In this document: positions 1 to 64,000 of the stretch, piece by piece
Layout: each line of letters begins with the position of its first letter
How positions within the stretch are numbered: the first letter of the stretch is position 1
DNA from: Acidimicrobiia bacterium
Lineage (GTDB): Bacteria > Actinomycetota > Acidimicrobiia > Acidimicrobiales > Salinilacustritrichaceae
Reading direction: 5' to 3'
DNA length: 64,000 bases
Assembly (NCBI GenBank): GCA_046565885.1
Contig: JBKHXT010000020.1
Location: 5,784-69,783, forward strand
The notes under the pieces: generated by a model
The model's database searches: none
Seen by the model: only the letters and a program-made list of their open reading frames with translations
Told to the model about the DNA's origin: nothing
Made by a program: the position numbers and the translations under genes

Positions 1-84
1 ACGGCCGTGGTGAACGCCGTGCGCGTCGCCCGCGACATGGTCGCCGGCGACGTCGTCGGCCACCTGGCCTCTGCGGTCGCCTGA
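1..84 (+). CDS. plsX: 3' end of phosphate acyltransferase PlsX (partial)
   Basis: Frame 1 reads TAVVNAVRVARDMV...* like the PlsX C-terminus; lies just before acpP-rnc. Confidence 0.6.
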   Translation, partial: TAVVNAVRVARDMVAGDVVGHLASAVA

Positions 85-146
85 GCGGCTCCCGCTAGCA
101 TCCCCGACTGCACCCCGCAAGCCGATCGACCCAGGAGGGGCATCCG

Positions 147-434
147 TTGCCCGCAGAGACCCACGTTGAGGGCGACAAGATGGACCGCGACGAGGTCCTG
201 GCGCTCATCCGTGACCGCCTCGCCGACATCCTCGAGATCGAGCCGGACTCCATCAAGGAGGGCGACAGCTTCGTCGACGACCTCGACGCCGACTCGCTCG
301 CCCTCATCGAGCTCGTCGAGGCCCTCGAGGAGGAGATCGGCGAGCGCAGCGTGGGGTTCCGCATCGAGGACGAGGACCTCGAGGACCTGAAGACCGTGCG
401 GGACGCCGTGGACTACGTCGTCTCCCGGCTCTGA
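147..434 (+). CDS. acpP: Acyl carrier protein
   Basis: DLDADSL phosphopantetheine motif, acidic 95 aa, RBS AGGAGG before TTG. Confidence 0.95.
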   Translation: MPAETHVEGDKMDRDEVLALIRDRLADILEIEPDSIKEGDSFVDDLDADSLALIELVEALEEEIGERSVGFRIEDEDLEDLKTVRDAVDYVVSRL

Positions 435-451
435 TCGGAGCCTGCGCACCG

Positions 452-1228
452 GTGGCGGCCGACGCGCGCCAGGAGACGCACCGTCCCACGCTGGTCGGTC
501 GTGACCGGCTGCTCGCCGCGCTGGGCTACGAGCCCGCCGACGAGTCGCTGCTCGCCCAGGCCTTCGCCCACCGCTCCTGGTGCGCCGAGCACCCCGAGTA
601 CCAGAGCAACGAGCGCCTCGAGTTCCTGGGCGACTCCGTGCTCGGCTTCGTGGTCGCCGACCACGTGTACCGGGCCGAGGCCGGCCTCGACGAGGGCGCG
701 CTCACCGACGTCCGCAAGGCGGTCGTGAACTCGGTGTGCCTGGCCGAGGTGGCCCTCGAGCTCGGCCTCGGCGACCACCTGCGCCTGGGCAAGGGCGAGG
801 AGCAGTCGGGGGGCCGGGAGAAGCCGTCGATCCTCGCCGACGCCATGGAGGCCGTGCTCGGCGCCGTCTACCTCGACGGCGGCCTCGACGAGGTCCGCCG
901 CCTGGTCGTCGAGCTGCTCGGCGACCGCATCGACGCCGTCGTCGCCGCCGGTGGCGGCGACCAGGACCACAAGAGCCGGCTGCAGGAGCGGCTGGCCACG
1001 GTCACCAGCCAGACGGCGAGCTACTCGTTCGACGCGACGGGCCCGGACCACGCCCGCGAGTTCACGGTCACCGTCACCGTCGGCGACCACCAGCTGGGCG
1101 TCGGGTACGGCCGGTCCAAGAAGCAGGCCGAGCAGCAGGCGGCGCGAGCCGCCCTCGAGCTGCTCGGCGACGACGGCGCCGGGTACCCCGGAGCCCACGA
1201 TGCCGTTGGAGGCACCACAGATGGCTGA
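452..1228 (+). CDS. rnc: Ribonuclease III
   Basis: NERLEFLGDSVL signature, ADAMEA motif, C-terminal dsRBD (GRSKKQAEQ). Confidence 0.96.
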   Translation: MAADARQETHRPTLVGRDRLLAALGYEPADESLLAQAFAHRSWCAEHPEYQSNERLEFLGDSVLGFVVADHVYRAEAGLDEGALTDVRKAVVNSVCLAEVALELGLGDHLRLGKGEEQSGGREKPSILADAMEAVLGAVYLDGGLDEVRRLVVELLGDRIDAVVAAGGGDQDHKSRLQERLATVTSQTASYSFDATGPDHAREFTVTVTVGDHQLGVGYGRSKKQAEQQAARAALELLGDDGAGYPGAHDAVGGTTDG

Positions 1229-2054
1229 GCTCCCCGAGGTCGAGACGCTGCGACGCCAGCTCGAGCGGGACGTCGTGGGGCGGAAGGTCAAGTCCGTCGA
1301 CGTGAACGACACCAAGGTCATCCCCCGGCACACCACGAAGAAGCAGTTCGCCGGGATGCTCGAGGGCGCCAAGCTCAAGAGCCTGATCCGGCGCGGCACG
1401 TTCCTCGTGTTCACCCTCGACACCGGCGACCGGCTCATCGTCCGCCCGGGCACCGAGGGCCAGCTGCGCAAGGCGGCGCCGAAGGACGACGAGGAGAAGG
1501 GCACCGGCGTCGTCATCTCCTTCACCCAGGGCGGCCAGCTGCGCTACGTCGACCCCAAGCGCACCGGCGAGCTGTGGATCCTCACGCCGGAGCAGGTGGC
1601 CGAGGGCGTCGACGAGATCGAGCTGCTCGGCTACGACGTCGTCAACGAGCCCGTGCCGTGGGCCGACTTCGCCAAGATGGTGCTCCAGCGCTCCGTCAAG
1701 CTGCGCAACCTGCTCCAGGACGAGGACCTGCTCGCCGGCATCGGCGACGTCTACGCCGACGAGATCCTCTACGACGCCGGCCTGCGCTACGACCGAATGA
1801 GCGACAGCCTCTCGGTGCAGGAGGTCCGCCGCCTCTACCGCAGCGTCGTCGAGATCCTCCACGACGCCATCAAGCACGGCGGCACCACGCTCGAGGGCGG
1901 CTGGCGCGACCTCCACGGCGACACCGGCGGGTACAACGAGTACCACCAGGTCCACGGGCGCGACGGCGAGCCGTGCCGGCGCTGTCGCGACGTCGTCTCG
2001 AAGGCCAAGTTCGGCGGCAAGACGGTGTGGTTCTGCGAGCAGTGCCAGACCTGA
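1221..2054 (+). CDS. mutM: Fpg/Nei-family DNA glycosylase-like protein with substituted catalytic residues
   Basis: Starts MAELPEVE (RBS GGAGG 1208-1212), H2TH GIGDVYADE, C4 zinc finger CRRC...CEQCQ; syntenic rnc-mutM-smc position. Confidence 0.85.
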   Translation: MAELPEVETLRRQLERDVVGRKVKSVDVNDTKVIPRHTTKKQFAGMLEGAKLKSLIRRGTFLVFTLDTGDRLIVRPGTEGQLRKAAPKDDEEKGTGVVISFTQGGQLRYVDPKRTGELWILTPEQVAEGVDEIELLGYDVVNEPVPWADFAKMVLQRSVKLRNLLQDEDLLAGIGDVYADEILYDAGLRYDRMSDSLSVQEVRRLYRSVVEILHDAIKHGGTTLEGGWRDLHGDTGGYNEYHQVHGRDGEPCRRCRDVVSKAKFGGKTVWFCEQCQT

Positions 2055-2131
2055 CGCCGCTCGCGCCGCTCGCTGACAAGTCCTGTTGACATCCGCGATC
2101 GCGCGCTGACCCACCAGTACCGTCGCCCGCG

Positions 2132-5100
2132 GTGTTCCTGAAGAACCTGACCATCAAGGGGTTCAAGTCGTTCGCCGACACGGCGAGCCTCGACCTCGAG
2201 CCCGGCGTCACGGTCGTGGTCGGCCCCAACGGGTCCGGCAAGTCGAACGTGGTCGATGCGATCGCCTGGGTGCTCGGCGCCCAGGCGCCGTCGGCCGTGC
2301 GGTCCCAGAAGATGGACGACGTCATCTTCGCCGGCACCTCCAAGCGCAGCGCGCTGGGCCGGGCCGAGGTGGCGCTCACCATCGACAACACCGCCGGGCT
2401 GCTGCCGATCGACTTCTCCGAGGTCACGGTCACCCGCACCCTGTTCCGCACCGGCGAGTCCGAGTACTCGATCAACGGCGTGCCGTGCCGCCTGCTCGAC
2501 GTCCAGGAGCTGCTGTCCGACTCCGGCGTCGGCCGCATGCAGCACGTCATCATCAGCCAGGGCCAGATCGACGCCGTGCTGAACGCCAAGCCCACCGAGC
2601 GGCGCCTGATCATCGAGGAGGCCGCCGGCGTCCTCAAGTTCCGCAAGCGCAAGGAGAAGGCCGAGCGCCGCCTCCAGAGCACCGAGGCCAACCTCACCCG
2701 GGTCCAGGACCTGCTGCGCGAGGTGCGCCGCGGCCTCCGCCCGCTCGAGCGCCAGGCCGAGGCCGCCCGCCGCCACGGCGACCTCGTCACCGAGCTCACC
2801 GCGCTGCGACGGTTCCTCGCCGGGCGGGAGCTGGCCCAGCTGCGCACCCGCCTCGACACCACCACGCGCGACCGCGCCGGCCACGCCGGCACCGACGAGA
2901 CGCTGCGGGCCCGCCTGCGCGACCTCGACTCGTCCGTGCTGCAGGCCGAGTCCGAGCTCAACGCCATGGGCGGCGCCGACGTGGGCGACGAGCTCACCCG
3001 CTACGAGGCGCTGCGCGAGCGCGGCCGGGGCATCGCCGCCGTGCTCGCCGAGCGCCAGCGCAGCCTGGCCAAGGAGCGCGAGTCGTCCGTCGACGCCGCC
3101 CTCATCGCCTCGCTCGAGGCCGATCAGGCCCGCCTGCGCGACGAGCTCGTGGCCATCGAGGACCAGGCCCGGGCGCTCGTGCCCGAGGCCGAGGACGTCG
3201 AGCGGGCCGAGCGGGGCCTCGCCGAGGCCCGCGCCACCTTCGAGGAGCGCTGGGGCGAGGGCATCGCCTCCCCGTCGGGCGAGGCCGCCGAGGTGCGGGG
3301 CCAGCTCAACGGGCTGCGCCAGGCGGTGCAGCGCTCGATCGCCGAGCTCGAGCGCACCGACGGCCGCTTCGCGTCGCTGGCCGACAAGCGCGACCGCCTC
3401 GCCGCCGAGGCCCAGCGCCTGCGCGACGAGGTCTCGTCCGCCGAGGCCTCGCTCCCGGCGCTCGAGGCCGAGCGCGACCGGCTGCTGGCCGATCGGGCCG
3501 AGGCGGAAGCCGCCGTCGAGGCCGCCACCGCCGAGCTCTCCGAGGCCGAGGCCGAGCGCCGGTCGTGGACCGCCCGGGCCGAGGCGCTCGAGCTCGCCCT
3601 CGACCAGGCGCGGGCCGCCGCCGGCGCCGAGCGCCTCGCCGCCGTCGACGGCGTCGTCGGCACGCTGCTCGACCTCGTCGAGGTCGATGCCGGCTGGGAG
3701 GCGGCCTTCGAGGCCGCCGCGGCCGAGGCGCTCTCCGCCGTGGTCGTCGACGGCCCCGGCGCCGCCCGGTCGGCCTTGGCCGCCCTGTCGTCCGGCGACG
3801 CCGCCGGCGCCGTGCTCGCCCTCGGCGTCACCCGGGCGCCCCGCTCGGCGCCGCCGGTGGGCGAGCCGGTGCGGGCCCACGTCCGAGCCGTGCGGCCGGG
3901 CGTCGACGACCTGCTCGACGCCGTGGTCGGCGCCGCCGTGCGCATCGACGGAGACTGGGCCGCCGGCCTCGACGTCGCCCTCGCCCACCCCGACGCCGTG
4001 GTGGTCACCGCCGACGGCGCCCGCTTCGGGCCCGGCTCGTGGCGGGTCGGCGGCTCCGCCACCGGCGCCACCGGCGCCGCGCTGGACGAGGCCCGGTCTC
4101 GCGAGGCCGCCGCCGCCGAGGCCGTCGCCGCCGCCACGTCGGCGCGCGACACGGCCCGCAGCCGGTTCGCCGAGCTGAAGCGCACGGCCGGCGACGCCCG
4201 CCAGGCCGCCGAGCAGGCGGCGGCCGCCCTGCGCCGCTCGTCCGACGGCCTCGCCCGGGTCGAGCAGCAGGCGGCCGAGGCCGCCGACGAGCTCGCCGGC
4301 TCCGACGGCGTGCGTGCCGAGGTCGAGCAGCGCCTGCGGGGCGAGCGCGACCGCGTCGCCGAGCTCGAGGCCATGCTGCCGGCGCTTGAGGCCGAGGAGG
4401 CCGCCGCCGCCGAGGCCGCCCGGGCCATGAGCGAGGCCCGTGCCGCCCTCGACGAGCGGGCCGCCGCCGTGGCCACGCTGCGGGGCGACCTCGAGATCCG
4501 GGTCGCCCAGGTCGAGGAGCGGCGCACGTCGCTGCAGGCCCGCCTCGTCGAGGTCGACGCCCGCGTCGCCCGCAACCAGGAGGCCGCCCGCGAGGCCGCC
4601 GTGCGCCGCGAGCGCCTCGACGGCCGGGCCCGCACCCTCGACGCCCTCGCCGCCGCGTGCGCCGCCTCGCTCGAGCAGGTCGAGGGCGAGCTCGTCGGCC
4701 TGCGCGAGCTGCGCAAGGAGCAGTCCGAGGCCCAGCGGGCCGTGGCCACCGCCCTCGACGGCCTGCGCCGCGAGCGCGTGCAGGTCGAGAAGCAGCTGAA
4801 CGAGGCCCGCGAGCGCATGCAGCGCGCCGACCTCGAGCTGAACGAGATCGGCCTGCGCATCGAGACCGCGGTCGAGACGATGCGCCGCGACCTCGACGTC
4901 GACCCCGACACCGCGCTCGCCGCCGAGTGCCCCGAGCTGCCCGAGGGCGCCTCACCCGCCGCCCGGGCCCGCGAGCTCGAGCGCGAGCTGCGCCTCATGG
5001 GCCCCATCAACCCGCTGGCGCTCGAGGAGTTCGAGGCGCTCCAGGAGCGCCACGAGTTCCTGCAGGGCCAGCTCGACGACGTCAAGGCGAGCCGGCGGGA

Positions 5101-5611
5101 GCTGAGCAAGGTCATCAAGGCGATCGACGAGGAGATCGTCAACGTCTTCGCCGCCGCCTTCGCCGACGTGTCGCAGAACTTCGAGCAGCTGTTCTCCACG
5201 CTGTTCCCGGGCGGTCGGGGCTCGATCAAGCTCACCGACCCGGAGGATCTGCTCGAGACCGGCATCGAGGTCGAGGCCAAGCCGTCCGGCAAGAACGTGC
5301 GGAAGCTGTCGCTGCTGTCCGGTGGCGAGCGCTCGCTCACGGCGCTCGCGTTCCTCTTCGCCGTGTTCCGCTCCCGCCCGTCGCCCTTCTACGTGATGGA
5401 CGAGGTCGAGGCCGCCCTGGACGACGTGAACCTGCACCGGTTCCTCGAGCTCGTCGCCGAGTTCCGCCAGGAGGCCCAGCTGGTCATCGTCTCGCACCAG
5501 AAGCGGACGATGGAGGCGGCCGACGTCCTGTACGGCGTCACGATGTCGCCCGGCGGCTCCTCGAAGGTGGTGTCCGAGAAGGGCGCCGCCAACCACGCCG
5601 GCGCCGCGTAG
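2132..5611 (+). CDS. smc: Chromosome segregation protein SMC
   Basis: GFKSF, Walker A GPNGSGKSN, coiled coils, LSGGE, MDEVEAALD. Confidence 0.97.
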   Translation: MFLKNLTIKGFKSFADTASLDLEPGVTVVVGPNGSGKSNVVDAIAWVLGAQAPSAVRSQKMDDVIFAGTSKRSALGRAEVALTIDNTAGLLPIDFSEVTVTRTLFRTGESEYSINGVPCRLLDVQELLSDSGVGRMQHVIISQGQIDAVLNAKPTERRLIIEEAAGVLKFRKRKEKAERRLQSTEANLTRVQDLLREVRRGLRPLERQAEAARRHGDLVTELTALRRFLAGRELAQLRTRLDTTTRDRAGHAGTDETLRARLRDLDSSVLQAESELNAMGGADVGDELTRYEALRERGRGIAAVLAERQRSLAKERESSVDAALIASLEADQARLRDELVAIEDQARALVPEAEDVERAERGLAEARATFEERWGEGIASPSGEAAEVRGQLNGLRQAVQRSIAELERTDGRFASLADKRDRLAAEAQRLRDEVSSAEASLPALEAERDRLLADRAEAEAAVEAATAELSEAEAERRSWTARAEALELALDQARAAAGAERLAAVDGVVGTLLDLVEVDAGWEAAFEAAAAEALSAVVVDGPGAARSALAALSSGDAAGAVLALGVTRAPRSAPPVGEPVRAHVRAVRPGVDDLLDAVVGAAVRIDGDWAAGLDVALAHPDAVVVTADGARFGPGSWRVGGSATGATGAALDEARSREAAAAEAVAAATSARDTARSRFAELKRTAGDARQAAEQAAAALRRSSDGLARVEQQAAEAADELAGSDGVRAEVEQRLRGERDRVAELEAMLPALEAEEAAAAEAARAMSEARAALDERAAAVATLRGDLEIRVAQVEERRTSLQARLVEVDARVARNQEAAREAAVRRERLDGRARTLDALAAACAASLEQVEGELVGLRELRKEQSEAQRAVATALDGLRRERVQVEKQLNEARERMQRADLELNEIGLRIETAVETMRRDLDVDPDTALAAECPELPEGASPAARARELERELRLMGPINPLALEEFEALQERHEFLQGQLDDVKASRRELSKVIKAIDEEIVNVFAAAFADVSQNFEQLFSTLFPGGRGSIKLTDPEDLLETGIEVEAKPSGKNVRKLSLLSGGERSLTALAFLFAVFRSRPSPFYVMDEVEAALDDVNLHRFLELVAEFRQEAQLVIVSHQKRTMEAADVLYGVTMSPGGSSKVVSEKGAANHAGAA

Positions 5612-5642
5612 GGCGGCACCGGCGCGGTCGGCGCTGACGTGA

Positions 5643-5927
5643 TCAGTGGCGCACGGCGCTGCGCTTGCGGCCGGTGACGGCGTTGTAGATCAGCAGCACG
5701 ATGATGGCGCCGATGATCGAGCCGATGATGCCGGCCGGTCCGAGCGTGGCCTCGTCGCCGTCGCTGCCGAACAGCAGGCTGCCGAGGAAGCCGCCGACGA
5801 AGGAGCCGACGATGCCGAGCACGATCGTGGCGACGACGCTCATGGAGTCGTCGCCGGGCACGAGCGCCCGGGCGATGAAGCCGGCGATCAGGCCGACGAT
5901 GATGAGACCGATGATGAAGCCGATCAT
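5643..5927 (-). CDS. GlsB/YeaQ/YmgE (transglycosylase-associated) membrane protein
   Basis: 94 aa, three Gly/Ile-rich TM helices, GLIAGFIARALVPG and GIVGSFVGG patterns. Confidence 0.85.
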   Translation of the reverse strand: MIGFIIGLIIVGLIAGFIARALVPGDDSMSVVATIVLGIVGSFVGGFLGSLLFGSDGDEATLGPAGIIGSIIGAIIVLLIYNAVTGRKRSAVRH

Positions 5928-6025
5928 GGGGTCCTCCCAGGTTGGACGACCCCGGTGGAGGTCACCGGGGTCGGAGCCTCACTACCCGCCGGCCCGGGAC
6001 CCAGACGCCCGTCGGTGCGCGCCCC

Positions 6026-7432
6026 TCAGAGGAGCTTGCTCATCACCTTGGCCTTGAGCTTGGTGTACGGCGGGTAGATCAGCGACAGGTCGGGCCTGGT
6101 CGGCTTCTCGAGCACCGGCTTCATGTTCGAGAAGGCGTCGAAGCCGGCCTTGCCGTGGTAGCGGCCCTGGCCGGCGTCGCCGACGCCCCCGAAGGGGAGG
6201 TCGTGGGGCGTGATGTGGAACAGCGTGTGGTTCACGCACACGCCGCCGGAGGAGGTGCGGTCGACCACGGTCTGGGCGTCGGCCGAGTCGTCGGAGAAGA
6301 CGTACAGCGCCAGCGGCTTCGGCCGGCCGTTCACGAACGCGATGGCCTCCTCGAGGTCGTCGACGGCGACGATCGGCAGCACCGGGCCGAAGATCTCCTC
6401 CCGCATCAGGCGGCTGTCCGGGTCGGGGTCGACGACGATGGTCGGCGGCAGCTTGCGGGTGGCCTGGTCGACGGCGCCGCCGGTGACCACCGTGCCGCCG
6501 TGGTCGGCCAGCAGCCCGGTGATGCGCTCGGCGTGGCGCTCGTTCACGATCTGGGTGAGGTCCGGCGACGCGGCCGGGTCGGCGCCGTAGAACTCCTCGA
6601 TCACCTCGACCAGCTTCTGCACGAGGGCGTCCTTGCGCTGGGAGTCGACGAGGACGTAGTCGGGGGCGATGCAGGTCTGGCCGGCGTTCAGGAACTTGCC
6701 CCACGCCATGCGGTGGGCGGTCACGTCGAGGTCGGCGCCCGGCGCCACGATGGCCGGTGACTTGCCGCCCAGCTCGAGCACGGTGGGCGTGAGGTGCTCG
6801 GCGGCGGCCTTGGCGACGATCTTGCCCACGGCGGTCGAGCCGGTGAAGAAGATGTGGTCCCAGCGCTGCTCGAGCAGCTTCGTGGACACCTCGGGCCCGC
6901 CCTCGAACACGGCGACGGCGTCGGGGTCGAGGTGCTCGCGCAGCAGGCGCGACAGCAGCGCCGAGGTCTCGGGCACCAGCTCGGAGGGCTTGGCCACCAC
7001 GGCGTTGCCGGCGGCGAAGGCGGCGGCCATCGGCGACACCAGCAGCTGCACCGGGTAGTTCCACGGGGCGATGATCAGCGCCACGCCGAGCGGCTCGGGC
7101 ACGACCCGGCCCTTGCCCGGCCGGTCCTGTAGGCGCAGCTTGGCCTTGCGGGGCTCCATCCACCTCGCCACGTTCTTGCGGATGTGCTGCACCTCGGTGG
7201 CCGTGAAGGCGATGTCGGTGCTGTAGGCCTCGAGCGTGGGCTTGCCGAAGTCGCGCTGCATGGCGGCGACGAGGTCGTCGCCGCACTCGTCGAGCAGGCG
7301 CAGCAGGGCGTCGAGCTGGCGCTGGCGCCACTCGAGCGGGCGGGTGCGGCCGCTCTGGAACGCGTGGCGGACGGCCGCGACCGCGCCGGGGATCGAGTCG
7401 AGGTCGGTGGCGGGACGTGCGTCGATGCTCAC
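6026..7432 (-). CDS. Aldehyde dehydrogenase (ALDH3/fatty-aldehyde type)
   Basis: PWNYP, FTGS, LELGGKSP, NAGQTCIAPD, EEIFGP motifs. Confidence 0.95.
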   Translation of the reverse strand: MSIDARPATDLDSIPGAVAAVRHAFQSGRTRPLEWRQRQLDALLRLLDECGDDLVAAMQRDFGKPTLEAYSTDIAFTATEVQHIRKNVARWMEPRKAKLRLQDRPGKGRVVPEPLGVALIIAPWNYPVQLLVSPMAAAFAAGNAVVAKPSELVPETSALLSRLLREHLDPDAVAVFEGGPEVSTKLLEQRWDHIFFTGSTAVGKIVAKAAAEHLTPTVLELGGKSPAIVAPGADLDVTAHRMAWGKFLNAGQTCIAPDYVLVDSQRKDALVQKLVEVIEEFYGADPAASPDLTQIVNERHAERITGLLADHGGTVVTGGAVDQATRKLPPTIVVDPDPDSRLMREEIFGPVLPIVAVDDLEEAIAFVNGRPKPLALYVFSDDSADAQTVVDRTSSGGVCVNHTLFHITPHDLPFGGVGDAGQGRYHGKAGFDAFSNMKPVLEKPTRPDLSLIYPPYTKLKAKVMSKLL

Positions 7433-7454
7433 GCCGTCACCCTACGAGCGGCGC

Positions 7455-7865
7455 TCAGCCGTCGCAGGTGGCGTCGGCGGCGTTGCCGAGCGACGTCGCC
7501 GCCTCCGTGTAGTCGTCGACGCCGTCGCCGTAGCGCTGCACGTCGACCTGCCTCGGGTCGTAGCCGGCGCCGGCGAGCTCGTCGCGCAGGACCTCGACCG
7601 CCTCGGCGTAGCGGCGGGCCTGGACCTCGGCCGACCCGGGGGCGGCGTCGTCGATGCGCCGCGCCCCCTCGGCCAGGGCGGTGAAGGCGTCTCGCATCTC
7701 GCCGGGCGACGCGATCGCCAGGTCGGCGAAGGGGTCGTTCGCACGCAGGTCCTCGACGGCGGCGCAGAACGCGGCCGGGTCCCCGCGGCCGTCGCTCCCG
7801 CAGCCGGGGAGCAGCGCCGCCAGCGCCAGCGCCCCGGCGGCGGTCAGGGCAGGCGTTGGAACCAC
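7455..7865 (-). CDS. Putative lipoprotein
   Basis: Hydrophobic stretch plus LLPGC lipobox, helical body with a Cys pair; start uncertain; overlaps the VWA gene stop. Confidence 0.65.
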   Translation of the reverse strand: MVPTPALTAAGALALAALLPGCGSDGRGDPAAFCAAVEDLRANDPFADLAIASPGEMRDAFTALAEGARRIDDAAPGSAEVQARRYAEAVEVLRDELAGAGYDPRQVDVQRYGDGVDDYTEAATSLGNAADATCDG

Positions 7866-8809
7866 AGCAGCGACCCGGCGGCGCTGAGCAGCAGCAGCAC
7901 CACGGCGTAGCCCACGAAGCGGTCGGTGACCTCCCGCTCCTCGGTGTCGAAGCCCACCGACGACCCGATGTCCTCGTAGACCTGGTTGAGCTGGTCGAGC
8001 GACTGGGCGCTGAAGAACTGCCCGCCCGTCTGGTCGGCGATCAGCCGGAGCGGCTCCTCGTCGACGGGCACCGGCTGGATCTCGCCGTCGATGAGGATGG
8101 TGCCGGTCGGGGTGCCGAAGGCGATGGTCGACACCGGGACACCGGCCTCGACCGCGGCCTCGGCGCCGTCGACGTCGGGGCGGCCGACCGTGGTCTTCCC
8201 GTCGGTCATCACGACCATGCGGGCCGGGATCTCCTCGCCGTCGGCAGCCGCCGGCGCGCTCTCGATGGCGTAGAGGCCGGCGAAGATCGCCTCGCCGATG
8301 GCCGTGGCCGGCCCCAGCTCGAGCGTCTCGATCGCCTGGCGCACCGGCGCCCGGTCGGTGGTGGGCGTGACCCGCACCCGGGCGACGCCGTCGAAGGTGA
8401 CGAGGCCGAGGTTGATCTGCGGCGGCAGCTGGTCGACGAACGCGAGGCCCGCCTCCTTGGCCGCCTCGAGGCGGGACGGGGCCACGTCGGTGGCCTCCAT
8501 GGACAGCGACGTGTCGATGGCGAGCACGACCGTGGCCCGCTCCTTGGGCACCTCCACCTCGTCGGCCGGGCGGGCCCAGGCGACGAGCGAGGCGGCGATG
8601 GCGAGCAGGAAGGCCAGCGCGACGACGTGGCGGCGCCAGCCCGGCCGGCGGGGCGCGACCTGGTCGAGCAGCGCCAGGTTGGTGAACCGCACCGTGTAGC
8701 GCTGGCGGACGAGCGCCAGCACGGCGTACGCCACGACCAGCGCCAGCACGGCCAGCAGGCCGTAGAGCCGCGTCGGGGCGAGGAAGGACTCGGGCCACAC
8801 AGCGATCAC
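7844..8809 (-). CDS. VWA domain membrane protein (BatA-like)
   Basis: MIDAS DTSLSM, T and TDG motifs, N- and C-terminal TM helices; GTGA overlap with DUF58. Confidence 0.92.
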   Translation of the reverse strand: MIAVWPESFLAPTRLYGLLAVLALVVAYAVLALVRQRYTVRFTNLALLDQVAPRRPGWRRHVVALAFLLAIAASLVAWARPADEVEVPKERATVVLAIDTSLSMEATDVAPSRLEAAKEAGLAFVDQLPPQINLGLVTFDGVARVRVTPTTDRAPVRQAIETLELGPATAIGEAIFAGLYAIESAPAAADGEEIPARMVVMTDGKTTVGRPDVDGAEAAVEAGVPVSTIAFGTPTGTILIDGEIQPVPVDEEPLRLIADQTGGQFFSAQSLDQLNQVYEDIGSSVGFDTEEREVTDRFVGYAVVLLLLSAAGSLLWFQRLP

Positions 8810-9756
8810 CGGGCCCCGGCGGTGGCCCGGCGGGCCTGGACGAAGCGGGCCACGTCCAGCACCCAGTCGCGGTCGGTGCGCAGCTGCAGGTGCGAGACGC
8901 CCGAGCGGCGAAGCTCGTCCGCGATGCCGCGGCGCTGCTCGGCGGCGGCGGCGGCGTAGCGCTCGCGGGTGCGTCGGTTGGTGGGCACCTCGCGGGTGCG
9001 GCCGGTCTCGGGGTCGACGACGGTGAGCGTGCCGACCGGCGGCAGCTCGAGCTCGCGAGGGTCGACGACCTCGACGGCCACGACGTCGTGGCGGGAGGTG
9101 AGGCCCCGCAGGGCCCGACCCCACCCGTCGGTCGACAGGAAGTCGGAGACGATGACCACCAGCCCCCGCCGGCGCGGCGGGACCACGAGGTGGCGCAGGG
9201 CGGCGCCGAGGTCGGTGGTGCCCTGCTGGTGCCCGGGCCCGTCGACGCGGGCGCCGGGCCGGGTGCCGGTGAGCAGGGCGTGGAGCACGGCGAGGAGGTG
9301 GGCCCGGCCGGGTCGGGCCGGCACGACCGTGGCGCGGTCGGGGTCGACGATGACCGCGCCCAGGCGGTTGCCGGTGCGGGCGGTGAGGAACCCGATGGCG
9401 CCCACCGCCTCGACGGCGAGGCCGGCCTTCGTGGTGCGGACGGTGCCGAAGTCGAGGCTGGGGGAGCGGTCGACGAGCACCCACGTCTCCAGCTCGCGGT
9501 CGGCGATCGACTCGCGGACGTGGGCCTCCATCGACCGGGCCGACACGTTCCAGTCGATGCGGCGGACGTCGTCGCCGGGCACGTAGGGGCGCGTCTCACC
9601 GGTCTCGGAGCCGTGACCGGGCACGAGGCCGCGGTAGTCGCCGTGGAGGAGGCCGTCGAGGCGCCGGGTCACGTCCAGCTCCAGCCGGCGCAGGACCTCG
9701 GCGGCCTCGCCGCTGGTGACGGGGGCGTGCACGCCGGTGGCGGCGGGGGAGGGCAC
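8806..9756 (-). CDS. DUF58 domain protein
   Basis: RPYVPGDDVRRIDWNVSAR, DRSPSL, VSDF; in moxR operon; start approximate. Confidence 0.9.
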   Translation of the reverse strand: MPSPAATGVHAPVTSGEAAEVLRRLELDVTRRLDGLLHGDYRGLVPGHGSETGETRPYVPGDDVRRIDWNVSARSMEAHVRESIADRELETWVLVDRSPSLDFGTVRTTKAGLAVEAVGAIGFLTARTGNRLGAVIVDPDRATVVPARPGRAHLLAVLHALLTGTRPGARVDGPGHQQGTTDLGAALRHLVVPPRRRGLVVIVSDFLSTDGWGRALRGLTSRHDVVAVEVVDPRELELPPVGTLTVVDPETGRTREVPTNRRTRERYAAAAAEQRRGIADELRRSGVSHLQLRTDRDWVLDVARFVQARRATAGAR

Positions 9757-9761
9757 GGGGC

Positions 9762-10760
9762 TCAGAACCCGGACGCCTGCTCGCTGCCGGCGACGTGGGG
9801 CGCCGGGACCGTGGACAGCAGCCGGGCCAGCACGTGCTCGACCGTGACGCCCTGGGCGAGGGCCTCGTAGGACAGCACGAGCCGGTGGCGCAGCACGTCG
9901 GGCGCCACGTCGAAGACGTCCTGGGGGGTCACGTACGAGCGCTGGCGCAGCATGGCCAGGGCCCGACCGGCGGCGGCCAGGCCGAGCGTGGCCCGGGGCG
10001 AGGCGCCGTAGGAGAGGTACTCGACCAGGTCGGGCAGGCCCGCCCGGGCGGGGTCGCGCGTGGCCTGGACCAGGTCGACGGCGTACTGCAGGGTGCCGTG
10101 GTCGACGTCGACGGCGGCCGCCGCGTCCTGCAGGCGGACCAGGGCGTCGGTGTCGAGGCGGCGCTCGGCCCGGGGCGGCTCGACGCCGTGGCGCAGCACG
10201 ATCTCGGACTCCTCGGCCGGCGACGGGTAGTCGATGAGGATCTTCATGAGGAACCGGTCGCGCTGGGCCTCGGGCAGCGGGTAGACGCCCTCGGACTCGA
10301 TCGGGTTCTGCGTGGCCATGACGAGGAACGGCCGGGGCACCTCGTGGGTCTGCCCGCCGAGGGAGACCTGCTTCTCGGCCATCACCTCGAGCAGCGCCGA
10401 CTGCACCTTGGCCGGCGCCCGGTTGATCTCGTCGGCGAGCAGGAAGTTGACGAACACGGGCCCGAGCTCGACGTCGAAGCGCTCGGACGACTGGCGCCAC
10501 ACGCGCGTGCCGGTGATGTCGGCCGGGAGCAGGTCGGGCGTGAACTGGATGCGGGCGAACGTGCCGCCCACCATGGTGGCCAGGGTCTCCATGGCCAGGG
10601 TCTTGGCCAGGCCCGGCACGCCCTCGAGGAGCAGGTGGCCCTTGGCCAGCAGGCCGACGAGCAGGCGCTCGAGCACCCGGTCCTGGCCGACGATGACCCG
10701 CTTGACCTCCTGGGTGACCGACTGCAGCTCGGCCGAGGGGTGGGGCGCGCTCGTGTCCAC
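9762..10760 (-). CDS. moxR: MoxR-family AAA+ ATPase
   Basis: GVPGLAKT, RIQFTPDLLPADI, DEINRA, ATQNPIE, EAQRDRF. Confidence 0.95.
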   Translation of the reverse strand: MDTSAPHPSAELQSVTQEVKRVIVGQDRVLERLLVGLLAKGHLLLEGVPGLAKTLAMETLATMVGGTFARIQFTPDLLPADITGTRVWRQSSERFDVELGPVFVNFLLADEINRAPAKVQSALLEVMAEKQVSLGGQTHEVPRPFLVMATQNPIESEGVYPLPEAQRDRFLMKILIDYPSPAEESEIVLRHGVEPPRAERRLDTDALVRLQDAAAAVDVDHGTLQYAVDLVQATRDPARAGLPDLVEYLSYGASPRATLGLAAAGRALAMLRQRSYVTPQDVFDVAPDVLRHRLVLSYEALAQGVTVEHVLARLLSTVPAPHVAGSEQASGF

Positions 10761-10842
10761 GCACCGAGGCTAGAGCCGTCGCGGCCGGACGCCGCCTCGG
10801 CCCTCCGGGGCTCCCGGGGACCGGCGGTAGGCTCGCCCGACC

Positions 10843-12042
10843 ATGGAGATCCTCCTGCTCGTCGCCGCCGTCGTCGTCCTCGTGGGAGGCGTGGCGGTCG
10901 TGCTCGTCAACCGCCGCGACACCACGCCCCCCGGCATCGAGCCCCCGCAGCGAGGTCCGTCGGGCACGTCGGCGTTCGGCGGCGCCCCCGCCGAGGTCCG
11001 CCCCGCCACCCACGGCGACCAGGAGTCCGAGCTCGACCAGGAGCTGGCCCACGGCCACGCCCCGGCGCCCGGCGTCGAGGGCACGCCGGAGGAGGCGGCC
11101 GCCGTCGCTGGGACCGAGCCAGTGGTCCGGCCCACCTTCCGCGATCGGCTCACGAAGGCCCGCTCGACCTTCTCGGCCTACCTCGGCTCGATGCTGTCCC
11201 GCTCGGACATCACCGAGGAGACCTGGGAGGAGCTCGAGGAGGCGCTCATCCGCGCCGACGTGGGCGTGGGCCTCACCACCCGGCTGCTCGACGACCTGCG
11301 GGCCACGGTGAAGGAGCAGGGCATCACCGAGCCGCAGGCCCTCGTCGACGCCCTGAAGGCCGACCTCACCGCCCGCCTCGAGGCCGGCGACCGCGGCCTC
11401 ACCTACGAGCCGGGGAACCCGAACGTGTGGCTGTTCGTCGGCGTCAACGGCGTCGGCAAGACCACGTCGATCGGCAAGGTCGGCAAGCAGCAGGTGGCCG
11501 AGGGCCGCTCGGTGATCATGGCCGCCGGCGACACGTTCCGCGCCGCCGCCGCCGAGCAGCTCGAGACCTGGGCCGGCCGGGCGGGCGCCGACTTCCACCG
11601 GGGCGCCGAGGGCGGCGATCCGTCGTCGGTCATCTACGACGCCATCCAGAAGGCCGGCGCCCGCGAGATCGACCTGGTCCTCGCCGACACCGCCGGGCGC
11701 CTGCACACCAAGTCGAACCTCATGGAGGAGCTCGCCAAGGTGCGCCGGGTGGCCGACCGCGACCCGGGCAACGTCACCGAGGTGCTCCTCGTGCTCGACG
11801 CCACCACCGGCCAGAACGGCCTGCAGCAGGCCAAGCAGTTCACCGAGGCCACCCAGTGCACGGGCGTGGTGCTCACCAAGCTCGACGGCTCGGCCAAGGG
11901 CGGCATCGCCCTGGCCATCGCCCTCGACCCCGAGCTCGGCGGCCTCGGCCTGCCCATCAAGCTCGTCGGTCTCGGCGAGTCGGCCGACGACCTCATCGAG
12001 TTCGACCCGCAGGCGTTCGTCGACGCCCTGCTCACCCCGTAG
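10843..12042 (+). CDS. ftsY: SRP receptor FtsY with N-terminal TM anchor
   Basis: GVNGVGKTT, DTFRAAA, DTAGR, TKLDGSAKGG. Confidence 0.97.
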   Translation: MEILLLVAAVVVLVGGVAVVLVNRRDTTPPGIEPPQRGPSGTSAFGGAPAEVRPATHGDQESELDQELAHGHAPAPGVEGTPEEAAAVAGTEPVVRPTFRDRLTKARSTFSAYLGSMLSRSDITEETWEELEEALIRADVGVGLTTRLLDDLRATVKEQGITEPQALVDALKADLTARLEAGDRGLTYEPGNPNVWLFVGVNGVGKTTSIGKVGKQQVAEGRSVIMAAGDTFRAAAAEQLETWAGRAGADFHRGAEGGDPSSVIYDAIQKAGAREIDLVLADTAGRLHTKSNLMEELAKVRRVADRDPGNVTEVLLVLDATTGQNGLQQAKQFTEATQCTGVVLTKLDGSAKGGIALAIALDPELGGLGLPIKLVGLGESADDLIEFDPQAFVDALLTP

Positions 12043-12050
12043 GGGCACCG

Positions 12051-12482
12051 GTGATCTGGCTGCTCTGGAAGCTGCTCACGCTGCCGATCCGGATCGTGCT
12101 CGGGGTGCTGAAGCTGGTCTTCGGCACCATCCGCTTCATCGGCCTCGACCGGATCGCCGCGTTCGGCGCCGGTGCCGCCGCCGGTGCCGTCCTCGTCCCG
12201 AAGCCCCCGGCGGCCCAGCGCCCCGGCGTCGCCGAGCGCCAGGAGGCCACGGCCGCCCGGGCCGGTGACCTCGGCGCCGCCGTCCGCCACGAGCTGGCGA
12301 CCTCGCCCCGCACGTGGCACCTGCCCCAACCGGGCGTCACGGTCCAGGGTGACCGGATCCGCCTGGCCGGCAGCGTGTCCCACGAGCAGGCCCGGCTCGA
12401 CCTCGTCCGCACCGCCGGCGCCATCGCCGGCGTGCGCGCCGTCGACGACGACCTCGTGGTCGAGGCCGACCCGCACTCGTAG
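12051..12482 (+). CDS. Membrane-anchored BON domain protein
   Basis: Hydrophobic N-terminus; C-terminal IRLAGSV...AGAIAGVRAVDDDL BON pattern. Confidence 0.75.
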   Translation: MIWLLWKLLTLPIRIVLGVLKLVFGTIRFIGLDRIAAFGAGAAAGAVLVPKPPAAQRPGVAERQEATAARAGDLGAAVRHELATSPRTWHLPQPGVTVQGDRIRLAGSVSHEQARLDLVRTAGAIAGVRAVDDDLVVEADPHS

Positions 12483-12516
12483 GGCGCCGGCGTCGCGCCC
12501 GTAGACTCGGGCCTCC

Positions 12517-13947
<1,431 letters not shown>

Positions 13948-14071
13948 GCGGAACCGCCTCGGCGAGGTTGCTTCCGCGGCGCCGGAGGGCGCACACTGGT
14001 CCGCTGTGCCCGGACCGGCCCCGCCGCCGTCCGCGCCGGTACGCAACCCCTGACTCCAGAGAGAAGACCCC

Positions 14072-14401
14072 GTGGCCGTCAAGCTCCGCCTCATGCGGAT
14101 GGGCAAGAAGAAGCAGCCCACCTACCGCATCGTCGCCGCCGATTCCCGCTCGCCCCGTGACGGGCGGTTCATCGAGATCATCGGGCACTACGACGCCCGC
14201 CGCGAGCCCTCGCTGATCAAGGTCGACAACGAGCGCGCCGTGCACTGGCTGAAGAACGGTGCCCAGCCCACCGAGACCGTGCAGAAGCTGCTGACCCTTT
14301 CGGGCGCCGTCGCCCAGGCCAAGGGCGAGCCGCTGCCCGAGGGCGCCGAGCAGTTCCACAAGGGCGCTCCCGCGGAAGCCGCAGCCGGCGCCGAGTCGTG
14401 A
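14072..14401 (+). CDS. rpsP: 30S ribosomal protein S16
   Basis: [33 protein letters not shown]. Confidence 0.98.
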
Positions 14402-14652
14402 GCGACCAGGTCGCGCCGACCGCCGTCGCGGTCTGCGAGTACGTCTGCCGCTCCATCGTCTCCCAGCCCGACGAGGTGTCGGTCGAGGTCGACGACGCCG
14501 GCGACCGCGTCGAGCTGACCGTCACCGTCGGCGACGGCGACACCGGTCGCGTCATCGGCCGCCGGGGCCGCACGGCCCAGGCCATCCGCGCCGTCGTCCG
14601 CGCCGCCGCGGCGAAGGACGGCGTCGAGGTCGACGTGGAGTTCGCCGATTAG
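14398..14652 (+). CDS. khpA: KH-domain RNA-binding protein KhpA
   Basis: [15 protein letters not shown] GxxG motif; rpsP-KH-rimM synteny. Confidence 0.92.
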
Positions 14653-15124
14653 CGATCCGACCTTCCTCGAGGTCGGGACCATCGCCAAGCCCCTCGGGCT
14701 GAAGGGCGAGGTCGTCGTCCGGCTGCTGACCGACCGCGAGGAGCGGCTGGCGCCCGGCTCGGTCCTCGAGACCGACCGCGGGCCGCTCACGGTCGTCGAG
14801 GCCCACCCGCACCAGAACCGCTGGCGCGTCCGCTTCGAGGGCTTCCACCGCCGCGAGGACGTCGAGCCGCTGCACGGCCTGGTGCTGCGCGCCGAGCCCG
14901 TCGACGACCCCGACGTGTGGTTCGTCCACGACCTCATCGGCAAGCCGGTGGCACTCGGCGACGGCACCGTGGTGGGCACGTGCACGTCGGTGGTCGACAA
15001 CCCCGCCCACGACCTGCTCGAGCTCGACGGCGGCCAGCTCGTGCCCCTGCCCTTCGTCGTCGAGGTCGGTGACGTGATCGAGATCGATCCGCCCGAGGGC
15101 CTCCTCGATCCCGACGGCGCATGA
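14648..15124 (+). CDS. rimM: Ribosome maturation factor RimM (probable ATT start)
   Basis: Frame reads [22 protein letters not shown]...NPAHDLL...VPLPFV; no ATG/GTG/TTG before the conserved N-terminus; ATT at 14648 with GGAG upstream. Confidence 0.88.
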
Positions 15125-15888
15125 CGCTGCGGATCGACGTCTTCACGATCTTCCCGGAGCTGGTCGAGGGCTTCGCCGGCCAGAGCCTGCTCGGCAAGGC
15201 GCGCGAGCGGGGGCTGCTCGAGGTCAACGCCCGCGACCTGCGCTCGACCACCACCGACCCCCACCGCAGCGTCGACGACGCCCCCTTCGGCGGCGGCGCC
15301 GGCATGGTGCTCATGCCCGAGCCGCTGGTGGGCGCCATCGAGGCCGTCGACCCGCCCCGCCCGCTCTACGTGCTCGGCCCCGCCGGCCGGCGCTTCGACC
15401 AGGCCATGGCCCGCGAGCTGGCCGACGGCGAGGGCTTCTCGCTGCTCTGCGGGCGCTACGAGGGCATCGACCAGCGGGTGATCGACCACTGGTGCGACGG
15501 CGAGCTGTCGATCGGCGACTACGTGCTCGCCGGCGGCGAGGTGGCGGCGATGGTGGTGCTCGAGGCCGTCGGGCGCCTGGTGCCCGGCGTCATGGGCAAC
15601 GACACCTCCGCCGACGAGGAGTCGTTCTCCCACGGGCTGCTCGAGTACCCCCAGTACACCCGACCCGCCGAGTTCCGGGGCCACGAGGTGCCCGAGGTGC
15701 TGCGCTCCGGCGACCACGGCCGGGTCGCCCGCTGGCGCCACGCCCAGGCCCTGGTGCGCACGGCCGTGCACCGCCCGGACCTGCTCGCCGCCCGCCCCCT
15801 CACCCACGAGGACGAGGTCATCCTCTCCGAGTTCCACCTGCTCGCCCAGGTCCGGGCGATCGTCCCCGACCCCGACACCCACCGCTGA
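15121..15888 (+). CDS. trmD: tRNA (guanine37-N1)-methyltransferase
   Basis: [41 protein letters not shown]. Confidence 0.98.
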
Positions 15889-15989
15889 GCCCGGGCGGGT
15901 TGGTGGTGCCCGCCGCAGCACCCCTACACTTGCTCGTTCGCTGCGCCGGCTCCGTCGCGCACGCCCACGTTCGACTCCGAGGACCCGCC

Positions 15990-16337
15990 ATGCACCAGAC
16001 CGATCTCGTCGACCGCCAGAACCTCCGCGACGACATCCCCGCCTTCGCCCCCGGCGACACGGTGAACGTCCACGTCCGCGTGGTCGAGGGCAACAAGGAG
16101 CGCGTGCAGCAGTTCAAGGGCGTGGTCATCAAGCGCCAGGGCGCCGGCGTGCGCGAGACCTACACGGTCCGCAAGCTGTCGAACGGCGTCGGCGTCGAGC
16201 GCACCTTCCCGCTCCACACCCCGACCGTGGCCAAGATCGAGGTCGTCACCCGTGGCGACGTGCGCCGGGCCAAGCTGTACTACCTGCGCGACCGCATCGG
16301 GAAGCGCGCGAAGGTCAAGGAGAAGCGCGAGTTCTGA
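15990..16337 (+). CDS. rplS: 50S ribosomal protein L19
   Basis: [34 protein letters not shown]. Confidence 0.98.
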
Positions 16338-17008
16338 TCGAGTGGCGCGCCGCCGGCTCCGCACCCGGGGCCGGCGTCGCCGACGAGCTGCCGCCGCTGC
16401 GCCCGCCCGAGCGCGAGGCCGGCGCGGCCCGCTCGCTGCTCGAGGTCCCGCTGCTGCTGGTGCTGGCGGCCGCCATCGCCCTGGTGGTGAAGGCGTTCCT
16501 CGCCCAGGCCTTCTTCATCCCCTCCGAGTCGATGGAGCCCCAGCTGGTCACCGGCGACCGCGTCGTGGTGTCCCGCCTGTCCACCGACCTGCACGAGCCG
16601 CGTCGGGGCGACATCGTCGTCTTCGACGACCCCACCGTCGCCGAGGTGGAGGACGGCTCGCTGCTCCCCGTCCGGCTCGGCCGCGACGCCCTGGAGGCGC
16701 TCGGCGTGGTGGAGCCGCGGGGGCGCGAGCTCATCAAGCGGGTCGTCGGCCTGCCCGGTGAGCTGGTCTCCAGCGACGGGCAGGGCGTGCTGGTCGACGG
16801 TCGCCCGCTGCGGGAGCCGTACCTCGCGGAGACGGCCGTGACCGACCCCTTCCCCGCCGTGCGCGTGCCCGAGGGGCACGTGTTCGTGATGGGCGACAGC
16901 CGGCGGAACTCCAAGGACTCCCGCCGGTTCGGGCCGGTCGACGTCGACCGCATCGTCGGCCGGGCCATCGCCCGGGTCTGGCCGCCCCAGCGGGCCGCCT
17001 GGCTCTGA
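16334..17008 (+). CDS. lepB: Signal peptidase I (start probably CTG overlapping the rplS stop)
   Basis: IPSESMEP (catalytic Ser), IKRVVGLPG (Lys), [11 protein letters not shown]; first canonical start (16460) lies inside the TM helix. Confidence 0.9.
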
Positions 17009-17109
17009 GCAGACCGGCGCTGCGGAGCAGACCGCCGTCGGCACGCCGGCGTCGGGAGCGCCAGCGAGCAGCCGGCACGCGGCGCTGCGGAGCAGACCGC
17101 CATCGGCAC
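17007..17109. repeat. Intergenic 29-bp direct repeat flanking a REP-like element
   Basis: GGCGCTGCGGAGCAGACCGCC(G/A)TCGGCAC at 17016-17044 and 17081-17109. Confidence 0.75.
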
Positions 17110-17113
17110 AGGC

Positions 17114-17136
17114 TGTCGGTGGGGCAGAGGTAGCGT
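17114..17136 (+). promoter_or_regulatory. RecA-NDp/PafBC-like promoter, leaderless
   Basis: TGTCGG-N11-TAGCGT, 6 nt before the DUF2469 GTG. Confidence 0.45.
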
Positions 17137-17142
17137 CTCGGC

Positions 17143-17466
17143 GTGAGCGCGGACGACCTCGAGGCCTACGAAGCCGACATCGAGCTCCAGCTGTACCGGG
17201 AGTACAAGGACGTCAGCCCCACCTTCGCCTACGTCGTCGAGACCGAGCGCCGCTTCTACCTGGCCAACGAGGTCCAGCGGACGGTGCACGACGGCGGCGG
17301 CTCGCCCTTCATCGAGCTCGAGCTGCGCGACGCCTGGGTGTGGGACATGTACCGCTCCAGCCGCTTCGTCTCCCGGGTCCAGATCGTGACGTTCAAGGAC
17401 GTCAACATCGAAGAGCTCCCGAAGGCCGACATCGACCTCGAGTCGTTCCGCAAGGGCCCGGGCTGA
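17143..17466 (+). CDS. DUF2469 family protein
   Basis: MSADDLEAYE...YVVETERRFYLAN...DAWVWDMYR. Confidence 0.92.
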   Translation: MSADDLEAYEADIELQLYREYKDVSPTFAYVVETERRFYLANEVQRTVHDGGGSPFIELELRDAWVWDMYRSSRFVSRVQIVTFKDVNIEELPKADIDLESFRKGPG

Positions 17467-17470
17467 TCCG

Positions 17471-17815
17471 GTGACCGTCGCCCGCCAGCGCCTCGGGTCC
17501 TCGGGCGAGCGCCGGGCCGCGCGGCGCTACGAGGCGGCGGGCTGGGAGGTGGTGGCCCGCAACTGGCGCTGCTCGGACGGCGAGCTCGACCTCGTGGTGC
17601 GGCGTGGTGCCACCCTCGCCTTCGTCGAGGTCAAGACCCGCACCACCGACCGGTTCGGGCACCCGGCCGAGGCGGTGACGCCGGCGAAGCAGCGCCGCAT
17701 CCGACGGCTGGCGGCCCGCTTCTGCGCCGACACCGGCGAGCGGGCCGACGTGGTGCGCTTCGACGTGGTCAGCGTGCTGGCCGGCCAGGTCGAGGTCTAC
17801 GAGGGCTGCTTCTAG
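17471..17815 (+). CDS. yraN: YraN (UPF0102) nuclease
   Basis: RNWRCSDGELDLV, FVEVKTR, VRFDV. Confidence 0.93.
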   Translation: MTVARQRLGSSGERRAARRYEAAGWEVVARNWRCSDGELDLVVRRGATLAFVEVKTRTTDRFGHPAEAVTPAKQRRIRRLAARFCADTGERADVVRFDVVSVLAGQVEVYEGCF

Positions 17816-17820
17816 CCGAA

Positions 17821-17875
17821 GTGCCGATGCCCCGACGCCACGGTCGGCGTGGGGAGCGCAGCGAGCAGCCGACAG
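17821..17875. repeat. Second copy of the REP-like intergenic element
   Basis: CGGCGTGGGGAGCGCAGCGAGCAGCCG (17845-17871) nearly matches 17047-17074. Confidence 0.65.
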
Positions 17876-17916
17876 CGTTGCGAGGCTCGAACGGCCCCCG
17901 AGGGCCGGAGGCCGAG

Positions 17917-18027
17917 CTAGCCGAACACAGCCCAGAGCACGAGCAGGAGGGCGACGAGCAGGCCGGCGGCGACGAACACGAGGTCGCTGCGCCGCTGCTT
18001 CTGGGGGCGGTACGGGTTGAGGCCCAC
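17917..18027 (-). CDS. 36-aa single-TM small protein
   Basis: (M)GLNPYRPQKQRRSDLVFVAAGLLVALLLVLWAVFG; own -10 TAGTGT 7 nt upstream; high-GC3 codons. Confidence 0.6.
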   Translation of the reverse strand: MGLNPYRPQKQRRSDLVFVAAGLLVALLLVLWAVFG

Positions 18028-18034
18028 GGACCGC

Positions 18035-18044
18035 ACACTAGGTT
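18035..18044. promoter_or_regulatory. Overlapping divergent -10 boxes (bidirectional leaderless promoter)
   Basis: ACACTAGGTT: TAGTGT on minus and TAGGTT on plus share the TA. Confidence 0.55.
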
Positions 18045-18052
18045 CGCCGGCC

Positions 18053-18829
18053 ATGGACACGCTCCTCGTGGAGCGTGACGGGGGGATCGTCACCGTCACG
18101 CTGAACAAGCCGGAGAAGAAGAACGCCGTCGATCCCACGCAGTGGGAGGAGCTGGCCCGCATCTTCGACGACATCGCCCGCAACCCCCGGCGGGACCGCG
18201 CCGTGGTGCTCACCGGGGCGGGCGGCGACTTCTGCTCCGGCGCCGACCTGTGGCTGCCGCCGGGCGAGGAGCCGCCGCACCAGATGACGGCGATGCGCAG
18301 CGTGGCCCGCGCCATCGAGGGGCTCCACGACCTGCCCCAGCCCACCATCGCCAAGGTGCCCGGCGTCGCCGCCGGCGCCGGCTGCTCGCTCGCCCTCGGC
18401 TGCGACCTCGTCGTCGCCGCCGAGCGGGCCCGGTTCTCGATGATCTTCGCCAAGCGGGGCCTGGCCCTCGACGCCGGCGCCTCGTGGCTGCTGCCCCGGC
18501 TCATGCCGCTGCACAAGGCCAAGGAGCTCGCCTTCTTCGCCGACCTGCTGTCGGCCGAGCAGGCCGAGGACTTCGGCATCGTCAACCGCGTCGTGCCCGA
18601 CGGCGAGCTCGACGCCTTCGTCGCCGACTGGGCCGCCCGCCTCGCCGCCGGCCCGCCCATCGCGCTCGGCCTCACCAAGCGCCTCCTGAACGACTCGCAC
18701 TCGCGGTCGCTCGCCGAGGCCCTCGAGGCCGAGGGCATGGCGCAGTCGATCACGCTGCAGTCCAAGGACACGGCCGAGGCGATCTCGTCGTTCATGGAGA
18801 AGCGCGAGCCCACCTTCCACGGGCGCTAG
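18053..18829 (+). CDS. Enoyl-CoA hydratase/isomerase (PaaG-like)
   Basis: LNKPEKKNA, FCSGADL, AAGAGCSLALGCD, GLALDAGAS. Confidence 0.92.
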   Translation: MDTLLVERDGGIVTVTLNKPEKKNAVDPTQWEELARIFDDIARNPRRDRAVVLTGAGGDFCSGADLWLPPGEEPPHQMTAMRSVARAIEGLHDLPQPTIAKVPGVAAGAGCSLALGCDLVVAAERARFSMIFAKRGLALDAGASWLLPRLMPLHKAKELAFFADLLSAEQAEDFGIVNRVVPDGELDAFVADWAARLAAGPPIALGLTKRLLNDSHSRSLAEALEAEGMAQSITLQSKDTAEAISSFMEKREPTFHGR

Positions 18830-18839
18830 CCCGAGATCC

Positions 18840-18862
18840 TGTCGGAGGGCCTGCGCTAGGTT
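18840..18862 (+). promoter_or_regulatory. RecA-NDp/PafBC-like promoter upstream of comM
   Basis: TGTCGG-N11-TAGGTT. Confidence 0.45.
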
Positions 18863-18943
18863 CTCCCCATCGGTCGGCGCGCTGCCGGCCCGCTCGATGC
18901 GCCGGCGCACGGCCATCCGCTCCGAAGCCCCGGAGGGATCACC

Positions 18944-20455
18944 GTGCTCGCATCCGTCACCGCCGCCACGCTGCTCGGCGTCACCGGCCACCGCGTCCGG
19001 GTGGAGGTGCACGTCGGCAGCGGCCTGCCGTCGTTCTCCCTCGTCGGCCTGCCCGACGCCGCCTGCCGTGAGGCGCGCGACCGCGTGCGCGCCGCCATCG
19101 CGTCCAGCGAGCTCGCGTGGCCCATGCAGCGCATCACGGTCAACCTGGCGCCGTCGTCGCTGCCCAAGATCGGCACCGGCCTCGACCTCGCCGTGGCCGT
19201 CGGCGTGCTCGTGGCCACCGGCGCGGTGCCGGCCGAGGCGGTCGAGGGCTGGGCGTTCGTCGGCGAGCTCGGCCTCGACGGGTCGCTGCGCCCGGTGCGG
19301 GGCACCGTCCCGCTCGTGGCCGGCGTGCGCGCCGGCGTCCGGGGCGTCGTGGTGGCGCCGGCCGCCGCCGGCGAGGCCGCCGTGGTCGGCGGGGTCGAGG
19401 TGCGCTGCGCCGGCACGCTCGGCGAGGTGGTGGCGGCGCTGCGGGCCGAGCGGCCGTGGCCCGATCCGCCGCCCGTCGACGAGCCGCCGCCGGAGGTGCA
19501 GCCCGACCTGGCCGACGTGCGCGGCCAGCCCCTCGGCCGGCGCGCCGTCGAGATCGCCGCGGCCGGCGGCCACCACCTGCTGCTCACCGGGCCGCCGGGC
19601 GCCGGCAAGACGATGCTCGCCACCCGGCTGCCCGGCGTCCTGCCCGACCTCGACGAGGAGGCCGCCCTCGAGGTCACGCAGATCCACTCCGCCGCCGGGC
19701 TGACGGCCGCCCGGCGGCTGGTGCGCCGACCGCCGTTCCGGGCCCCGCACCACACCGCCTCGGCGGTGGCCCTCATCGGCGGCGGGGCGGCGGCGCTGCG
19801 CCCCGGCGAGGTCAGCTGCGCCCACCGGGGCGTGCTGTTCTGCGACGAGCTCGGCGAGTTCCCGCCCTCGGTGCTCGACGCCCTGCGCCAGCCGCTCGAG
19901 GAGGGCGTCGTGCGCATCAACCGGGTGCGGGCCAGCACCACCTTCCCCGCCCGCTTCCAGCTGGTGGCGGCCACCAACCCGTGCCCGTGCGGGCCGGGCG
20001 CCGGCGGCTGCCGCTGCTCCGAGCACTCCCGTGCCCGCTACGTCCGGCGCCTGTCGGGGCCGCTGCTCGACCGCATCGACCTGCGCGTCGAGGTCGACCG
20101 GCCGGAGCCGGGTGACCTGCTCGGCGGCGGCGACGGCGAGCCGTCGAGCGTCGTGGCCCGCCGGGTCGTCGCCGCCCGCCGGCGGGCCGCCGAGCGTGGC
20201 GTGCGGGTGAACGCCGACCTGCCCACCGCCGTGCTGCGGCGGTCGGCCCCGCTCACGCCCGGCGCCCGCCGCCTGCTCGAGGCCCTCGTCCGATCCGGGC
20301 GGCTGTCCGGCCGGGGCGTCGACCGGGTGCGGCGGGTGGCGCTCACCGTCGCCGACCTCGACGGGTGCGAGCCCCCGCTCGACGAGCAGCGCATCGCCGT
20401 GGCCCTCGCCTTCCGGGTCAGCGAGGGCGTCGGCATCCTCGGGGTGGCGTCGTGA
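18944..20455 (+). CDS. comM: ComM/YifB Mg-chelatase-like AAA+ helicase
   Basis: LVGLPDAAC.EARDRV, GPPGAGKT, PFRAPHHTAS, NPCPCG, SGPLLDRID. Confidence 0.95.
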   Translation: MLASVTAATLLGVTGHRVRVEVHVGSGLPSFSLVGLPDAACREARDRVRAAIASSELAWPMQRITVNLAPSSLPKIGTGLDLAVAVGVLVATGAVPAEAVEGWAFVGELGLDGSLRPVRGTVPLVAGVRAGVRGVVVAPAAAGEAAVVGGVEVRCAGTLGEVVAALRAERPWPDPPPVDEPPPEVQPDLADVRGQPLGRRAVEIAAAGGHHLLLTGPPGAGKTMLATRLPGVLPDLDEEAALEVTQIHSAAGLTAARRLVRRPPFRAPHHTASAVALIGGGAAALRPGEVSCAHRGVLFCDELGEFPPSVLDALRQPLEEGVVRINRVRASTTFPARFQLVAATNPCPCGPGAGGCRCSEHSRARYVRRLSGPLLDRIDLRVEVDRPEPGDLLGGGDGEPSSVVARRVVAARRRAAERGVRVNADLPTAVLRRSAPLTPGARRLLEALVRSGRLSGRGVDRVRRVALTVADLDGCEPPLDEQRIAVALAFRVSEGVGILGVAS

Positions 20456-21591
20456 GCCCGGTCGGCGACGTCGAGCGGGCCGCCACCATCGCCCTCGCCG
20501 GCCTGCCGAAGGTGGGCCCGGCCCGCTTCCGCGCCCTGGTCGCCGACGCCGGCACCGCCGAGGCGGCGTGGGCGGCGGTGCGGGCCGGGCGCCTGCACGA
20601 CGTCCCCTTGCGCGCCGGGGCCCGCCACGCCCAGCTCGTCGCCGACCTGCGGGACGCCGCCCGCGCCGTCGAGCCCGCCGACGAGCTCGCCCGGCACCGG
20701 GCCGCCGGCGTCGAGGTCCTGCTCCCCGGCGACCCGGCGTGGCCCGTGGCCCTGGTCGACGATCCGGACCCGCCCCTCGCCCTCTTCGCCCGGGGTGAGC
20801 TCGCCCTGCTCGACGAGGTCATCGTGGCGGTGGTGGGCACGCGGCGCTGCTCAGGAGCCGGCGCCCGGATCGCGGGCACGCTCGGCGCCGACCTGGCCGC
20901 CGCCGGCGTCGCCGTGGTGTCCGGCCTCGCCCTCGGCATCGACGGCGCCGCCCACCGGGGTGCGCTCGGCGCCGGCGGTCGGCCCGTCGGCGTGGTCGGC
21001 AGCGGCCTCGACGTCGTGTACCCGCCCCAGCACCGCCGCCTGTGGCACGACGTCGCCGACGCCGGGCTGCTGCTCAGCGAGGCGCCGCTCGGCCGCCCGC
21101 CCGAGCGCTGGCGGTTCCCGGCCCGCAACCGCATCATCGCCGCCCTCAGCGACGCGGTGGTCGTGGTCGAGTCCCGGCGCACCGGCGGCTCGATGACCAC
21201 CGTCGAGTCGGCCCTCGAGCGCGACCGGCCGGTCATGGCCGTCCCGGGGTCGGTCCTGGCCGAGCAGGCGGCCGGCACCAACCAGCTGCTCAGCGAGGGG
21301 GCGACGATGGTCCGCGACGCCGTCGACGTCCTCGGCGCCCTCGCGTGCGCGCCGCCGCGGGCCGACGACGGCCCGGCGCGGGTCGGCGCGGCGCCCGGTC
21401 TCGCCGGGCTCCCCGCCGACGGGCCGGTGGCCGCCGTGGCGGCGGCGCTGTCGCCGGCGCCGGTCGGCATCGAGCACCTCGCCACCAGCGCCGGGGTGGC
21501 CGTCGCCGAGGCCCTCACCGCCCTGGCCCACCTCGAGGCGGCCGGCGTCGCCCGCCGCGTGCCCGGCGGGTACGAACAGGTGGTCGGATGA
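20452..21591 (+). CDS. dprA: DNA-processing protein DprA
   Basis: VVGTR, VSGLALGIDGAAH, FPARNRIIAAL, C-terminal winged helix; GTGA overlap with comM. Confidence 0.95.
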   Translation: MSPVGDVERAATIALAGLPKVGPARFRALVADAGTAEAAWAAVRAGRLHDVPLRAGARHAQLVADLRDAARAVEPADELARHRAAGVEVLLPGDPAWPVALVDDPDPPLALFARGELALLDEVIVAVVGTRRCSGAGARIAGTLGADLAAAGVAVVSGLALGIDGAAHRGALGAGGRPVGVVGSGLDVVYPPQHRRLWHDVADAGLLLSEAPLGRPPERWRFPARNRIIAALSDAVVVVESRRTGGSMTTVESALERDRPVMAVPGSVLAEQAAGTNQLLSEGATMVRDAVDVLGALACAPPRADDGPARVGAAPGLAGLPADGPVAAVAAALSPAPVGIEHLATSAGVAVAEALTALAHLEAAGVARRVPGGYEQVVG

Positions 21592-21610
21592 GCCGGGGTA
21601 CGGTGCCCGC

Positions 21611-22504
21611 ATGTCGTGGCTGGTCGAGGAGTTCGGTGCGTCGCTCACCGACGCGTCGCCGGCCACCGTGCGCGCCTACGTCCACGACGTCGGGGCCCTG
21701 GCCGAGTTCGCAGCGCGGCTCGGCATCGACGAGCCGGGCGCCGTCAGCCGGCGCGACCTGCGCCGGTGGGTGGCCCAGCTGGCCACCCGCGACCTGGCCC
21801 GCTCCACCATCGCCCGCCGGGTCGCCGCCGCCCGGCGCTACTACGCCTGGCTGCACCGGCGGGGCGTGGTCGACGCCGACCCCACCGTCGGCCTGCGCGC
21901 CCCCGCCGGCGGCAGCCGCCTGCCCCGGGTGCTGCGCCAGGACGAGCTCGATGCGCTGCTCGACGAGCCCCCCGCCGCCATCGACGACGATCCACCCCAC
22001 CGGCGCCTGCGCGACGACGCCGTCCTCGAGCTGCTCTACGGCAGCGGCCTGCGGGTCGCCGAGGTGTGTGGCCTGCGGCGCGACGACGTCGACCTCGCCG
22101 GCGGCACGGTCCGCGTCCTCGGCAAGCGCAGCAAGTGGCGCCAGGTGCCGCTCACGCCCGGGGCCGTGGAGGCCCTGGGGGAGTGGCTCCGCCACGGCCG
22201 CCGGCAGCTGGAGCAGCCCGGCTCGCCCGACGACCTGGTGTTCCTCAACCTGCGCGGCCGGGCGCTCAGCCCCCGCGACTGCCGGCGCATCGTCGACCGC
22301 CGGGCCGTCGACCCGACCCATCCCCACGCCCTGCGCCACACCTTCGCCACCCACCTCCTCGACGGCGGCGCCGACCTGCGTGCGGTCCAGGAGCTGCTGG
22401 GCCACAGCGACCTGTCCACGACCCAGCGGTACACTCACGTCAGCGCCAGCCGTCTGCAGGCGGTGGTGGCCACCTCCCACCCACGTGCCAAGGGCCGCTC
22501 GTGA
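21611..22504 (+). CDS. xerC: Tyrosine recombinase XerC
   Basis: GLRVAE, GK, HALRH, LGH, TQRY catalytic residues; dprA-xerC synteny. Confidence 0.9.
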   Translation: MSWLVEEFGASLTDASPATVRAYVHDVGALAEFAARLGIDEPGAVSRRDLRRWVAQLATRDLARSTIARRVAAARRYYAWLHRRGVVDADPTVGLRAPAGGSRLPRVLRQDELDALLDEPPAAIDDDPPHRRLRDDAVLELLYGSGLRVAEVCGLRRDDVDLAGGTVRVLGKRSKWRQVPLTPGAVEALGEWLRHGRRQLEQPGSPDDLVFLNLRGRALSPRDCRRIVDRRAVDPTHPHALRHTFATHLLDGGADLRAVQELLGHSDLSTTQRYTHVSASRLQAVVATSHPRAKGRS

Positions 22505-23280
22505 CCGACCTCGCCTCCGCAGACATCGACCGCCTCTGGTCGCAGTACAAGCAGAGCGGGTCGCGCCGAGCCCGAGACCAGCTGATCGTCCACTACTCCC
22601 CGCTGGTCAAGTACGTCGCCGGCCGCGTGGCCGTGGGCCTGCCCCAGAACGTCGACCAGGCCGACCTCGTCTCCTACGGCCTGTTCGGGCTCATCGACGC
22701 CATCGACAAGTTCGAGCCCGAGCGGGGCTTCAAGTTCGAGACGTACGCGATCTCCCGCATCAAGGGCAACATCCTCGACGAGCTGCGCGCCATCGACTGG
22801 GTGCCGCGGTCGGTGCGGGCCAAGGCCCGCCAGATCGAGAAGGCCTACGCCAAGCTCGAGGCCGAGCTCCACCGGGCGCCCACCGAGGACGAGCTGGCCA
22901 CCGAGCTCGACATGACCCGCGAGCAGCTGCAGACCTCGCTGTCGAAGATCTCCTTCGTCGGCGTCGTCGCCCTCGACGAGTTCGTCGGCTCCAGCGACCG
23001 CGACGCCGGCGCCACGCTCGGCGACACCATCGCCAGCGGCGACGAGGGCCCGGTCGACCTGTTCGAGGTCCAGGAGATGCGGGCCCTGCTCGGCGAGTCG
23101 ATCAACCGGCTCCCCGAGCGCGAGAAGGTCGTCCTCACCCTCTACTACTACGAGGGTCTGACCCTGGCCCAGATCGGCGAGGTCCTCGGCGTCACCGAGT
23201 CCCGCGTGTGCCAGATCCACACCAAGGCGATCCTGCAGCTGCGCTCGCGCATGCAGGCCGCCCACCGCGAGCCGGTCTGA
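22501..23280 (+). CDS. whiG: FliA/WhiG-family (sigma-28) sigma factor
   Basis: [43 protein letters not shown]; GTGA overlap with xerC. Confidence 0.92.
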
Positions 23281-23384
23281 CCCCGAGACGCTGACACCGG
23301 CGGGCGCCGCCCGCCACCACGACTTCCCCCTGCACCCGGCCGCACCGCTTCGCGCGGTGACGGCCCCCGGTCCGAGGGGAAGCC

Positions 23385-25037
23385 ATGGCCCAGCCCGCCT
23401 CCGGGCGCGCGCCGCGCCCGACGCCGGCCGTCGTCGTCGTCGCCGTCGTCGCGCTCGCCGTCCTGGCCGCCAGCGTCGCCCGCACCAGCCCGCCCGCCGG
23501 GGCGGCGCCGCCCGACGTCGTGCACCAGCCACCCGTCGACGCCCCGGTCGTCGATCCGTTCCGCCCGCCGGCCACCCGCTACGGCGCCGGCAACCGCGGC
23601 CTCACCTACGACCTGGCCGAGGGCTCGGTCGTCAGAGCAACCGCCGACGGCACGGTCGTGTTCGCCGGCGACGTCGCCGGCACCCGCCACGTCACCGTCC
23701 TGCACGCCGACGGCATCCGCACGTCGTACTCGTTCCTGTCCCGACCGCTGGTGCGCCGGGGCGACGTGGTCCGCCGGGGCGACGTGGTGGGGCAGGCGGG
23801 CACGGGGTTCCACCTCGGCGCCCGCGACGGCGAGGCCTACCTCGACTCCGCCGCCCTGTTCGGCGCCGAGGTGGTTCGGGTCCGCCTGGTCGCCCACGAC
23901 GAGCCGCTGCCGCCCACCGACGCCGGGCTGCTGCGCGAGCAGGCGGCCCTGCGCGAGCTCGTCCGAGCCGAGCGGCCGGGCCTGCTCCGGCGGCTGGCCG
24001 GCGCCGCCGTGCGCCGGGCGATGCCGCTCGTCGAGCGCTGGACCGGGGCGGTCCGGGCGACCTGGCACACCTGGAACGAGCTGAACCCGGTGGCGCTGGC
24101 CGAGCAGATCGGGACGTCGATCGCCCGGCACCTCGACCGCGAGTGCACCGCTGGCGGCGTCGCCCTCGTGCCGCCGGCGGGGGAGCGGGTGGCGCTGCTC
24201 GTCGCCGGCCTCGGCTCGTCCAGCGAGCACGGCGCCATCGACGACGTGGACCTCGACGCCCTCGGCTACGACCCCGACGACGTCGTCCGGTACAGCTACG
24301 GCGGCGGTCGGGTGCCCTCCGGCGGGCCGCTCCACCCGGGCCTGGCCGGCATCCCCGAGGCGCCGTACGCGCCCGCCGACACCCTGGGCGACATCGAGGC
24401 CCGGGGCCGGGAGCTCGCCCGGCTGGTCGAGCAGGCGGCGGCCGCCCGGCCCGGCGTGCCCATCGACCTGTACGCCCACAGCATGGGCGGTCTCGTCACC
24501 CGGGTCGCCCTGCGCGAGCTGGCGTCCACGCCCGGCGGCCTCGACGCCCTCGGCCAGGTCGTCACCATCGGCACGCCGCACCGGGGCGCCGACCTCGCCA
24601 CGCTGGCCGTCGCCTCCGAGAAGGGCTTCCGCCAGGACGTCCACCACGTGCGGGAGCGCTTCGGGATCGAGGTCGATCCCTACAGCGAAGCCGTCAGCCA
24701 GATGGCCGAGTCGTCCACGTTCGTGCGCGACCTGGCCGAGGGCGGGGTCCCCGCCGGCGTCGCCTTCCGCACCGTCGCCGCCCGGGGCGACCTGGTGGTC
24801 ACCGCCGACAAGGCCGACGTCGACGGGCAGCCCTTCGCCGTCGTCGACGCCGTCGGCCCCGCCGCCCACGCCGACCTGCCCGGCCACCCGCAGACCACGC
24901 GCGAGCTGCTCCTCGGCCTGCACGGCCGTCCGCCGTCCTGCCGCTCCCTCGACGAAGCCGTGCAGGACGCCGTCGTCCCCGAGATCGTCCAGGCGGCCAC
25001 CGACGGGCTGACGCTGGGCTCGCTGCTGCCGGCGTGA
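23385..25037 (+). CDS. Secreted protein: degenerate M23/LytM domain fused to an alpha/beta serine hydrolase
   Basis: Signal/TM segment, M23 fold ([28 protein letters not shown]), then VAGLGS, AHSMGG, GTPHRG, GDLVV, AH. Confidence 0.8.
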
Positions 25038-25216
25038 CGCCCGATGCGGGTTTCCGCCCACCGCCCGGCGTCCCTAGACTGGCCCGTCGGCCCCGCACCC
25101 GCGCGGGTCGCATCCAACATCACCGGTCGGGTCACCCCACGGTCGCCACGCCTCCTCCGAGGTCACGGCGCCGGCCCGGCCGCAGTGCAACCGAGGGGCA
25201 ACACGAGGAGAAGCCG

Positions 25217-26362
25217 GTGGCCGTCGTCACCATGAAGCAGCTGCTGGAGGCCGGGGTCCACTTCGGTCACCAGACCCGCCGTTGGAACCCGAAGATGAAG
25301 CGGTTCATCTTCGGCGAGCGCAACGGCATCTACATCATCGACCTCGACCAGACGCTGCAGCGCATCGAGACGGCCTACGCGTTCGTGCGCGACCTGGTCG
25401 CCGGCGGCGGCACGATCCTGTTCGTCGGCACCAAGCGCCAGGCCCAGGACGCCGTGCAGTCCTACGCCGAGAAGTGCGGCATGCCGTACGTGAACCACCG
25501 CTGGCTCGGCGGCATGCTCACGAACTACCAGACCATGGCCAAGCGGGTCTCCAAGATGCAGGAGCTCCAGCGCCAGCGCGTCTCGGGCGAGTTCGACGCC
25601 ATGCCCAAGCGCGAGGCCCTCCAGAAGAGCCGCGAGCTGGTGAAGCTCGAGAAGTACCTCTCCGGCATCCGCACCATGGAGCGCCAGCCCGACGCCATCT
25701 TCGTGCTCGACACGAAGAAGGAGCACATCGCCGTCACCGAGGCGAACAAGCTCGGCATCCCGATCGTGGCCGTGGTCGACACGAACTGCGACCCCGACTC
25801 GGTGCAGTACGTGATCCCCGGAAACGACGACGCCATCCGCTCGGGCACCCTCATGTGCCGCGTGATCGCCGACGCCGTCGCCGAGGGCCGCTACATCGCC
25901 TCCCGCCGGGGCGAGGTGGCCGCCAGCCGCAGCATGCTCGACGAGGAGAAGATCGCCGCCGAGCAGGCCGAGGCCCGCCGCCAGGCCCTCGCCGAGGCCA
26001 AGGCCCGCGAGGCCCGCCTCGCCGGCGCCCCCACGGCCCCCGGCACCTACGCGCCCACCCAGCCCGGCGTCCCGGCCGCCCAGACCGAGGCCGACGCCGC
26101 CCGCAGCGAGGAGACCGTCCCGGCGGCCGCCCCCAAGCCGGGCGCCCAGGCCGACCAGGTCGAGACGCCGGCCTCGGAGATCATCACCGAGGGCGCCGCG
26201 GGCGAGCCCGATCCGGCCGCCGCCGGCGACACCCAGCAGTCCTCCCCCTCGGCCGGCTCGGCCGATGCCGCCGGCGTGTCCGAGTCCGGCCTCGCCGACG
26301 CCGCCCCGCCCGTCCCCGACGAGGCCGGCCCCGAAGCCACCCGCGAGAACACGGAGTCGTAG
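25217..26362 (+). CDS. rpsB: 30S ribosomal protein S2 with long Ala/Pro/acidic tail
   Basis: [28 protein letters not shown]; RBS GAGGAG; -10 TAGACT at 25075. Confidence 0.97.
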
Positions 26363-26369
26363 ACCCCCC

Positions 26370-27924
<1,555 letters not shown>

Positions 27925-27940
27925 CCCCGTGGGGTGAACG

Positions 27941-28510
27941 ATGAGTGACGACCTGGTGTCGATGGTCCTCGACGAGGCCTCGACGAAGATGGCCAACGCC
28001 GTCGCCCACACGCGCGAGGAGTTCGCCGCGGTCCGCACCGGGCGGGCGTCCCCGGCCCTGGTCGAGAAGCTGCCCGTCGAGTACTACGGCTCCGACGTGC
28101 CCATGCAGCAGCTGGCCGGGTTCTCCGTGCCCGAGGCCCGCACCCTGGTGATCACGCCCTTCGACAAGTCCTCGCTCGGGGCCATCGAGAAGGCGATCCA
28201 GCAGTCCGACCTCGGCCTCAACCCCTCGAGCGACGGCGTCATCATCCGGCTGAGCTTCCCGCAGCTCACCGAGGAGCGGCGCAAGGACTACGTGCGGGTC
28301 GTGAAGCAGAAGGCCGAGGACGGCCGGATCCAGATCCGCAACCTGCGCCGCGCCGCCCGCCAGGAGCTCGACGCCCTCCAGAAGGACGGCGACCTGTCCG
28401 AGGACGACCTCGCCCGAGCCGAGAAGGAGCTCGACAAGGTCACCCACGCTCGGGAGGCCGAGATCGACAAGGCCCTCGACCAGAAGGAGCAGGAGCTCCT
28501 GGAGGTCTGA
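27941..28510 (+). CDS. frr: Ribosome recycling factor
   Basis: VRTGRASP, VEYYG, PQLTEERRK, KEQELL. Confidence 0.97.
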   Translation: MSDDLVSMVLDEASTKMANAVAHTREEFAAVRTGRASPALVEKLPVEYYGSDVPMQQLAGFSVPEARTLVITPFDKSSLGAIEKAIQQSDLGLNPSSDGVIIRLSFPQLTEERRKDYVRVVKQKAEDGRIQIRNLRRAARQELDALQKDGDLSEDDLARAEKELDKVTHAREAEIDKALDQKEQELLEV

Positions 28511-30063
28511 TGACGGACAACGACCTTCCCGACCGGGACCGCGACGTCGATCCCGAGGGCGTGCGCATCATCGGCGCCGAGGAGGCGGCCGAGGCCCTCG
28601 AGCGCGAGGACGTCGCCCGCCGCCGCTCGCCCGACGCCCCCCGGCCCGGCGACCGCCCCGGGTCCCCGCCGCCCGACGCGCCGGAGCCCGTCCTGCGCTT
28701 CCCGCTGTCGTCGTCCGCCGGTGAGGAGGCCGCCCCGGAGCTGCCCCACTGGACCGAGCCGCCCACCGGCCAGCAGGCCGCCCTCGGCGGGTCGATCTTC
28801 GACGACGAGCCGAGCGGCGAGGACTGGTCCGGCTTCGCCGCCGCCCCCCGCTGGCGCGACGAGCGCGACGAGTGGACCGACGACGACGACGTGAGCCAGT
28901 TCGGCGGCGAGGACACCCGGGTGGGCGCCCTCGACACCGACCGGCCCGACCCCGACGAGTTCTTCACCTTCGACGACCTCGACCAGCCCACGGGCGCCCG
29001 CTCGGTGTTCGACGACGCCCCGCCCTTCGACGACGACGAGCTCTACGACGACGACGTCGCCTACGGCGGCCAGGTCGGGGAGCCCACGTGGGCCGACGCC
29101 GACGCCGACCCCGTCGAGGGCGGCAACGCCGACGACACCCGCGTCACCGCCGGGCCCCGCAAGATCGTGGTCGGCGGCGGCCGGGTCACCCCCGGCAACC
29201 CGGCGGCGCCCCGCCCGGCCCGCGCCGGCGTCGGCGGCGACCGCAACATCGGCCAGGCCGTGGCGGTCGGCGTCGGGCTCATCGCCGCCGCCGCGGTGCT
29301 GTTCTGGCTCGGACCGGCCACCGCCGCCGTGCTCGTCGTGGCCGTGGTCACCTTCGCCGCCGCCGAGCTGTTCACCAAGCTGCGCGAGATCGGCTACCAG
29401 CCGGCGGCGCTGCTCGGCATCGTCGGCACGGCCGGCATGGTGCTCGGCGCCTACCACCGGGGCGAGGCGGCCATCCCGGTGGCCCTCGTGCTCGTCACCG
29501 CGTTCTCGATGCTGTGGTTCCTGTTCGGGGCCGGGCACGGCCAGGCCACGCTCAACATCGGCGTGACGCTGCTCGGCGTCGCCTGGGTCGGCATGTTCGG
29601 CTCCTTCGCCACCGCGCTGCTCTCGGTGCAGGGCGGCGAGGGCATCGGCAACCCCGGCATCGGCATCCTCTTCGGCGCCATCATCGCCACCGTCGGCTAC
29701 GACGTCGGCGGGTACTTCGTGGGCCGCAGCGCCGGGCGCTCGCCGCTGTCGGCGGCCAGCCCCAACAAGACCATCGAGGGCCTGCTCGGCGGCTGCATCG
29801 CCGCCCTCACCGTCGCCCTCATCTACGGCTTCCTGGCCGAGCCCTTCGGCAGCCTCGGCGACGGCCTGCGCCTCGGCCTGGCCGTGGCCATCGCCGCCCC
29901 GCTGGGCGACCTGTGCCAGTCGATGATCAAGCGCGACCTCGGCATCAAGGACATGGGCGCGGTGCTGCCCGGCCACGGCGGCGTCATGGACCGCTTCGAC
30001 GCCCTGCTGTTCGTGCTGCCGGCCGTCTACTACGTGGCCAAGGTCTCCGACTGGTTCCTGTAG
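28510..30063 (+). CDS. cdsA: Phosphatidate cytidylyltransferase with long acidic N-terminal extension
   Basis: SPNKTIEG, GDLCQSMIKRDLGIKDMG, LPGHGGVMDRFD. Confidence 0.94.
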   Translation: MTDNDLPDRDRDVDPEGVRIIGAEEAAEALEREDVARRRSPDAPRPGDRPGSPPPDAPEPVLRFPLSSSAGEEAAPELPHWTEPPTGQQAALGGSIFDDEPSGEDWSGFAAAPRWRDERDEWTDDDDVSQFGGEDTRVGALDTDRPDPDEFFTFDDLDQPTGARSVFDDAPPFDDDELYDDDVAYGGQVGEPTWADADADPVEGGNADDTRVTAGPRKIVVGGGRVTPGNPAAPRPARAGVGGDRNIGQAVAVGVGLIAAAAVLFWLGPATAAVLVVAVVTFAAAELFTKLREIGYQPAALLGIVGTAGMVLGAYHRGEAAIPVALVLVTAFSMLWFLFGAGHGQATLNIGVTLLGVAWVGMFGSFATALLSVQGGEGIGNPGIGILFGAIIATVGYDVGGYFVGRSAGRSPLSAASPNKTIEGLLGGCIAALTVALIYGFLAEPFGSLGDGLRLGLAVAIAAPLGDLCQSMIKRDLGIKDMGAVLPGHGGVMDRFDALLFVLPAVYYVAKVSDWFL

Positions 30064-30085
30064 GGGCGCTGGCTACCCTCGCCGG

Positions 30086-31276
30086 GTGAGCCGCACCACC
30101 GTCTCGATCGCCGGATCCACCGGGTCCATCGGCACCCAGACGCTCGAGGTCGTGGCCGCCGAGCCCGACCGGTTCGAGGTCGTGGCCCTCGGCGCCGGCT
30201 CGTCGGCCGAGACCCTGATCGCGCAGGCGAAGGCGGTGCGCCCCCGGGTCGTGGCCATCGCCGACCCCTCCCAGGCGGCGGCGGTCGAGGCCGGCGTGCC
30301 CGACGGCACGGAGGTCGTCGCCGGACCGGAGGCGCTGGCGGCCATCGCCGGCGCCGCCGACGTGTGCGTCAACGGCGTGGTCGGCTTCGCCGGCCTGCCC
30401 GTCACCCTCGGCGCCCTGCGGGCCGGTCGGCGCCTGGCCCTGGCGAACAAGGAGTCGCTCATCGCCGCCGGGCCGGTGGTGCGCGAGGCGCGGCGCACGC
30501 CGGGCGCCGAGCTGGTGCCGGTCGACTCCGAGCACTGCGCCGTGCACATGTGCCTGCGGGCCGGCACCTCGCCGGGCGGCACCGTGCCTCGCCGGGTCCA
30601 CCAGATCGTCCTCACCGCCTCCGGAGGCCCGTTCCGGGGCCGGACCCGGGCCGAGCTGGCCGACGTCACCGTCGACGACGCCCTCGCCCACCCCACCTGG
30701 AGCATGGGCCCGAAGATCACCGTCGACTCCTCGACGCTCATGAACAAGGGGCTGGAGGTCATCGAGGCCCACGAGCTGTTCGCCGAGGAGGCGAACGTGG
30801 GCTTCGACGACATCGACGTCGTGGTCCACCCGCAGTCGGTGGTCCACTCGATGGTCACCTACACCGACGGGGCCACCATCGCCCAGCTGTCGATGCCCGA
30901 CATGCGCCTGCCCATCGGCTACGCCCTGGCCTTCCCCGACCGGGTGCAGACCTCGTTCGGGCCCATCGACTGGCGGTCGCTGTCGCGGCTCGACTTCGAG
31001 CCGCCCGACCGCGAGGCGTTCCCCTGCCTCGACCTCGCCTACCAGGCCGGCCGGGCCGGCGGGCTCGCTCCCGCCACGCTGAACGCGGCCAACGAGGTGG
31101 CGGTCGAGGCGTTCCTCGCTGGGAAGATCCTGTGGATCGACATCCCTGACGTCCTCAAGTCGGTCCTGGACCGGCATGATGGGGGCCCCGCCAGCACCCT
31201 CGACGACGTCCTCGGTGCCGACGCCGACGCCCGTCGGCTGGCGGCTCGCCTCGTCGAGGAGAGGAATCGGACGTGA
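30086..31276 (+). CDS. dxr: 1-deoxy-D-xylulose-5-phosphate reductoisomerase
   Basis: GSTGSIG, LANKE, PVDSEH, HPTWSMG, NKGLE. Confidence 0.98.
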   Translation: MSRTTVSIAGSTGSIGTQTLEVVAAEPDRFEVVALGAGSSAETLIAQAKAVRPRVVAIADPSQAAAVEAGVPDGTEVVAGPEALAAIAGAADVCVNGVVGFAGLPVTLGALRAGRRLALANKESLIAAGPVVREARRTPGAELVPVDSEHCAVHMCLRAGTSPGGTVPRRVHQIVLTASGGPFRGRTRAELADVTVDDALAHPTWSMGPKITVDSSTLMNKGLEVIEAHELFAEEANVGFDDIDVVVHPQSVVHSMVTYTDGATIAQLSMPDMRLPIGYALAFPDRVQTSFGPIDWRSLSRLDFEPPDREAFPCLDLAYQAGRAGGLAPATLNAANEVAVEAFLAGKILWIDIPDVLKSVLDRHDGGPASTLDDVLGADADARRLAARLVEERNRT

Positions 31277-32613
31277 CCAGCCTCCAGCACCCCCCGCAGC
31301 AGCCGGCCACCCCGCCGCCGCCCGGCGGTCGTCCGGCCGGCGAGCCGACGGCGGAGGAGAAGGGCACCAACCCGGTCCGGCTCCTGATCCTCGCCGGCCT
31401 CGTCGCCTGGCTCGGCATCGCCGGCGGCTGGGCGCCGCTCGTCGTCGTCCTCGGCGTCGTGGTGATGATCTTCCTCCACGAGCTCGGCCACTACCTGGCG
31501 GCCCGCTGGGGCGGCATGAAGGTCACCGAGTTCTTCATCGGCTTCGGCCCCAAGATCTGGTCGTTCCGCAAGGGCGAGACCGAGTACGGCCTGAAGGTGA
31601 TCCCCGCCGGGGCCTACGTGAAGGTCATCGGCATGAACAACCTCGACGAGGTCGACCCCGCCGACGAGGCCAAGACCTACCGCCAGGCCAGCTACCCCCG
31701 CCGCATGGCCGTGGCCGTCGCCGGCTCCACCATGCACTTCCTGCAGGCGCTGCTGATCCTGTTCGTGCTCTACGCCTTCGTCGGCGTGCCCGGCGGCAGC
31801 CTCACCGAGGACCGCGAGTGGGAGGTCGGGGCCCTCATGCCCGACTCCGCCGCCGCCCAGGCCGGCATCCTCGAGGACGACCGGGTCCTGCGCGTCGACG
31901 GCATCCGGTACGAGACCTTCACCGACTTCGCCACCGCCATCAGCGAGCGCTCGCCCGGCGACGAGGTCGAGCTCACCGTAGAGCGCGACGGCGAGGTGCT
32001 CGCCGTGCCCGTCGAGCTCGGCGCCAACCCGCGCGACCGCTCCCGGGCGATGCTCGGCATCCAGCGCGACCTGGTCACCACCACGGTGGGACCGGTCCGG
32101 GCCGTGGGCGCGTCGATCAGCGACTTCGGCGAGCAGTTCGTCGCCACCATCGGCTTCATCGGCGACTTCTTCACGCCCGGCGGCATCGCGAGCTTCGCCG
32201 GCACGGTCGCCGACGGCGGCGCCGAGCCCTCGCCCGTCGACGCCGGCACCGCCAACGCCGGCCAGGGCGCCGAGCCGGCGAGCGGCGACGAGAACCGCAT
32301 CATCTCCATCGTCGGCGCCATCGGCATCGGCGCCGAGCTCACCGAGAACGGCCTGCTCGGCTTCCTGCTGTTCTTCGTCGGCATCAACATCACGATCGGC
32401 ATCTTCAACCTGCTGCCCGTGCTGCCCCTCGACGGCGGCCACGTGGTCATCGCCACCTACGAGCGCATCCGCGAGGCCCTGCGCCCCGGCGACCAGCGGT
32501 ACTTCGTCGACATGACCAAGCTGCTGCCGGTGGTCTACGCCGTGTTCGTGCTGCTGGTGCTGCTCGGCGTCACCACCATCTACCTCGACCTGGTCAACCC
32601 GGTCACGCTGTAG
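31273..32613 (+). CDS. rseP: RseP/RIP1 M50 intramembrane metalloprotease with PDZ domain
   Basis: HELGH, PDZ, NLLPVLPLDGGH. Confidence 0.93.
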   Translation: MTSLQHPPQQPATPPPPGGRPAGEPTAEEKGTNPVRLLILAGLVAWLGIAGGWAPLVVVLGVVVMIFLHELGHYLAARWGGMKVTEFFIGFGPKIWSFRKGETEYGLKVIPAGAYVKVIGMNNLDEVDPADEAKTYRQASYPRRMAVAVAGSTMHFLQALLILFVLYAFVGVPGGSLTEDREWEVGALMPDSAAAQAGILEDDRVLRVDGIRYETFTDFATAISERSPGDEVELTVERDGEVLAVPVELGANPRDRSRAMLGIQRDLVTTTVGPVRAVGASISDFGEQFVATIGFIGDFFTPGGIASFAGTVADGGAEPSPVDAGTANAGQGAEPASGDENRIISIVGAIGIGAELTENGLLGFLLFFVGINITIGIFNLLPVLPLDGGHVVIATYERIREALRPGDQRYFVDMTKLLPVVYAVFVLLVLLGVTTIYLDLVNPVTL

Positions 32614-32615
32614 CC

Positions 32616-33845
32616 ATGGAGATCGGCGAGTCCCGCTACCCCCGCCGGGCCACCCGGCAGATCCACGTCGGCGACGTCGCCGTCGGTGGGGGCGCGCCCA
32701 TCTCGGTGCAGTCGATGACGGTCACCAAGACCGCCGACCACGAGGCCACGCTCCAGCAGATCTACGCCCTCGCCGCCGCCGGCTGCGACATCGTGCGCTG
32801 CACGTGCAACGAGCCCGAGGCCGCCGAGGGCCTGGCCCGCATCATCCCCCGCTCGCCGGTCCCCATCGTCGCCGACATCCACCACCAGTACCGCCGGGCC
32901 CTCGAGGCCCTCGAGGCCGGCGTGCACTGCCTGCGCCTGAACCCGGGCAACATCCGCAAGCCGGAGCACATCAAGGCCGTGGCGATGGAGGCGAAGGACC
33001 GGGGCGTGCCCATCCGCATCGGCGTCAACGGCGGCAGCCTCGACCCGGCGCTCTACGACAAGTACGGCGGGAAGGTCACGCCCGAGGCCATGGTCGAGTC
33101 GGCCAAGATCGAGATCGGCTACTTCGAAGAGGTCGGCTTCGAGGACATCAAGATCTCGGTGAAGGCGTCGTCGGTCCCGCTGATGATCGAGGCGTACCGG
33201 ATGCTCGCGGATGAGGTGGACTTCCCGCTCCACCTCGGGGTCACCGAGGCCGGGCCCCCGCCCGGTGGCCTCGTCAAGGCGACGGCGGGCATCGCCACGC
33301 TGCTCGCCGAGGGCATCGGCGACACCATCCGCTACTCGCTCACCGCCGACCCGGTCGAGGAGGCCCGCGCCGGCCGCCAGCTCCTCGAGGCCATGGGCCT
33401 GCGCGAGCGCAAGAACGTCGACCTCATCGCCTGCCCCAGCTGCGGCCGGGCCGAGATCGACGTGGTCGACGTCGCCGAGCGGGCGATGAAGGCCTTCGGC
33501 GACCGGGAGATCCCCCTGCAGGTGGCGGTCATGGGCTGCGTCGTGAACGGACCCGGCGAGGCCCGCGACGCCGACATCGGCATCGCCGCCGGCAACAAGC
33601 GGGGCCACCTGTTCGTCCGGGGCACCAACGTCGCCGTCGTGCCCGAGGACGAGATGGTCGACACCCTCGTCGAGTGGGCCGAGTTCATCCACGAGCACGG
33701 CATCGACAAGGCCATGGAGAAGGCCGACCTGCAGGCGGCCAAGGCCGCCGCCGAGGCCGACCGGGCCCAGCTCCTCGACGAGCAGGGCGACGACGCCAAC
33801 GCCTCCGAGCAGGTCGTCGAGCTGATCCGCAAGCAGCGCGACTAG
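32616..33845 (+). CDS. ispG: (E)-4-hydroxy-3-methylbut-2-enyl-diphosphate synthase
   Basis: VQSMT, RLNPGNI, HLGVTEAG, ACPSCGR, MGCVVNGPGE. Confidence 0.98.
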   Translation: MEIGESRYPRRATRQIHVGDVAVGGGAPISVQSMTVTKTADHEATLQQIYALAAAGCDIVRCTCNEPEAAEGLARIIPRSPVPIVADIHHQYRRALEALEAGVHCLRLNPGNIRKPEHIKAVAMEAKDRGVPIRIGVNGGSLDPALYDKYGGKVTPEAMVESAKIEIGYFEEVGFEDIKISVKASSVPLMIEAYRMLADEVDFPLHLGVTEAGPPPGGLVKATAGIATLLAEGIGDTIRYSLTADPVEEARAGRQLLEAMGLRERKNVDLIACPSCGRAEIDVVDVAERAMKAFGDREIPLQVAVMGCVVNGPGEARDADIGIAAGNKRGHLFVRGTNVAVVPEDEMVDTLVEWAEFIHEHGIDKAMEKADLQAAKAAAEADRAQLLDEQGDDANASEQVVELIRKQRD

Positions 33846-34834
33846 CCGGAGGCGGCGGCCCGGCGGAGGCGGTCGCGGACGGCGACGCCGGCACCCTCCG
33901 GTGCCGGCGGCACGGCGAGGACCACGTCGGCGCCGGCGGCATCGGCGTCGCGGAGGCGCTGGTACAGGTGGCGGGCGTAGCCGTCGGCGTCGCCGACCGG
34001 GTCGAGCACCACCACCTCGGCGGGCAGGCCGGCCGGCGGGACCTCGGCGAGCACAGCTACCCGGCGGCCGTCGTCGACGAGCCGGCGGACCTCGGCGGCC
34101 GGGTCGGCGCCGGCGATCACGACCCGAGCGGCGGGGGCGTAGTGGCTCTCGAGCATCCCCGGCGCCCGGACCGGCCCGGTGACGTCGGTGACCACCGGCT
34201 CGCCGGTGATCGCCTCGACCTGCTCGGCCGTGATCGCCCCGGTGCGCAGCAGGGCGAGGCGCCCGCCGACGGCCTCGACGATGGTCGACTCGACCCCCAC
34301 CCGGCACGGGCCGCCGTCGAGGACGAGGTCGACGCGGTCGCCGAGGTCGGCGACGACGTGCTCGGCCCGGGTGGGGCTGACCCGGCCGAACCGGTTCGCC
34401 GAGGGGGCGGCCAGCCCGCCGCCGAAGCGGCGCAGCAGCCGTCCGGTGACCGGGTGGTCCGGCACCCGGAGGCCGACGGTGTCGCGGCCGCCGGTGACGG
34501 CGTCGGGGACCCGGGGGGTGCGGGGCAGCACGAGGGTGAGCGGGCCGGGCCAGCACGCCTCGGCCAGCGCCCGTGCGGCCGGCGCCACGTCGGCGGCCCA
34601 GTCGTCGAGGACGTCGGCGCCCGGCAGGTGCACGATCAGGGGGTGGTCGGCGGGGCGGCCCTTGGCGGCGAAGATCCCGGCGACGGCCTCGGGGTTCGAC
34701 GCGTCGGCGGCGAGGCCGTAGACGGTCTCGGTGGGCACGGCGACGAGGCCGCCGCGGCGCAGGACGGCCACGGCCTCGTCGATGCGCTCGTCGGAGACCG
34801 CGTGCTCGTCGGAGACCCCGTGCTCGTCGGTCAC
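33842..34834 (-). CDS. tsaC: L-threonylcarbamoyladenylate synthase (Sua5 type)
   Basis: PTETVYGL, KGRPADHPLIVH, APSANR, ESTIV, PGMLESHYAP; GTGA overlap with the recD stop. Confidence 0.95.
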   Translation of the reverse strand: MTDEHGVSDEHAVSDERIDEAVAVLRRGGLVAVPTETVYGLAADASNPEAVAGIFAAKGRPADHPLIVHLPGADVLDDWAADVAPAARALAEACWPGPLTLVLPRTPRVPDAVTGGRDTVGLRVPDHPVTGRLLRRFGGGLAAPSANRFGRVSPTRAEHVVADLGDRVDLVLDGGPCRVGVESTIVEAVGGRLALLRTGAITAEQVEAITGEPVVTDVTGPVRAPGMLESHYAPAARVVIAGADPAAEVRRLVDDGRRVAVLAEVPPAGLPAEVVVLDPVGDADGYARHLYQRLRDADAAGADVVLAVPPAPEGAGVAVRDRLRRAAASG

Positions 34835-36690
34835 GCCGGCCCCCACAGGCGCTCGCGCAGGCCCGAGGCCCGCTGGACCGGCCGCTCGACCGCCGCGCGA
34901 ACGGCCGCCTCGGTGCCCACCACGGTGACCGCCCGCTCGGCTCGGGTGACGGCGGTGTACAGCAGCTCGCGGGTGAGGATCGGCGACGCCTCGTCGGGCA
35001 GCACGACCACGACCTGGCCGAACTGGCTGCCCTGGCTCTTGTGGATCGTCATGGCGTAGAGGGTCTCCACGGCGGCCAGCCGGCCCGGCCGCACCAGCAC
35101 GACCTGGCCCCGGCGCTCGAACGCGCACTGCAGGCCGTCGCCGGCGTCGACCACCACGCCGGTGTCGCCGTTGAACAGGCCGAGGGCGTGGTCGTTCTCC
35201 GTGATCAGCAGCGGACGCCCGGCGTACCAGCCGTGCGGGAGGTACCCGGGCACCGACTGGTGGAGCCAGCCCTCGATGCGGCTGCGCCACGTCGCCACGC
35301 CGTAGGGGCCCCGGCGGTGGCCGCAGAGCAGCTACACCCGCTGCATGGCGGCGAGGGCACCGAGGGCGTCACCGCCCCGTGCCGAGGCCACGACGTCGGC
35401 GGCCGGAGCGACGACGGCGTCGCGGACGAGGGCGTCGGCCTCGGCGCTGGTGGCGGCGTCGGCGTCGAGCCAGGTCACCCCGTCGGGCGCGTCGCGGAGC
35501 AGGTCGACCACGGCGTCGGGGTCGCCGGCCTCGACCGCCCGGGCGAGGGCGCCGACGCCGCCGGAGAACCGGTGGACGCGTCGCAGCACGGAGATCCCGG
35601 CGGCGATGGGTCCCTCGGCGGCGGCGTCCGGCTCGACGGCCGGTCCGACGATGTCGCCGAGGACGGCGCCGGCCTCGACCGAGACCAGCTGCTGGGGATC
35701 GCCGACGAGCACCAGCCGGGCCGAGGGCCGCACCGCCTCGACCAGGCGGGCCATCAGCGACAGCGACACCATCGACGTCTCGTCGACGATGACGACCTGG
35801 TGGGGGAGCTGGTTCGTGCGGTCGTGGCGGAAGCGGCTGTCGGAGCCCGGCCGGCGGCCGAGGAGCCGGTGGATGGTGGACGCCTCGGCGTGGAGGATGG
35901 CGTCGCGGACGGCGGGGTCCACGTCCAGTTCGCCGGCCCGGCGGTGGACGGCCTCGGTCAGCCGGGCCGCGGCCTTGCCGGTGGGGGCGGCCAGCGCCAC
36001 CCGCAGCGGCCGGCCGTGCGCCGCCGCCTGCTCGTGGAGGAGGGCGAGGACGGCGGCGACCGTGGTGGTCTTGCCCGTGCCGGGGCCGCCGGCGATGACC
36101 GAGAACGACCGGCGCACCGCGGTCTCGGCCGCCGTGCGCTGGTCGTCGGGGGCGGCGCCGGGGAACAGTCGGGCGAGCCCGGCGGCGAGCAGGCCGTCGT
36201 CGACGTCAGGGGCGATGGCGCCGGCCCGCTGGCGCAGGTCGTCGACGATCGCCCGCTCGTGGCGCCAGTAACGGTCGAGGCAGAGCCGGGTGCCCAGCAG
36301 CCGCAGCGGCCGGGCGTCGGCCTCGGCCTCGTCGCCGCGGGCGGTCAGCGGCGAGGCGGCGACGGCGGCGACCCACGCCTCCTCGTCCGGCCAGGGGAGC
36401 GAGGCCACGTCGACGTCGGCGGCGTCGTCGGCGGTGGCCGTCTCGGCGATGGTGGCCAGGTCGACGGTGACGCTGCCCAGGCGCACCGCCCGGACGGCGA
36501 AGGCGACGGCCAGGGCCACCAGCTCGCCGTCGCCGGCGGTGGGATCGGTACCGCCGAGGCGGGCGAGCGTGCGGCCGACGTGGACGTCGGCGGCCTCGAG
36601 CACGGTGGCGTCGGTGAACGCGCCGAGGCGGCCGGTGGCGGCGTGGGCCCGCGAGGCGCGGTAGCGGTCGACGGGCTCGACGACGGTCAC
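34831..36690 (-). pseudogene. recD: Exodeoxyribonuclease V alpha subunit RecD interrupted by one in-frame TAG (35332-35334)
   Basis: GGPGTGKTT, DETSM, GDPQQL before the stop; LLCGHRRGPYGV, FNGDTG, AMTIHKSQGS, YTAVTRA after it in the same frame. Confidence 0.85.
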
Positions 36691-39600
36691 GGCGCGCCTC
36701 CCCGGTCGAGGACGTCGGACAGGCCGGTCACCAGCTCGACCGGCGGTCGCCACGAGAACACGCCGCACGGCTGGCCGTCGACCCGGGGGACGTCCGGCCC
36801 GGTCATGCCCCGCAGGAACAGGTAGAGCACCCCGCCGAGGTGCGTCGCCGGGTCGTAGCCGGGCAGGCGCCAGCGCAGGTAGCGGTGCAGGGCCACGGCG
36901 TAGAGCATCGCCTGCAGGGGGTAGTGGGCCTTCACCATGGCGTCGCGCAGGGCGGCGGGCCGGTAGTGCCACGCCGACAGCTCCTCGCCGGAGGCGCCGA
37001 GCCAGTTGCTCTTGTGGTCGACAACCACGTAGCGGCCGCCGGTGCGCAGGACGAGGTCGATGGAGCCGCTCAGGTAGCCGCGCACCGACTGCTCGAGCTC
37101 GGGCCCGGCGAGGTGCTCGTGGTAGCCGGCGAGCACGTCGTCGGCGGGCAGCGTGCGGGCCACCACGTCGGCGATGGCGGCCACGGTGAGCGTGGCCGAC
37201 GGCTGGTCGCCGCCGACCAGCGGCAGCTCGAAGTGGAGCTCGTCGAGGCGGTCGGCCGTCGTGAGCTGCCGCAGGCGCAGGTCGTCGACCAGCGATCCGA
37301 GCGGCGTGTCGATGGCGGCGGCGAGCCCGTCCACGAGGGCGCCGGCGTCGATGTCGGCGAGCCCGCTGCGGTGCTGCGCCGCCAGCGCTGCGCGCAGGGC
37401 GCCGGGCAGGTCGGCGGCGGTGAAGTCGGTGTGCTCGAGCACGGCGTGGACGAGGGTGCCGAAGCGGGCGCCGCCGCCGGTGTCGCCGAACACGGACGGC
37501 ACCGCCCGGAGCTCGGCCTCGAGCGGGTCGTCGCCGCCCGCGGCGATGGGCAGCTCGTCGAGCATCCGCTCGTCCTCGAGGCCCCGGTCGTCGTGCTCGG
37601 GCGCCGCCGGCGCCGGGCCGCCCCGGGCGTGGGCGGCCTCGTGGGCGAGGGCGGTGATGGCCGAGTAGGAGGTGCGGCGCCAGGCGTGGTCGATCGGGCG
37701 GTCGAAGCGTCGGACGTCGAGCCGGCCGGGATCGTGCTCGCCGGGCGACCACCGGTGGTCCGTCCCGCCGCTCGCGGTGTCGACCGACATGGCGCCGCCG
37801 GCCTGCTGGGCCAGCACGTCGAGGATGGTCCGGGCCCGGTCGTCGTCGGGCGTGTCGCGCAGCGAGCCGTCACGGGCGTGCGGGGCGAACAGCAGCGTGC
37901 CGAGCGGCGACTCGAACGCGAAGTGGGTGGAGGCCCACCACAGCACGACCTGGTGGCGAGCGCGGGTGAGGGCGACGTAGGCCAGGCGCAGCTCCTCGCC
38001 CCGCTCCTCCTCGACGTAGCGGGCCCAGTGGTCGCCGAACGCGGCGTGGGTCGGCCCGCCGACGTCGATGCAGCGGTCGTGGCCGTCGTGGTAGCGGGGC
38101 GGCTGGTCGTCGCGCAGCTTCGGCGTCCACCACAGGAACGGCGCGTACACGATCGGGAACTCGAGGCCCTTGCTGCGGTGGACGGTCCACACCTGCACGG
38201 CCTGGGCGTCGGTCTCGAGGCGCCGGCCCATGGCCTCGGCGTCGGCCTCCCGCTCGCAGCGCCGGATCCGCTCGCGCAGCCAGGCGACCAGCGTCGCCGG
38301 CGCGGTGTCGTGGTCGGTGCCGTGCTCGTGCAGCAGCTCGGCCACGTGGCGCAGGTCGGTGAGCGCCCGCTCGCCGCCGTCGGTGGCCAGCAGGCGGGCC
38401 GGCAGTCCCTCGCCGGCCTGGATCTGCTCGTACAGCGTGGCGACGCCCCGCTGCAGCAGCAGGCGCCGCCAGTCGGCCAGCCGGGCATGGACCCGATCCC
38501 ACCGGGCATCCGTGGCGCCGGCGACGTCGGCGGCCGACCACCCGAAGAACGCCGTGGTCGTGGCACTGCGCACCCGGGTCGTGGCCGCCGGCTGCTCGAT
38601 CGCCTCGAGCAGGGTCAGCCAGTCCTGGGCGGCGCTGGTGCCGAAGACGCTGCCGGTGCCGTTCACGACGGCGGGCACGCCGGCGTCGGCGAGCGCCTGG
38701 CGGACGAGGTCGGCGTCGGCGTGGCGGCGCACGAGCACGGCGATGTCGCCCGGGCGCACCGGTCGCGGCTCGGATGCGGTGCCGTCCGGGCGCCGCTCCA
38801 CCAGCTGCGCGCCGGTGCGCGCCTCGAGCTGGTGGACGACGTCGGTGGCCAGGTCGCGGGCGATGAAGGCCCGCGTCCAGCCCTCCTGGAGCTTCTCGCT
38901 CCTCGGCGTCAGCGCCGCGCCCTCGGTGTCGCCGCGCACGTGGCGCACCCGCAGCGGGGTGGCCAGGCGCCCACCCACCAGGCCGGGCTCGCGGTGGTGG
39001 TCGGCGGCCTCGGTGCGCCGGTAGGCGATGTCGGGGTGGCCGAGGGTGGCCGAGCCGAAGACCACGTCGAGGGCCCGCAGCAGCGCGGCGTCGCTGCGCC
39101 AGCTGACCTCCAGCGCCTCGGTGCGGCCCACGCCCGCCAGCTCGCGGGCGGCCAGGTAGGCGTGGACGTCGGCGCCCCGGAAGGCGTAGATGGCCTGCTT
39201 CGGGTCGCCCACGAGCACGAGCGACACCGGGCTGCCATCACCCAGGAAGGCGTCGCGCAGCACGTTCCACTGCACGGCGTCGGTGTCCTGGAACTCGTCG
39301 ACGACGACGAGCCGGTAGCGGTCCTGGAGGCGTCGGCGGACGACGTCGCCCTGCGGTCCGGCCAGCGCCTGCTCGAGCCGGGTGAGCAGGTCGTCGTAGC
39401 CGAGCACCCGCAGCTCCCGCTTCCGGCGCTCGAGCCGGCCCCGGACCATGGACGCGAAGCGGACCCGCATGGCCGCCCAGCCGTCGGGGTCGTCGCGCTC
39501 GGGGACGATGCGGGCGTGGGGGTTGGTGATGACGGCGTCGGCGATGCGGCGGGCGGCGTCCCGGGGGAAGTCGAAGGCGACCTCCTTGTGGAAGCGCTGG

Positions 39601-40094
39601 ACGAGCAGGTCGTCGACCACCTGCTCGGTGAGGTCGCGCATGTCCTCGATGAAGGTCACCTCGCGCTCGACGTCGCCGGCGAAGCCCACGGTGCTCAGCA
39701 CCTGCTCGCAGAAGCCGTGGATGGTGGCGATGGTGGCGGCGTCGAACTGGGCGACGACCGCGGCGAGGTGGCGGTGCCGGGCCTCGACCTCGTCGCGGTC
39801 GCCCTCGCACAGCTCCCGGCTCACCTCGTCCACCGGGACGGCGCCGGTGGCCAGGTGGGCGTGCAGGTCGGCCTCCGTGGACACGAGCCGCTGCCAGACC
39901 CGGTCGCGCAGCTCGCCGGTGGCGGCGCGCGTGAAGGTGACGAGGAGCACCGACTCGACCGGCAGGCCCTCGGCCAGCGCCTGGACGGCGAGCGAGGTGA
40001 CCCGGTGGGTCTTGCCGGTGCCGGCGCTGGCCTCGACGACCGTGACGCCCGGTGCCAGCCCGGCGACGGAGGCCGTCGGCGAGGTCGCCGTCAT
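36687..40094 (-). CDS. recB: Exodeoxyribonuclease V beta subunit RecB
   Basis: ASAGTGKT, DEFQDTD, GDPKQAIYAFRGAD, SKGLEF, YVALTRA, nuclease GSIDL...DHKSN...Q...Y. Confidence 0.96.
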   Translation of the reverse strand: MTATSPTASVAGLAPGVTVVEASAGTGKTHRVTSLAVQALAEGLPVESVLLVTFTRAATGELRDRVWQRLVSTEADLHAHLATGAVPVDEVSRELCEGDRDEVEARHRHLAAVVAQFDAATIATIHGFCEQVLSTVGFAGDVEREVTFIEDMRDLTEQVVDDLLVQRFHKEVAFDFPRDAARRIADAVITNPHARIVPERDDPDGWAAMRVRFASMVRGRLERRKRELRVLGYDDLLTRLEQALAGPQGDVVRRRLQDRYRLVVVDEFQDTDAVQWNVLRDAFLGDGSPVSLVLVGDPKQAIYAFRGADVHAYLAARELAGVGRTEALEVSWRSDAALLRALDVVFGSATLGHPDIAYRRTEAADHHREPGLVGGRLATPLRVRHVRGDTEGAALTPRSEKLQEGWTRAFIARDLATDVVHQLEARTGAQLVERRPDGTASEPRPVRPGDIAVLVRRHADADLVRQALADAGVPAVVNGTGSVFGTSAAQDWLTLLEAIEQPAATTRVRSATTTAFFGWSAADVAGATDARWDRVHARLADWRRLLLQRGVATLYEQIQAGEGLPARLLATDGGERALTDLRHVAELLHEHGTDHDTAPATLVAWLRERIRRCEREADAEAMGRRLETDAQAVQVWTVHRSKGLEFPIVYAPFLWWTPKLRDDQPPRYHDGHDRCIDVGGPTHAAFGDHWARYVEEERGEELRLAYVALTRARHQVVLWWASTHFAFESPLGTLLFAPHARDGSLRDTPDDDRARTILDVLAQQAGGAMSVDTASGGTDHRWSPGEHDPGRLDVRRFDRPIDHAWRRTSYSAITALAHEAAHARGGPAPAAPEHDDRGLEDERMLDELPIAAGGDDPLEAELRAVPSVFGDTGGGARFGTLVHAVLEHTDFTAADLPGALRAALAAQHRSGLADIDAGALVDGLAAAIDTPLGSLVDDLRLRQLTTADRLDELHFELPLVGGDQPSATLTVAAIADVVARTLPADDVLAGYHEHLAGPELEQSVRGYLSGSIDLVLRTGGRYVVVDHKSNWLGASGEELSAWHYRPAALRDAMVKAHYPLQAMLYAVALHRYLRWRLPGYDPATHLGGVLYLFLRGMTGPDVPRVDGQPCGVFSWRPPVELVTGLSDVLDRGGAP

Positions 40095-43000
40095 CGCTGG
40101 ACCTCGTGCGCGAGGAGCGGGTCCCACAGGCGCCGGGCGAGGCGGCCCAGGCGGCTCGGCTCGTCGTCGGCCCAGCCGGGGCCGCGCTCGTGGTCGGTGG
40201 GGGCGATGGCCACGAGCTCGTCGAGGCGCAGCTCGCCGCCGAACGCCAGCCGGTGGCTGCGGTCGGCCGCCTCGCCGTCGAAGCGGTGGTTCGACTCCCA
40301 GTCCCGGGCGGCCGACCGCTCGGGGTGCCGGCGGTACTTGCGGGCGTCGGCCCAGGCGCCGGCGGTCTTGCACGGCAGCGGCAGCGGCTCGCACAGGCCC
40401 CTGGCCCGCAGCGCGACCAGATCGGCGAGCAGGCGGGTGGCCTCGGCGGCTCGGGCGTCGGGTGGTCCGTCGAGGGCGGTGACCTCCACGAGCCGGGCGC
40501 CGCCCTTGTGCTTACCCACCGTCAGCCCCCGCCACGGCGTCTCCGCGTGGGCGGCGGACAGGGCGAGCACCCGCAGCCACGCGGCGAGGCGTTGCTTGGC
40601 GCCGACGCTGCTGAACGACACGGCGCACGTGGCGTCACCTCGGATGCCGGTGACCGTGCCGACCAGCGCCACGCGCCCGCAGCCGGCCACGTCACCGAGG
40701 TCGACGTCGACCTCCAGCGATCCGGTTGCGCCCGTGGCGCCGACGGCGTCGGCGACGGCGTGGATCCGCTCGGCGATCGTCCGGATCGAGCCGATCGTCG
40801 CCTCGCCCATCGCCTGCGGAGGCAGCGCCCCGCCGGCGAGCTCGGCCTCGACGGCGGCGTCGATGGGGTCGCCGGCGACCAGCCGCTCGACGATGCGCTG
40901 GCCGATGCCCCAGCGCTGCAGGTCGTCGAGCTCCACGGGGATGGCGTCGTCGAGCTCGTCGTCGTCCTCCCAGACGTTCAGCCCGAGCCGCTGGCGCAGG
41001 AACTCGCGCACCGGGTGCTGCACGAAGCGGAGGAGGTCGTCGAGCGACACGATCCCGTCGGCGGGCGGCACCGGCTCCAGCGGGCCGGCGAGGAAGGGGG
41101 GCCGGGGCGATCGTGCGGCGGCCGCGGCCCGGGCGCCGGCGAGGTGCACGAGGTCGAAGGCCCACGGGTCGGCGGCGCCGGCGCCGTGGGCGGTCGGGTC
41201 GAAGGGCTGCAGCGGGTGGCGGGTGACCACGGCGGCGCTGGCGTCGCGGCCGTCGGCGGTCACGGCCGTGCGGTCGACGACGTCGAGCAGCTCCGACAGC
41301 GGCACCGCCGGCGGGCGGGGCTCGTTCGTGCGCACGTCGGCGCCGGTCGTCGTCACGATCAGTCGGTCGGTGGCGGCGAGCAGGGCGTCGAGGAGCAGCT
41401 GGCGGTCCTCGGTCCGGGGGTCGCGGTCGCCGACCATCGGGGTGCGGCGCAGCAGGTCGTCGCCGTCGGCCCGCCCGGCGCGCGGGAAGGCGCCGTCGTC
41501 GAGGCCGAGCACGCACACCACCCGGTGGGGGACGGCCCGCATCGGCACGAGCGTGCACATGGTGATGGCGCCGGTGCGGAAGTCGGCCCGGGTGGGCACG
41601 CCCTTCAGCCGGTCGGCGAGCAGCGCCCGCACCTCGGTGAGCGACAGCTCGGCGCCGGCGGTGCGCTCGCCGGTGGTGGCCTCGGCCCGCACCTCCCGCA
41701 GGATCGCCTCGACCTGCAGGCGCTGCCACGAATCCCGGGCCGGGCACGCCATGAGGAGGTCGACCGACTCGGCGAGCAGCGCCACCCACGCCTCGATCGG
41801 GCGGGTCTCGCTGGTGCGGGTGCACACCGTGTCGAGGCGGTCGACGAGCTCGGCGAAGCGGCCGGCGAGGTCGACGTCGCCGCTCTCGACGTCGTCGAGC
41901 GGCAGGCGACCGCCCACGAGCCGGGCGCCGTCGGCGCCCATGGCCACGCCGAGCAACACCCGGTCCAGGCCGGCGCGCCACGTGTTGGCGTCGACGCCGC
42001 CCAGCCACCACCGGGCCCGCCGGTCGGCGTCGAGGCCCCAGCGCACGCCGCTGTCGGCGGTCCAGGTGGCGATGCGGTCGAGGTCGTCGTCGTCGAACCG
42101 GAACCGGGCTCGCACCGGTTCGCGCCCGGCGAAGGCCACCACCTCCGGTGCGGTGAGCCGGCCGTCGACGATGCAGAGCAGCGCGTCGAGGGTGGCGAGC
42201 AGCGGGTTCGTCTGGCGCAGCGAGCGGTCGGCGAGGCGGTACGGCAGGTGGGGCAGGCCCCGGTCGGTCGGTGCCGGCGCCGCCGGGTCGGGGTCGGGCG
42301 CGGTCGCGCCGAAGGTGGCGTGGAGCAGCGGGGCGAACTCGTCGATGTCCGGGCACAGGACGATGACGTCGCGGGGCTCCAGCGTGGGGTCGTCGGCGAG
42401 CGCGTGGCAGATGGCGTCGCGCACGACCTCGACCTGGCGGGCGCGGCCGTGGCAGGCGTGGACCTGCAGCGAGCGGTCATCCCCGTCCAGCACCACCCGC
42501 TCGTCGGGCTGCCCGGGCAGCGGCCGCCCGGGCGGGGCGACGTCGGCCCGCACGTCGGCCTGGACCCGGGCCAGCAGCGTCGCGGGCTCCGGCAGCTCGA
42601 GCGGGTGGTGGGCCACGTCGGCGTTGGCGGCGGCGCTGAGCACCAGCTGCATCTCGCGGGTGTCGGTGGCCCACGTGCGCAGCAGCGGGTTGGTGGGCAC
42701 GTCGACGGTCGGGTCGTCGTGGCGGGGGAGGGGCAGCGCCGGCGTCGGGGTGGCGGCGATGCGGTCCCAGAGGGCGAGCGACGGGTGGAGGGCGAAGAGG
42801 TGGACGTCCCGGCTCGTGGCCAGCGCCCGCAGCACGTCGAGGTAGGTCGCCGGCAGGCGGGTGAGCCCGAACAGCGACAGCCGGGCGGGCACGTCGGGCA
42901 GATGGACGGTGCCGGCCCGCAACCGCTCGCACGCCTCGGCGATGCGCTCCGGCGGGCTCGCCTCGCCGACGCGGTCGCGCAGCGCCCGCCACAGCCGGGG

Positions 43001-43537
43001 CTGCCAGCGGGCGTCGTCGGGGATGTCGTCGTCGGCCCCGCCCTGGATCCAGCCGAGCACCATGTCGGGGCGGTACACGCCGTAGCCGTCGAACAGCTCG
43101 GCGAGGTGCCGGGCGGTGGCGAAGCGCCGGGCCTGGCGCAGCTCGTCGGCGTCGTCGCCGGCGCCCCCGCCGAGGTGGGCGGCGAGCAGCTCGAGCCACG
43201 GCTCGCCGACGTGCTCGTCGATCACGTCGAGCAGCGGCCACACCAGCCGCTCGGGCCGCCACGGGTCCTCCTCCCGGTCGACGCCGGTGGCGACGGCCAG
43301 CACGTCGCCCACGAGCCGGCCGGGGAAGGGGAACTCGACGTTGGCGCACACGCCGTCGGCCCGGCCCGGGGAGGCGCCGACGGTGGCGGCGATGCGGTGG
43401 GTCAGCCAGCGCTCGACGCCCCGGGTCGGCACGGCCACGACCTCGGCGGCGAAGGGGTCGGCCAGCGGCTCGGCCAGCACCCGCACGAGCGCGTCGACGA
43501 GGGCGTCGGCGCGTTCGCTGCGGTGGATCGTGAGCAC
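40091..43537 (-). CDS. recC: Exodeoxyribonuclease V gamma subunit RecC
   Basis: LQVHACHGRARQVEV, CTLVPMRAVP, HPLQPFD; recC-recB-recD order. Confidence 0.95.
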   Translation of the reverse strand: MLTIHRSERADALVDALVRVLAEPLADPFAAEVVAVPTRGVERWLTHRIAATVGASPGRADGVCANVEFPFPGRLVGDVLAVATGVDREEDPWRPERLVWPLLDVIDEHVGEPWLELLAAHLGGGAGDDADELRQARRFATARHLAELFDGYGVYRPDMVLGWIQGGADDDIPDDARWQPRLWRALRDRVGEASPPERIAEACERLRAGTVHLPDVPARLSLFGLTRLPATYLDVLRALATSRDVHLFALHPSLALWDRIAATPTPALPLPRHDDPTVDVPTNPLLRTWATDTREMQLVLSAAANADVAHHPLELPEPATLLARVQADVRADVAPPGRPLPGQPDERVVLDGDDRSLQVHACHGRARQVEVVRDAICHALADDPTLEPRDVIVLCPDIDEFAPLLHATFGATAPDPDPAAPAPTDRGLPHLPYRLADRSLRQTNPLLATLDALLCIVDGRLTAPEVVAFAGREPVRARFRFDDDDLDRIATWTADSGVRWGLDADRRARWWLGGVDANTWRAGLDRVLLGVAMGADGARLVGGRLPLDDVESGDVDLAGRFAELVDRLDTVCTRTSETRPIEAWVALLAESVDLLMACPARDSWQRLQVEAILREVRAEATTGERTAGAELSLTEVRALLADRLKGVPTRADFRTGAITMCTLVPMRAVPHRVVCVLGLDDGAFPRAGRADGDDLLRRTPMVGDRDPRTEDRQLLLDALLAATDRLIVTTTGADVRTNEPRPPAVPLSELLDVVDRTAVTADGRDASAAVVTRHPLQPFDPTAHGAGAADPWAFDLVHLAGARAAAAARSPRPPFLAGPLEPVPPADGIVSLDDLLRFVQHPVREFLRQRLGLNVWEDDDELDDAIPVELDDLQRWGIGQRIVERLVAGDPIDAAVEAELAGGALPPQAMGEATIGSIRTIAERIHAVADAVGATGATGSLEVDVDLGDVAGCGRVALVGTVTGIRGDATCAVSFSSVGAKQRLAAWLRVLALSAAHAETPWRGLTVGKHKGGARLVEVTALDGPPDARAAEATRLLADLVALRARGLCEPLPLPCKTAGAWADARKYRRHPERSAARDWESNHRFDGEAADRSHRLAFGGELRLDELVAIAPTDHERGPGWADDEPSRLGRLARRLWDPLLAHEVQR

Positions 43538-43593
43538 GGCCTCCCTTCGTACCGCATCCCCGTGACGCCGACGCGCTCCACCCGCCGGACGCC

Positions 43594-43773
43594 GCCCGGG
43601 CTGGGTTCGGGCGGTAGGCCCGACGGCTGCCCGGGCGGGGGTGCGGGGCGGGTCAGCCCGGGCTGGGTTCGGGCGGTGGCCCCGAGGGCTGCCCGGGCGG
43701 GGTGCGGGGCGGGTCAGCCCGGGCTGGGTTCGGGCGGTGGGCCCGACGGCAGCCCGGGCGGGGCCGGTGTCAG
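43594..43773. repeat. About 3 x 61-62-bp G-rich palindromic tandem repeat
   Basis: Units start at 43594, 43656 and 43717 with GCCCGGGCTGGGTTCGGGCGGT...GCCCGGGCGGGG. Confidence 0.9.
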
Positions 43774-43777
43774 CCGG

Positions 43778-44578
43778 TCAGGGCCGCTCGCGCAGCAGGG
43801 CCTGCTGGGCCACGGTCGCGGCGAGGTGGCCGTTGGCCGAGCGAATCGACCCCACGGCGAGGCCCCGGCCCCGGCCCGAGGCGATCGGCGTCCACTCCGA
43901 CAGCAGCCAGCCGGAGGCGTCCACCGGGCGGTGGAACCAGATGCTGTGGTCGAGCGACACCGAGATGCGCCGGGCGTCGTCGGCCAGGTGGGCGTGGGGC
44001 TCTCGCACCGCACGCGTGGCGCCGAAGTCGCTCAGGTAGGCGATGGTCTGGAGGTGCAGGTCCGGCTCGTCGGGCAGCGGCGTCCGGACCCGGAACCACG
44101 CCCGCCGGGTGTGGGGCAGGCCGCCCGCCACGGCCTCGACCGGGACGTCGCGGCTCTCGAGCAGCGGGTTGTCGTACCGGCCGGCCGGCAAACCCTCCGG
44201 CCCGGGCACGTCCGGGACCGCGGCCAGCTCGTACTCGGCGCCGGGCTCCTCGCGCTGGAAGTCGCCGGTGAGCACCAGCACGGCCCCGCCCTCCTGGGTC
44301 ACCGTGACCCGACGGGTGGTGAAGCTGGCGCCGTCGCGGGTGCGCTCCACGTGGTGGTGCACCCGCTGGCCGGGCGTGCCGGCGACCACGAACGAGGCGT
44401 GCACGGCGATGGCGTGGCGGTCGGCGTCGACCGTCGTGGTCGCGGCCCGCAGCGCCTGGGCGATGAGCCAGCCGCCGAAGACGTGGCGCTCGTCGGCGGG
44501 GTCGCGACTCGCCAGCTCGTCGGGGCCGGTGGGCTCGAGCGCCAGCCGCTCGGCCATCGTGCGCGGCGTGCCCGCCAT
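43778..44578 (-). CDS. tesB: Acyl-CoA thioesterase II (TesB family)
   Basis: VFGGWLIAQAL, RDGASF, YLSD, SLDHSIWFH. Confidence 0.88.
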   Translation of the reverse strand: MAGTPRTMAERLALEPTGPDELASRDPADERHVFGGWLIAQALRAATTTVDADRHAIAVHASFVVAGTPGQRVHHHVERTRDGASFTTRRVTVTQEGGAVLVLTGDFQREEPGAEYELAAVPDVPGPEGLPAGRYDNPLLESRDVPVEAVAGGLPHTRRAWFRVRTPLPDEPDLHLQTIAYLSDFGATRAVREPHAHLADDARRISVSLDHSIWFHRPVDASGWLLSEWTPIASGRGRGLAVGSIRSANGHLAATVAQQALLRERP

Positions 44579-45603
44579 CAGGCGATGCCGGCGGCGGCGA
44601 GCCCGACCTCGATCGAGTGCTCGACCGAGTCCTCGAACCGGTCCAGGTCGTCGGCGGCGGCGCCCATCTGCCCGGCCTTGTACCGGGTGTAGACGCCGGC
44701 GGCGATGCAGGCCGAGCGCCAGGCGTGGAAGGCCAGCCAGTAGTCGAGGTGCTCGGCGCGCTCGCCGGTGCGCTCCTCGTACCAGGCCACGAGCTGGGCC
44801 CGGTCGGGGAAGCCGTCGGTGGCCGAGGCGGCGTCGGGGCGGGCGCTGCCGGCCGGATCGACCCACCAGCTGAGCAGGTAGGACAGGTCGGCCGCCGGCG
44901 GGCCGAGCGTGCACAGCTCCCAGTCGAGCAGCGCCGCCACGGAGCCGTCGGGCGCGTGGATGACGTTGCCGAGGCGGAAGTCGCCGTGGACGATGCCGGC
45001 CGGGCCTTCCTCAGGCTGGTTGGCCACGAGCCAGCCGTGGAGGTCGGCCATGCGGGGCATCGGCCGGGTGTCGGCGGCCTCCCACTGCCCGTGCCAGCGG
45101 CGCAGCTGTCGGCCGAGGTAGTCGCTGCGCTTGGCGAAGTCGCCGAGGCCGACGGCGTCGGGGTCGACGTCGCGGAGCGCGACGAGCACCTCGACCATCG
45201 ACTCCGCCGCCCGGCGCCGGTGCTCCACAGGGAGCCGTTCGGCGGCCGTGCGGTCGTGCAGCACCGGTCCGTCGACGAAGGCCATCACGTAGAACGGCGC
45301 GCCGGTGACGTCGGGGTCCTCGCACACGCCCACCACCGGCGCCACGGGCACGTCGGTGCCGGCGAGCGCGGTGATGACCCGGTGCTCCCGCAGCACGTCG
45401 TGGGCGCTGGCCAGCAGGTGGCCGACGGGCGGCCGGCGCAGGACGTAGCGGCGGCCGTCGGCGGCGTGGACGATGTAGGTGAGGCACGAGTGGCCGCCCT
45501 GCACCTGGTCGATGCGCAGCTGCTCGACCGGTCCCACGTCGCCGACGTGGTCGAGGAACCAGCGGTGCACGGGCTCCAGCTCGATGCCCACGGGAACGCT
45601 CAT
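44578..45603 (-). CDS. APH-family phosphotransferase (ACAD10/11-like)
   Basis: GGHSCLTY, SAHDVLRE, HGDFRLGN, LDWEL. Confidence 0.92.
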   Translation of the reverse strand: MSVPVGIELEPVHRWFLDHVGDVGPVEQLRIDQVQGGHSCLTYIVHAADGRRYVLRRPPVGHLLASAHDVLREHRVITALAGTDVPVAPVVGVCEDPDVTGAPFYVMAFVDGPVLHDRTAAERLPVEHRRRAAESMVEVLVALRDVDPDAVGLGDFAKRSDYLGRQLRRWHGQWEAADTRPMPRMADLHGWLVANQPEEGPAGIVHGDFRLGNVIHAPDGSVAALLDWELCTLGPPAADLSYLLSWWVDPAGSARPDAASATDGFPDRAQLVAWYEERTGERAEHLDYWLAFHAWRSACIAAGVYTRYKAGQMGAAADDLDRFEDSVEHSIEVGLAAAGIA

Positions 45604-46388
45604 CGGCCCGTGAACCGGGCGGGCCGGCGCTCGAGGAACGAGGCCACGCCCTCCGCATGGTCCTCGGAGCGGAAGCACTCCTGCAGCAGCCGGCCCGTCT
45701 CGGCGGCGTGGGCCTCCACCTCGGCCGCCATCGCCGAGTACACGAGGCGCTTGGTGCGGGCGACGGCGAACGGCGACGCCTCGAGGTAGCGCTCGGCCTC
45801 GGCCCGGGCGGCGCCGAGCAGGTCGTCCGCGGCGACGACCGACGACACGAAGCCGATCCGCAGCGCCTCCTCGGCGTCGATCACCTCGCCGGACAGCAGG
45901 AGCCGCAGCGCCTCGGTGGCGCCGACGATGCGGGGCAGCAGGTAGCTGCCGGCGCCCGTGTCCGGCACGAGGCCCCGCTTCACGAAGATCCAGCCGAGCT
46001 TGGCCCGGTCGCTGGCGATGCGGACGTCGCACTGGGTGGCGAACTCGACCCCCATGCCGACGGCGGCGCCGTCGATGGCGGCGATCACGGGCTTCGGGCA
46101 GCGCACGATCGGCCACGGCACCGACGCCCGCTCGCCGTCGCGGCGCGACCGCGTGCCCCGCTCGTCCTCGGGCGTCTCGTCGAGCTCGGACAGGTCGGTG
46201 CCGGCGCAGAAGGCGCCGCCGGCGCCGGTGACGACCACCACCCGGGCCGCCTCGTCGTCGGCCGCCCGCCAGACGGCGTCGGTGAAGTCGGCCAGCACCG
46301 CGTACGTCATGGCGTTGCGCTTCTCGGGCCGGTCGATCGTGATGGTGGCGACGCCGTCGTCGAGCTCGTAGCGGATGTGGTCGGTCAT
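45600..46388 (-). CDS. Enoyl-CoA hydratase/isomerase
   Basis: DRPEKRNAM, FCAGTDL, GLVPDTGAGS; -10 TACGGT 8 nt before ATG. Confidence 0.92.
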   Translation of the reverse strand: MTDHIRYELDDGVATITIDRPEKRNAMTYAVLADFTDAVWRAADDEAARVVVVTGAGGAFCAGTDLSELDETPEDERGTRSRRDGERASVPWPIVRCPKPVIAAIDGAAVGMGVEFATQCDVRIASDRAKLGWIFVKRGLVPDTGAGSYLLPRIVGATEALRLLLSGEVIDAEEALRIGFVSSVVAADDLLGAARAEAERYLEASPFAVARTKRLVYSAMAAEVEAHAAETGRLLQECFRSEDHAEGVASFLERRPARFTGR

Positions 46389-46453
46389 TGGCAACGACCG
46401 TAGCCAGCCCAACGCTTGCGGGGGGCCGCCCGGGCGGCCCGTAGTCTCCGGGC

Positions 46454-47869
46454 ATGGCGAAGGCACCCGTGCTCACCCCGCAGGCCGAGGACTTCCCCCG
46501 GTGGTACCAGGACGTCCTCAACAAGGCGGAGCTGGCCGACAACGGCCCGGTGCGGGGCACGATGGTCATCCGCCCCTACGGCTACGGCCTGTGGGAGCGC
46601 ATGCAGGCCGAGATGGACCTGCGCATCAAGGCGTGCGGCGCCGAGAACGCCTACTTCCCGCTCTTCATCCCCGAGAGCTACCTCAAGCGCGAGGCCGAGC
46701 ACGTCGAGGGCTTCAGCCCCGAGCTGGCCGTGGTCACCCACGGCGGCGGCAAGGAGCTGGAGGAGCCCGTCGTCGTGCGCCCCACGTCCGAGACCGTCAT
46801 CGGCGAGTACATGGGCAAGTGGGTGCAGAGCTACCGCGACCTGCCCCTGCTGCTGAACGCCTGGGGCAACGTCGTGCGCTGGGAGCTGCGCCCCCGCCTG
46901 TTCCTGCGCACCACCGAGTTCCTCTGGCAGGAGGGCCACACCGCCCACGCCACCCGCGAGGACGCCGCCGCCTACGCCGCGAAGATCCTCGAGGACGCCT
47001 ACCGGGCCTTCATGGTCGACATCCTCGCCATGCCGGTGCTCGTCGGCATCAAGCCCAGCTACGACCGCTTCGCCGGCGCCATCAACACCCTCGCCTGCGA
47101 GGCGATGATGCGCGACGGCAAGGCCCTGCAGATGGGCACCAGCCACGAGCTGGGCCAGAACTTCGCCAAGGCGTTCGACATCCAGTACCTCGACGCCGAG
47201 AGCCAGCAGCGCTACTGCTGGACCACGTCGTGGGGCAGCTCCACCCGCATGGTCGGCGGCCTCATCATGTGCCACGGCGACGACCGGGGCCTGCGGGTGC
47301 CGCCCCGCCTCGCCCACGTCCAGGCCGTGGTGCTGTGCATCCGTGACGAGGACGGCGCCGGCGGCGTGGCCGAGGGCGTCGCCGACGAGCTGGTGCGCGC
47401 CGGCGTGTTGGCCCGCCTCGACGCCCAGGTGGCCACGCCCTTCGGGCGCCGCTCCACCGACTGGGAGCTGAAGGGCGTCCCCGTCCGCATCGAGATCGGG
47501 CCCCGCGACGTCGCCGACGGCCAGGTCGTGCTCGTGCGGCGCGACACCGGCGAGAAGACCCCCGTGCCCCTCACCGAGGTCGTGCCCGCGGTGCAGCGCG
47601 CCCTCGACGAGATCCAGGCGGGCCTGCTCGCGGAGGCCACGACGATGCGCGACGAGCGCACGGTCGACGCGTCGAGCATCGAGGAGGTGCTCGAGGCCGG
47701 CCAGTCCGGCTTCGTGCGGGTGCCGTGGAAGGTCGTCGCCGGCGAGCAGGAGGCGGCGCGCCTGGGCACCAAGGCCATCACCGTGCGCTGCATCCAGCGC
47801 GCCGACGGCTCGGTGCCGGCGGACGAGGACGAGGACGAGCTGTACGCCATCTGCGCCCGCTCGTACTAG
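46454..47869 (+). CDS. proS: Proline-tRNA ligase, archaeal/eukaryote-like type
   Basis: RPTSET, VRWE, FLRTTEFLWQEGHT, GTSHELGQNF, C-terminal ARSY; no INS editing domain. Confidence 0.96.
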   Translation: MAKAPVLTPQAEDFPRWYQDVLNKAELADNGPVRGTMVIRPYGYGLWERMQAEMDLRIKACGAENAYFPLFIPESYLKREAEHVEGFSPELAVVTHGGGKELEEPVVVRPTSETVIGEYMGKWVQSYRDLPLLLNAWGNVVRWELRPRLFLRTTEFLWQEGHTAHATREDAAAYAAKILEDAYRAFMVDILAMPVLVGIKPSYDRFAGAINTLACEAMMRDGKALQMGTSHELGQNFAKAFDIQYLDAESQQRYCWTTSWGSSTRMVGGLIMCHGDDRGLRVPPRLAHVQAVVLCIRDEDGAGGVAEGVADELVRAGVLARLDAQVATPFGRRSTDWELKGVPVRIEIGPRDVADGQVVLVRRDTGEKTPVPLTEVVPAVQRALDEIQAGLLAEATTMRDERTVDASSIEEVLEAGQSGFVRVPWKVVAGEQEAARLGTKAITVRCIQRADGSVPADEDEDELYAICARSY

Positions 47870-47898
47870 AGTCGAGAGCCGAACTCGTTCCGGCTCGG

Positions 47899-47931
47899 AG
47901 CGTGGGCCTCTGGCCCACGCTTCTTTCGTTT
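47899..47931 (+). terminator. Intrinsic terminator/attenuator in the rimP-nusA leader
   Basis: AGCGTGGGCC-TCT-GGCCCACGCT followed by TCTTTCGTTT. Confidence 0.8.
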
Positions 47932-47945
47932 CACAGGAGGTGCGC

Positions 47946-48458
47946 ATGGCCACGACCGACCAGGTCCGCGAGCTCGTCGCGCCCCTGGCCGACGAGGCCG
48001 GCGCCGACGTCTACGACGTCACCTTCACCGGCGGCAAGCTCGTCGTGGCGCTCCAGCGCGACGGCGGCATCGACCTCGAGACCCTCACCGAGGTCTCCCG
48101 GAAGCTGAACGTGCTGCTCGACGAGCAGGACGTGGTGGGCGGGTCGTACACGCTCGAGGTCACCAGCCCCGGCCTCGAGCGCACCCTGCGCACGCCTGAG
48201 CACTTCGCCGGCGCCGTCGGCGTCGAGGTCACCGTGCGCACGAAGCCCGACGTCGAGGGCGAGCGGCGGGTGCGCGGCACCGTGCGCGCCGTCGACGGCG
48301 ACGACGTCACCATCGCCCTCGAGGACGGCGGCGAGCGCACGCTCGACGTCGCCGACATCGAGCGCGCCCGCACCGTCTTCACGTGGGGCGGAGCCGACAA
48401 GCCCGGGTCCAAGGGGTCCGGCAAGCCGAAGCAGACGAACAAGAAGGCACGACCGTGA
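47946..48458 (+). CDS. rimP: Ribosome maturation factor RimP
   Basis: YTLEVTSPGLERTL; RBS AGGAGG. Confidence 0.95.
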   Translation: MATTDQVRELVAPLADEAGADVYDVTFTGGKLVVALQRDGGIDLETLTEVSRKLNVLLDEQDVVGGSYTLEVTSPGLERTLRTPEHFAGAVGVEVTVRTKPDVEGERRVRGTVRAVDGDDVTIALEDGGERTLDVADIERARTVFTWGGADKPGSKGSGKPKQTNKKARP

Positions 48459-49828
48459 GCAACCCCGACATGTTCGAGGCCCTCCAGGCGCTCGCCGCCG
48501 ACAAGGGCATCTCCGTCGACACCCTGATGGCGGCCCTCGCCGACGCCCTGGAGTCCGCCTACAAGCGGATGCCGGGCGCCTACGAGTACGCCTGGGTCAC
48601 CATCGATCCCGGCACCTTCGACATCCGGGTCTACGCCCAGGAGCTCGACGAGGAGGGCGAGCCGGACGGCGACGTCTTCGACGTCACGCCGGAGAACTTC
48701 GGGCGCATCGCCGCCCAGACGGCCCGCCAGGTGATGACCCAGCGCATCCGCGAGGCCGAGCGCGAGCTGAAGTACGAGGAGTACGCCGGCCGCGAGGGCG
48801 ACATCGTCACCGGCATCGTCCAGCAGAACGACAGCCGCTACACGCTGCTCGACCTCGGCCGGGTCGAGGCCCTGCTGCCCCAGGCCGAGCAGGTGCCCCA
48901 CGAGCGGCCCGAGAACAACGCCCGCCTCAAGGCCTACATCGTCGAGGTCCGCAAGACGGCCAAGGGCCCCCAGATCGTCGTGTCCCGCACGCACCCGGGC
49001 CTCATCCTCGAGCTGTTCAAGCTCGAGGTGCCCGAGATCGCCGACGGCATCGTCGAGATCAAGGCGTGCGCCCGCGAGCCAGGCCACCGCACCAAGATGG
49101 CCGTGGCCTCCAACGACTCCAACGTCGACCCGGTCGGCGCCTGCGTCGGTGCCCGCGGCTCGCGCGTGCGCCAGGTCGTCACCGAGCTGCGGGGCGAGAA
49201 GATCGACATCGTCCCCTTCTCCGACGACCCCTACGAGTTCGTCGCCAAGGCGCTGCAGCCGGCGCGGGTCAAGGAGGTCCGGATCGACGACATGACCGGC
49301 ACCGCCATGGTCATCGTCCCTGACCACCAGCTGAGCCTCGCCATCGGCAAGGAGGGCCAGAACGCCCGCCTCGCCGGCCGCCTCACCGGCTACGGCATCG
49401 ACATCAAGTCCGAGACCCAGCTGGCCGAGGCCGAGGCCGCCTACGCCGAGCAGGACTGGGCCGAGGGCGAGTGGGTCGTCGACCCCGAGACCGGCGAGCA
49501 GGTCTGGCAGCCCGCCGAGGGCGGCCCCGCCGTCTCCGCCGCCGAGTACCTCGAGTCCGCCGAGGAGGAGGGGGCCGCCGAGGCCGCCGCCGCCGAGGTC
49601 GACGCCGAGCCCGAGATCGACCAGGCCGACACGCCCGCCGAGGAGGGCCGCGCGCCCGCCGAGGAGGCCGCCGCGGCGGTCCAGGACGAGCCCGAGGCGC
49701 CGGCCGACGAGACGGACGAGGCGCCGGCCGACGAGACGGACGAGGCGCCGGCGGAGGACGCGGCCGAGGCGCCGGCGGAGACCGCCGACGAGGGTGCCGA
49801 CGCCGACGACGAGCCCGAGGCGACCTGA
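48455..49828 (+). CDS. nusA: Transcription factor NusA with acidic tail
   Basis: [39 protein letters not shown]. Confidence 0.97.
49694..49789 (+). repeat. 4 x 24-bp in-frame tandem repeat (EAPADETD-like) in the nusA tail
   Basis: GAGGCGCCGGCCGACGAGACGGAC x2 plus two degenerate copies. Confidence 0.8.
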
Positions 49829-50112
49829 CCCAGCCGACCCGGACCTGCATCGGGTGCCGGCGCTCGGCCGGCACCGGTGCGCTGGTCCGCTTCGTGCGGA
49901 CCGGCGAGGGATCCCTCGCGTTCGGGCCTACACTGCCCGGACGGGGCGCGTGGCTGTGCAGGGCGACGCTCTCCCGGTGCGCCGAGCTGGCGCAACGCCG
50001 GAAGGCGTTCGATCGAGCCCTCCGAGGCCCGGTCGACCCCCACACGATCGAGGCCGCGGTGCGAGACGCGGCGGACTCGGTTCGTGAACTGCACCAGGAC
50101 GCGCGAGGATGA
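49825..50112 (+). CDS. ylxR: YlxR/RnpM (DUF448) protein, probable CTG start
   Basis: PTRTCIGCR, GRGAWLC, AFDRAL; nusA-ylxR-infB synteny. Confidence 0.85.
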   Translation: MTQPTRTCIGCRRSAGTGALVRFVRTGEGSLAFGPTLPGRGAWLCRATLSRCAELAQRRKAFDRALRGPVDPHTIEAAVRDAADSVRELHQDARG

Positions 50113-50164
50113 ACGGTCGCGCAAGGAAGCCCCCGACGGACGACGCAAGGCGAAACGAAGACTC

Positions 50165-53112
<2,948 letters not shown>

Positions 53113-53113
<1 letters not shown>

Positions 53114-53406
53114 TGTGGGCGGCGGCAGCCCTCGAGCTGTCCCTCCGCATCCCCCTCGGGGACTCGCTCAAGGCGAAGCGGTCGGTGATCCGACCGATCC
53201 TCGACGGCGCCCACCGCCGCTACGGCGTGGCGTCGGCCGAGGTGGCCGACCAGGACGTGCCCGACCGGGCCGTCCTGGTCTTCGCCGCGGTCGCCTCCAG
53301 CCCCCGCCAGGTCGACGAGGTCCTCGACGCCGTCGACCGCTTCGTGTGGTCGTTCCCCGAGGTCGAGGTACACGGCACCGAGCGCCACTGGCTCGAGACG
53401 GCGTAG
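53113..53406 (+). CDS. DUF503 (YlxP-like) protein
   Basis: SLKAKRSVIRPI, SAEVADQD; infB-DUF503 synteny. Confidence 0.88.
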
Positions 53407-53435
53407 CGGGGTCGGCGGTCGGTACCGTGACCGGC

Positions 53436-53705
53436 ATGCCGAAGGTCGAGCTGCCCGGCGGGGTGGTGCACGAGCTGCCCGACGACCTGCGGGCCGGGCT
53501 CGAGGCCAGCGCCGTCGCCCTCGAGGCGTGGCAGGACATCACGCCGCTGGCCCGCAACGAGTTCATCTGCTGGGTCGAGGACGCGAAGCGCGAGGCCACC
53601 CGTGAGCGCCGGATCCGGCGCACCCGGGAGGAGCTGGAGGAGGGCATGCGCCGCCCCTGCTGCTGGCCGGGTTGCGCGCACCGCGAGCGCAACGGCCGCG
53701 CCTGA
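53436..53705 (+). CDS. YdeI/OmpD-associated family protein
   Basis: WQDITPLARNEFICWVEDAK...TRERRI, C-terminal RRPCCWPGCAHR. Confidence 0.8.
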   Translation: MPKVELPGGVVHELPDDLRAGLEASAVALEAWQDITPLARNEFICWVEDAKREATRERRIRRTREELEEGMRRPCCWPGCAHRERNGRA

Positions 53706-53714
53706 GCCTCCTGC

Positions 53715-54437
53715 TCAGGGCGGGCTCACCTCGGCCAACATCGCGACGAGGCGCTGCTCCACCTCGTCCCTGTCGAGGCCGAGGCCGTGCAGCGGTCCGT
53801 CGTCGGCCTCCACCTCGAGCAGCGCGAGCAGCAGGTGCTCGGTGCCGATGTAGTTGTGGCCGAGGCGCAGCGCCGAGCGGAACGTGAGCTCGAGCACCTT
53901 GCGGGCGCCCACGTCGTAGGGGATGAGCGCCGGCACCTCGTCGTCGGCCCCGGGCAGGGTCGCCTCGACGGCGACCCGGACGTCGTCCTCGGTGCGGCCC
54001 TCGGCCAGCAGGATCCGGGCGGCGAGGGCGGTCGGCTCGGCGAGCAGACCGAGCACGAGGTGCCCGGTGGCGATGGTCGCGTTGCGGCGCTCGCGAGCCT
54101 CCTCCTGGGCGCCGAGCACGCAGCGCTTGGCGCGCTCGGTGAACCGGTCGAAGCCGTCGCCGCCGTCCACCACGGCGCCGGCGTCGACCGGGCTCGAGGG
54201 CACGAACCGCTTGCGCACCGCCTGCTTGGTCACGCCCATGCTGCGACCGATCTCGGTCCACGAGGCGCCCGAACGGCGGGCCTGGTCGACGAAGTGGCCG
54301 ATGAGGTGGTCGGCGAGGTCGCCGAGGTGGTCGGCGGCGGCCATGGCGTCGGCCACGCGGTCGAGGGGATCCTCGTGCACCCCGTTGATGGCGGCGATGA
54401 GGTCGTCCATGCGGACGTGGGCTGCGGGGTTCGCCAT
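53715..54437 (-). CDS. clpC2: ClpC2-like protein (N-terminal HTH plus Clp repeat domain)
   Basis: SWTEIGRSMGVTKQAVRKRF HTH; FDRFTERAK, LGHNYIGTEHLLL Clp-N repeats; no AAA domain. Confidence 0.85.
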   Translation of the reverse strand: MANPAAHVRMDDLIAAINGVHEDPLDRVADAMAAADHLGDLADHLIGHFVDQARRSGASWTEIGRSMGVTKQAVRKRFVPSSPVDAGAVVDGGDGFDRFTERAKRCVLGAQEEARERRNATIATGHLVLGLLAEPTALAARILLAEGRTEDDVRVAVEATLPGADDEVPALIPYDVGARKVLELTFRSALRLGHNYIGTEHLLLALLEVEADDGPLHGLGLDRDEVEQRLVAMLAEVSPP

Positions 54438-54438
54438 G

Positions 54439-54485
54439 CGACAACCCTAGGTTGTCGATCAGTGAGCGTCAACCCGAGGTTGTCG
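54439..54485 (-). promoter_or_regulatory. SigA promoter covered by two palindromic operators
   Basis: TTGACG-N17-TAGGGT; CGACAACC-CTA-GGTTGTCG (54439-54457) and CGTCAACC-CGA-GGTTGTCG (54467-54485). Confidence 0.85.
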
Positions 54486-54513
54486 CTCGTGTCGGTCCTG
54501 TCGCTCGGGGCGC

Positions 54514-55221
54514 CTACCCGCCGAGCTCGGCGAGGTCGACGACCTCGTCCTCGGGCGGCGCCTCGATCTCCAGCTCCTCGTCGAACTCCGAGAACGTGAT
54601 GGTGCCCGGCTCGTCGCCCTCGGTCACCTCGATGCGCAGGATGACGTGCGGCTCCGACGTGGCCACCCACGCCGTGACCGGGTCGCCCTCGTCGGTCGTG
54701 CTCGAGATGCGCACCGCCTCCTGGCCGTCGACGTCCTCCGTGCCCTCGACCACCGGCTCCTCCTCGGCGTCGTCGTCGCTGCCGATCTCCTCGAGCAGCT
54801 GGTCGAGGTCGCAGAACTCCGAGAAGTCGCCGTCGTCGCCGGGGACCACGACCCAGCGGTCGCCGACCAGCTCCACGATGGCGCTCGCCCCCTCGCCGGC
54901 GAAGGTCTCCCAGAAGGCGGCATCGGGGCGCAGGTAGCTGGTGCCGCCGACGCTGCTGATCTCCGCCGTGGCGCCGCCCTGGGTGAGGGTGCCCTGGCAG
55001 TCGCCCTCCGTGTCGAGGGCCAGGTCGATGGCGAGGTCTTCGCCGTCGACGACGAGGTCGCCCGTCATGCGCAGCGAGGTCACGGCGCGCATGTCCGCCT
55101 CGGCGGCGGCGACGATGTCGGCCGCCGGCTGGTCGGCGAAGCCGGAGGCGTCGTCGCCCCCGCACGCGCCGAGCAGCGCCGCCGTTGCGATGATCCCGAT
55201 GCTGCTCCGTCGCGCCGACAC
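54514..55221 (-). CDS. Putative lipoprotein (LppX/LprAFG-like fold)
   Basis: LLGAC lipobox, acidic beta-rich body ending IEAPPEDEVVD; RBS AGGAG. Confidence 0.75.
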   Translation of the reverse strand: MSARRSSIGIIATAALLGACGGDDASGFADQPAADIVAAAEADMRAVTSLRMTGDLVVDGEDLAIDLALDTEGDCQGTLTQGGATAEISSVGGTSYLRPDAAFWETFAGEGASAIVELVGDRWVVVPGDDGDFSEFCDLDQLLEEIGSDDDAEEEPVVEGTEDVDGQEAVRISSTTDEGDPVTAWVATSEPHVILRIEVTEGDEPGTITFSEFDEELEIEAPPEDEVVDLAELGG

Positions 55222-55350
55222 CGCACGCTCCTGTCCGCCGTCCACTGGAGGCGTCGAGTCAACCAGCCCGGCGGCGAGGGGGTGAGCATCCGCCCGTGGT
55301 GGCCCGTGCGCACCGGTGGAGATCGCCCGGGACTGTGGCAGGCTCGCCCC

Positions 55351-55803
55351 ATGGCTCGACGTCGTCAGACCAGCTCGCGCCGCTACCCACGCACCGCCCG
55401 GCTCAACGAGCTGGTGCGGGAGATCGTGGCCGAGGAGATCGAGCGGATCGACGACGAGCGCCTCGGGTTCTTCACGGTGACGGCCGTCGAGGTCGATCCC
55501 GGCCTCGAGCACGCCAAGGTCCACTGGTCCGACCTCGGCGCATCCGACGAGGTCGTGCTCGAGGTCCTCGAGGAGCACCGGGCCCGGCTGCAGGCGGCCG
55601 TCAACCGCCAGACCCACATGCGGCGCACGCCCGTGCTGTCGTTCCACGCCGACGAGGTGGCCCGGGGCGCCAGCCGGATCGAGGAGATCCTGCGCGACCT
55701 CGACGCCGGTGACGACGAGGCGGACGACGACGAGGCGGCCGTCGTCGACGCGGCCGGCGACCCGGCCGTCGACGGCGTGGCCGAGGACGAGACCGAGCGG
55801 TGA
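55351..55803 (+). CDS. rbfA: Ribosome-binding factor A
   Basis: RTARLNELVREIVA, MRRTPVLSF. Confidence 0.95.
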   Translation: MARRRQTSSRRYPRTARLNELVREIVAEEIERIDDERLGFFTVTAVEVDPGLEHAKVHWSDLGASDEVVLEVLEEHRARLQAAVNRQTHMRRTPVLSFHADEVARGASRIEEILRDLDAGDDEADDDEAAVVDAAGDPAVDGVAEDETER

Positions 55804-56783
55804 CCACGGTCGCCGAGGTCGCCGGCGTGATCGACGGGGCCGACCGCCTCGCCCTCGCCTGCCACCACCACCCCGACGGCGACGCCCTCGGCTCCATGCT
55901 CGCCATGCACCTGCTGTGCGAGGCCCACGGCAAGGACTCGGTGGCGTCGTGGCCGAGCCCGTTCGAGGTGGCGCCGCACTACGAGTTCCTGCCCGGGCTC
56001 GACCGGTGCACGCCGCCCGAGAGCTTCCCCGCCGAGCCCGAGGTGCTGGTCACCTTCGACCTCGGCCACCTCGGCCGGCTCGGTGACCTGGCGCCCAGCG
56101 CCGAGCGGGCCGGTCAGGTCGTCGTCCTCGACCACCACCCCGACAACCAGCGCTTCGGCACACTCAACCTCGTCGACGAGTCGGCCGCCGCCACCGCCGT
56201 GCTCGTCCGGGAGATCGCGCGCGAGCTGGGCTGGGCGCTCACGCACGAGGTCGCCCTGTGCCTCTACGTCGGCCTCGTCACCGACACCGGCCGCTTCCGC
56301 TACCCGAACACCACGCCGGACGTGTTCCACCTGGCCGAGGAGCTGGCCGAGTTCGACCTGCCCATCGCCCGCATCACCCGCGAGCTGTTCGAGAAGCACC
56401 GCTTCCAGTACGTGCAGCTGCTGTCGATGGCGCTGGCCCGCACCGAGCTCGACCAGGAGCGGCGCTTCGTCGTCGCCTGGCTCACCGCCCAGGACCTGGC
56501 CGACTTCGACGTCACCTTCGACGAGACCGAGGGCTTCATCGATCACGTGCGCGCCTGCGAGGAGGCCGAGGTCGCCTGCGTGCTGCGGGAGTCGCCGGGG
56601 GAGGGGCTGCGGGTGTCGCTGCGGTCGACCGGCGCCACCGACGTGTCCGAGCTCGCCGCCCGCTTCGGCGGCGGCGGCCACTCGTTCATGGCCGGCTTCG
56701 CCACCGACCGGCCGATCCCGCAGGTCGTCGAGGACATCCGGGCCTGCCTGCCGCCGCTGGCCACGCCCTCGGCCGCGTCGTGA
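55800..56783 (+). CDS. nrnA: DHH/DHHA1 nanoRNase/pAp phosphatase
   Basis: HHHPDGDALGS, LDHH, TDTGRF, GGGGH. Confidence 0.9.
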   Translation: MTTVAEVAGVIDGADRLALACHHHPDGDALGSMLAMHLLCEAHGKDSVASWPSPFEVAPHYEFLPGLDRCTPPESFPAEPEVLVTFDLGHLGRLGDLAPSAERAGQVVVLDHHPDNQRFGTLNLVDESAAATAVLVREIARELGWALTHEVALCLYVGLVTDTGRFRYPNTTPDVFHLAEELAEFDLPIARITRELFEKHRFQYVQLLSMALARTELDQERRFVVAWLTAQDLADFDVTFDETEGFIDHVRACEEAEVACVLRESPGEGLRVSLRSTGATDVSELAARFGGGGHSFMAGFATDRPIPQVVEDIRACLPPLATPSAAS

Positions 56784-56793
56784 GCCGCAGGCC

Positions 56794-57696
56794 GTGAGCC
56801 GCAAGAAGCCGTCGCCGTACGACGGGCTGGTGCTGGTCGACAAGGAGCCGGGCTGGACCAGCCACGACGTGGTCGCCAAGGCCCGCGGCGTGCTCGGCAC
56901 CCGCAAGGTCGGCCACGCCGGCACCCTCGACCCGCCCGCCACCGGGTTGCTGCTGGTCGGGGTCGGCTCGATGACCCGCCTGCTGCGCTACCTCACCGCG
57001 CTGCCCAAGACCTACGTGGGCGAGGTCGTGCTCGGCTCGGAGACCGACACGCTCGACGACACCGGTTCGGTGACGGCCACCTACGACATGGGCGCGGTGA
57101 CGCTCGAGCAGGTCCGCCACGTGGCCGCCGGCCTCACCGGCGACATCCTCCAGGTGCCGCCGATGGTCTCGGCGGTGAAGGTCGACGGCAAGCGCCTGCA
57201 CGAACTGGCCCGGGAGGGCAAGGAGGTCGAGCGCCAGGCCCGCCCGGTCACGATCCACGCCTTCGGGGTCGGCGAGCCGGTGGGCGACGGCGTCTACCCG
57301 GTCGAGGTCACGTGCTCGTCCGGCACCTACATCCGCACGCTCGCCGCCGACCTCGGCACCGCCCTCGGCGGCGGTGCGCACCTGCGCAACCTGCGCCGGA
57401 CCCGGGCCGGGTCTTTCCGGGTCGAGGACGCCCACGCCATCGGTGAGGTCGACCCGGAGCGGGACGTGCTGTCGCCGGCGCAGGCGCTCCGAGACCTGCC
57501 GACGGTGGTGGTCGACGTGCCCACCGCTGTCGATGTCGGCCACGGCAAGCCGCTCGAGCGCTCCCGCCTCGGCATCCCCGAGTCGCACGCCGGGCCGTGG
57601 GCGGTCGAGTCCCAGGACGGCCGGCTCCTCGCCGTCTACGTCCCCCACCGGGACGGGTTCGTGAAGCCCGAGGTCGTGGTGGCGCCGGTCGGCTGA
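56794..57696 (+). CDS. truB: tRNA pseudouridine(55) synthase
   Basis: KVGHAGTLDP, QVPPMVSAVK, CSSGTYIRTL. Confidence 0.97.
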   Translation: MSRKKPSPYDGLVLVDKEPGWTSHDVVAKARGVLGTRKVGHAGTLDPPATGLLLVGVGSMTRLLRYLTALPKTYVGEVVLGSETDTLDDTGSVTATYDMGAVTLEQVRHVAAGLTGDILQVPPMVSAVKVDGKRLHELAREGKEVERQARPVTIHAFGVGEPVGDGVYPVEVTCSSGTYIRTLAADLGTALGGGAHLRNLRRTRAGSFRVEDAHAIGEVDPERDVLSPAQALRDLPTVVVDVPTAVDVGHGKPLERSRLGIPESHAGPWAVESQDGRLLAVYVPHRDGFVKPEVVVAPVG

Positions 57697-57706
57697 CCTC
57701 GCCTCG

Positions 57707-57740
57707 TCCCGGCGCCGGCGTGCGCGCCGATGCGCCGGGA
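57707..57740. terminator. GC-rich hairpin between the convergent truB and DUF222 genes
   Basis: TCCCGGCGC...GCGCCGGGA with inner CGGCG/CGCCG; no U tract. Confidence 0.45.
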
Positions 57741-57790
57741 CCGCAGGGGATCCCGGTGCACTCGGCTGGTCCGCTGCCTCGCTCACCCGG

Positions 57791-59086
57791 TCAGCGGGCG
57801 AGGGTGAACAGGTCGCCCTGCTCGGCTCCCCGCGCTCGCTGCGGCGCCGGCCCGCCGGCAGGGGGTGGTCGGTCCTCGGGTGGTGGGTCCCAGTCGGTGC
57901 CGTCGCGGCGCACGAGGCGCTTGTTCCCGACCGGGCCGGCGAGGCGCAGGTCATGACGGGTCTTGAGGTCGTGGCAGTGCCAGCACACCCAGGACAGGTC
58001 TTCGGAGCGGGTGTCGTGGGTGAGGGCCCAGCCCTCGTTGTGGTCGATGTCGAGCAGGTGCGTGGATCCGCACCGCTCGCACCGGCAGCCCCGTGCCTCG
58101 AGCTCGGTGCGCTGGGCGGCGGTGACCTGCCGTCCGAGGTGGGTCACGTTCACCACGTCGGTGCCCTTGCGGAACACCACGCTGAGGAACGCGTCGGACA
58201 GCAACCGGCGCACGGCGGAGACCGACACGGGGCCGACGCCGGCGATCTCGCACGTCTCGTCACCCTCGACCCGGCCCCGGTTCAGGGCCTCGGCATCGAT
58301 GAGGGCGATGACCTTCTTCTCCGGGCGCACCGCCTGGCGCCGTGCGCAGCCGGACCCGTCTGCGCCGGGTTCGGAGAGCAACAGGTCCATCACGACGTCG
58401 GCGGCGTAGGCCTCGACCGGCTCCATCCGTCCGGCGTGGCGGGCGTCGGCGAAGGCCCGGTCGATGAGCGGCTTCAGGCGGGCGTCGACCTCACGCAGGC
58501 GGTCCGCCGGCGCCCGCAGCAACAGGTTCCCCATGCCGTCGGCGTCGTCCCAGCGGCGCACCTGGCGGGCCCGGTGCAGGCGCCGGGCGCGGGCTTCCCG
58601 GTCGCGGTCGGCCTTGGCCTTCTCCTCGGCCACCTTGCGGCGCAGATCGTGCAGGGGCTGGCGCCGGGCCGTGTCGAGCAGCTCGTCCTCCGCCGAGGGG
58701 GCAGCATCGGCGCCTTCGGACACCTCATCCGCCTGCTCGGGCGACAGGGTCCCGCCGCGCACCGCGTCCTCGGTCTTGGGCTGGGACGGCAGGCGCTTGG
58801 ACGTCGACAGCTTGCGCCGGGCCGCACGCGTGCCGGTGCCGGTCCGGCGGGCGATGTCGTCCTCGGGCGAGCGGGCACCGTCGCGCTTCCACCGCCCCGA
58901 CTCCTCGTAGCGCGACGTCATCCGCAGCACCGCCCCACCCACCAGGTGATCGAGGGCCACGAGGGCGTCGAACACCGCCGGCGCCTCGCTCAAGGAGATC
59001 GCGTTCGGCTCCAGGCGTGCGCACAGCGAACGGGTGCGAGCCACGAGCTCGAGCACCTCCGTCGCCGTCGCCGGTCCCCCTGCCAT
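57791..59086 (-). CDS. DUF222-like (13E12-type) protein with C-terminal HNH nuclease
   Basis: Helical N-terminal region, then CEIAGVGPV and CERC...DIDH...CWHCHDLKT. Confidence 0.82.
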   Translation of the reverse strand: MAGGPATATEVLELVARTRSLCARLEPNAISLSEAPAVFDALVALDHLVGGAVLRMTSRYEESGRWKRDGARSPEDDIARRTGTGTRAARRKLSTSKRLPSQPKTEDAVRGGTLSPEQADEVSEGADAAPSAEDELLDTARRQPLHDLRRKVAEEKAKADRDREARARRLHRARQVRRWDDADGMGNLLLRAPADRLREVDARLKPLIDRAFADARHAGRMEPVEAYAADVVMDLLLSEPGADGSGCARRQAVRPEKKVIALIDAEALNRGRVEGDETCEIAGVGPVSVSAVRRLLSDAFLSVVFRKGTDVVNVTHLGRQVTAAQRTELEARGCRCERCGSTHLLDIDHNEGWALTHDTRSEDLSWVCWHCHDLKTRHDLRLAGPVGNKRLVRRDGTDWDPPPEDRPPPAGGPAPQRARGAEQGDLFTLAR

Positions 59087-59092
59087 GACGGC

Positions 59093-59121
59093 ACGCTACT
59101 CGAACGTACGTTCGGCTACAA
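59093..59121 (-). promoter_or_regulatory. LexA (SOS) box inside a SigA promoter of the DUF222-HNH gene
   Basis: CGAAC-GTAC-GTTCG at 59101-59114 within TTGTAG-N17-TAGCGT; ATG 6 nt after the -10. Confidence 0.85.
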
Positions 59122-59183
59122 CCCAAATGTCCGATTTCTTCGGACGGCCGGTGGGCCGCCCGCCGACCGCATCGCCGGGTGGG

Positions 59184-59921
59184 TCAGCCGCCGGTCAGGT
59201 CCTGGAAGGCGACGATCGGATCGGTGCCGACGTCGGCGGCCCTGGCGGTCTCGACCGAGCGGGGGATCGTCGGGCGCAACCGCTCGAGCAGCGCATCCGT
59301 GGCCGCCGAGCCGCCGTCGATGAGGATGGCGAGCACGTCGTCGCTGCGGCGCAGGACCCGGTCCTGGGAGCGCACCGAGCGCCGCACGGCGCCGGCCACC
59401 TCGTCGAGCACGGCGTCGCCGGCCGTGAAGCGCACCAGCTGATCGCCGGGGTGGGCGGAGGCGAGCACCTTGAAGAAGTCGTTGACGTCGTCGACGCTGC
59501 CCTTGGGACCGGGAACCTCCCGGGTGGTGCGCCGGCGCTCGGCGCGGCGGCGGGCGCCGGAGGTCAGGCGCTCGACGAGGTGGTCGAAGTCCGGCTTGCG
59601 GACCACGTCCACGAAGTCGCCCTCCAGGCCGGTCGGTGCGTCGTAGGCGGTGAAGACGACGACGTACGGCGGCGTCCCGCTCGAGCGCCGCAGCTGCTGG
59701 ATCACGTCGAGCCCGGTGCCGCCCTTGAGCGACAGGTCGAGCACGACGACGTCGGGCTGCAGCCGCTCGACCTGCTCGATCGCCTGCCACGGCGAGAACG
59801 CCTCGGCGACCACCCGGCCGTCGTGGTCCTCGACGAGGCCGCACACGACGGACCGCACCAGCGGATCGTCGTCGCACACGACGACCGTCATCGTCGACGT
59901 CGGGGCCGCGATGCGAGCCAT
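59184..59921 (-). CDS. Response regulator: REC plus degenerate GGDEF-like domain
   Basis: CDDD, VLDL, FTAY, RKP; C-terminal RSQD-RVL-R-R-SDDVL in place of RxxD-xxx-R-x-GGDEF. Confidence 0.8.
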   Translation of the reverse strand: MARIAAPTSTMTVVVCDDDPLVRSVVCGLVEDHDGRVVAEAFSPWQAIEQVERLQPDVVVLDLSLKGGTGLDVIQQLRRSSGTPPYVVVFTAYDAPTGLEGDFVDVVRKPDFDHLVERLTSGARRRAERRRTTREVPGPKGSVDDVNDFFKVLASAHPGDQLVRFTAGDAVLDEVAGAVRRSVRSQDRVLRRSDDVLAILIDGGSAATDALLERLRPTIPRSVETARAADVGTDPIVAFQDLTGG

Positions 59922-59929
59922 GCCGTTGC

Positions 59930-59959
59930 TATCGGCAGGGCGGCGGCGTGGCTTGAGGG
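59930..59959 (-). promoter_or_regulatory. Sigma-28/WhiG-type promoter (leaderless) of the response regulator
   Basis: CCCTCAAG-N15-GCCGATA, 8 nt before ATG. Confidence 0.75.
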
Positions 59960-60090
59960 CTGTGGCGTCCGCTGCGGTGCCTACGGAGCGTCACCGCAAC
60001 ACCCGAACTGCGCGCCCGCCGTGCGTAGTCCCTACGGACCATACCCATTGCCGTACGGAGAGTGGCAGAATGCGCAAGGTCGGAAGTCGT

Positions 60091-60105
60091 GTGACACAGC
60101 GTCAC
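60091..60105. promoter_or_regulatory. BldD-like operator upstream of tadE
   Basis: GTGACACAGCGTCAC matches NTNACNC(A/T)GNGTNAN at every defined position. Confidence 0.55.
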
Positions 60106-60150
60106 AAGAGTGGGAGCGTACGATCTCCGATGCGGAAGGGGAGGACTGCG

Positions 60151-60579
60151 GTGCGAGGGCAAGCGGGAGTGGGAGAACGAGAGCGCGGCGCGTCGCTCGT
60201 CGAGTTCGCGCTGATCGTTCCGCTGCTGACCTTGTTCCTCTTCGGCATCGTCCAGTTCGGCTTGGCCTACGACAAGAAGCAGTCGATCAACTCCGCTGCG
60301 AGAGAGGGCGCCAGGACCGCGGCGATCCCGACGAACACCGTCTCGGACGTCGAAGCCGCCGTCGAGAACAGCTTCCAAGGGCTGATCGACGGAACAGTGA
60401 CGACGACGGTCATGGTCGGGGCCACCACCTACACGTCGGGTCAGGAGCCGTGTGACGGCAACGCCGGCCAAACGGTCGTGGTGGAATCACATGTGGATCA
60501 CGAGCTGACGATCCCGTTCTTCGGGGCGCCGGTTCTGGATCTCCAAGGAAGAGGAGAGTTCAGGTGCGAGCGCGCGTAG
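60151..60579 (+). CDS. tadE: TadE-like pseudopilin
   Basis: ERG|ASLVEFALIVP prepilin motif, AAREGAR; RBS GGGGAGG. Confidence 0.9.
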   Translation: MRGQAGVGERERGASLVEFALIVPLLTLFLFGIVQFGLAYDKKQSINSAAREGARTAAIPTNTVSDVEAAVENSFQGLIDGTVTTTVMVGATTYTSGQEPCDGNAGQTVVVESHVDHELTIPFFGAPVLDLQGRGEFRCERA

Positions 60580-62198
60580 TGCGGCGGCGCAACGGGGAAC
60601 GAGGCGCTGTCCTCGTTCTCGTTGCCGTGTTCATGATCGTGGCGGTCGTGATGGTTGCTGCGGTGGTCGACCTCGGTGGTCAGCGAGCCGAGCGGAAAGA
60701 GGTGACCCTTTCCACGGACGCCGCAGCGCTCGCTGCGGCCGCTCTCGCTGACACGGAGGACATCGATCTCGTAAGCGTCGCGCTGGGCACGCTGGTCGAT
60801 TGCGGGTCTGTCGGGATCTCGATGCATGCCGTCAACCCCGAAGGCTTCTCAAACGTCCAGCAGGCCGTTGATGACTACCTGACCCGCAACGGCGACTCGA
60901 ACCCGGTCGACTGCAAGGTGGCTCGAACCTCGTTCCGCGAAGGCTATGTGATCGTCGCCGCCGACGAGATCGTCGACTACGCGATCGGTCCTGCTCTCGG
61001 GATCGACTCCGGCGAGGTGAACGGCGTGAGCGTCGCAGCCATCGAAGCCAACCCGGGCGGAGGTCTGCGCCCTGTGGGGATCTGTGGAGCGATGGTGAGC
61101 ATGGCGGGGGTGTCCGGCTATCCGGAGGTGTCGCTCAACGCGTTGGCGACGACGGGAAGTGGTGGCTTCGAGCTCGACGCAAGCGGGAACGTCGTCAGCA
61201 CATCGGCGCCGACGACGCCGACCACCTTCACCGCCCGGTTCCCCATCGAGCACGTCAAGGGTGGGTCGTGCAACGCCACGACCGGGCCGAGCGGGTCTGG
61301 CAACTTCGGCAAGCTGGACTTCGGCGGCGCCACTTCCACGAGCTGCACCGAGATCGGTCACTTCTGTAAGGACTACGCCGACGGCTACTACGGGACGGTC
61401 AGCAACCCGACCAAGGGTGATACCGGTAACAACTGGAGCAACTCGCAGACGGAGAGCTCCACGGAGAATCTGGAGGACCACGTCGGCCAGTTCTGGGCGC
61501 CCGTGTACTCCGTCGCTACCGGCACTGGCAACAACGCCAACTTCGTCCTCACGCACTTCGCGCAGATGGAGATGGTCAACCACTGCTTCAGTGGCAGCTG
61601 CAAGTTCGACGGAACCACGTGGTTCGACTTCCGTGTCTCGAAGATGATCCCGTACCTCCCAGCCGGTCCTCCTTCGACCGACGACGCAGACGAGCGACCG
61701 CCCCGGCTGTGTGCGGTGGTGAACGATGCAGCCAAGATCGCCGCTGGGTGCCCGCAACTGGTCTCGACCGTCACGACGCTTCCTCCAGCCTCAAGCACGA
61801 CGTCTTCGAGCACGACCTCCTCCAGCACTTCCTCAACTACGAGCACTGCGCCCACGACCACGACGACGGCACCGCAGTGTGCGGCGACTGCCGTGTCGCC
61901 AGCGTCCGGGCATGCCTTGAAGAACGGAAGTGCACAGCAGCTCGACTGGACCGTGACCGTCGCTAATGAAGCCGACTGCACGAACGTTTCGGCCTATCTG
62001 GACAGGAGAAACGGCAGCGGAGACCTGACGCTCACGGTAGTGGGGCTCTCTGGCAACCAGCTCACCGTTCGGCTCCCGGCGACGACCGTCGGCGCCAATA
62101 ACCAGGTCTATGACCTCGTCGTCTCCGTCGGTTCTCCTGCGAGGCAGATCGTCGGAGCGCAGGGACAGCCGTCGTCGACGTTGACGATGACCAACTAG
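60564..62198 (+). CDS. TadG-like pseudopilin/adhesin with Ser/Thr linker and C-terminal beta domain
   Basis: ERG|AVLVLVA...VDLG...DAAALAAA Tad N-terminus; many Cys; start 60564 or 60579. Confidence 0.85.
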   Translation: MRARVVRRRNGERGAVLVLVAVFMIVAVVMVAAVVDLGGQRAERKEVTLSTDAAALAAAALADTEDIDLVSVALGTLVDCGSVGISMHAVNPEGFSNVQQAVDDYLTRNGDSNPVDCKVARTSFREGYVIVAADEIVDYAIGPALGIDSGEVNGVSVAAIEANPGGGLRPVGICGAMVSMAGVSGYPEVSLNALATTGSGGFELDASGNVVSTSAPTTPTTFTARFPIEHVKGGSCNATTGPSGSGNFGKLDFGGATSTSCTEIGHFCKDYADGYYGTVSNPTKGDTGNNWSNSQTESSTENLEDHVGQFWAPVYSVATGTGNNANFVLTHFAQMEMVNHCFSGSCKFDGTTWFDFRVSKMIPYLPAGPPSTDDADERPPRLCAVVNDAAKIAAGCPQLVSTVTTLPPASSTTSSSTTSSSTSSTTSTAPTTTTTAPQCAATAVSPASGHALKNGSAQQLDWTVTVANEADCTNVSAYLDRRNGSGDLTLTVVGLSGNQLTVRLPATTVGANNQVYDLVVSVGSPARQIVGAQGQPSSTLTMTN

Positions 62199-62200
62199 GC

Positions 62201-62230
62201 CCCTCAAGGCGTGCCCACACGAGGCCGATA
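62201..62230 (+). promoter_or_regulatory. Sigma-28/WhiG-type promoter of cpaB-cpaE
   Basis: CCCTCAAG-N15-GCCGATA. Confidence 0.75.
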
Positions 62231-62296
62231 CACCACCCACTTCCGGTTCTGCGGAAAACTCCGGATTACTAACCCCCCGACAGGGAGACTGAACCA

Positions 62297-63145
62297 GTGA
62301 ACAAGAAGGTCGTCGGCGTGATCGCCGCAGTCGTGATGGCGATCGTCGGCACGGGCGTGCTCGTGCTGTTCGTTCGAGGAGCCGAGGATCGGGCGCTCGA
62401 GGGTGAGGAGCTGGTGCGGGTGCTGACCGCCGAGGCGACGATCCCGGCGGGCACGCCGGCGGAGCAGCTCGAGGGGTTGGTGTCCGAGGAGGACATCCCG
62501 ACCAAGATCGCCCCGGAGGGCGTGATCTCCGACCTGGTGTCGGTGAGCGGCCTGGTGACGAGCGTCGACCTGGTGCCGGGGGAGACCCTGCTCGCCAACC
62601 GGTTCGTCGACCCGGAGAACTACTCGGCGAGCCGGCCCGGCAACGTCGAGGTGCCCGAGGGCCTGCTCGAGGTCACCATCGCCATGAGCCAGGAGCAGTT
62701 CATCGGCGGCGTGCCGGTGCCGGGCAACTCGGTGGCGCTCGTCGCCCTGGGTGACCGCACCGACTTCGTGAACCCCGCCAACGACCCGCTGGCGGGCATC
62801 GGCGCTGATCCGGCCACGGGCCAGACGGCCGCCGGCGAAGCCCAGCTCAAGCTGTCGAAGATCATCATCCAGCAGGCGCTGGTCACCAACGTCCAGGGCA
62901 ACCCGCTGCCGGTGCAGGCGGCGGGCGCCACGGCCGACCCCTCCCAGCGGGTGGCGCCGGCCGAGGGCTCGCTGCTCGTCACGCTGGCGATGGAGGGCCC
63001 CGACGTGGAGCGTCTCATCTACGTCCGTGACGCCCAGTCGCTCAACGCCAACCTCCACATGGCGCTGCACAGCGGCGATGCGCTGGTGCCCTCCACGGGC
63101 ATCTCGGTCGAGAACGTGATCAACCCGGAGGCGCCGGTCGGATGA
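62297..63145 (+). CDS. cpaB: Flp pilus assembly protein CpaB/RcpC
   Basis: N-terminal TM, SAF domain (IPAGT...LVPGETL...RF), VPEG...GG.PVPG, LVTLA. Confidence 0.88.
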   Translation: MNKKVVGVIAAVVMAIVGTGVLVLFVRGAEDRALEGEELVRVLTAEATIPAGTPAEQLEGLVSEEDIPTKIAPEGVISDLVSVSGLVTSVDLVPGETLLANRFVDPENYSASRPGNVEVPEGLLEVTIAMSQEQFIGGVPVPGNSVALVALGDRTDFVNPANDPLAGIGADPATGQTAAGEAQLKLSKIIIQQALVTNVQGNPLPVQAAGATADPSQRVAPAEGSLLVTLAMEGPDVERLIYVRDAQSLNANLHMALHSGDALVPSTGISVENVINPEAPVG

Positions 63146-64000
63146 TCCTCGTCCTGTCCGCCACAGACGACCTCGAGCAGGCCGTCCGCGAGGCGGTCGG
63201 CGACGTCGTCCGCGTCGAGACCGCCCCGCTCGAGCGGGGCCTCGCCGCCGCCATCCCCGCCGTGGAGGTGGTGCTGGTCGACGGCACCGCTGACGCCGAG
63301 CGCGCCTTCACGGTCGCCCAGCGCTTCGACGAGGAGCGCCCCGAGGTCACGGTCGTCCTCCACATGGCGCCCGACCCCGAGGCGTTCTCCCGGGCGATGC
63401 AGGTGGGTGTCCGCGACATCCTCCCGCCGGGCTCCGACGCCGGTCGCATCCGCGAGTCGGTCAAGCACGCCCTCGAGGTCGCCGAGCGCCGCGCCCAGTC
63501 GCTGCGGGTCGGCGAGTCCGAGCAGGACCAGCACCGCATGATCATGGTGCTGTCGCCCAAGGGCGGCGCCGGCAAGACCACCGTCTCGACCAACCTCGCC
63601 GTGGGCCTCGCGTCCCGAGCTCCCAAGCAGGTGGTGCTCGTCGACGGCGACCTCCAGTTCGGTGACGTCGGCAACGCGCTGCGCCTGCTGGCCGAGACCA
63701 GCATCCGCGACGCCGTGGCCGGCGGCCTGCAGGACGCCACCGAGGTCAAGGTCCACCTCACCCCGCACCGCTCGGGCCTGTTCGCCCTGTGCGCGCCCGA
63801 GGTGCCCGGCGTGGCCGACGAGATCACCGCCCAGGCGTTCTCCAAGGCCGTGGTGCTGCTGCACCGCGAGTTCAAGTACGTGGTGGTCGACACCGACCCC
63901 GGCCTCGGCGAGCGCACGCTCACCGTCATGGACAACGCCACCGACCTCGTGTTCGTGGCCGCCACCGACGTGGCCAGCGTCCGGGGCCTGCACAAGACCA
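63142..64000 (+). CDS. cpaE: CpaE/TadZ pilus localisation ATPase (partial, runs off the window)
   Basis: Atypical receiver domain then SPKGGAGKTT, VDGDLQFGD, VVVDT; ATGA overlap with cpaB. Confidence 0.88.
   Translation, partial: MILVLSATDDLEQAVREAVGDVVRVETAPLERGLAAAIPAVEVVLVDGTADAERAFTVAQRFDEERPEVTVVLHMAPDPEAFSRAMQVGVRDILPPGSDAGRIRESVKHALEVAERRAQSLRVGESEQDQHRMIMVLSPKGGAGKTTVSTNLAVGLASRAPKQVVLVDGDLQFGDVGNALRLLAETSIRDAVAGGLQDATEVKVHLTPHRSGLFALCAPEVPGVADEITAQAFSKAVVLLHREFKYVVVDTDPGLGERTLTVMDNATDLVFVAATDVASVRGLHKT

Follow-up and report, generated by a model that had tools for sequence, protein, structure and literature searches.

To our knowledge, RsiG and WhiG form the only known sigma/anti-sigma pair that is targeted by c-di-GMP. 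For the non-flagellar, non-sporulating actinobacterium Rubrobacter radiotolerans, a (RsiG)2-(c-di-GMP)2-WhiG switch has been described, with sigma-28-type promoters (-35 TAAA, -10 GCCGATAA) within a gene cluster for type IV pili and upstream of several GGDEF/EAL genes (PMC8325347). The main text of a phylum-wide survey associates WhiG2 with RsiG and WhiG1 with flagella, gives the WhiG consensus as T(A/C)AA-N16-GCCGATAA, and names type IV pili, DGC/PDE genes, response regulators and sigma factors as predicted targets across the phylum (bioRxiv 10.64898/2026.01.14.699351). Pilus targets are listed there for Cellulomonadaceae, Cryptosporangiaceae, Sanguibacteraceae, Rubrobacteraceae and Jonesiaceae, and that main text makes no mention of Acidimicrobiia or of Tad/Flp pili. 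That WhiG/RsiG can control type IV pili and c-di-GMP enzymes has been reported before in other Actinomycetota (PMC8325347; bioRxiv 10.64898/2026.01.14.699351). The original prediction for the locus described here was that in this lineage WhiG drives a Tad pilus and a putative c-di-GMP-sensing regulator, a circuit not known to be described there, and our literature search found no paper reporting it for Acidimicrobiia or for Tad pili.

The DNA analyzed is a stretch of 64,000 nucleotides (the window) from a 2.8-Mb soil MAG, 75% complete, of an Acidimicrobiales bacterium near Salinilacustrithrix and Actinospongicola. Acidimicrobiales are a widespread and abundant soil and marine order that is little cultured and barely studied. 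As predicted, the architecture CCCTCAAG-N15-GCCGATA has exactly two matches in the window, at 59959-59930 on the minus strand and 62201-62230 on the plus strand, and GCCGATA, which had been looked for by eye, is confined to the same two places (59936-59930, minus, and 62224-62230, plus). The bipartite architecture had no match in 100 dinucleotide shuffles of the window. GCCGATA by itself is not rare, with 2.36 occurrences expected by chance, and the signal is therefore the bipartite architecture. The spacers of the two boxes are unrelated in sequence, so the boxes are not copies of a repeat. In the predicted WhiG promoter of the regulator gene (59930..59959, minus), a -35 element CTCAAG (59957-59952) is followed by a 15-nt spacer and the -10 element (59936-59930), and 8 nt separate the end of the box from the regulator ATG at 59921, the distance originally given. 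Because the start codon lies so close to the -10 box, the regulator mRNA is predicted to be leaderless. The predicted WhiG promoter of the cpaB operon (62201..62230, plus) has CTCAAG at 62203-62208, a 15-nt spacer and GCCGATA at 62224-62230, and ends 66 nt upstream of the cpaB GTG at 62297, which is preceded by a GGGAGA Shine-Dalgarno sequence. An Rfam search of the stretch 59800-62400 gave no match at E <= 1. Many GCCGATA sites elsewhere coincide in part with TAnnnT boxes that are located 6-8 nt ahead of a start codon. For the two boxes of the window such a SigA reading was rejected, as neither TAGCAA nor TACACC conforms to TAnnnT and their geometry is different.

We scanned the genome and its relatives for the motif, as the original prediction had proposed. 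TCAAG-N15-GCCGATA occurs three times in the whole 2.8-Mb genome and never at any other spacing from 10 to 21 nt. For CTCAAG-N15-GCCGAT, 11 sites were found in the MAG and none in the reversed control, with about 0.34 expected per spacing; counts of 3 at N14, 11 at N15, 1 at N16 and 0-2 elsewhere give a sharp peak at N15. The scan returned 158 sites versus 5 in the control in the genus, and 231 versus 9 in 41 Acidimicrobiales genomes. All 11 sites of the MAG are intergenic, and each faces a high-GC3 open reading frame. At five of them a start codon lies 8-9 nt past the -10 box, which implies leaderless mRNAs, and the other six are followed by leaders of 32-66 nt that contain a Shine-Dalgarno sequence. 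When one mismatch was allowed, CTCGAG sites inside genes swamped the output, and near-matches were kept as candidates only if they carried CTCAAC, CTCCAG or GCCGAA in promoter position; one, on contig C202, falls within a gene for an FMN-dehydrogenase and was rejected. Salinilacustrithrix flava, a relative in culture, has 10 exact sites, of which 9 precede genes; five of these genes are orthologues of targets in this genome (57-70% identical), and the S. flava sites include those before orthologues of a 426-aa target protein, the HDOD protein and a PAS-GGDEF-EAL protein. Orthologues of the 426-aa protein keep the leaderless layout in other genomes. Judged by sequence, the two boxes in the window are members of a genome-wide class of putative promoters.

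Among the targets of the 11 exact sites are the cpaB-cpaE-cpaF-tadB-tadC operon and an operon with a prepilin-peptidase gene, as well as three GGDEF/EAL genes and the genes for an HDOD protein, an ECF sigma factor and the REC/dead-GGDEF regulator of the window. GGDEF genes make up 4 of about 17 targets, versus 28 GGDEF matches genome-wide. Of the flp, tad and GGDEF genes before which enrichment was to be tested, the motif was found at the Tad operon and the GGDEF/EAL genes, and also at the prepilin-peptidase operon; upstream of flp and tadE-tadG no convincing match was seen. We propose a regulon of about 11-20 promoters, which besides the Tad operon and the regulator would comprise the prepilin-peptidase operon, four GGDEF/EAL enzymes, two ECF sigma factors, the HDOD protein, a phosphatase, cell-wall hydrolases (M23, VanY-like), surface proteins and a conserved SMC-like protein.

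The window was predicted to encode a FliA/WhiG-family sigma factor at 22501-23280, and this gene (22501..23280, plus) is indeed a WhiG equivalog (NCBIfam NF004935, 359 bits versus a cut-off of 343). It is single copy and the only FliA/WhiG-family sigma factor over the family cut-off in the genome. As is characteristic of WhiG2, no flagellar cluster is linked to it. A search for flagellin found none in this MAG, which is 75% complete, and none in 18 of the 22 genus genomes, both complete genomes included; in each of the 4 that do have flagellin, a second FliA-like sigma factor is present, which adjoins the flagellin gene in at least three. The WhiG1/WhiG2 split described in the phylum-wide survey is also visible within this genus. 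The suggested search for RsiG recovered a twin-motif RsiG (Pfam 87 bits in two stretches). In a crude search of the 75%-complete MAG for RGD-x8-RQDD, no BldD candidate was detected.

If WhiG reads these promoters, its switch might nevertheless be unresponsive to c-di-GMP, with RsiG acting as a plain anti-sigma factor or being inactive. This idea draws on the second RsiG motif, which reads ExxxSxxRxxxFxxxD, with F in place of Q, so that c-di-GMP binding by RsiG might differ. Against it, ExxxSxxRxxxQxxxD is intact as the first motif, and the alignment with S. venezuelae RsiG (6PFJ) covers the whole protein. WhiG, too, keeps the residues that contact c-di-GMP, K57, G61 and R62 in S. venezuelae numbering, within a VKYVAGR segment identical to that of 6PFJ. 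Moreover, WhiG is present in 39 of 41 relatives and is accompanied by a twin-repeat RsiG in 38 of the 41, and the putative regulon is rich in c-di-GMP enzymes. We therefore regard a c-di-GMP-blind switch as unlikely, and favor control of WhiG by RsiG together with c-di-GMP.

The boxes had been assigned to the sigma-28 promoter class, and a position-by-position match to the consensus and the single-peak spacing bear this out. At both sites the -10 element is GCCGATA, which is GCCGATAA-like and has the invariant central CGA of this class, and the -35 element corresponds to the TAAA, T(A/C)AA or CTCA that the class has 15-17 nt upstream of the -10; CTCAAG contains both CTCA (the WhiG1 -35) and TCAA (the T(A/C)AA -35 of WhiG2). 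Promoters of this class start transcription about 7-9 nt past the -10, and the constant 8-9 nt between box and start codon, seen in five genes and in their orthologues, lends indirect support to such starts here. Written as TCAA-N16-GCCGATA, the boxes equal the published WhiG consensus, spacer included. These matches could still belong to real promoters with another reader, namely an ECF sigma factor of this genome or one of its four group-3 sigma factors of SigB/SigF type. Four further sigma factors of the genome do share partial similarity with the FliA/WhiG model, two ECF sigma genes lie within the putative regulon, and the link between motif and WhiG is itself a prediction. However, ECF promoters are of the AAC / CGT type and SigB/F promoters of the GTTT / GGGTAT type, both different from the motif, which follows the sigma-28/WhiG consensus at every position. 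WhiG itself is closely related to S. venezuelae WhiG (6PFJ; E = 5e-94), and regions 2.4 and 4.2, with which it would read DNA, are nearly identical. The target set also parallels known WhiG regulons. Another sigma factor as the reader is thus quite improbable, and on this evidence the two boxes are very probably read by WhiG. It is scarcely credible that they are not promoter elements but operators bound by a regulatory protein, or a likeness that arose by chance or from repeats. The half-sites are asymmetric, spacing shows one sharp peak at 15 nt, five genes and their orthologues have the start codon at a fixed 8-9 nt from the box, the spacers are unrelated, and counts in shuffles and the reversed control are near zero.

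The gene behind the minus-strand promoter (59184..59921, minus) encodes a response regulator of 245 aa, which consists of a REC domain (Pfam 60 bits), an Arg-rich linker and a short degenerate GGDEF-like domain of about 100 aa (GGDEF 21.4 bits, below the cut-off of 23.8). This domain has SDDVL instead of GGDEF and keeps the RxxD site as RSQD, whose residues R184 and D187 are invariant in 14 regulator homologues. The structure model of the protein (pLDDT 86) has the REC-GGDEF proteins WspR, DgcR and PleD as its best Foldseek matches. A GGDEF fold in which the active site is dead and the inhibitory RxxD site is kept is the pattern of PopA-like degenerate GGDEF receptors, and this fold and site suggest that the regulator may bind and sense c-di-GMP. 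Homologues that are 43-46% identical are present in three other genus genomes with the same CTCAAG-N15-GCCGATN-N8-start layout; no syntenic orthologue beside the Tad locus was found in relatives.

The plus-strand promoter faces a Tad operon. Its first gene, cpaB (62297..63145, plus; RcpC/CpaB-like with a SAF domain, weak family matches below curated cut-offs), is followed by cpaE/tadZ for a ParA/MinD-like ATPase (63142..64000, plus), which extends beyond the window edge, and further along the contig by cpaF (T2SSE 218 bits), a VWA-TadB fusion, tadC (T2SSF 73 and 71 bits for these two) and then ribF. Between the two promoters sit tadE (60151-60579, plus; Pfam TadE 63 bits) and a TadG-like pseudopilin gene (60564-62198, plus; 544 aa, Pfam Tad 27 bits), so that the pair spans 60151..62198; GC3 of tadE-tadG is under the 0.85 cut-off and that of the flanking genes above it. 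Two Flp genes were located on contig C183 and an A24 prepilin peptidase on contig C42. CpaF, TadB, TadC, CpaE, TadE/TadG, Flp and the A24 peptidase, with CpaB matches below cut-off, identify the system as a Tad/Flp (type IVc) pilus. The best motif match upstream of tadE-tadG is only CACAAG-N17-TCCGATG, the flp genes on C183 have a GCCGATG box with no recognizable -35, and the upstream regions of flp, tadE, whiG and rsiG gave no convincing bipartite match. Since flp lacks a -35 and the tadE-tadG match is poor, the whole pilus is not demonstrably in the regulon.

Orthologues of cpaB with 58-82% identity are present in most genus genomes. Conservation of the box before them, on which the original prediction had staked its reading, was observed: in an alignment of 11 related genomes, each of the six columns of GCCGAT is invariant or at least 90% conserved, with GGCTCAAG as the consensus of the -35 element. 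The -35 drifts in some species (CTACAG, CTTCAG, GTCGAT). Within 160 nt upstream, a minority of cpaB orthologues have no box, and none was found before cpaB homologues outside the genus (25-33% identity). In the cpaB 5' leader of about 60 nt (62231..62296, plus), conservation extends to CACCAC, which follows the -10 box, and to a CTGCGGGAAACTC block; its Shine-Dalgarno sequence is GGGAG. In two rhizosphere metatranscriptome libraries, contigs match parts of the regulator gene, of cpaB and of cpaE at 98-99% identity; such contigs tell neither where transcripts start or end nor which strand they come from, and they may derive from carried-over DNA. They leave the tadE-tadG stretch uncovered, which is uninformative.

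We consider it likely that both boxes are sigma-28-class promoters read by the single WhiG of the genome, and that they fire the regulator gene and the Tad operon as part of a regulon controlled by RsiG and c-di-GMP. From its putative start site, one promoter would yield a leaderless mRNA for the REC/degenerate-GGDEF regulator, and the other would transcribe cpaB-cpaE-cpaF-(VWA-tadB)-tadC through the conserved leader of about 60 nt. If the switch works as in Streptomyces and Rubrobacter, WhiG would be sequestered by its anti-sigma factor, the twin-motif RsiG, together with c-di-GMP; low c-di-GMP would release WhiG and turn on pilus genes and c-di-GMP enzymes, producing feedback. A wider reading, which we offer tentatively as possible rather than probable, is that throughout Acidimicrobiales RsiG-WhiG-c-di-GMP is a master switch of surface attachment. 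Its outputs, for the most part carried on leaderless transcripts, would be the Tad machinery, perhaps with both Tad loci and the prepilin peptidase included, enzymes that remodel the cell wall, two downstream ECF sigma factors, and a c-di-GMP network in which a phosphorylatable I-site receptor (REC/dead-GGDEF) relays the c-di-GMP status back to the pilus.

If this wider reading is correct, it would add a new class of output to the RsiG-WhiG pair and be the first circuit to link sigma-28 with a Tad pilus. The proposed circuit would give the Tad pili and c-di-GMP signaling of Acidimicrobiales a concrete regulatory basis, and the RsiG-WhiG switch would have gained one more output, apparently a type IV filament of another class than those known from earlier reports. 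The signature CTCAAG-N15-GCCGAT, often 8 nt before a leaderless start, could serve for regulon annotation in MAGs of Acidimicrobiales, and two cultured relatives, Salinilacustrithrix flava EGI L10123 and Actinospongicola halichondriae Hal317, can be named as test hosts.

With the FliA/SigD sigma-28 regulons of E. coli and B. subtilis, the present system shares the promoter class, and its cell-wall hydrolases recall SigD-dependent autolysins. Unlike those regulons, it has no flagellar or chemotaxis targets and no FlgM, and its control is predicted to run via RsiG and c-di-GMP. The S. venezuelae RsiG-(c-di-GMP)2-WhiG system (6PFJ, 6PFV) has a close full-length WhiG homologue with the same contact residues and a twin-motif RsiG, which differs from the one here in keeping Q in its second motif. 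Its regulon is small and sporulation-specific (whiH, whiI), whereas the predicted targets here are pilus, c-di-GMP and envelope genes. Rubrobacter has WhiG and RsiG and likewise has pilus genes and GGDEF/EAL enzymes as targets. In contrast to its single-motif RsiG dimer, its TAAA -35 element and its pilus genes, which are referred to as 'pil' genes, the present system has a twin-motif RsiG of the monomer type, CTCAAG as the -35, about half of the promoters predicted to be leaderless, and a Tad/Flp pilus (type IVc: cpaB, cpaE, cpaF, tadB, tadC), in the lineage Acidimicrobiales. The predicted circuit would extend the one known from Rubrobacter and Streptomyces to a new lineage and probably to a new pilus class.

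Exactly two copies of CCCTCAAG-N15-GCCGATA were found by pattern search of the window, as the original prediction held: box 1 at 59959-59930 on the minus strand and box 2 at 62201-62230 on the plus strand, versus none in any of 100 dinucleotide-preserving shuffles. GCCGATA alone, reported by eye to be absent elsewhere in the window, indeed has no occurrence there besides the two boxes. The spacers of the two boxes are unrelated in sequence, and therefore the boxes are not a duplicated segment. Eight nucleotides past box 1 lies the ATG of the regulator gene (59921-59184, minus; 245 aa, REC domain by Pfam/NCBIfam). The GTG of cpaB (62297-63145, plus; weak Pfam/NCBIfam matches) lies 66 nt past box 2, and a GGGAGA ribosome-binding site falls within those 66 nt. 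On contig C20, cpaB is followed by cpaE (CpaE/TadZ, ParA-like by Pfam/NCBIfam; from 63142, plus), cpaF (T2SSE match, 218 bits), VWA-TadB, tadC and then the unrelated ribF. A von Willebrand factor A domain appears to be joined, in one frame, to the N-terminus of the TadB-like platform protein (stretch L003:8030-10492, past the window end).

The locus also encodes, by Pfam/NCBIfam, TadE (60151-60579, plus) and a 544-aa Tad/TadG-like protein (60564-62198, plus) whose gene contains a Ser/Thr-rich stretch. This pair (60151-62198) falls below the GC3 cut-off of 0.85, which the flanking genes pass. Neither the pair nor the regulator gene is syntenic with cpaB in relatives, and together they look like a variable module. 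Approximately 45 nt upstream of tadE is a perfect palindrome, TGTGAC-N5-GTCACA (60090-60106), which has the BldD-box form TNAC-N5-GTNA; no candidate with the BldD-type RGD-x8-RQDD motif emerged from a crude search of the 75% complete MAG.

We scanned the whole MAG (2.8 Mb in 229 contigs, 73.8% G+C, completeness estimated at 75%) for the motif. It has three TCAAG-N15-GCCGATA sites and none at the other spacings between 10 and 21. The exact pattern CTCAAG-N15-GCCGAT occurs 11 times, whereas the reversed pattern is absent and the two hexamer frequencies predict 0.34 sites; there are three sites at N14, one at N16 and none to two at the other spacings from 5 to 30. Such a single sharp spacing peak is expected of a bipartite promoter. 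The enrichment extends to 23 genomes of the GTDB genus (158 versus 5 for the reversed control) and to 41 Acidimicrobiales genomes (231 versus 9). All 11 sites in the MAG are intergenic, each facing a high-GC3 open reading frame.

In five cases the start codon lies 8 or 9 nt past the seventh base of the -10 box. These targets are the regulator in the window, a GAF-GGDEF protein (with an alternative start at 19 nt), a PAS-GGDEF-EAL protein, an ECF sigma factor and a 426-aa protein without a Pfam or NCBIfam family (C186, L002:3360-4637, minus), the last apparently having an SMC/RecF-like ATPase fold with a degenerate Walker A. This geometry leaves no room for a leader, implying leaderless mRNAs that begin at the start codon, and agrees with the distance from sigma-28 -10 boxes to transcription start sites. 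The remaining six sites precede leaders of 32 to 66 nt bearing Shine-Dalgarno sequences; they face the cpaB operon, a dual-specificity phosphatase, a 396-aa protein without a family, an HDOD/HD protein, a GGDEF protein, and a DUF4388 protein followed by an A24 prepilin peptidase and aroC (chorismate synthase; C42, L078:284-3326). Judged by its sequence, the last site links pilin maturation to the putative regulon. Near-matches in promoter position precede a second PAS-GGDEF-EAL protein, a second ECF sigma factor, an ABC ATPase, M12 and M23 peptidases, a VanY-like carboxypeptidase and two CWB2-anchored surface enzymes. GGDEF domains occur in 4 of the approximately 17 targets (28 GGDEF matches genome-wide). 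The expected placement of the motif before tad and GGDEF genes was borne out. The two paralogous ECF sigma genes, on C194 (L083:262-807) and C13 (L121), each start 7 to 8 nt past a CTCAAG-N14/15-GCCGAT box, which suggests a sigma cascade below WhiG.

Many other genomic GCCGATA sequences overlap a TAnnnT box (GCCGA-TAnnnT) 6 to 8 nt 5' of a start codon, for example on contigs C56, C88, C122, C157 and C166. They resemble -10 boxes read by a housekeeping sigma factor at leaderless genes and would form a class of their own, apart from the CTCAAG sites.

The motif supports the proposal that the Tad pilus belongs to the regulon for the cpaB operon and the prepilin peptidase (contig C42), and control of the pilus as a whole is less certain. 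The two flp pilin genes, on contig C183 and away from the window locus, have an upstream GCCGATG box without a recognisable -35, and upstream of tadE-tadG there is no better match than CACAAG-N17-TCCGATG. A second tadE-tadG pair lies on contig C163. A second Tad locus (C78:6781-7545, minus) carries a cpaB paralogue of 42% identity with a weaker upstream box, CTTCAG-N15-CCCGATG; TTCA-N15-GCCGATG precedes the paralogues in two other genomes (L030/L031).

The boxes were compared with published promoters. The Rubrobacter study used a -35 of TAAA and a -10 of GCCGATAA for WhiG promoters (PMC8325347), and the available text of a 2026 preprint gives T(A/C)AA-N16-GCCGATAA for WhiG2 and CTCA-N16-17-GCCGAACT for WhiG1 (bioRxiv 10.64898/2026.01.14.699351). 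CTCAAG-N15-GCCGATA includes TCAA-N16 as well as CTCA-N17; at the level of sequence, the box motif is the published WhiG consensus. Only one FliA/WhiG-family sigma factor in the MAG exceeds the family cut-off: that encoded in the window (22501-23280, plus), as predicted, which passes the NCBI WhiG equivalog cut-off (359 versus 343 bits). Its full length aligns (E = 5e-94) with the S. venezuelae WhiG that was crystallised together with RsiG and c-di-GMP, with near-identical promoter-reading regions and conserved c-di-GMP contact residues K-x3-G-R (K57, G61, R62). The RsiG expected of such a circuit was found by motif scan on contig C15 (Pfam RsiG, 87 bits in two stretches). The alignment with S. 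venezuelae RsiG runs from one end of the protein to the other. Of its two motifs, the first keeps E(X)3S(X)2R(X)3Q(X)3D intact, and the second has Q replaced by F.

No flagellin was found in the 75% complete MAG. Of the 22 other genomes in the genus, four have flagellin (G001, G005, G011 and G022), and precisely these encode an additional, weaker FliA-like sigma factor, whose gene in at least three shares a contig with flagellin and lies no more than a few kb from it; the remaining 18 have neither, so the genus is mixed for flagella. WhiG is found in 39 and twin-repeat RsiG in 38 of 41 related genomes. These distributions place the window sigma factor in the RsiG-linked, non-flagellar class, and the WhiG1/WhiG2 split, as the preprint's available text describes it (bioRxiv 10.64898/2026.01.14.699351), is reproduced in this genus. 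All available computational checks favour the original prediction, and we consider it very probable that the two boxes are WhiG-dependent promoters; control by c-di-GMP through RsiG is predicted with somewhat less confidence.

The genus (Acidimicrobiales, placed by CpaB relatives) includes Salinilacustrithrix flava EGI L10123 and Actinospongicola halichondriae Hal317, and most of its genomes have a cpaB orthologue. In approximately 15 of the 21 with an orthologue, there is, 55 to 70 nt 5' of the cpaB start, a GCCGAT(A/G/C) box with CACCAC after it; the -35 reads CTCAAG in five and departs from this by one or two bases in the rest. An 11-genome alignment gave the -35 consensus GGCTCAAG, and all six GCCGAT columns were invariant or at least 90% conserved. 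The cpaB leader (62231-62296) contains the block CTGCGGGAAACTC, with CACCAC ahead of it at the predicted start, conserved in most genomes of the genus. Short complementary runs on either side of the block vary between species, and the block has no match in Rfam; it may act as an operator or small RNA element.

Regulator homologues at other loci in three genomes (43 to 46% identity) have CTCAAG-N15-GCCGATN with the start codon exactly 8 nt on. The most consistently conserved leaderless target is the 426-aa protein, whose layout recurs, at 48 to 69% identity, in at least five more genomes of the genus, S. flava among them. The cultured S. flava, whose genome is complete, has 10 exact sites, 9 of them upstream of genes. 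Five of these nine are 57 to 70% identical orthologues of MAG targets (GH43-CWB2, the 396-aa and 426-aa proteins, HDOD and PAS-GGDEF-EAL), and two more are weaker homologues of an M23 peptidase and a GGDEF-EAL protein.

Fourteen regulator homologues share a complete REC domain, an ERRR linker and a C-terminal block, VRxQDRVLRRSxDVL; the R and D of RxxD are invariant, and the regulator has SDDVL at the position of GGDEF in cyclases. Its AlphaFold model (pLDDT 86) best matches the REC-GGDEF proteins WspR, DgcR and PleD across both domains. Known c-di-GMP receptors include this architecture, a dead cyclase keeping its inhibitory site. The regulator, whose GGDEF-like domain is short, may by analogy be a candidate c-di-GMP receptor.

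The best sequencing runs containing this DNA are soil metagenomes. Two rhizosphere metatranscriptome libraries hold contigs 98 to 99% identical to parts of the regulator gene, cpaB and cpaE; these are compatible with expression in a near relative, without being proof that transcription occurs or where it starts.

In Rubrobacter, start-site mapping has established that WhiG/RsiG controls type IV pilus genes and c-di-GMP enzymes (PMC8325347), and such control has been predicted for several other actinobacterial families (bioRxiv 10.64898/2026.01.14.699351). The sole remark on Acidimicrobiales in the available text of the 2021 paper is that three of four species have a twin-motif RsiG (PMC8325347), and the available texts of both sources make no mention of Acidimicrobiia regulons or Tad/Flp systems. 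A full-text literature search found nothing linking WhiG to Tad pili or to Acidimicrobiia, in agreement with the earlier view that the circuit is undescribed for this lineage. The system shares its switch with Rubrobacter and other actinobacteria. It occurs in a new lineage, probably involves a different class of pilus and has predicted promoters that are often leaderless.
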